A stretch of 51,496 bases of DNA from Octopus bimaculoides (GCF_001194135.2 NC_068986.1:96164985-96216480); one strand, 5' to 3'; shown: positions 1-51,496, numbered from the stretch's first letter. Translations and numbers: made by a program. The notes: a model not told the origin generated them from the letters alone.

Positions 1-264
1 TATTCAATAAGACATATTCCATATATTCAATAAGACATTCAATACTTTATTTCATTGTACCATCCATTTTTATTTTATATTATATATTGCATATTATATT
101 ATATATTGTATATTCCATATTCTATATCCCACATTGGTTTTGCAGGAATATAAATAAAACATAAAAAACAGACAGTGTTGGAACTCTTTTAAACAAAATA
201 ATATATTCCTCTATACACAATCATACAAAACCCCTTTTTTTGTATTTATTTTTACTTGCATATA

Positions 265-300
<36 letters not shown>

Positions 301-784
301 AATAGATAGATACATACATACATACATATATACATACATACACACACATCTACGCATTCACGCACGCACGTACACACATAGTATGCATGTATATATAATG
401 TATAAATCTCGTGAAATGTTGACTGCACCGTGCAAAATGTCATGGAAAACCCTGACATGAATCATACATGTCATGAAGAATCATGACAAGTTATCCACAA
501 GTACTTATTATTATATATACTTATTTAGATATATATATTTTTAATTACTATTATATCAGCCTGAGACTGATAAACACAATGTAATCTATGTACGCTGTGG
601 GTAAAGTTTAAATGTTTTGTTATACTTGAGTTCTGATAGTCTTTAAGGTTGTCTTTTTCAAAAAATAAGTGATTTTACTTATCATATCCAATAAATGATA
701 ATGCTGCAGTATAAAATATTTATGTAATCCAAACTTAATGTTATCATATAAAAATAATGCATTAAGTTATTTTTTCCCTTTTGT

Positions 785-1035
785 TTTTACTTGTTTCAGT
801 TATCTGAATGTGGCAATGCTGGGGCGTCACGATGAAGAGTTTTAGTCGAGCAAATCAACAGCAGGGCTTATTCTTTTTTAAGCCTAATATTTATTCAATT
901 GGTCTCTTTTGCCAAACTGCTAAGTTAAGAGGATATAAACACACCAACACCTGTTGTCAAACAGTGATGAGGGTACAAACACAAAGATATGCACACATAG
1001 ATACATTCATACATACATACATACATACATACATA
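785..1035 (-). mobile_element. Family A SINE, 3' half plus internal (CATA)n; split from its head by an RTE insertion
   Basis: Reverse complement matches the 3' half of the intact copy at 6758-7185; its head resumes at 3228. Confidence 0.8.
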
Positions 1036-1038
1036 TTG

Positions 1039-2395
1039 CAGTTTGGGGTCATGCCAGGGCAAAGCACCACTGATGCTATATTTCTGGTAAGACAGCTGCG
1101 GGAGAAATACCTAGCCGAAGATAAACCTCTGTACCTGGCTTTCGTTGACATGGAGAAAGCCTTTGACAGGGTCCCCCGATCCCTTATCTGGTGGTCAATG
1201 AGGAAACTAGGGATAGATGAATGGTTAGTGAGAGCTGTGCGAGCCATGTACAGGGACGCTGTCAGTAAGGTGAGGGTTGGCAATGAGTACAGTGAAGAAT
1301 TCCGAGTAGAGGTAGAGGTCCACCAAGGTTCAGTCCTCAGCCCCCTCCGATTTATCATAGTCCTCCAGTCAATAACACAGGAATTCAAGACAGGATGCCC
1401 CTGGGAGCTCCTCTATGCTGATNNNNNNNNNNNNNNNNNNNNNNNNNNNNNNNNNNNNNNNNNNNNNNNNNNNNNNNNNNNNNNNNNNNNNNNNNNNNNN
1501 NNNNNNNNNNNNNNNNNNNNNNNNNNNNNNNNNNNNNNNNNNNNNNNNNNNNNNNNNNNNNNNNNNNNNNNNNNNNNNNNNNNNNNNNNNNNNNNNNNNN
1601 NNNNNNNNNNNNNNNNNNNNNNNNNNNNNNNNNNNNNNNNNNNNNNNNNNNNNNNNNNNNNNNNNNNNNNNNNNNNNNNNNNNNNNNNNNNNNNNNNNNN
1701 NNNNNNNNNNNNNNNNNNNNNNNNNNNNNNNNNNNNNNNNNNNNNNNNNNNNNNNNNNNNNNNNNNNNNNNNNNNNNNNNNNNNNNNNNNNNNNNNNNNN
1801 NNNNNNNNNNNNNNNNNNNNNNNNNNNNNNNNNNNNNNNNNNNNNNNNNNNNNNNNNNNNNNNNNNNNNNNNNNNNNNNNNNNNNNNNNNNNNNNNNNNN
1901 NNNNNNNNNNNNNNNNNNNNNNNNNNNNNNNNNNNNNNNNNNNTCTCACTCAGAGTAAAAGGCAGACTGTATGACGCATGTGTACGAACAGCCATGCTTC
2001 GTGGCAGTGAAACATGGGCCGTGACTGCTGAAGACATGCGTAGGCTCGCAAGGAATGAAGCCAGTATTCCCCGATGGATGTGTAATGTCAGTGTGCATAC
2101 TAGATAGAGTATCAGTACCTTGAGAGAAAAGTTGAACCTAAGAAGCCTAAGATGTCGTTTGAAAGAGAGATGACTGTGCTGGTATGGTCATGTGTTGCGA
2201 ATGAATGAGGACAGCTGTGTGAAAAAATGTCACACCCTAGCAGTTGAGGGAACCTGTGGAAGAGGTAGACCCAGGAAGACCTGGGATAAGGTGGTGAAGC
2301 ATGGCCTTCGAACACTGGGCCTTACTGAGGCAATGACTAGTGACAAAGACCTTTGGAGATATGCTGTGCTTGAGAAGACCCAACAAGCCAAGTGA
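1039..2395 (+). pseudogene. RTE ORF2 reverse transcriptase fragment with in-frame stops and a 521-N gap
   Basis: Track ORFs 808-1974, 1415-2107 and 2192-2395 are collinear pieces of one RTE ORF2; stops at 2105-2107 and near 2171. Confidence 0.9.
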
Positions 2396-2416
2396 GACCA
2401 TAACCTGTGGCCTATG

Positions 2417-3020
2417 CCAGTGGGTGTAACCAGCCCACTTATGAATACCCCTCATTCAGTGGACAATAAACTTTGCTTGCAAAGACCTATTGAGGCACGT
2501 GAAATCAAAATCAAAATCAAAATGACCGACATGGCCGATGACAGTACCACCTGATTCGCACTTGTGTCAGTGGAACGTTAAAAGCACATCCAAGTATGGG
2601 GTATAACCAGCCCACTTATGAGTACCCCTTATTCATTGGACAATAAACTTTGCTTGCAAAGACCTATTGAAGCAAGTGAAATCACAATCAAAATTGCTGA
2701 TGTGGCCGATGACAGTACTGCCTGATTGACACTTGTGCCAGTGGAACGTTAAAAGCACCTCTGAGCGTGATTGTTGCCAGGGCCACAGATTGGCTCCCGT
2801 GCCGGTGGCACGTAAAAAGCACCGTTCGAGCGTGATCATTGCAAGTGTTACCTTACCGGCACTTGTACCGGTGGCACGTGAAAAACAACATTCGAGCGTG
2901 GTCGTTGCCAGTGCTGCCAGACTGGCTCCCGTGCAGGTAGCACATAAAAAACACCTTTTGAGCATGGTTGTTGCCATAACCGCCTGACTGGCCCTCGTAC
3001 CGGTGACACGTAAAAGCACC
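2417..3020 (+). repeat. Tandem repeats in the RTE 3'UTR: a ~175-bp duplication followed by 66-bp units
   Basis: 2417-2590 is similar to 2591-2760; GGTGGCACGTAAAA-like motif starts at 2804, 2870, 2936 and 3002. Confidence 0.85.
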
Positions 3021-3227
3021 TANNNNNNNNNNNNNNNNNNNNNNNNNNNNNNNNNGGAATGGTTGGCATTAGGAAGGGCATCCAGCTGTAGAAACTTTGC
3101 CAGATTAGATTGGAGCCTGGTGCAGCCTTCTGGCTCGCCAGTCCTCAGTCAAATTGCCAACCCATGCCAGTATGGAAAGTGGGCGTTAAACGACGACGAC
3201 GACGCCGCCGACGATGATGATGATGAT

Positions 3228-3390
3228 ATATGACAAGCTTTTTTCAGTTTCTATCTACCAAATCCACTTACAAGGCTTTGGTAGGCCTGAAGCTATAGTA
3301 GGAGACACTTGCCCAAGGTGCCATGCAGTGGGACTGTACCTGGAACCACGTGGGTGGGAAGCAAGTTTCTTACCACATAGTCACACCTTT
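3228..3390 (-). mobile_element. Family A SINE head (tRNA-derived, CORE-like central motif)
   Basis: Reverse complement contains box A/B-like motifs and GGCACCTTGGGCAAGTGTC, resembling the CORE-SINE CCTTGGGCAAGT motif. Confidence 0.8.
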
Positions 3391-5546
3391 TTAGCAAGTA
3401 ATCCGTAATTTGCTTCTTATTTTTTACTTGTTTCAGTCATTGGACTGTGGCTATGCTGAGGCACGACCTTGAAAGGCTTTTGTGTTTTGCAGAGGAGGAT
3501 TTATCAGCCATGTAGTGAGAATTTTTGGTCACCAGTGGGACTGCAATGTTGGAGGAGAATGGTGTATTGTTGAAGACCATCCTTGTGTGGTCTAGCTGGC
3601 CATGATTTAATAAATGAAGCAAACGTCCAAACTTTTGACTTTTAACATATTTATGGCTGGATATGGTTTATTGTGTTTGCTGTTTCCAAAAGAACGATAC
3701 TGATAAATATAACAGCTGACTGAGAGGAGAGAACTGCAATTTGTCTGTAGAAGGTTAACTGTGGTATATTGTAGGTGAGTGCTCAAGATCATCTGCACGA
3801 ATGTCTGAGGCTGTCTGTCAAGGCCATCTTCTTGAGTTAGGCACCAAACGGTTTTTATAGGGTAAAGAAGAGGCAAGTTTTAGATCATTTGAGGAGCTAT
3901 TTCATGCCACAGCTTCATGTGAAACTGTGGTGGCTCACTTGAGGATTCTTGCGGTAGCAGATCAAATCCCTACGAGTGAAATGCAGTTTGGTAGACGGAA
4001 AGTAATTAGTAAAGGAGTGTTTAGTGAAAGTTATTTATAGTACAAAATATTGAATATTTTGCTAAATTTTTCGAGAAAAGTGAGGGATTTACCCAGTCGG
4101 ACTCCAGTTGTTGGGTTTAACAGTACTTGCTTGACATCCCTTCACACAGTGCTTTACGAAGGATACGATAATTTTTAAGTTCATCACACTCTGGATAAGA
4201 TGCAATGGACGCTCTGCTTTCTGAGTGAAATTCTTTTTTTGTACAGTGTTAGAATCCTATGCAGTGTCAGACGTACACTCAATCATCAGAAACATACAAA
4301 TTAAGTTTTGACTCAACCAACAAGACTTTTGACTTGTCTAACGACATCCAATTCTCATACTTGTTGTCCAGCCAGTATAACACTGTTGCTACTACTGCTG
4401 CTTGTTGCCAATACTGCTACTGACGATGACGGCGATAATAAAAATGACGACGACAGCAAAGTAATGCAACAACAAAAACAACAAACCAGAACAGAAATAA
4501 AACAAAATATATATGAAACCCAATGCAATATAACAAAGTGAGCATTCTTGTTGTTAATCCAAGCACGACACACACCCATGCACACAGAGGCACACATACA
4601 CACAAACGTACACATGTACGCACACACACACACATATGACAACAAACATATGCATTCATACACAAAACATTCTTCTTAAAGTGATTGCAGCCAAGATGCA
4701 TTTCACCACGCCTCATGAAGAATCTCTGTCCTCCGTTAGTTTTATCAAATCCATAATTTCACACATATTTCAACCAATGATATGAAAGTAGGTGAGTAGT
4801 TTTTCTCTTATTAGGGAGCAGACGTCTCCATAATATAACATCCGGTATGGCCAGGTGTTCAGCATGAGAGCAGTGACATGAAAAGCCTACTCTGCGTTAA
4901 GCAACAATAGTAAGGATTAATTTGAATGTGTCAATAAATTTCTTCTTTGGTCCTTTTCTCATAAACAAAATATTTTGAGGTCTCATAGTTAGCCTGAAGG
5001 ACGTACAATCACAACGATTTTTAGACTCTTTCTTCATAGTTCAGGTTTTGGCCCAGAAGTTCGCCATTTTTGTTCATTTTGAAATAATTGATTGCCAGAT
5101 GTAAAGCATGCTAAAAGCACTTCAGGTTTGTCCCATGCATTTAAAAATGTCTTTCTTACTATCACTAATATAGTGTATGGATTCGAACCCCAACTGTATG
5201 ATAATCAATTAAGCATCATGTGTGAGCAACCACAGTTTCAGTGTGAAGGTGTGCATATGGCTCGTCGAATGATTCAAAATCGCCTCTTCTTCATCCTATA
5301 AAAACCGTTTGGCGTCTAACTCAGAACAAATTAACTTCAACCATACATAGACACATACATAAGTGTGTATGTGTAGATATAATACGAATATATATATATG
5401 TACTAGACTACCAGTGACCTGTTGGGCCACCTAAAAAGTCTAAGTTTCCCAGCAATGGAGTTTTGTTTCATGGTTTTTTTTATTCTAGGTTATTTTGCAT
5501 GCTTTCAACGAAATCATGTGTAAATGGCTCTTTTCCCCAGAAATGG

Positions 5547-5665
5547 AAAGATTTGGCTGCTATCTCTTAGACGCCCTGCTACCACGTAACAGGTATTTTG
5601 GGTCCTTTATCGTAAATAGCTGTTTCGTGGTAGCAGGGCATGCTAGAAATAGCAGCCAAATCTTT
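5547..5665. repeat. Inverted repeat, 40-bp arms and 39-bp spacer (family D fragments in opposite orientation)
   Basis: AAAGATTTGGCTGCTAT...GCCCTGCTACCACG (5547-5586) versus its reverse complement at 5626-5665. Confidence 0.85.
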
Positions 5666-5723
5666 GGAGTTGAGATACGTTGAAAGCACTCGAAAAAGTT
5701 TTTGTAATGGTATTCCTTTGGGG

Positions 5724-5962
5724 CGATCTTTTGCTTTGACTCTCAGAACTGTCATCTAGATCAGCTCGTCTTGTTCGTTAATTTTCGTAAAAATTTGTTA
5801 TTTATTTACTTTTGTTTTAAAGTGAAAGAGAGGAGAAAGTAAAAGATATATAAATGTGTATATGAAAAGGACGTGCGCGTATGTGTGTGCGTGTGTGTGT
5901 GAGAGAGAGAGCTATAGTGCCACTTACACATACATGAGAACACACACGTTCGCTCACTCACA

Positions 5963-6002
<40 letters not shown>

Positions 6003-6012
6003 NNNNNNNNNN

Positions 6013-6046
<34 letters not shown>

Positions 6047-6193
6047 TCTCTCGCTCGCTCTCTCTCACACACACATGCACACGCACATACAAAAAAGATG
6101 TACACATATATAGTGATGTATGCACGTATACATGACAACACACCCCTTCACTCACTCTCTCTCTCTTTCTCTCTCATTTTCTCTCTCTCTCGC

Positions 6194-6247
<54 letters not shown>

Positions 6248-6384
6248 GTCCATTTCATATACATATACATACATCTTTCACTTTCTCTTCCCTTTCACTT
6301 TAAAACAAAAGTAAATAAATAAATAAAAATTACGGAAATTAACGAACTCTGGATGACAGTTCTGAGAGTCAAAGCGAAAGATCG
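5724..6384. mobile_element. Foldback-like element or long-TIR MITE, ~190-bp arms around a microsatellite core
   Basis: 5724-~5912 is the reverse complement of ~6195-6384, including mirrored (GT)n(GA)n versus (CT)n(CA)n; no TSD seen. Confidence 0.7.
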
Positions 6385-6757
6385 ACATTCACTTGAAAAT
6401 AATTAACAAAAAATAAAAATATTGTCTGTTTAAAGAAAGCTTAAATATAAATATTTACTGTACAAACAACTTAAATTTTTTAAATCACATTCATTTAAAA
6501 ATATTTCTAAATGATAAAAATATCGTGTACGTTTTTTNNNNNNNNNNNNNNNNNNNNNNNNNNNNNNNNNNNNNNNNNNNNNNNNNNNNNNNNNNNNNNN
6601 NNNNNNNNNNNNNNNNNNNNNNNNNNNNNNNNNNNNNNNNNNNNNNNNNNNNNNNNNNNNNNNNNNNNNNNNNNNNNNNNNNNNNNNNNNNNNNNNNNNN
6701 NNNNNNNNNNNNNNNNNNNNNNNNNNNNNNNNNNNNNNNNNTATATACACATATATA

Positions 6758-7185
6758 AGTGCAGGAGTGGTTGTATGGTAAGTAGCTTGTTTACCAACCA
6801 CATGGTTCCGAGTTTAGTCCCACTGCGTGGAACCTTGGTCAAGTGTTTTCTACTATAACCTCGGGCCGACCAAAGCGTTGTGAGTGGATTTGGTAGACGG
6901 AAACTGAAAGAATTCCGTCGTATATATATGTGTGGGTCTGTGTGTGCATGTGTGTGTGTTTGTGTGTGTGTGTGTGGATGTATTTTTGTGTGTCTGTATT
7001 TGTGCCCCCAACCATCGCTTGACAACCGATGCTGGTGTGTTTACGTCCCCCTGACTTAGCGGTTCGGTAAAAGAGACCAATAGAATAAGTACTAGGCTTA
7101 CAAAGAATAAGTCCTGGGGTTGATTTGCTCGACTAAAGGCGGTGTTCCAGCATGGCCGCAGTCAAATGACTAAAAGAATAAAAGA
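6758..7185 (+). mobile_element. Full-length family A SINE (~430 bp): tRNA-like head, CORE-like motif, internal (GT)n, unique 3' half
   Basis: Head GCAGGAGTGGTTGTATGGTAAG...AGTCCC; many partial copies in the window. Resembles published tRNA-derived octopus SINEs, family name not assigned. Confidence 0.85.
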
Positions 7186-7251
<66 letters not shown>

Positions 7252-7264
7252 ACGCATGTGTGTA

Positions 7265-7408
7265 CAGAGGCAGGCCGAAGAGGGTGCTGAGGGGCATGTG
7301 CCGCCCTCAAGAAAGGAAGTGCACTCTTCTAAATAATGTTACTACGTTCTTTTCTCCTGGAATTGATTTCCTTATGACCTTGTACTCACCCTTCGAAAAA
7401 TGCTGCTG
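7265..7408. mobile_element. Possible decayed hAT-type MITE
   Basis: CAG...CTG ends and a GGGGCATGTGCCGCCC subterminal motif; TSD unconvincing because it sits in a microsatellite. Confidence 0.3.
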
Positions 7409-8329
7409 TATGTATGAATGGATGGATGGATACACAAACAGACACACACATGCGTATGTGCACTCGTGTCTAACACTAGGACGTGGGAAGACCTTTCACT
7501 GCAGAAATAGTCCTATAAGCAAAATTATATGAGTGTGTGTGTCTGTGTGTGAGTATTTATGTATGTATGCTTGTATATGTCTATATATGTATGTATATAC
7601 ACACACACACACACACAAACATATATATATATATATATATATATATACGCTTGTATATATGTGTATGTATGTATGTATGTATATATGTGTGTGTGTGTGT
7701 ATGTATGCATATATGTATGTATGTATGTATGTATATACTTAAAATTCACTAATAAGGCTTTCAAATATATAACTGTAGAGGTATCTACATTATACATATT
7801 TCAAGTATTACACAGTGTTCTCTATATTATATATCTACATTTCACAAATACACGCACGTACTCGAACACACAAAACGCGCACACACACATACACACGCAC
7901 CACACACACATACACACACACACACACGAATAAATTTAGAAAGTAATACGTAGAATTCGTTATAGAAACTATAATACAATCGCAAATCAACAGCTGAGAC
8001 ATATTAAACAAAGTAAATATATGGATTAGGCTTATCTTCTCAGAGACGTAGAAATAATTCTAATCCATAGATGTATATTAATACTTGTCTCGGTTGTTGA
8101 TTTGCTATTGTACCACTCTTTGTATAACGAATTATCTCTCTCTTTCTCTCTCTGTCTGCCTCTGTTTGGCTGCCTGTCAGTCTCTCTTTGTTATACATTT
8201 ATGGATACATAAATACATACATGTGTGTGTGCGCGCGCGCGTGTATACAGACATATACACACATATTAGTATAAATGCATACAAATAAACATACACACAC
8301 ACATACACACGGATAAGACCTTAACAATC

Positions 8330-9440
8330 CAGTTTTCACACGGATAAAACTAGAAAAGAAGATTAAAGTAAAAACCATTGAAGCTGCACTAGTGAGTTCC
8401 TATGAAGAAGAAAGATCATAGAAAGAACATTTGATGCTTAAGCGGATAAAATCATATCCGAGAGATTTCTTCCGCTATGCACGATAGTTTCCAGTTCTGA
8501 AAGCAAAATCAGTTCGCATCAATACCAAGATAGGCCGTATATAGAAGATCCTTCATATGTGCATTGCCTGCTTAAAGAGCAATATGAAAGTATCATTTCC
8601 CAGCTAAGGAATGAACAATCTATTGAACACCCTAATATATTCAACAAGACAGCGGTTTCTCACAGCGACTTAACGAATAAAAAGTTAACCAGAACAAGAT
8701 TTCATCAAATCAAAGAGCTATCTAGACGCAAATTTGAACCCAAGACCAGACAGCCTTCTAGATCTGCTCCAAAAATCAGAGCTATTTAGATGATGGATGA
8801 CTACCAGAAAGGCTGAAAGAAATGCTGATACGGTTTCGTAAAGGTAGCCATAGCGTACAAATAAGCAATTGCATACCTGTGTAACTTACATCACACCTTT
8901 CGTAAGTCCTGGAGAAACTCATATGCAAAAGAGGTAATAAACTATTTAGACCAATAGAAGCTTTTTAACAGTACCCTGAAAAAACTATCACGCAGTTTTT
9001 TTACGATTAGGACAACTAAACTCTGAAAAGTCTGTTTTCTAGATTTATGATTGACTGTGTATACTTTGATTTTGCCAAATTCTTTGATAAAGCCGACCGT
9101 GGAATCTGAAAAACATAGGAAGGTGAGCATTTGGATTTCTGATTTTCTAAAAGGCCGAACGAAATCATATAGAAGCCATAGGAATCCCGTTCGTGGTGAT
9201 AATTGAAGTGGTACATGACACTGTTCAGAGTCCTGTTTTGTTCCTCATAATGTTGTCAGACATAGTCCAAAATATAAATTAAGCCGCATTCAGTAGCCAA
9301 GCAGACGACACTAGAGAGACGCTCAAGATCAAAACAAGCAATATCTCTATGCACCCACGAAACCAAGACGCCATATACAAATTGGATAAATGACAATAAT
9401 ATATCGTTCAACACCACAGAATTCCATGCCTTCGATTACA
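8330..9440 (+). pseudogene. Heavily decayed CR1/L2-like LINE ORF2 fragment
   Basis: Residual motifs KRIKSYPRDFFRYAR, DCVYFDFAKFFDK (~9053-9092), ADDTR (~9300) and W..DNNISFN (~9385), with many stops and frameshifts. Confidence 0.7.
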
Positions 9441-9720
9441 GTAAGATTTGCAACTGTTTAATTTGAGTCTATCATTTCACCACCCACTCCTGACATTCTA
9501 CCAACTCTACCACCTTCACAAATAATAATAATGATTTCTAATACTGGTACACAGCTGCATACACTCGAAATCGCTTGTTATCGAATGATTATTGCCATCA
9601 AAATTAATAGGACCCCTTAAGACGGCGAACTGGCAGAATTGTTACCGCATCGGACAAAATGATTAACTTCCGAATTTATGTTCTAAATTGTAATGCCACC
9701 GGAATCCACTTTGCTTTTCA

Positions 9721-9914
9721 GGTAAATTTTCAGATTAACACCCGCACGATTTTCAGTAGTGTGTTAGGGTTAGGGTTAGGGTTTTAGGGTTAGGGTTAGG
9801 GTTTTAGGGTTAGGGTTAGTGTTTTAGGGTTAAGGTTAGGGTTAGGGTTAGGGACGGAATTCCCACTCTAACACCCTAGTGAAAATCGTGCGGGTGTTAA
9901 TCTGAAAATTAACC
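9721..9914. mobile_element. 194-bp MITE with 47-bp TIRs and an 8-bp TSD (Merlin-like) carrying telomeric repeats
   Basis: TIRs 9721-9767 and 9868-9914 (44/47 matched), starting GGT(A/T)A; TSD GCTTTTCA at 9713-9720 and 9915-9922. Confidence 0.9.
9764..9853 (+). repeat. Interstitial telomeric repeat, 14 TTAGGG-type hexamers
   Basis: [(TTAGGG)3 TT]x3 followed by five hexamers; two variant units (TTAGTG, TTAAGG). Confidence 0.97.
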
Positions 9915-11420
9915 GCTTTTCATTCTTCGTGGGCCATGCAATCGACTTAATCTTCCCCCGAAATTACTGGCCTTGTGCCAAAATTTAAGATCAAAATGAA
10001 TAGGACCTAAACTTATTTGTTTAATGCTAGCTGATTATTTTTACGGAAAAAGTTTCATCCTAAGTTATCATAATAAATGGCTTTCACCGAATTTGTTGGA
10101 AGAATATTAACTTGACTACTACTTTATTTTATCAACTCTAGATGTAAAATTTCAGAACTCATGGTTCACCAAATATACAACAAATCCAATAAGAATGTCC
10201 ATAAACAGATTGGAGTACAAAGAATTGAATTACTGAAAGCAAACTGTCCCCTCTCATTTGTAGCATATTCTTTCAACATCGCTATGGATGTCCTGTTTAA
10301 TGCCATGCGTGGGCCCTCGACTCCAAATGAAGTTGTTGGGATGTCGTTCTGATGTACACCTGTCTTTGAAAAAAATTTCAGACCTGGTGAAGCCTACTAC
10401 TCTCCGGGTTTCAAAGCAGCAGTTTCTTCTAGAAAAAGAAAGAATCAAAGAAACAAAGATAAAGAATGATGAATCGGTCCTAGTACGGTGCTGGTACTTT
10501 ATTTATCGACTCCGAAAGGACGAGCTAAGCTCACTCTACTTGCAGAGGCCGCTGGTTGAACTTTCTTTTTTGCACATTGATGTTTCTGCACATGTTGTAC
10601 CAGTTTGGGTTGTGCAATTATCCTGTGCAGCAACATAGATTTGTGAACCATCGTAGATTGATGGCTAGTTTTTGACATGCAGACGTCTTAAACACACACA
10701 CATACACTGTCACCACCACCACCACAACAACAACAACAATACAATAACACAAGCCATGTGGCAATAACGAAACAGTTCTGGTCTTACGGCATTGTCTGAT
10801 ATGTACTGATAATTAAGTTAACCGTGTATTCGAGATGAAATATAGAAAGAACATAGGACAGGAAGGGCCTAAAATTTTTAGTAGTTAGGGAGACGAGTAA
10901 AGCACGATGATGGTCGTATACAGCACTTCAAGTAACGAAAGTAAGCTGGTTGTCATATTTCAGTATGTGGTTTTGTGGGTAGATTCATGATGTCCTGGAC
11001 GGATGGCATTGGACTTAGGACGGAGAACCGAGCAGTGATTCAGAAGCAGATAATGCATCGTTTCGGAGGTTTGTAAGGAGAAAAAAACAACACCGGAGCT
11101 CAGAGAAAAGTACACGCGTCAGATGTTATCTATTTGGAAACTGCATCCATAAAAAAAAAACTTGTGGTTCCTAAAATTTGTTGACACAACTCCTGTGCAC
11201 CCTTTTTTCTTTGTGGCTCTCTTACAGCTCCTTTTCTTGTCTTTTTTGTTTTTCTTTTATATAGTGTCCTGTGCATGCACATTTGGCTTTCATTGCTACT
11301 TTTTTTTAGTTGATTTATTACTGCTTTCTGTTCCCTCTTTTACCCTTTTTACGACGAGTTGTAATACACTTGAGTACTGCATATAATAAACGCGTTGCTG
11401 TGGCTGTTGTTCTTGTTGTT

Positions 11421-11530
11421 AAGGCGGCGAGTTGGTAGAAACTTTAGTGCTTCGGACAAAATGCTTAGCGGCATTTCTTCCGGCTCTTTACGTTCTGACT
11501 TCAAATACCGCTGAGGTTAACTTTGCCATA
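11421..11530 (+). mobile_element. Family B SINE head fragment
   Basis: GGCGGCGAGTTGGTAGAA...ACGTTCTGACTTCAAATACC...AACTTTGCC. Confidence 0.75.
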
Positions 11531-11540
11531 AACTATAATT

Positions 11541-11588
<48 letters not shown>

Positions 11589-11860
11589 ATGTACTAATAC
11601 GACACGCACATCCGGTACGTGAGTGCAAGTTTATCGCATGCACTCGCATATGTACAGCACACACAGGTATATGCACACCTGATGCAATTCTGATAAAGGC
11701 TAAACTGCAAGAGCTGTCTTGACTTAAACAAAAGAGCCTTGCTACTTTGTTAGTGATCTGCTTGAATTCTGCAGAAGAAAGAATTCAAATAAATTTCAAA
11801 GAAATATATTTGTAAACATACACACTTACTCACTCACGCACACACGCATGCATATCTGCA

Positions 11861-11916
<56 letters not shown>

Positions 11917-11929
11917 GACGTGTATCTTT

Positions 11930-12150
11930 TATCTTTCATTTGTTATAGTCATTAGACTGCGGCTATGCTGGGGCACCGATTTGAAGAATGAATCGACCCC
12001 AGTACTTATTTCTTTTTTTATTTTGAAACCTGGTACATATTCTATCAGTTTCTTGGGCCGAACTGCTAAGTCACGGGAACATAAATACACCAACACCGGA
12101 TGTCAATTTGTGGTGGGCGAAAAACACAGACACGAAGACTCATACATACA
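11930..12150 (-). mobile_element. Family A SINE 3' half
   Basis: Reverse complement of the 3' half of 6758-7185. Confidence 0.75.
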
Positions 12151-13320
12151 TGCATGCATGTGGTGTAACAAGCTTCTTTCAATTTNNNNNNNNNNNNNNN
12201 NNNNNNNNNNNNNNNNNNNNNNNNNNNNNNNNNNNNNNNNNNNNNNNNNNNNNNNNNNNNNNNNNNNNNNNNNNNNNNNNNNNNNNNNNNNNNNNNNNNN
12301 NNNNNNNNNNNNNNNNNNNNNNNNNNNNNNNNNNNNNNNNNNNNNNNNNNNNNNNNNNNNNNNNNNNNNNNNNNNNNNNNNNNNNNNNNNNNNNNNNNNN
12401 NNNNNNNNNNNNNNNNNNNNNNNNNNNNNNNNNNNNNNNNNNNNNNNNNNNNNNNNNNNNNNNNNNNNNNNNNNNNNNNNNNNNNNNNNNNNNNNNNNNN
12501 NNNNNNNNNNNNNNNNNNNNNNNNNNNNNNNNNNNNNNNNNNNNNNNNNNNNNNNNNNNNNNNNNNNNNNNNNNNNNNNNNNNNNNNNNNNNNNNNNNNN
12601 NNNNNNNNNNNNNNNNNNTATATATATATATATCTTTTATCACTTTTTAAATCTTATATTACACTATAATTCGTATTGAGAACTTACCTCGCGTTTGCAT
12701 TGGTTAAGTTGCATTAGTTTATCTATGCAGACACATGTGTATTTGTGTGTCTGTACATATCTTGACGAAACTTTGCATATATGTTAAACTAACATCCATT
12801 TCAATTATAAGCTAATTGGATTTCAATAATGGGCCTCCTAGGTGGGGCTGGGCTATTATTTGATGAAATGAGAAGGGCGCAAATAGTGTTAGTATGAGGG
12901 AAATGTGGTGGCATAATGAGTGTGGCTGATATCAGGGAAGGAGAGAAGAGAGCTGTGTAAGCCATAAATATGGAGTGGCTTACAGCTGTCTTTCACGGAT
13001 ATACTCGCGACTCAGCATATATACTTTCGTAAATACTTAGATACATGCATACTCACACACATATACGCACACACTGCACATACACACACATACACACACA
13101 TACACACACATACACACACTGCACATACACACATACATGCACATAACTAACTTCTAAAACGCCGAAGAAGGGGAAAAGGTGGGTGTGAAGAATACATAGC
13201 TTTAATTATCAGTACATATCAGACAATGCCGTAAGACCAGAACTGTTTCGTTATTGCCACATGGTGACTTTTCTGCTGTCCATCGCAAAGAAACACTCAC
13301 ACATACACACATACATACAC

Positions 13321-13355
<35 letters not shown>

Positions 13356-14904
13356 GTATTATATACATATATACATACATACATACATACGTTCATACAT
13401 ACATACATACATACGTATACACCATTTTAAACTCATAATTATCAGTGTACGTTTGTAAATGTGTGCGTGTTTATGTTTCAGTGTGTGTGTGTCTGTGTCT
13501 GTGTGTGTGTGTCACACCCTATAATTGTCTGTCTCTCTACTTGTGTAGGGTCCTCCCTGTTGCCGTCTCATATTGTGAAATTTTAAAATTACGTCAAATT
13601 TTTTTTAAATTTGGTATATTGAAATAATTTCTTACGTTAAATCCGATTTTGTTATTTGTTCTAGAAAAATTGCAGAAAAATGTTACTGAGTTTTAAATTT
13701 AAGCAACTTTACCTCATTAGAAACAGGATTTGGAAGGTGACATTTTCTGCATGATAGCTGTCTATCACAAGATGAAAGCAAAATCATTGCGAGGAAGAAT
13801 TTTTATTAAACAAACGAAGCAAAGCATTACGACGACCAAAGTTGTANNNNNNNNNNNNNNNNNNNNNNNNNNNNNNNNNNNNNNNNNNNNNNNNNNNNNN
13901 NNNNNNNNNNNNNNNNNNNNNNNNNNNNNNNNNNNNNNNNNNNNNNNNNNNNNNNNNNNNNNNNNNNNNNNNNNNNNNNNNNNNNNNNNNNNNNNNNNNN
14001 NNNNNNNNNNNNNNNNNNNNNNNNNNNNNNNNNNNNNNNNNNNNNNNNNNNNNNNNNNNNNNNNNNNNNNNNNNNNNNNNNNNNNNNNNNNNNNNNNNNN
14101 NNNNNNNNNNNNNNNNNNNNNNNNNNNNNNNNNNNNNNNNNNNNNNNNNNNNNNNNNNNNNNNNNNNNNNNNNNNNNNNNNNNNNNNNNNNNNNNNNNNN
14201 NNNNNNNNNNNNNNNNNNNNNNNNNNNNNNNNNNNNNNNNNNNNNNNNNNNNNNNNNNNNNNNNNNNNNNNNNNNNNNNNNNNNNNNNNNNNNNNNNNNN
14301 NNNNNNNNNNNNNNNNNNNNNNNNNNNNNNNNNNNNNNNNNNNNNNNNNNNNNNNNNNNNNNNNNNNNNNNNNNNNNNNNNNNNNNNNNNNNNNNNNNNN
14401 NNNNNNNNNNNNNNNNNNNNNNNNNNNNNNNNNNNNNNNNNNNNNNNNNNNNNNNNNNNNNNNNNNNNNNNNNNNNNNNNNNNNNNNNNNNNNNNNNNNN
14501 NNNNNNNNNNNNNNNNNNNNNNNNNNNNNNNNNNNNNNNNNNNNNNNNNNNNNNNNNNNNNNNNNNNNNNNNNNNNNNNNNNNNNNNNNNNNNNNNNNNN
14601 NNNNNNNNNNNNNNNNNNNNNNNNNNNNNNNNNNNNNNNNNNNNNNNNNNNNNNNNNNNNNNNNNNNNNNNNNNNNNNNNNNNNNNNNNNNNNNNNNNNN
14701 NNNNNNNNNNNNNNNNNNNNNNNNNNNNNNNNNNNNNNNNNNNNNNNNNNNNNNNNNNNNNNNNNNNNNNNNNNNNNNNNNNNNNNNNNNNNNNNNNNNN
14801 NNNNNNNNNNNNNNNNNNNNNNNNATATATATATAAGTGCATCAAAACTGTCTCCATCAAAATTTTGCAGCGAAATTTATGGAATTCAGTGAAAGTGGGT
14901 ACAA

Positions 14905-15540
14905 TTAAATGCTAGCCGATCTTGATTTTTGCAGACGACCTTGTGATGAATACAATAGAAGAGCTGGAACTAATATTGGATAATTTTGTCTGGTTGTTAG
15001 CCATTCAAAGACAGATATGGCAGATATAAATTATGCCAATCCTTCCAATTGCTGTGTAGAAGAACCAAAGATCTCTTAAAGTACTGGCTGACAATAATGG
15101 TTCACTGGTTTGAGGTTTGTGGAAAGAATTAATAAAGCTGAACGAACAATGTTAAAATTTATATGAAAGTTAAAATTTATATGGAAGTTCTAACTGCATC
15201 TCGACTCATACCAAGGTGAAAATATATGTATTCTGTGTAAGATCAATATTGTTTTATGAGCATCGATTTTGGCACAATACCACTGCATCTGACACTAAAT
15301 TTCTAAATTTTAAGCGCAAAGCCTTGTAATGAATATTAGGAATCAGGTGGTAAGATGATATTACCAACGAAAGAGTTAGAGAAATTGTTAATGCAATAAT
15401 ATTTGATAAGTTTATAAGATTGTCGCGAAGGAGATGATTGAATCACGTTTCTAGGCCAGATAGAAGTTTTGTTTGAGATGTATCTAGTTTAGACGACAGA
15501 GGAAGGGAAGAACTGTGAGTAACGGAGTAAAAATGAAATT
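14905..15540 (+). pseudogene. Decayed RTE-like LINE RT and C-terminal fragment
   Basis: LADLDF(frameshift)ADDLV at ~14912-14945; TKVKIY...VRSILFY; ILGIRW*DDITNERVRE at ~15335-15385. Confidence 0.75.
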
Positions 15541-16144
15541 ACAAAAAGTTGGGTTAGGGTATAGGTATGACTTAAGAGTGATAACACAAAATCAGTTTAT
15601 TTGAAACGCGCCTATCTTGTACCATCTGAATTTTTGCGAAAATTTACCGAAACCCAATGCACTCCATAGGTGTGAGAGGATTTCTTCATCTTAGAAATTC
15701 AGTCAAATTTTAACAGATATAGAGAAGAATCAAATTTTATTCTTTCGCTGGCTTAACTTGGTTTGACTTGGTTTGAGCCCTCAACCTCCAATGGAATCGT
15801 ATGGATTATAATGATTTGGATTATAACGTAATGGATTATAACAATTTTTCTTTTATCTCAAGAGATGCAACTGATTATTCCATTGCACTTCTTATACTTC
15901 GAAGAATTTATATTTTTATATTCCATGTTTTTGCTCCATTATCACCGAGTAGAAGGATGTCAATCCACTATCAACTACATTTGTAAACCAAATACAATAA
16001 AATTGTTAACATGAATGATAATATACGTAGGTAGATATGTGGAAGTAGTACAACAAAGAAATTGCACAGTAAACTCACGTTATCTTGGGAAATTTTTTAA
16101 CCGAAGAATTTCTACAATCTCCTTCTAAAACAAAAGCCATCATA

Positions 16145-16460
16145 TGGAGTTGTGGTATGTGTACTGAACGCCAGTCCTCGCCATCTGGAACGGTCATGTA
16201 CCAGAACTTGGATCTCCGCTAATCCTCTGCTTGTCCATTCTTTAATGGTTCCAATCCGCTTTTCCTCTGTTCGCCTCTCTATAAAGAATGACTTTTCAAG
16301 GCCACTGGATTTGGATTCGTGTTCACGTCATTTTACCTTTATTTCTGTTGTGAAGTCATTGTCCAGATTCATGCGAAGCGGGACGGTTTCACAAACCTGC
16401 TCATTAGTGATGTGGTTCAAATATGAGATATCCAAGATGTTTCAGTAGTATCTAATTTCC
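16145..16460 (-). pseudogene. RTE-like LINE 3' ORF2 fragment
   Basis: Minus strand reads ILDISYLNHITNEQVCE and IKEWT...EIQVLVHDRSRWR. Confidence 0.7.
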
Positions 16461-17186
16461 AGTGGTTATCAGAGATCTCCAACTCTGGCATGCAACAACG
16501 AAAGATAGACAAGACTGGTGAATAATATATATATGTCACGACGGTATTACTACGACTCCATCGGAAGTTGAGAACTCAAATCGCTGTATATCTCTACCGT
16601 GAGGGTTCATATGACTACAAGATGAAGAGTACTCTCCATCACGATGTTTCTATCTCTCCATAGCAGCTTGAATTTAATATCGTATAAAATAGGTCCAATA
16701 CTTAGCAATGTCAATATACAAAAAATTCGTTGGCTAGGAACGGGCCATATTCCACCCCCCTTTTTTGTTCACAGTGAAACGTATGAAATGTTGAATGAAT
16801 GAAAAAAGTAATCTTTCGTTTTCAATTTTTTAATTTTATTGCTAAAAGCTTAAATGGAACATGACGGTTCCAGGAAAAGAAAGTAAAGTAAAGCTGAAGA
16901 GTTTTGTTCATAATGGTACAATGTGTGTCAAGAGAAAAGCAAGAATGTGTCTGTAAAAGTGATGAGTGTGGTACCGTTAGTGTAGAGGTTATTTTTACAA
17001 CACATAATTTTGGCAGTTGTAACTGTGGAAACTCTGGTAAATACAAGAATTTTCTGGCCTTTATTCTTCGCTGCTCGCGTCGCTAAGCTCTTGTCATTCA
17101 GACTGTCTTCCTACCAAACTGTGTCGCTTCTCTTCAGATCTGGTTTCATTTTATGTGCTGAACAACAAATCTGACTGGACAGATCT

Positions 17187-17260
17187 ATGGTGACGTCACC
17201 ATTAAAAAATCGAGGATATGTTTATATATAATTTCACTGGTCAGATTTTTACTGACGTCA
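17187..17260. promoter_or_regulatory. Two perfect CRE/ATF sites (TGACGTCA) 62 bp apart
   Basis: TGACGTCA at 17191-17198, inside the 16-bp palindrome ATGGTGACGTCACCAT, and at 17253-17260. The motif is certain; function is untested. Confidence 0.35.
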
Positions 17261-17949
17261 TTACTCAATACTGATATTGTCTATGAAAATATTTGCAATT
17301 GGAAAACAGTCTAGATTCAAATTGAAGCTGAGACCTACTATACCTTAAACTATAGTCTATCACAGACTGACGGTTTGGAATTACCTGTATATTACTATGG
17401 AGAATATCTGGAAATTATATTACTGTTTATTTCATTGAGGGTGGTAGTTTGACAGAATCTTTGGAGCGTCAAACAAAATCCTTTGCAGTATTTAACTACA
17501 ATGATTTAAGTTCTCAGTTCAAATCCTGCCAAAGTGAACTTTACCCTTCTATACTTTCGAGGCTGGTAAAGATAGTACTCGGGTCCGTTTCCCCCTCTCT
17601 CTCTTTCTCTCCTTCCCTTCTCTCTGTCTCTCTCTCTCTTACTCTCCCGCTCTCTCAGTCTCTCTCTTTTACTCGTGGCTCTCTCTCTCTCTCTTACTCT
17701 CTCCTTCTCTCTCCCTTTTTCTCAGTCATTCATTCTTTCTTGCCGAAAGAAATCGACTATAATTAGTCCTGGTAAGGGATGGGTTCCGCCAGGTTTTAAA
17801 AACGTCCAAGACACTCCACAGGTCACGATGACGCCCTCTATGACCCCTTCATGAGTTAAGGTCGTCTGGAATCTTATGGAATCGTATGGAATGTATAATG
17901 CATACGTACTCACACACACACACACACACATGCACAGAGAGAGAGAGAG

Positions 17950-17984
<35 letters not shown>

Positions 17985-18007
17985 GAGAAAGAGAGAAAGA
18001 GAGAGAG

Positions 18008-18045
<38 letters not shown>

Positions 18046-18419
18046 TGTCTGTCTGTCTGTCTCTCTCTCTGTGCGTGCATATATATGTATCTATTATATG
18101 TACGCATCTATGTAGACACACACATAGGCTCATGCATTCCCACAAATACGCAGAATGAACAACACTGCACACACTCACACACACACACACACACAGATAC
18201 ACACATAAACACACACATACACACGCAATCTATCTCTTTCTGTCTCTCCATACATGCGCGCGCGCGCAAATGCAAACACACTCACATGTGTGTGTATATG
18301 TGTGTGCGTGTGTTTGTCAGTACATGTGTTAGTGCGTCTGTGCTTGCGAATACGCGCGTGTGTATGCATGTGTGTGTTTTTGTGAGTGTGTTTGTAGATA
18401 AACATTTTCTTAATTTTAG

Positions 18420-18681
18420 GAACGAGAGGAAAAGATCTTTAAAAAAAAAAAAGACGAAGGAGAAATGAAAACGTATATTATCTATATAGATTGATAGCTA
18501 ACTAGTTAATAAGCTATATAAATGTGTGCATATGTGTGTGTATTGATAGAGAGACGGACACAGACAGATACACTGATAGTAAGAGATTGTTGAAGAAAAA
18601 ATATGACGAGATGACAAGAAGAGAGAGAATTGGGAAAGAGAAGAGAGAGAGAGAATTGGGAAAGAGAAAGAGAGAGAGAGG

Positions 18682-18712
<31 letters not shown>

Positions 18713-19640
18713 AGAGAGGGAGAGAGAGAGAGAGAAAGAGTAAAATAGTGAGGAAAGAGAAAGAAAACAAAACGACGGAAAAACGGAAGGGATGCATGAA
18801 AATGAGCGAGAGAAAGGAAGCAACAGATAAATAAGGGCTTGTAACAGGTTTTCTAACAGATTTTCAAGGAAAGAACAGCCGATGAGATCGGTACTTTATT
18901 TTATCCTTCACAGAATTTACATTCGGAATATAAAGGGACGTAACTAAACAGTGCATGCTATTTTAATCCGACACTATGAATTCTGGTTTTTATAGCACTT
19001 TTGGTAGGGAGATACAGAAATATAAGATGTGATAAAGACAGGAGAATGAGAAATGGTGTGAGAGGAAGAGAAGTAACAAAGAGATAGAAACTGGAAAGGG
19101 AAAGACAGGAAGAGAGAGATGTGTGAGTGGATGTGTGCGTGCGTATGTTTGTTTGTGATTGTAAGGTTAGGGGAGAGGAAACGAGCGAGTGCGAGAGCAA
19201 TTGGCAAATTGGAGAAAACGAATTAAGAGTTATAGAGAGAAAATGTATGTGTACGAGAGAAAGAGAATAGGGGGGAGAAAAGAGAGGAGAGAGAATCAAA
19301 GAGAAAACGTGCGTGAAAGAAAGTGTGTGACAGAAAGAGAGATAGAGAGAGGTAAAGAAGGAGACAAGGAAAGTTAGCTCTAACTTTCTTTCTTTGTCTC
19401 TCTCTCTCTCTTTACTTCTCTCTTCCGCAAGCAAAATAGGAAAATATATGAGAGTATGGTAATGCATCAAACAAGAAGAAGAAAAGAGAGTGTCAGAGAG
19501 GGAGGGAGGGAGAAAGAGATAGAGAGAGAGCGCGAGAGAGATTGAGAGAAAGGGAGAGATCAGATTACACTAGAAAGCAGTAGTAAGAGTGTATCAGAAA
19601 CGAAAAAAGGAGATAAAAATTAGAAATTGAAGGGAAAGAG
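18420..19640 (+). repeat. Purine-rich degenerate (GA)n tract
   Basis: Strong G/A bias over about 1.2 kb. Confidence 0.9.
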
Positions 19641-19687
19641 AAAATTACTCCTCACCTTTAACAGTCAAACTGCATCTAACTATTTCT

Positions 19688-19920
19688 TATTTCTTCACTG
19701 CCCACAAGGGGCTACACACAGAGGAGACAAACAAGGACAGACAAACGGATTAAGTCGATTATATCGACCCAGTGCGTAACTGGTACTTATTTAATCAACC
19801 CCGAAAGGATGAAAGGCAAAGTCGACCTCGGCGGAATTTGAACTCAGAACGTAGCGGCAGACGAAATACCGCTAAGCATTTCGCCCGGCGTGCTAACGTT
19901 TCTGCCAGCTCGCCGCCTTT
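19688..19920 (-). mobile_element. Full-length family B tRNA-derived SINE with a 14-bp TSD
   Basis: TSD ATCTAACTATTTCT at 19674-19687 and 19921-19934; box B-like GAGTTCAAATTCC; central GACTTTGCCTTTCATCCTTTCGGGG domain resembles shared SINE central domains (Meta-type; assignment uncertain). Confidence 0.92.
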
Positions 19921-19932
19921 ATCTAACTATTT

Positions 19933-20447
19933 CTACTTGACCGAAACATGTCCGTAGCTGTCACCTTGCCTGCTAACAACGATCAAATTTTCCCTCTAAA
20001 CACAAAAATTAATGTTGTTATAATTTGGAAGGNNNNNNNNNNNNNNNNNNNNNNNNTAAGACTAAAATTTAAAATTCAAGTGAAATTTTAAAATTCCGTG
20101 AAATTATCTCCCCCTTTTATTATTATTGTTGTTATTATTATTAAAATTATTAACAACTGCTGCTAAGTTGATTTTTTATTTTATTTTTGCTTCTTTTCCG
20201 ACAGCTACCTAAATCATATAAATTCATGCCTTTTGTCCTCTTACCTTTTGTAATAATGCAAATTTTATTGGCCACAATTATTTGTAACAGTCGCTATTTA
20301 ATAGAGATTAAAATAGGTTCGAGTAGATTGTTCCGCTAATGAGGTCAAGTAAGACCAAAACATGTTCACAGTTGTCTTCCTTGCCTGCTAACAACGATCA
20401 AATTTTCCCTCTAAACACAAAAATTAATGTTGTTATAATTTGGAAGG
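19933..20447 (+). ncRNA. Two tandem degenerate minimal hammerhead-ribozyme-like motifs (Penelope/retrozyme-type remnant)
   Basis: Copy 1 CTACTTGACC-GAAAC-ATGTC (19933-19952); copy 2 CTAATGA-GGTC..GACC-AAAACATGTT (20336-20366); both followed by the same 69 bp. Confidence 0.5.
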
Positions 20448-20699
20448 ATTACATTAAACCCTATAAACACACTCAGCAGTAGATCACTTTTTGTTTTTAG
20501 TTATAAGCGAGAACAAGCTTTCAACACACGGTTCCAGATCAAAATTCTGACAAAACAAATTGATAAACAAAAACAAGATTATCTATGAACTTAATTATTA
20601 ATTTCTTGAAATTATCTCCCCTCTCTAGATAGTGGCTAGAAATTGCCACTAGGCTTTCGTCTTTCTCTCCAGCTAAGAGACATAGTTTCAATTCATTGA

Positions 20700-20888
20700 G
20701 ATTTGTTTGTTTTGTTTTATTTTCTTTTTGTGTATTTTTATTTTTGCGTTCGTCATTCAGTACATCACCAAATACTTGATCTCTTTCTATATCTCTTCCA
20801 GTTTCTCTTCCTCCTTTCTCTATCATACTTGTTACCCCTCCTCATATTTCTCTGTTGCAATTTTTAAAAAAATCTCTCTTCGTCTTCC

Positions 20889-20931
<43 letters not shown>

Positions 20932-20941
20932 NNNNNNNNNN

Positions 20942-20981
<40 letters not shown>

Positions 20982-22930
20982 TCCTTTACATTTATGCTAG
21001 TCTCTCTTTCTCTCTTTTCCTACTCTTTCATTCATTCCAGTCGGCTTTATCAGTGTTGACCCCTGCCTCTCTCCATCTATTTTAACTTACTTTCGTTTTC
21101 TCCTTCTTTCATTATTGTCTTTCTCTCTTTCTCTCTCCCCTCTGTTGTCTCCATCTAGGCTATCTTCTCTCTCCCTCTCTCTGTCTCATTACTGTCTTTC
21201 TTCCGCAGTGTTTCTTTCCTCTGCCGTCTTACCTTCTCCCCTTCGATATTGTCTCTTTTACCTCTGATGTCTCTGTGTTACCTTCTCACTCTCTCCTTCC
21301 ATTTTACTTCGCTATCTCTATATATCTGTCTCTCTATCTCTCCCTCCCTTTCTCTCTATTTCTACCTACCTACCTACCTATCTTTTCTTTTCTTTTCTTG
21401 TACGTCTTCCTAAATCTCTTTTTCGTCATCCACCAACCTCATCTAATTTCTTACTTTTGGTTTCCTTTCATCCCCAAATCTTTTACCGTTATTCTTCGCC
21501 AATCTATCTTCTCGCCTCTCCATTTTCTTTTTAAAAAATTGACTTTATCCACCTCTGTCATTTGTCTCTCTCGTTAGCACCCACTCAACTACATATCGCT
21601 TATATCTTTCTTCTATCTCTCGTGTCTTGTTTCGTCTTTCAAAATTATCTTTCTCTGTTTCTTGTTTCATTCCTTCTTTCTTTCTCTTTCTATTTCTCTC
21701 TACCATTACTCCTCAGTATACTGTATATTCTTCATTCAATCTATTTCCTCGCACCATACCTTTCACCCGCTCTCCTCTCCCTCTCTGCTCTTATTTCTTT
21801 ATCTTACACATTTTCCATTTTCTCAACTTCTGCCTTCTTTTTCCTTTCATCTCTCCCTCTCTTTTTTCTTCTTTCTCTTATTTCATATTTACTTTTCATT
21901 TTCCTTTCATTTCACTTCTTTTCTTTCATCTTTTCCCTCTATCTCTCTATCTGTCTGTCTTTCTCTTTCTCTTTATCATTCCCGCTCACCACTTCGTCCT
22001 TCTTAACTTCCACTCATCCTGAACTTACCCTTCGCACTCGAAAGTACTTTCTCTTTCTCTTTATCTCTCTATCCCTGCCTCCCCGTCTCTCTCTCTCTCT
22101 CTATCTCTTTATATCTCTTTCTCTTTCACACACACGCAAACATATGCACATACTCACACTTGCTCCTTTCATATTCTATATATCTTTCATTTCTCAACCT
22201 TTCATTTTCATCTATCGTCAGTCAGTTATGGTTTTTGTCCCTCACACTTCGTTACATGCTACCTTTCTTTAACATGTCTTTCCTCTCACTCTCACGGTCT
22301 CTCTCATTCCTTGTCTCTCTCACTCCCTATCTCTCTCACTTTCTCTCGCTTTCACTTTCTGTCTCTGTCGCTATCACTATCTTCTTTTTCGTCTATCGTC
22401 TGTTATGTCTGTCCTCTCTCACTCACCCTGTCTCTCACTTTCTGTTCCTCATACTCACTTTTTTCCTCCCCCCTCTCTCTCCGTCTAAATGCTCACTATG
22501 TCTCAATCATTCCCTCTTTCATTTTATATTCTATACACTCTTTATATTAATACCTTTCTTTTACGTCTGTTGTCTGTCGTCTGTTTTGCCTTTCCCTCTC
22601 ACTCTCTCTTACATTTATTCTCCCTCTTTCTCTCAATCTCACCCTTCCTTTATACTTTGTATACTCTCCCTCCGTTTCTCTACCGCTCTTTTTTTTCTAT
22701 CTACCGTCTGCTCTGTCTTCCACACTCACTATTTCTTTATCTATTATCTTTCTCTATCTTCCTCGTTCCTTTTCTTTTGGTTTCCTCACTCTCATCTAAC
22801 CCCTTTTTTTTTACATTTCTTATTTTCTACATTAAATTCTTCTACATCCTTCGTCTAAGCCTTTTCCGTTTCTACTTCTTTATAGTCCCTTCTTTCTCCT
22901 TCGTCTCTACCATTTATATTTCATGTTTCG
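20700..22930 (+). repeat. Pyrimidine-rich degenerate (CT)n tract, about 2.2 kb
   Basis: Extreme C/T bias; source of the spurious L/S/F-rich ORFs. Confidence 0.92.
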
Positions 22931-23164
22931 TCTTTTCCATCTGTTATGCTATATATATATATATATATATACATATATAGCATAACAGATGAAGACATGG
23001 AAAAGACGAGACATACATACATACATACATACATAGAGGCATACATACATGCATACATAATACATACATACATATTTATGTCTATATATGTATACTTACA
23101 CATATATGTATATATATGTGTGTGTGTAAATATATGTATATGTATGTGTATGTGTGTATGTATG

Positions 23165-23264
<100 letters not shown>

Positions 23265-23417
23265 TGTATATATACACGTATCTATCTATTTAGCTTTTAC
23301 ACATACATAGATGCTTACATTTTACATTTACATGCGCAACATACGTAATAAGTACGTGCATATATACAGATATATGCGTTCACACCTACACGTACACACT
23401 CAGACATATACAAATAC

Positions 23418-23470
<53 letters not shown>

Positions 23471-24224
23471 TCAGTCAAAACTATACATTACTCAATTCTA
23501 TATACATACAGTTACGTAACACGATACATATACACATACATATACTAATCCATACACTAACGTTCACTGCACATATAAACACCCATATACACATTTATTA
23601 CACAAGTTACTGATTTATATTAGGTATTTCCTACCTATAGTCATGTACACTGCCAGTGTACACTTCATAAATACACAACAACAGACTGTATACTTATACA
23701 TATACACATACAGATAGTGTTGACGACAATATATATGTATGCGATCAGATAGGGAAACCTCAATGTGGCTGTACGATCTGTTAGAAAGAGCAGCCAAATC
23801 ACACTGAAATCACGGCCTGTGTTTTGGGGAAAGGAAAGGACATATTAGAAAATGCATGCCTATATAGTCCTTAAAATGAAGGGTAGCCATGGCTGGAATG
23901 TCTTACCAGTGATGACTTACGCTTAAACAAGAATGACAACATAGGTGCACACAAACAACACACACACACACACACACAAAACCATTCATAAAACATCAAT
24001 CGATATCACACACAGCCACACACCTAGTCAACCAGGACACACACACACACACATACACTATCAATTTCATACTCGCATGTATACACGCCCATGCACAAAC
24101 ACTTGAGCACGCATACGCACATTCATGCACATGTATGTGAACACACATGCACGCTCTTGTATATACACATGCATACACACGCACATAGATGCAAACAAAT
24201 ACATCGATAGACAGACAGAAAAAT

Positions 24225-24273
<49 letters not shown>

Positions 24274-24754
24274 GTTCACATGATGTGTGTGTGCATGTGC
24301 GTGTATGTGATAGCGTGTGTATGTGTGTGTGATAGCATGTGTGTTGTTGATGGAGACACACACACTCAGGAAACATCGTACATACAGTCAATGAAGAGCA
24401 AAACGCACAATAGCACCTGGCGTCGCAAACATACGTACATACATACATACATACATACATACATACATAACATATACATTCAGATAGACAGATAGATACA
24501 TTCTTATTCTTGTCTTCCTCACCAAGCTCTATATTTTCATCTGTTCCACATAAATCAGCACCCCCCCCCCACGTTTCTCAGTCGCCCTTCCTTGGCTGAC
24601 TTTAACAGTTTCGCTCTGTTGCATGCATACAAACCCTTCCTCTTAGTTTGAGGATAAAAGCAAATACGGGATCTCGAGAAGGTCTCAAATACAGGATCTC
24701 AGCTGCGGACCACTGACTTACACTTTCAACACTACGATCTAACACAGGAGTATA

Positions 24755-24935
24755 TATGTGGACGCTTGAACTGCTAGAAATAGCAACCAAATCTCCCTCA
24801 GATCAAAAGGATAGTTGGACAATGTAATACTGGGGGCCCAGTTCCAAGGGAAAAGACAGGACGATCATATCTGGAATGCTTTTAATCGTATGTTTGCTAA
24901 ATCAGGGGTTAATCTGGGGTTAAGTAACAACAGCA
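24755..24935 (+). mobile_element. Family D (CAA-tailed) retroposon fragment, representative copy
   Basis: GCTAGAAATAGCA(G/A)CCAAATCTCCCTC...CTGGAATG...GGGG(C/T)TAA(A/G)..CAACA; other copies near 23785, 24990, 26570, 29915, 33100(-), 36350(-), 38290, 38500, 40400(-), 40720(-). Confidence 0.65.
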
Positions 24936-37820: not shown

Positions 37821-38884
37821 TTGAGCGGGCTCAGCTACTGAAAGCGAGTCTCTTGACCACTGCCTCAACTCAGCATTGACAAACAGGACTTGAACCATTG
37901 TCCTCTGACCAAGCAGCTCAGTAAGCTATCGTCTCTTCCAAATAATACTCTCTGCTAACCAACCGTAAGATCAGTGTAAGAAGAGCTGGAGGTTGGGTAC
38001 CAAGTGACTCAGGCAGTTGTCATCCTCTACTTACAACAATTCTGCTCTAGCTTGGCTGTCTTGTAAAAGAGAACTGCCTTACTGAACAGCAACAAAATCA
38101 GAAGCAGCAGCAACAACAACACTCGTTGTCATCGTCGTCGTCGTCGTGACCGTCACCACCCCATCATCATCACTATTAGCACCACCTCCATCATCATCAC
38201 CATCATCATCGTCATCGTTATCATCACCCATCATCATCGTCTCATCATCGTTGTTGTCATCAACGTTAGTGTCGGTATCATGTCTGAAGCACTAGTTTGT
38301 GAATATAGTCCTAGATAGGCGTGTCCAAATCAAAATGATAAGATTGTAATAATTGGGAGGTCTTTGATCCTAGATTTGCTTGATCAGAGCTAAACTAAAC
38401 TGAGACTAAACAACGAAACTACAACAACAATAACTACATACATCATTATCACCTCACAATGAAAACATAACGTACTTGAACCAACAATGGATCCTCTTAA
38501 CAAATATAGCAGCCAAATCTCCCTCGAATCACATCCTACCTGTTTTTAAAGTGACACGCTAAATAGGTGTGCCTTAAAAAAAGATGGGCTGGTCATGGTT
38601 GAATTGTCTTTTATTATAATTCTGTTAAGTTTTGGCCAACTTTGATGAAACAACAGGAAGTACCCCAGGAGAAAGGCAGATGTCCATATTGAGAAAATAA
38701 TGACCAACCCAGCTGATTTGTTTGAAGAGATATTGCTGTGACATTCGTCTGTTTACAAAGTGAGATCTGAGCAACAACAGCAGGAGCGACAACAGTAGCA
38801 GCTTTTGCAATATAAAAGAAATACTATCATCAGCAGACTAGCACCACTGACATTATCATTTCTACCCCTATCATCACCACCACT

Positions 38885-39459
38885 CAGGGTTGGATTAAGA
38901 CCCATAGGGGTCCTAAGCACTTAAAAGGTTTTGGTGCCCTCAAGTATATGTAAATGGTTCAAAATGTAAACAAAAATAATTCAAAATTTAAACAATAATA
39001 AACTATAAAATAAATTTTTATTTTTCAAAATGAAACGAAATTCACAGTAAGATGCAAAATAATGCTTATTTTTGTATACNNNNNNNNNNNNNNNNNNNNN
39101 NNNNNNNNNNNNNNNNNNNNNNNNNNNNNNNNNNNNNNNNNNNNNNNNNNNNNNNNNNNNNNNNNNNNNNNNNNNNNNNNNNNNNNNNNNNNNNNNNNNN
39201 NNNNNNNNNNNNNNNNNNNNNNNNNNNNNNNNNNNNNNNNNNNNNTTTTTTTTTTTGCAAAGTGTTCGATATCGTTAAAATCAATTTTACGTAAAACTTC
39301 TGCTTCTATACTTAGTATAGATAAGGCATTACGAATATTATTTTAGCAAGTTTAAAATGATTTCTTTTGTGCCGTAAACCATTTTCATTTCTGTGGTACC
39401 TCTGTCTCTTGATGCCCTAAGCACGTGCTTATTTGGGTCAATGGGTTAATCCAGTGCTG
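38885..39459 (-). mobile_element. Non-autonomous hAT deletion derivative retaining the transposase C-terminus
   Basis: TIRs CAGGGTTGGATTAA and TTAATCCAGTGCTG; TSD CCACCACT/CCACCACG; minus strand 39327-39247 reads ALSILSIEAEVLRKIDFNDIEHFAKKK. Confidence 0.88.
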
Positions 39460-41130
39460 CCACCACGTCCATCAATACCATTATTATCATCACCAACTTT
39501 ATCGTCATTACCACCGTTATCTTCATTACAATAACTATCAACACCAACATTATCATACCATTACTATCACACCAATATTATCACCATCACCACCACTATC
39601 TTCATTATCATGACAAACTCTATCATCCCAACATTATCGTTACCAAAGCTATCACATCAACACTATCATCATCACAATCACTACCATCGCCAACATTATC
39701 GTTACTAACGCTATCACGCCAATTCTATCATCATCACCACCACTATTTTCATTGTCAACATTATCATCACAATCACTATCATCACTAACGTTATCACTAC
39801 CAACACTATTACCAACACCACTACCATCAACATCACAATCACCATGACCACCACTATCTTCATCAACAGCACTATTGCCGTTCCCACTATTATAACTAAC
39901 ATTATCATCACCAGCACTATCATCACCAATATCATCATTACCAACATTATCGCTTCAAAACTATCATTAACGCCACTATAATTACCACTACGACTAATAT
40001 CATTAGCACCACCATCGCCAACATTATTGTCCACCAACATTATCATCACCACAACAACTATTGGCACCATCACCGCCACCGTTACTACAAACTATCACCA
40101 CCACTACCACCACCACCACCACCACCACCAACGCCGCCGCCGCTGCCGTCATTTCTGCAACTACCTCCAATGCTACAGACACACAAAGTACATATAACCT
40201 TCAAAACTTGCAACACTGCGGTAAGAAACAGCTGCAGTATCAACAACAACATTGACAACAATAACAACAATCACAACATTGACGACACCAACGGCCACAA
40301 AGAGCGCTGTCTCAAAATAACATCACAGCTTTCCTCTTTCACTTGTTGCTATTTAACACCAGGACGTCTATGACCATTATCACTTTTAAACAACTGCGAC
40401 TACATTGTTCTAGTCTATCCAGATTTATTTAAGAGAGTAGCCTGCGTGATCTAGGGAGAACTTTGACTACTATTTCTAGCAAGTTCAGCGATCGTGTAAA
40501 GGTTTCTTCGTTGATTCAGTGCAGTAGAGAAGACGATGGTGATGGCGGTGGTTATGTTTGTGACAATGTAGGTGGCATTAGTGAGTGTTAATGGCGGTGG
40601 TGGTGGTGGTGGTGGTGATGGTTGTACTGGTAGTGTTGTTTATGTTGTTGTTGTTGTTGCGGTGGTGGCGAAGGTGGTAATGTTACGGTGGTGATACGTT
40701 TTTTTTTTTGTTTAAACTCGTCAACCTTGATCGAGCAGAGCTATGAGTCAAAGACTTTCGGACCTTAACCAGCCTGTCTTTCTTCTTTGTTTGTTTGTTT
40801 GTTCTTTCATTGTTTCTTTCTTTCTTTCTTCACATCTTTCGTATGTCCAGAACCACATTGTTTTAAGACGATACAATGTGAAGTGGGAAAGATTTGGCTG
40901 CCATTTCTAGGAGGTCAAATGACCAAATAGAAGCTTCTCTTTAGTCGTGAACTTTAGGGCGGCTCTTGTGGTGGCGATGGTGGAGGTGGTGGCAGTGGTG
41001 GTGGTGATGGTAGTGGCGGTGGTGGTAGGGTGATGGTTGGCCGTAAACAGTTATAGTGAGGAGATGATGATGTTGTTGTTGTTGTTGCGGTGGTGGTGGT
41101 GGTGGTGGTTGAGGTGGTGATGACTGAAGG
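39460..41130. repeat. Degenerate (CAT/CAC)n tract (39460-40330) and (GGT)n tract (40530-41130)
   Basis: Low-complexity trinucleotide tracts of opposite strand bias. Confidence 0.85.
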
Positions 41131-41479
41131 AGATTAGTCAATGGAAGAGGGGACAGTTGCCCGTGCCCAGATGAAATTGATGTGATGACGAGTTCAATTT
41201 AATATATCTATGGGTTGAGTAGAGATGATGTTGTAGAGCATCAAAATTTCTAGGCAAAAACAATGTTGAGCAAGTTATTCAATGCAGCATAAGAGTGAAT
41301 GAAGGGTTACACAATTTGCTGCAGCTATAACTGACTAGGAATAGGTACCGTTGAAGCTTTTGTCATCACAACCCGCATGAGGTGAAGGAAGAAAGAGAAG
41401 CAGGTTTTTCAGATGTGCAGGAATGGAGGGCAGATGTGCAAGATGAGGGCTGAGAACTCGATAAAGGCTTTCTTTGATT

Positions 41480-42285
41480 TTTTTCTCTTGTTTCTGTCAT
41501 TGGGCTGTGGCCATGCTGAGGCTCCATCTTAAAGGGTTCAGACAATGAAAACAACTCCAGTGCTTATTTTTTAAAGCCTGATACATATTCTTGCAGTGGA
41601 GGCGCAATGGCCCAGTGGTTACGGCAGCGGACTCACGGTCGTAGGATCGCGGTTTCGATTCCCAGACCGGGCGTTGTGAGTGTTTATTGAACGAAAACAC
41701 CTAAAGCTCCACGAGGCTCCAGCAGGGGATGGTGGCGAACCCTGCCATACTCTTTCACCACAACTTTCTCTCACTCTTACTTCCTGTTTCTGTTGTACCT
41801 GTAATTCAAAGGGTCAGCCTTGTCACACTGTGTCATGCTGAATATCCCCGAGAACTACGTTAAGGGTACACGTGTCTGTGGAATGCTCAGCCACTTGCAC
41901 GTTAATTTCACGAGCAGGCTATTCCGTTGATCGGATCAACTGGAACACTCGTCGTCGTAACCGACGGAGTGCCAACAAAAACAAAACATACTCTTGCAGT
42001 CTTTTTTGCCAAAATGCTAGGTTATGGAGACATAAACACACCAACACTGGTTGTCAAGCAGTGGTGGGGGACAAACACACACACACAAACACACACACAC
42101 ACAAACACACACACATACGACAGGCTTCTTTCGATTTCCAGCTACCAAATCCACTCACAGGGCTCTGTTTGGCCCAAGGCTATAATAGAAAGCACTTGCT
42201 CAAGGTGTCATGCAATGGGACTGAACTCAGAACCATGTAGTCGGGAAACAAACTACTTACTACACAGCCATGCTTGCACCACTCC
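41480..42285 (-). mobile_element. Family A SINE split by a family C SINE
   Basis: Tail 41480-41597, continuation 42001-42285 including the head. Confidence 0.8.
41598..41985 (+). mobile_element. Full-length family C tRNA-derived SINE with a 15-bp TSD
   Basis: Box A TGGCCCAGTGG, box B GGTTTCGATTCCC, CAA tail; ACATA(T/C)TCTTGCAGT at 41583-41597 and 41986-42000. Confidence 0.93.
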
Positions 42286-42574
42286 GTACCTAGTACTTAT
42301 TCTGTCAGTTCTGTTTTTGCCAAACTGCAATGAGCTTCCACATAGTTTCAATCTACCAAATTCACTTACAAGATATTGGAGTGATAAAAGAAGATATTTT
42401 CTCAAGATGCCTCGGCACATTGGCATTGAACCTGTTACTATGTAGTTGCAAAACAAACTTGTACAAGCTACCATACAGTGAGATTGAACCTGAGACTGAA
42501 TTGTTGGGAAACAAACTTCTTACCATACAGCCACGCCTGTGCCTATAATTTGGTTATGATTTATTTTCGACTCT

Positions 42575-42934
42575 GTTGTTGGCACTCCATCGCTTACGAC
42601 GTCGAGGGTTCCAGTTGATCCGATCAACGGAACAGCCTGCTCGTGAAATTAACGTGCAAGTGGCTGAGCACTCCACAGACACGTGTACCCTTAACGTAGT
42701 TCTCGGCGTGACACAGTGTGACAAGGCTGACCCTTTGAATTACAGGCACAACAGAAACAGGAAGAAAGAGTGAGAGAAAGCTGTGGTGAAAGAGTACAGC
42801 AGGGTTTACCACCATCCCCTGCCGGAGCCTCGTGGAGCTTTAGGTGTTTTCGTTCAGTAAACACTCACGACGCCCAGTCTGGGAATTGAAACCGTGAGTC
42901 TGCTGCCCTAACCACTGGGCCATTGCGCCTCCAC
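42575..42934 (-). mobile_element. Full-length family C SINE with an 11-bp TSD
   Basis: TTTTCGACTCT at 42564-42574 and 42935-42945. Confidence 0.93.
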
Positions 42935-43428
42935 TTTTCGACTCTAATACAACACAAAGTCAAAAACCTAGATTAAATGAGGTTGAAATCTAGGCTGGTG
43001 ATGTTACAATATCAGCTGTCATTTATAGACTATTAGAAATTTACTTTATTTATGCATGACAATTCATAATCATTTGATATAAGCAATCTGTAAATAACTT
43101 GTAGTTTATTTCTTTAGTTTTTTTAGTCATGCCCAAATGATTAAGTAGTTTCCTTTGCAATGACATGATCTTGGGTTCAATTCTGGAGCATGGTATCTTG
43201 AATAAGTATCTATTACTACAACATCAGGTTGACCTAAGCGTTGTGAGTGAAAATAGATTGGCAGTTGCCTGTCTATCCAGTTTGAATCAGTTGTATAGAA
43301 GCTCATCAAGTAGACTCAGAAGTACAGCATTATCACATACAGCATCAAGCTAATTCTGTCTGATTATCTTTTGATACCAATCCACCTGAAATTGCCCCTG
43401 GTTTTGTGATACAAACATCCTGTTTTAA

Positions 43429-43480
43429 CCCTTTAGCATTCAGACTACTTTGCCAAATGTAATGTTTATTTATTCACATT

Positions 43481-43515
<35 letters not shown>

Positions 43516-43697
43516 CTTAATGATGTCCGGCTTCCATGGTGGCGATTAATCATACATTATCACATAGCTTCAAGATTTCAAAGACGTGATTGCTTAGAAT
43601 GACCTTGTTGGGTAGGTGTTAGAGGCCAGATTTTGACAGTTTGAACATAAAACAGAGAATATTTGGGCCGGATGTGGCCAGTTTAAAAGCTAAAGAG
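43429..43697. mobile_element. Possible piggyBac-like MITE containing a nested ~60-bp RTE-tail insertion
   Basis: TTAA|CCCTTTAGC left end and GCTAAAGAG|TTGAA right end; nested 43486-43544 (-) flanked by ATTAATCA at 43478-43485 and 43545-43552. Confidence 0.5.
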
Positions 43698-44070
43698 TTG
43701 AAGTGATCTTAACTAAAACCTTCTGTCGAAATTTCATGTTAATTCATGTTCCAAACATCAGCTTAATAACAACAAAATTATTTCAATAAATTCCTTATTA
43801 TTTTTTCAAAATTAATGGAAATAAAAACAGTATTTCAACAAAAATATGATAACAAAAGAGTTAAAGGTATCTGTGGAATACTCAGTCACTTAATCGTTAA
43901 TTTAATTAGTAGATAATTCACTTGATCAAACAACTGATTCCTCATAATCAAACAGAGATTCAGTCAATACTTATACCAGAGTTGGTGGTTCAGCACTGCA
44001 TCTCCCTTTATTACAGCAGCAACCAATTGAATGATGACTACCATTATCATTCAATTATTGTACTTAATTA

Positions 44071-44212
44071 GCATCCAGCTGTAGAAACTCTGACAAATCA
44101 GATTGGAGCCTGGTGTAGCCATCTGGTTCGCCAGTCCTCAGTCAAATCGTCCAACCCATGCTAGCATGGAAGGCGGACGTTAAACGATGACGATGATGAT
44201 GATGATGATGAT
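44071..44212 (+). mobile_element. 5'-truncated RTE 3' end with (GAT)n tail
   Basis: Closely similar to ~3078-3227. Confidence 0.88.
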
Positions 44213-44244
44213 TCATTTTATAATTTCTAACATTGGCGTCATTT

Positions 44245-44400
44245 TGGCAAGCTGGCAGAATCATTAGCATGCCAAGCAAAATGCTTAGCGGTATGTGTCC
44301 ATCTTTACGTTCTGAGTTCAAATTCCACTTTGTCTTTCACCCTTTTAAGATCAATGAAATAAGTACCTGTTGAGCACTGGAGTAGATATAATCGACTTAA
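44245..44400 (+). mobile_element. Decayed family B SINE
   Basis: GCTGGCAGAATCATTAGCA...GAGTTCAAATTCC...AATCGACTTAA. Confidence 0.75.
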
Positions 44401-45166
44401 CTAGTCCTGTGTAAGAGTATAAAAACAGCATCGCTCTGCCAAGTCATGTTGAGCCAATGTGGCAGAGTAGGCTCATCAAACCAGTATAATCTCAAGCTCA
44501 AATTCACAGCCTCCACATTAGACTGTGGTTGGTGGAGACAACATGATGAGGCCTTCGTCTTGCAGTGGACTGAGCATAGGCAATCCAGTCCAATCCTCTC
44601 TGTACCACTTATACTCCTCCTCGATGTTCCAATATCTATTTCTCTCTCTCTCTCACTCCCTTTCTCTCACTCTGTCTCTCTCTTTCTCTTTAACTCTATC
44701 TCTCCTTCTTTCTTTTCTTACTGGGGTAGCTAAATATCTCCTCTATAGTAAGACACATATCTCTATCCTTCTGTTATACTTTAACCTTTGAACCGCTTCA
44801 AAGCCACCTCCTTTGGTTCAACTCCCTCTCCCAGCTGAGAGGTTTTCATCTCACAAGTTACTTGGTGATCCTGCTGCTATTGGTGCCACATAAAAAGCAC
44901 CAGTGCTGGTGCTAACATGAAAAGCACCAGTGTTGGTGCTACATGAAAAGCACCATGTACACTCTGTGAAGTGTTTGGCATTAGGAAGAACATCCCGACT
45001 TAACTAGTCCTTGGTAAGAGCATAAAAACAGCATCGCTCTGCCAAGTCATGTTGAGCCAATGTGGCAGAGTAGGCTCATCAAACCAGTATGATCTCAAGC
45101 TCAAATTCACAGCTTCCACATCAGACTGTGGTTGGTGGAGACAACATGATGAGGCCTTTGTCTTGC
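44393..45166 (+). repeat. 171-bp direct repeat pair, offset 603 bp
   Basis: 44393-44563 versus 44996-45166, 7 mismatches by manual count. Confidence 0.95.
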
Positions 45167-45240
45167 TGGGCAAACTGGACCTCTCCAGTTTTCCTAGCTC
45201 CAGTCAACCCACGCCAGTATACAAGATAGATAGATGTTAA
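44740..45240 (+). mobile_element. RTE-type 3'UTR fragment interrupted by the second direct-repeat copy
   Basis: Three GGTGC..A(C/T)A..AAAAGCACC units, GGCATTAGGAAG, then CAACCCACGCCAGTAT...GTTAAA and an AAT tail. Confidence 0.65.
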
Positions 45241-45248
45241 ATAATAAT

Positions 45249-45293
<45 letters not shown>

Positions 45294-45297
45294 TAAC

Positions 45298-45358
<61 letters not shown>

Positions 45359-45544
45359 TTAATCCTTTCAACTAAAGGCACAAGGCCTGAAATTTGGCTG
45401 GAGGGGACTGGTTGATTACATCAACCCCAGGGCTTAACTGGTACTTATTTTATCTACCCTGAAAAGATGGAAGGCAAAGTCAACCTCAGAGGAATTTGAA
45501 TTAATAATAATAATAATAATAAAGTCAACTTTAGAGGCATTTGA

Positions 45545-45580
<36 letters not shown>

Positions 45581-45610
45581 CTTTTCTACTAAAGGTACAA
45601 GGCCTGAAAA
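45241..45610 (-). repeat. (AAT)n tracts interleaved with truncated family B-type SINE ends
   Basis: ACTAAAGG(C/T)ACAAGGCCTGAAA twice; AAAGTCAAC..AGAGG.ATTTGAATT twice. Confidence 0.75.
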
Positions 45611-45767
45611 TTTGGTGGGAGGGTGCTTTTTATGTGGCACACACAAACACACACAAACACACACACACACACACACACACACATGAACACATATACTAAC
45701 ATACTTTGACTATATATATAGATGTGTTTATATGGAGGTGAAGTGTATATTAGAAATATTCATTTAC

Positions 45768-45983
45768 TCTTTTACTTGTTTCAGTCTTTTGACTGTGGCC
45801 ATGCTGGAGCACCGCCTTTTAGTCGAGCAAATCGACCCCAGGACTTATTCTTTAGAAGCCTAGTACTTATTCTATCGATCTCTTTTGCCGAACCGCTAGG
45901 TTACGGGGACATAAACACACCAGCATCGGTTGTCAAGCGACGTTGGGGGGACAAACACACACATATAAACATACACACACACA
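45768..45983 (-). mobile_element. Family A SINE 3' half (young copy)
   Basis: High similarity to the reverse complement of ~7000-7175. Confidence 0.88.
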
Positions 45984-46387
45984 NNNNNNNNNNNNNNNNN
46001 NNNNNNNNNNNNNNNNNNNNNNNNNNNNNNNNNNNNNNNNNNNNNNNNNNNNNNNNNNNNNNNNNNNNNNNNNNNNNNNNNNNNNNNNNNNNNNNNNNNN
46101 NNNNNNNNNNNNNNNNNNNNNNNNNNNNNNNNNNNNNNNNNNNNNNNNNNNNNNNNNNNNNNNNNNNNNNNNNNNNNNNNNNNNNNNNNNNNNNNNNNNN
46201 NNNNNNNNNNNNNNNNNNNNNNNNNNNNNNNNNNNNNNNNNNNNNNNNNNNNNNNNNNNNNNNNNACGCCTATGTATATACATATTTTTTTTAAATCTTT
46301 TAGTCAGTAGGAAAATCAGTGCCCATGATCTTTTGCAGGGACTCCAGAACAGATGAAAGGGAAGGAGGAAAGGGAAGGAGGAAAGGC

Positions 46388-46863
46388 CAGTGGCATCGGC
46401 AATAGGGGAGCAAGGTGAGCAACCACTCCCCCAGACATTTTTTAAAATTGGTGCCTTTCCGACAATTTTTTTAACTCTTTAATTAACCTGTGCAGTAAAA
46501 GTTGAATCTCTTTTTTTTTTTTGTTAATGCATGGCCTTTGAAGTACTTTCAGGAGTCATTGCCTTATTTGATTGACCTGTCATGTGTTGGTGGCTGCTGA
46601 CGTCTGAAGAACCAAAACAAACCCTGAAATCGTAACTTCTCATCACTGGACAATCCTATGGAGTTTTATCATTTTCATGTCACACCTATATCAGTTGTTG
46701 CAAATTTCATACATAATGAGAATACAATTACATATATTATAGCTTATGAAACATTTTGCATTAATATAAGAAAAATAAGTTAAAAATTGTTTGGTATGTA
46801 TCATGGCACCTTTTTTTTTTATGTACATGCTCCTCCTAATTTTAGAACCTGGCTACACTCCTG
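46388..46863. mobile_element. hAT-type MITE (476 bp)
   Basis: CAGTGGCATCGGC and GGCTACACTCCTG ends; TSD GGAAAGGC/GGAAAGAC. Confidence 0.7.
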
Positions 46864-47420
46864 GGAAAGACAAGCTCAAACTTCAAACCTGGTCTGAATC
46901 CTTACAACAAAGCTGCCTCTGCTAAAGTCATCCAGTGTACCAAACAACAAAACTGGCAGTCATTAACACATCAGATAGGATGCGTCACAGTATTTGTTCC
47001 AACTTTCTGCTCTCTGATTTCATAATCCTGTCAAGGTCGACATTGCCTTTCATCCTTTTACGATCAATAAAAACCATTCTAAACCAGGGAGGAGCATTGG
47101 TGGAATTCAAAGAATATCAGAACAGATGACTGTGGTGTTTGTTCTGGTTCATTGATTTCTGTGTTCAAATCCCAGTCACTTGGTTTAATGCTACCATATA
47201 GCATCAGTGAAATAAAAAGTATTCCTGATCTCCCAGTATGTTTACGTGTGCTTAAAGTGTGTCCATATCAATAATATATAGCATTAACAAAACATGGGTA
47301 TTTGCTGTTATTTCATTGTTTATATGTATCTGTGTGTATATGTATATATACATCCATACATTTATACACATACATACATGTATGCACACATACACATATA
47401 TTTATACATGCACTTATAAT

Positions 47421-47463
<43 letters not shown>

Positions 47464-48206
47464 TTATATAATATTATATAGATAGATAGATAGATGCAAG
47501 CATACATACATACATACATACATACATACATACATACATACATGCATGCATGCATATGCAGAAAATACATACATATATGCATACATTTTATTATTTTACC
47601 TGCTAGAAAGGTTTAAATGAAACAAAAACATAATAAAATAATGAAAAAATAACAAAAATAATAAAAGTATATGTACACATATATTGGAGTATTATTTTTC
47701 TCTGTTCTACCAAACCTATATGTGACTGTGAGTGTGTGTGCTTGTGCACATTATTGTGTGTGTGCGTATGCATGTGTGTGTGAGTGTGTGCACATGCATT
47801 GCTGTGCATGCACACATATTGCTGTGTGTATGCACACAAGCCCATTGATGCACACATGCATGTGTGAATGGATCTCTATCAGTTTCTACAATGATTGCGC
47901 GCTTCTTCAAATGAATTATCTACTCCTGAATTAGGTTGTAATTGGCTGAGTATTCCATAGAACAGGTGTACTATTAATGTAACTCTCAAGTAGAGTCAGC
48001 ATAGTGCGTAACAAGACTAGAAATTACAGGAGCAGCCATCTAAGAGGCTCCCATTTAGTTTCCAACTGCCAAATTTCATTCATAAGCTGTAGGTTGACCC
48101 AAGGCTATGGAAAATGATATTTGTCCCAAGATGTGGGATTGAACCTAGTATCTCAGGGTTGTGAGGCAAACATCTTAACTCTTCAGCAATACTGTACGTA
48201 AATATA

Positions 48207-48239
<33 letters not shown>

Positions 48240-48274
48240 ATATATTGTGTATACACACATTCCTCTCACTCTCG

Positions 48275-48309
<35 letters not shown>

Positions 48310-48310
<1 letters not shown>

Positions 48311-48767
48311 CTGAGCAACCATGTATCTGCTCCATAGCAAGACACCTGTTTCCACCTCTTTGTCTTTCTGTCACACTCTAACCTTTCATCAGCTGACACA
48401 AGATCCCCTCCTCCAATGCACCCTCCCCTCTCAAAAATTCCTTGTCTTGCAAATTAATTGGTGACCCTGCTGTTGCTGGTGCTGGTGCCATGTAAAAACC
48501 ATCCAATCTACCCTCTGAAGTGATTGGCACTTGGAAGGGCATCCAGTTGTAAAAACCATGCCAAAACTGACCACCTCACCTGTGCTGGTGCCATGTAAAG
48601 AACACTCAGTCCACATTGCAGAGTGGTTAGTGTTAGTAAGGACATCTAACCATAAAAACCATGCCAAAACAGACACAGAAGTGTGTTGTAGTTTTCTACC
48701 TGACCAACTCCTGTCAAACCATCCAACCCATGCCGACATAGAAGTTGGATGTTAAATGATAATGATG

Positions 48768-48770
<3 letters not shown>
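48310..48770 (+). mobile_element. RTE-type 3'UTR retroposon fragment with an internal duplication
   Basis: GGTGCCATGTAAA and AAAAACCATGCCAAAAC each occur twice; ends CCAACCCATGCC...GTTAAATGATAATGATGAT. Confidence 0.7.
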
Positions 48771-48812
<42 letters not shown>

Positions 48813-49089
48813 ACCACAAATATGTATACGTGTGTGTATGCATACATGTGTTTGTAGTCTCTTTGTCTTGACATTAAAGGAGTCAGTCATACAAGTGGAG
48901 TCTTTTGCTTCCAGTCTTTTGTGAAAACAGGTTTGCCTACTGAGAAATATTATTTTGCTTGAAAACATGTGAGGGTTGGCAACAGAAAGGGCATCCAGAT
49001 GCAGTAAATCTGCCTCATTGAATTGTGTTTAACCCCTGCAAGCATTAGAAATATATATATGAATATAATTCAAGTAATCAGCACAAGAA

Positions 49090-51145
49090 AGTCAGAGATC
49101 ACACTATCATTTGAACTGAATGCAGTATCCACATACACCATTCTAACTTGAGCTGAAGAGTTAAAGAAAAAAGCAATGCAATGCAATCAACTTGGAATTG
49201 GAGTGAGATGATTAAAATGGAATGCTTATTACTCATATGGACAGAAGACCATAAAAGCCACATTTCATCTAATACCCACTGCATCAAAACAAAAGCTTTG
49301 AGACTTTTCTCTATCTTGGAAAGAGAAGCTAAAGCAAAAGTAGAATTTTAAAAATCATAGATAGCTCTGGATGGCTCGCCTGCTTCAAGAAGTGGTCTAG
49401 ATTGCACAAGGTAAGAATTCAAAACAAATCTGCCAGTGCTGACAAAGAAACTACAGAAAAATTTTAAATACAATTTCAAAGGTTTTTAGAAGAAGAATGC
49501 TATGATGCCAGACAGATTTTTAATGTTGATGAGACTGCTTTATTTGAGAAGTGCATACCCACACAAACTTTCCTTGCTGAAGAGGTAAAAAATGTTCATG
49601 GCTGTGAAATGTCTCAAAGGATGGAATCAGTTTTACTGGAAGGAAATACTGATGGTAATTTCAAACTAAAGCCAAAAGTTGTTTGTTGGCACTCCATCGC
49701 TTACGACGCCGAGGGTTCCAGTTGATCCAATCAATGGAACAGCCTGCTCGTGAAATTAACGTGCAATTGGCTGAGCACTCCACAGACACGTGTACCCTTA
49801 ACGTAGTTCTCGGGGATATTCAGCGTGACACAGTGTGACAAGGCTGACCCTTTGAATTACAGGTACAACAGAAACAGGAAGTAAGAGTGAGAGAAAGTTG
49901 TGGTGGAAGAGTACAGCAAGGTTCGCCACCATCCCCTGGCGGAGCCTCGTGGAACTTTAGGTCTTTTTGCTCAATAAACACTCACAATGCCCGGTCTGGG
50001 AATCGAAACCGCGATCCTATGACTGTGAGTCCGCTGCCCTAACCACTGGGCTATTATGCCTCCACAAAGCCAAAAGTAATCAGTGTAAAGAAAAGCAAAG
50101 AGACTACATACAATCAACAAACACTATCAGTCATACTTTTGCAAAGATTGGCTCAAGACCTATTTCTTCTCAACAGTGAAACAATCCTAGATTTAAAACT
50201 TTGTTGCTTTTGGATAATGCTTCTGATCATCCTCCAGTGAAAAGTTACTTGTATAAAAATGTGAAGATTGTGTTTTTGTTCTGTAATACAAGATCCGTTT
50301 TGTAACCTATGGAGCTGAAGGTGCAACAGTTGAAGCTCAAAAGATCACATTTGAACAAGAAATATGAACTACAATGACTGTTAAGCCAGTTTCATGGCTA
50401 AGTTCTGGAAAAAGTTCATTATTAAGAATTAAAGTAACAACATTTGAGAGTCATGACAGTGAGTGATATCAAACCAAAGGAGAACTTCAGCTACACTGTG
50501 TGAGCAATTTTCAGGAATTAACTCAACAAGTGGTCACAATTGTTGATAAAATTGCCACCGATGAACATGAATTGGGCTCTGTGGAAGCAGACTTACCAAT
50601 AAACAAGAATTATTGAACTCACTTTCTGAAGAGTTAAATGATATTGATCTCATTAGTATTGATCAATAGCATGTATATGAAAACCAAGACTCATACACAC
50701 AGACAAAAAAATGCACGAAGAAGAGAAGAAATCTTTAGCACTACAGAAGAAATAAAGCAGAAAATTATGGATCTAGACTCAAATCTTGAAAATAACATGC
50801 AAGTTCCCTTAGCTATTGACAAAGCAAAGAATTGCTAAGGGAAAGAGTTTGAAGACAATAGGAGGAAAGCAGATGAGTGTCCAGACTTCTTCAGATAAGC
50901 TTTTCTTGGAAAAGAATGAAATGTTGAAACAATAGATTTATGAATATACACTTGATATCTTGTACTTGTTTTTCTTTCTTGTTAATGAGAAGCTAAATTG
51001 AAAATATAGTTAAAAACACAGATTTTAAAAGAAAGAAACGAATGTGTTGTAATATTTAATGAGTGCATTTAAATTTAATTAAGTCTATTTCATTTACCAA
51101 AGCACTTTAAAAAGATTAAATGACATACTAATTGAGGGACTCTTG
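49090..51145 (+). mobile_element. Tigger/pogo transposon remnant: decayed CENP-B/DDE_1 transposase and 3' TIR
   Basis: SGWLACFKK; QIFNVDETALF; GNTDGNFKLKP; LLLDNASDHP; NVKIVFL..NT..L*PME; right end ATTGAGGGACTCTTG|TA at 51131-51147. Left TIR not found. Confidence 0.88.
49680..50065 (-). mobile_element. Full-length family C SINE inserted in the Tigger ORF, 12-bp TSD
   Basis: AAAGCCAAAAGT at 49668-49679 and 50066-50077. Confidence 0.93.
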
Positions 51146-51215
51146 TATGAATGTACATATCTATCTATCTATCTATGTGTATGCATGTATGTATACATGC
51201 ATACATACATACATA

Positions 51216-51496
51216 GGCGATGACTACTGACCGAGACCTTTGGAAATGTGCTGTGCGTGAGAAGACCCGGCAAGCCAAGTAAGATCGTTGCCAGTGCCCC
51301 TGGACTGGCTCTTGTGCGGGTGGCACATGAGATGCACCATTTTGAGCGTGGCCATTGCCAGTACCGCCTGACTGGCTCCCGTAGGATTTTCGAGCGAGAT
51401 CGTTACCAGTGCCCCTGGACTGGCTTGTGCGGGTGGCACATAAAAGACACCATTTCGAGCGTGGCCATTTTCGTGCGGGTGACACGTAAAAGCACC
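51216..51496 (+). mobile_element. 5'-truncated RTE copy (last ORF2 codons plus repetitive 3'UTR); runs off the window
   Basis: AMTTDRDLWKCAVREKTRQAK* (stop 51280-51282) matches the end of the ORF at 2395. Confidence 0.92.

What the first reader, a model, noticed from the sequence alone, without database searches (positions are those of the whole stretch)
9713..9922. Merlin-like MITE whose cargo is telomeric DNA
Seen: a 194-bp element with 47-bp TIRs (3 mismatches) starting GG, a perfect 8-bp TSD (GCTTTTCA), and an interior of 14 TTAGGG-type units plus a ~14-bp linker. It is inserted cleanly into an old SINE, so it arrived by transposition rather than telomere fusion or double-strand-break healing. 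Known: GG-terminal TIRs with 8-9-bp TSDs typify the Merlin/IS1016 superfamily, and TTAGGG is the common metazoan telomere repeat. Inference: a DNA transposon family may be dispersing interstitial telomere seeds (G-quadruplexes, telomere-protein binding sites, possible de novo telomere or fragile sites).
Basis: partly seen in the sequence, partly recalled or inferred. Interest (0 to 1): 0.85.

Follow-up and report, generated by a model that had tools for sequence, protein, structure and literature searches.

The report
Hairpin MITE with telomere-like repeat
A 194-base non-coding "jumping gene" remnant in an octopus genome really does carry a stretch of telomere-like DNA. That stretch looks like an expansion of a motif built into the element's own arms, not captured chromosome-end DNA, and it is still untested whether the family spreads such repeats around the genome.

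Summary
There is a 194-bp element at 9721-9914 with 47-50-nt terminal inverted repeats starting GG and a perfect 8-bp target-site duplication (GCTTTTCA). It holds 14 TTAGGG-type units and sits cleanly inside an old octopus SINE whose paralogs carry the target site once.

1. The tract is not plain (TTAGGG)n. It is 4.6 copies of a 20-nt higher-order unit, TTTTAGGG-TTAGGG-TTAGGG. Its first copy is continuous with the left arm, and one degenerate copy survives in the right arm. Without the 84-nt surplus the element is a 110-bp palindrome. So the tract is an arm-derived minisatellite, not captured telomere or a simple telomerase product.

2. The Merlin assignment is plausible but unproven. GG ends and exact 8-bp duplications match five Merlin-family insertions I checked in Octopus loci, four with a perfect duplication and one 7/8. 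No transposase-bearing element with this TIR was found.

3. The one other TIR relative found, a 3.1-kb foldback element in O. sinensis, has no TTAGGG. However, the same 8-6-6 repeat occurs at the centre of an unrelated palindromic element in O. bimaculoides. Transposon-linked spread of telomere-like repeats therefore remains open.

Moderate interest; a new variant of the known tandem-repeat-bearing MITEs.

The parts
9619..9712 (+). Left part of the host tRNA-derived octopus SINE (old, diverged copy)
   Evidence: Aligns to window paralogs at 35780-35990(-), 19760-19960(-) and 11390-11560(+). The same SINE is found in Octopus loci L001-L006 but not in the non-octopus loci L007-L011.
9713..9720 (.). 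Left copy of the 8-bp target-site duplication GCTTTTCA
   Evidence: Perfect direct repeat with 9915-9922 (D9). The SINE paralogs have GCCTTTCA once at this position.
9721..9770 (+). Left terminal inverted repeat, 5'-GGTAAATTTTCAGATTAACACCCGCACGATTTTCAGTAGTGTGTTAGGGT
   Evidence: Inverted repeat I1, 50 nt at 92%. 31/35 identical to the TIR of the foldback element at L001 161-3272.
9757..9853 (+). Telomere-like array: 14 TTAGGG-type units organised as 4.6 copies of a 20-nt unit (TTTTAGGG-TTAGGG-TTAGGG). The first copy overlaps the inner end of the left TIR.
   Evidence: TRF period 20, 91% matches. Direct-repeat family D1, spacing 20/20/20, starting at 9757. Edit distance is 4 to the (8-6-6)n model against 8 to (TTAGGG)n; 0 of 300 null simulations reached this gain.
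9854..9864 (.). Linker and centre of symmetry (GAATTC at 9857-9862)
   Evidence: Palindrome I3. The arm-to-arm alignment meets at GAA|TTC.
9865..9914 (-). Right terminal inverted repeat. Its inner end keeps one unexpanded, degenerate copy of the 20-nt unit (reverse complement TAGGGTGTTAGAGTGGGAAT).
   Evidence: 52 matches and 3 mismatches to the left arm, with an 84-nt surplus in the left arm only.
9915..9922 (.). Right copy of the target-site duplication GCTTTTCA
   Evidence: D9.
9923..9953 (+). Right part of the host SINE (carries an internal deletion relative to the paralogs)
   Evidence...TTCTTCGTGGGCCATGCAATCGACTTAATC aligns to the SINE tail GTAATCGACTTAATCC.

Best explanation
This is a non-autonomous cut-and-paste DNA transposon of the hairpin (palindromic MITE) type. 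It was most likely mobilised by a Merlin/IS1595-type DDE transposase. It inserted into an old SINE and duplicated 8 bp of target.

Its two arms each carry a short telomere-like motif at their inner end (TAGGG-TG-TTAGRG...). In the left arm a 20-nt segment holding that motif (TTTTAGGG-TTAGGG-TTAGGG) was tandemly amplified to about 4.6 copies, probably by replication slippage or unequal exchange. The stable hairpin, with the array in its loop, would favour this. The result is an 84-nt asymmetry in what is otherwise a 110-bp palindrome.

The tract is therefore an element-born minisatellite that happens to be telomere-like. It is not a captured piece of telomere.

Shown: the anatomy, the clean insertion, the 20-nt register with the TIR, and the single copy in the right arm.

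Inferred: the Merlin mobiliser, the slippage mechanism, and whether the expansion happened in the source copy (and so was transposed) or after insertion.
For: - TIR, TSD and empty-site paralogs.
- Hairpin of -45 kcal/mol, z = -12.3.
- Period-20 structure. Direct-repeat family D1 starts at 9757, inside the TIR.
- Arm alignment gives 52 matches and 3 mismatches plus one 84-nt surplus.
- The (8-6-6)n model fits best among four periodic models, and no null simulation reached the gain.
- Merlin signature from the literature: terminal 5'-GG, TIR 24-462 bp, TSD 8-9 bp, and 191 Merlin sequences in O. bimaculoides (PMC8101967). O. vulgaris also has Merlin and 65 MITE families (PMC13282606).
- Octopus Merlin insertions checked here all have GG ends. 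Four have a perfect 8-bp TSD: family A at L001 (GCAAATCT) and L003 (CAAGGCTT); family B at L005 (AAACAAAG); a family-A MITE at L006 (CATTTTTT). A fifth, a family-A MITE at L005 10778-11249, has a 7/8 TSD.
- A relative of this TIR (31/35 identical, exact 8-bp TSD AAAAAAAT) bounds a 3.1-kb foldback element at L001 161-3272. Its arms contain a fragment of a family-B Merlin ORF (RKxTFLENSKLKCQQII...WAKEDLA) and about 170 bp of that Merlin's 5' end.
Against: - No autonomous element with this TIR was found. The TIRs of Merlin families A and B share only GG with it.
- The Merlin pieces inside the L001 foldback are arranged as ORF fragment followed by 5' terminus. That looks like nested or captured material, so the link to Merlin is indirect.
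- Only one copy is in hand, so source-copy expansion cannot be told from post-insertion expansion.
- The same 8-6-6 repeat in an element with unrelated arms (L004) is not explained by a purely local expansion from this TIR.
Confidence: 0.6

Rival explanations
1. One reading: a Merlin MITE family whose members generally carry telomeric DNA as cargo. By transposing, it seeds interstitial telomeric sites across the genome.
For: - The array's units are about as diverged from each other (95/90/68% to the first copy) as the two arms are (92%). This is compatible with the array arriving with the element.
- Telomere-like arrays with the same TTTTAGGG variant sit inside two other inverted-repeat elements, L004 5898-6022 and L005 7399-7488. 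These were the only other TTAGGG clusters in about 160 kb of Octopus DNA.
Against: - The only other member of this TIR group found has no TTAGGG.
- The arms of the L004 and L005 elements show no detectable similarity to this MITE.
- The tract is in register with the TIR and present once in the other arm, so it was not captured from a telomere.
- Only one copy is in the 51-kb window.
Confidence: 0.22
2. Local break repair. After insertion (or in one progenitor), the hairpin was cut near its tip. Telomerase then extended the 3' end ...GTGTTAGGG of the left half, and the ends were rejoined, as in the known model for short interstitial telomeric sequences arising during double-strand-break repair.
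For: - The array starts exactly at a TTAGGG seed.
- It lies on one side of the symmetry centre only.
- Its G-strand runs 5'->3' away from the left arm, which is the orientation telomerase would give.
- L004 shows the two-sided version: TTAGGG-like then CCCTAA-like, head to head.
Against: Telomerase should give uniform hexamers. Here an extra TT recurs every third unit (20-nt period), and the same pattern is seen in L004. The first 20-mer is TIR sequence (TAGTGTGTTAGGGTTAGGGT), not added sequence.
Confidence: 0.12
3. Same anatomy, but the element belongs to another superfamily that can give GG-type ends or 8-bp duplications (a Mutator-like element, hAT, P, or an unclassified TIR family) and not to Merlin.
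For: - No transposase link was found.
- There is no TIR similarity to the Octopus Merlin families A and B.
- O. vulgaris has 21 Mutator families, 21 hAT families and 49 unclassified TIR families among its recently active repeats (PMC13282606).
Against: - The TSD is exactly 8 bp in both insertions of this TIR group; 9 bp does not fit either.
- From general knowledge, MULEs usually give 9-11 bp, and hAT ends are YARNG with an nTnnnnAn target. Neither hAT feature is met here (GGTAA...; GCTTTTCA; AAAAAAAT).
- The foldback relative carries Merlin-B fragments.
Confidence: 0.3
4. Assembly artefact: a palindrome plus a simple repeat produced by mis-joining in a gapped draft assembly.
For: The window holds 3222 N and many short gaps. 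Palindromes and simple repeats are error-prone in short-read assemblies.
Against: There is no N in or near 9600-10000. The SINE continues across the element with a perfect 8-bp duplication. A related TIR with an 8-bp TSD exists in a chromosome-level O. sinensis assembly.
Confidence: 0.03

Closest known systems
Tandem-repeat-containing MITEs of molluscs and insects: DTC84 of Donax trunculus, pearl of oysters (PMC3879986); MITEs with hitchhiking microsatellites and Xstir of Xenopus (cited in PMC6947457)
   Same: A small non-coding element with inverted-repeat-bearing arms acting as a 'cassette' around a short internal tandem array. The array copy number is prone to change, which links transposition to the birth and spread of tandem repeats.
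   Different: Here the repeat is telomere-like (TTAGGG units in a 20-nt higher-order unit) and grows out of the TIR itself. The element has long TIRs and an 8-bp TSD, whereas DTC84/pearl have an AA target and short inverted repeats. Family-wide array variation has not been shown here.
Merlin superfamily non-autonomous elements (Feschotte 2004, as summarised in PMC8101967)
   Same: Terminal 5'-GG, TIR length within the 24-462 bp range, and an 8-bp TSD. Merlin is unusually abundant in Octopus. Octopus Merlin-A MITEs seen here (L005 10778-11249, L006 11190-11605) have the same general build.
   Different: No matching autonomous element was found. The TIR sequence is unrelated to the two Octopus Merlin families whose ends I defined. 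No Merlin element has been reported with a telomere-like interior in the papers I could search.
Short interstitial telomeric sequences inserted during double-strand-break repair (general knowledge; reviewed in Lin & Yan 2008 as cited in PMC9071541), and the degenerate ITS tracts of C. elegans (1,229 tracts, PMC9071541)
   Same: A short internal tract of the species' telomere motif, with G-quadruplex-forming potential. TTAGGG is the only experimentally determined cephalopod telomere motif (PMC13218726, PMC6160780).
   Different: This tract lies inside a transposon with TIRs and a TSD, and it has a 20-nt higher-order period continuous with the TIR. It does not have the uniform hexamers expected from telomerase.
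Foldback-type elements (long inverted arms built of subrepeats)
   Same: Near-complete palindrome with tandem subrepeats in the arms. The related element at L001 161-3272 is a 3.1-kb foldback with ~120-bp subrepeats that each repeat the inner half of the TIR.
   Different: The window element is only 194 bp and has an array in one arm only.

Membership tests
MITE (miniature inverted-repeat transposable element) | Small (under about 800 bp), non-coding | tested here: met
   194 bp. The only ORF touching it is a 42-aa read-through from the SINE.
MITE (miniature inverted-repeat transposable element) | Terminal inverted repeats and a flanking target-site duplication | tested here: met
   TIR 50 nt at 92%; TSD 8/8; empty site seen in SINE paralogs.
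MITE (miniature inverted-repeat transposable element) | Multi-copy family in the genome | tested here: inconclusive
   One copy in the 51-kb window. One diverged relative in 112 kb of other Octopus DNA. No Octopus genome could be searched by DNA; the metagenome and prokaryote collections gave nothing.
Merlin / IS1595-related superfamily | TIRs with conserved terminal 5'-GG-3' (PMC8101967) | tested here: met
   Both arms start GGT. The relative at L001 also starts GGT.
Merlin / IS1595-related superfamily | 8- or 9-bp target-site duplication | tested here: met
   Exactly 8 bp at the window insertion (GCTTTTCA) and at L001 161-3272 (AAAAAAAT). Same length as five Merlin-family insertions checked in Octopus loci, four perfect and one 7/8.
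Merlin / IS1595-related superfamily | TIR length 24-462 bp | tested here: met
   47-50 nt.
Merlin / IS1595-related superfamily | An autonomous partner with the same TIRs encoding a DDE_Tnp_IS1595 transposase | tested here: inconclusive
   Six Octopus loci around four Merlin proteins (PF12762) were fetched, and none carries this TIR at its ends. The foldback relative contains a Merlin-B ORF fragment and 5' end, but in an arrangement that suggests nesting or capture.
Merlin / IS1595-related superfamily | TIR sequence similarity to a known Merlin family | tested here: not met
   Only GG is shared with family A (GGCGATGTTTCG...) and family B (GGAACAGTCATGCC...). Repbase and Dfam were not available.
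hAT superfamily | 8-bp TSD with TIRs starting YARNG and target nTnnnnAn (general knowledge) | tested here: not met
   The TSD length fits, but the ends are GGTAA and the targets GCTTTTCA and AAAAAAAT do not fit nTnnnnAn.
Mutator-like elements | TSD usually 9-11 bp (general knowledge) | tested here: not met
   A 9-bp duplication does not fit either insertion; 8 bp is exact.
Telomerase-made interstitial telomeric sequence | Uniform head-to-tail copies of the telomere hexamer, with no transposon hallmarks | tested here: not met
   A 20-nt higher-order period fits better than the hexamer. The tract lies between TIRs with a TSD.
Tandem-repeat-containing MITEs (DTC84/pearl type) | Central tandem array between arms that hold inverted repeats | tested here: met
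Tandem-repeat-containing MITEs (DTC84/pearl type) | Array copy number varies among family members; AA target site | tested here: not met
   The target is an 8-bp duplication, not AA. Variation among members could not be tested because no second copy with the same TIR and an array was found.

The most novel reading that the evidence does not exclude
Octopus hairpin and foldback DNA transposons, mobilised by Merlin-type transposases, may systematically carry a telomere-like 20-nt higher-order repeat (TTTTAGGG-TTAGGG-TTAGGG) at the inner ends of their arms and spread it by transposition. At the density seen here (3 tracts in about 160 kb, all inside inverted-repeat elements), that would mean tens of thousands of internal telomere-like, G-quadruplex-prone sites. 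These could bind telomere proteins, act as fragile sites, or seed new telomeres after breakage.
Probability: 0.2. Interest if true: 0.75.

Novelty: new variant of a known kind. Interest (0 to 1): 0.42.

Why it matters
If the family-level version is true, it would give a concrete transposon-based route for scattering telomere-like DNA through a large, repeat-rich animal genome. It would also offer a natural system for asking whether such tracts recruit telomere proteins or mark breakpoints in the heavily rearranged cephalopod karyotype.

As it stands, the locus is a clean, well-resolved example of a tandem repeat being born from a transposon's own terminal sequence. It is also a caution that TTAGGG tracts in assemblies need not come from telomeres or telomerase.

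Tried and rejected
1. DNA scans for the TIR core found nothing: the exact 23-mer and a degenerate 25-mer covering both TIR variants in JGI metagenome contigs, and the 25-mer in GTDB genomes. These collections hold no cephalopod DNA, so this says nothing about copy number.

2. I tried to find other copies through spurious ORFs that read through the TIR (peptide VNFQINTRTIFSSVL), using a profile search of the 5.8-billion protein set.

3. I looked up ten window ORFs by exact sequence, hoping to fetch allelic or orthologous contigs. None is in the collection.

4. Four more Merlin-bearing loci (L007-L010) and L011 came from ENA metagenome assemblies. They are not octopus (no octopus SINE) and have no TIR and no TTAGGG cluster. 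They serve only as a negative control.

5. I first read the Merlin fragments in the L001 foldback as proof that the TIR is Merlin. I downgraded this after finding that family-B Merlin has its own GG terminus and 8-bp TSD at L005. The fragments may therefore be nested or captured.

6. I looked for a TSD around the L004 palindrome (5565-6294) and for a 5' end of the L004 Merlin copy, and found neither.

7. Rfam and tRNA scans of the window were empty.

8. Literature searches found no paper describing TE-borne telomere-like repeats in cephalopods.

Full report
**Observation**

The region reads exactly as described.

- GCTTTTCA occurs at 9713-9720 and again at 9915-9922.
- Between the two copies lies a 194-bp element (9721-9914). 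Its ends are a 50-nt inverted repeat of 92% complementarity, both arms starting GG (I1 and D9).
- The 29-nt core of the repeat occurs nowhere else in the window, and never in shuffles.
- All ten TTAGGG-dimer matches in the 51.5-kb window fall in 9764-9853, against 0.12 expected.
- As single-stranded DNA the element folds into one long hairpin with the array as the loop: -45 kcal/mol against -13 ± 2.6 for shuffles, z = -12.3.

The flanks are a diverged copy of a tRNA-derived SINE. Three paralogs in the window align across the insertion point and carry the target (GCCTTTCA) once. They are only about 68-70% identical to this copy. The same SINE is present in every Octopus locus I later fetched and absent from the non-octopus ones, so the window comes from an Octopus-lineage genome.

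**What the 'telomeric cargo' really is**

TRF reports a better period of 20 than of 6 (4.6 copies, 91% matches; consensus TTAGGGTTAGGGTTAGGGTT). Segmenting the tract gives unit lengths 6-6-6-8-6-6-8-6-6-8-6-6-6-6, so an extra TT (TTTTAGGG) appears every third unit.

The repeat finder places the first 20-mer at 9757. That is inside the TIR (TAGTGTGTTAGGGTTAGGGT) and in register with the following copies (D1).

I aligned the left half of the element against the reverse complement of the right half. This gives 52 matches, 3 mismatches and one 84-nt surplus in the left arm. Without the array, the element is therefore a 110-bp palindrome centred on GAATTC (9857-9862). The right arm still holds one degenerate, unexpanded copy of the unit (TAGGGTGTTAGAGTGGGAAT).

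The tract fits a (TTTTAGGG-TTAGGG-TTAGGG)n model with 4 edits, against 8 for (TTAGGG)n. The alternative 14- and 26-nt models are worse. None of 300 simulated mutated hexamer arrays showed such a gain.

Telomerase should make uniform hexamers. A 20-nt unit continuous with the arm points instead to tandem duplication of an arm segment that already contained a telomere-like motif. TTAGGG is indeed the only experimentally determined cephalopod telomere motif (Adachi et al. 2014, as cited in PMC13218726 and PMC6160780). So 'telomere-like' is fair, but 'captured telomeric DNA' is not.

**Superfamily**

According to PMC8101967, Merlin elements have TIRs of 24-462 bp with a conserved terminal GG and 8- or 9-bp TSDs. 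O. bimaculoides has 191 Merlin-related sequences, the most among the protostomes surveyed. PMC13282606 lists Merlin and 65 MITE families among the recently active repeats of O. vulgaris.

I took an O. bimaculoides Merlin fragment from that paper's supplement as a query. From it I recovered Octopus Merlin proteins (PF12762) and fetched six Octopus loci around them. Two families could be delimited.

- Family A is 8.7 kb with ~350-nt TIRs starting GGCGATGTTTCG. Its copies are over 99% identical between O. sinensis and O. vulgaris. It has 8-bp TSDs GCAAATCT (L001) and CAAGGCTT (L003).
- Family B has TIRs GGAACAGTCATGCC... / GGCAGTCATGCC... and the TSD AAACAAAG in L005.
- Two family-A MITEs also show 8-bp TSDs: L006 11190-11605 with CATTTTTT, and L005 10778-11249 with a 7/8 match.

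GG ends plus exactly 8 bp is therefore what Merlin does in these genomes, and the window element matches that. Its TIR sequence, however, matches neither family beyond GG.

**A relative of the TIR**

In about 112 kb of Octopus DNA, one relative turned up, at L001 161-3272 (O. sinensis). Its ends, GGTAAAATTACAGATTATCACCCCCACGATTTTCA, are 31/35 identical to the window TIR, and it has an exact 8-bp TSD, AAAAAAAT.

It is a 3.1-kb non-coding foldback, with arms over 90% complementary across roughly 1.4 kb. Its arms contain ~120-bp subrepeats that each repeat the inner half of the TIR. They also contain a ~100-bp fragment of the family-B transposase ORF (RKxTFLENSKLKCQQII...WAKEDLA), joined to about 170 bp of the family-B 5' end, starting at that family's terminal GG.

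This ties the TIR group to Merlin sequences, but only loosely. The order (ORF fragment, then 5' terminus) looks like nested or captured material and not like a simple internal deletion. The foldback has no TTAGGG tract.

It is, however, one diverged copy, so the test has little power.

**Other telomere-like tracts**

A scan of all Octopus DNA in hand (about 160 kb without N) found only three TTAGGG clusters: the window MITE, L004 5898-6022 (O. bimaculoides) and L005 7399-7488 (O. sinensis). All three lie inside inverted-repeat structures.

- The L004 tract is the centre of a ~730-bp palindrome (nested inverted repeats 5565-5608/6251-6294, 5711-5779/6072-6140 and others). It is two-sided, TTAGGG-like and then CCCTAA-like.
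- The L005 tract lies between inverted repeats 7149-7221 and 7538-7601.
- The L004 tract has the same 8-6-6 organisation (7 against 11 edits forward, 7 against 10 reverse; 0 of 300 null simulations). The L005 tract has the same TTTTAGRG variant at less regular spacing.
- The arms of these elements show no detectable similarity to the window MITE.
- About 94 kb of non-octopus eukaryotic DNA around Merlin genes had no such cluster.

The shared higher-order pattern in unrelated arms is not explained by a purely local expansion. It keeps open the idea that telomere-like modules travel with hairpin elements in Octopus. The sample is small, and it was chosen around Merlin genes.

**Mechanism, as best supported**

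A Merlin-type transposase probably acted in trans. It cut the hairpin MITE at its GG-terminal TIRs and pasted it into a SINE, making the 8-bp duplication. The anatomy is shown; the enzyme is inferred.

The telomere-like motif is part of both arms. In one arm a 20-nt block was amplified about 4.6-fold. The register and the single right-arm copy are shown. Slippage or unequal exchange is inferred, and is plausibly promoted because the array sits in the loop of a very stable hairpin.

Whether amplification preceded transposition cannot be decided from one copy. The similar divergence among 20-mers (95-68%) and between arms (92%) suggests the array is not much younger than the element.

The tract has twelve TTAGGG-type units with intact GGG runs, so G-quadruplex formation is expected from general knowledge. 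Telomere-protein binding and neo-telomere seeding are speculation.

**Comparison with what is known, and novelty**

MITEs that carry internal tandem repeats or microsatellites are well documented. Examples are DTC84 and pearl in bivalves (PMC3879986), and (GTCY)n-bearing MITEs and Xstir (cited in PMC6947457). This element works like those.

It differs in three ways:
- the repeat is telomere-like;
- it grows directly out of the TIR;
- the element has the Merlin-type end signature.

I found no report of such elements in cephalopods, or of telomere-like interiors in Merlin elements, within the searchable library. Repbase and Dfam could not be consulted. I rate it a new variant of a known kind.

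**Verdict**

The decisive test is a genome-wide census of the TIR in Octopus assemblies. It is simple, but it could not be run with the collections available here.

Noticed in passing
L001 161-3272 (O. sinensis CM016860.1): A 3.1-kb non-coding foldback element with a TIR 31/35 identical to the window MITE and the 8-bp TSD AAAAAAAT. Its arms are built of ~120-bp subrepeats that repeat the inner TIR half, 29-bp repeats derived from a Merlin ORF fragment, a family-B Merlin 5' end, and (TA)n.
   Followed up: yes
L004 5565-6294 (O. bimaculoides LGKD02092233.1): A ~730-bp palindrome whose centre is a head-to-head pair of telomere-like arrays (TTAGGG-like, then CCCTAA-like) with the same 8-6-6 unit pattern. 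No TSD was found. A third copy of its arm abuts the 3' end of the neighbouring Merlin-B copy (4505-4610), and a fragment occurs at L006 11934-12045.
   Followed up: partly
L005 7149-7601 (O. sinensis VCDQ01004827.1): A degenerate telomere-like tract (7399-7488) with TTTTAGRG variants, lying between inverted repeats. The ends and family of the surrounding element are unclear.
   Followed up: partly
L001 4265-12996; L003 4252-12997; L002 3878-12953: An 8.7-kb Merlin element (305-aa DDE_Tnp_IS1595 protein, ~350-nt TIRs starting GGCGATGTTTCG, 8-bp TSDs). Copies are over 99% identical, two in O. sinensis and one in O. vulgaris. This suggests very recent activity, or very recent divergence of the two assemblies' species.
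   Followed up: partly
L005 10778-11249: A family-A Merlin MITE inserted inside the transposase ORF of a family-B Merlin element (TSD 7/8). This is why that gene is annotated as partial.
   Followed up: partly
window 27049-29514 (-): Three collinear ORFs (310, 235 and 168 aa). The first two give weak, sub-threshold but collinear DUF4371 matches (model positions 5-116 and 140-233). This looks like a frameshifted transposase-derived (hAT-related/ZMYM1-like, from memory) gene.
   Followed up: partly
window 1048-1410 (+): A reverse-transcriptase fragment (RVT_1, E = 1e-12) that runs into an N gap. It is probably a LINE remnant.
   Followed up: partly
window 2735-3015: A 66-bp tandem repeat, 4.3 copies at 73% (GTGCCGGTGGCACGTAAAAAACACC...). 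It was not examined.
   Followed up: no
window, whole: The window has 3222 N in many short and some ~1-kb gaps, is very rich in di- and tetranucleotide microsatellites, and has 36% G+C. This is draft-quality assembly of a repeat-rich genome. At least seven copies of the host SINE are present.
   Followed up: no
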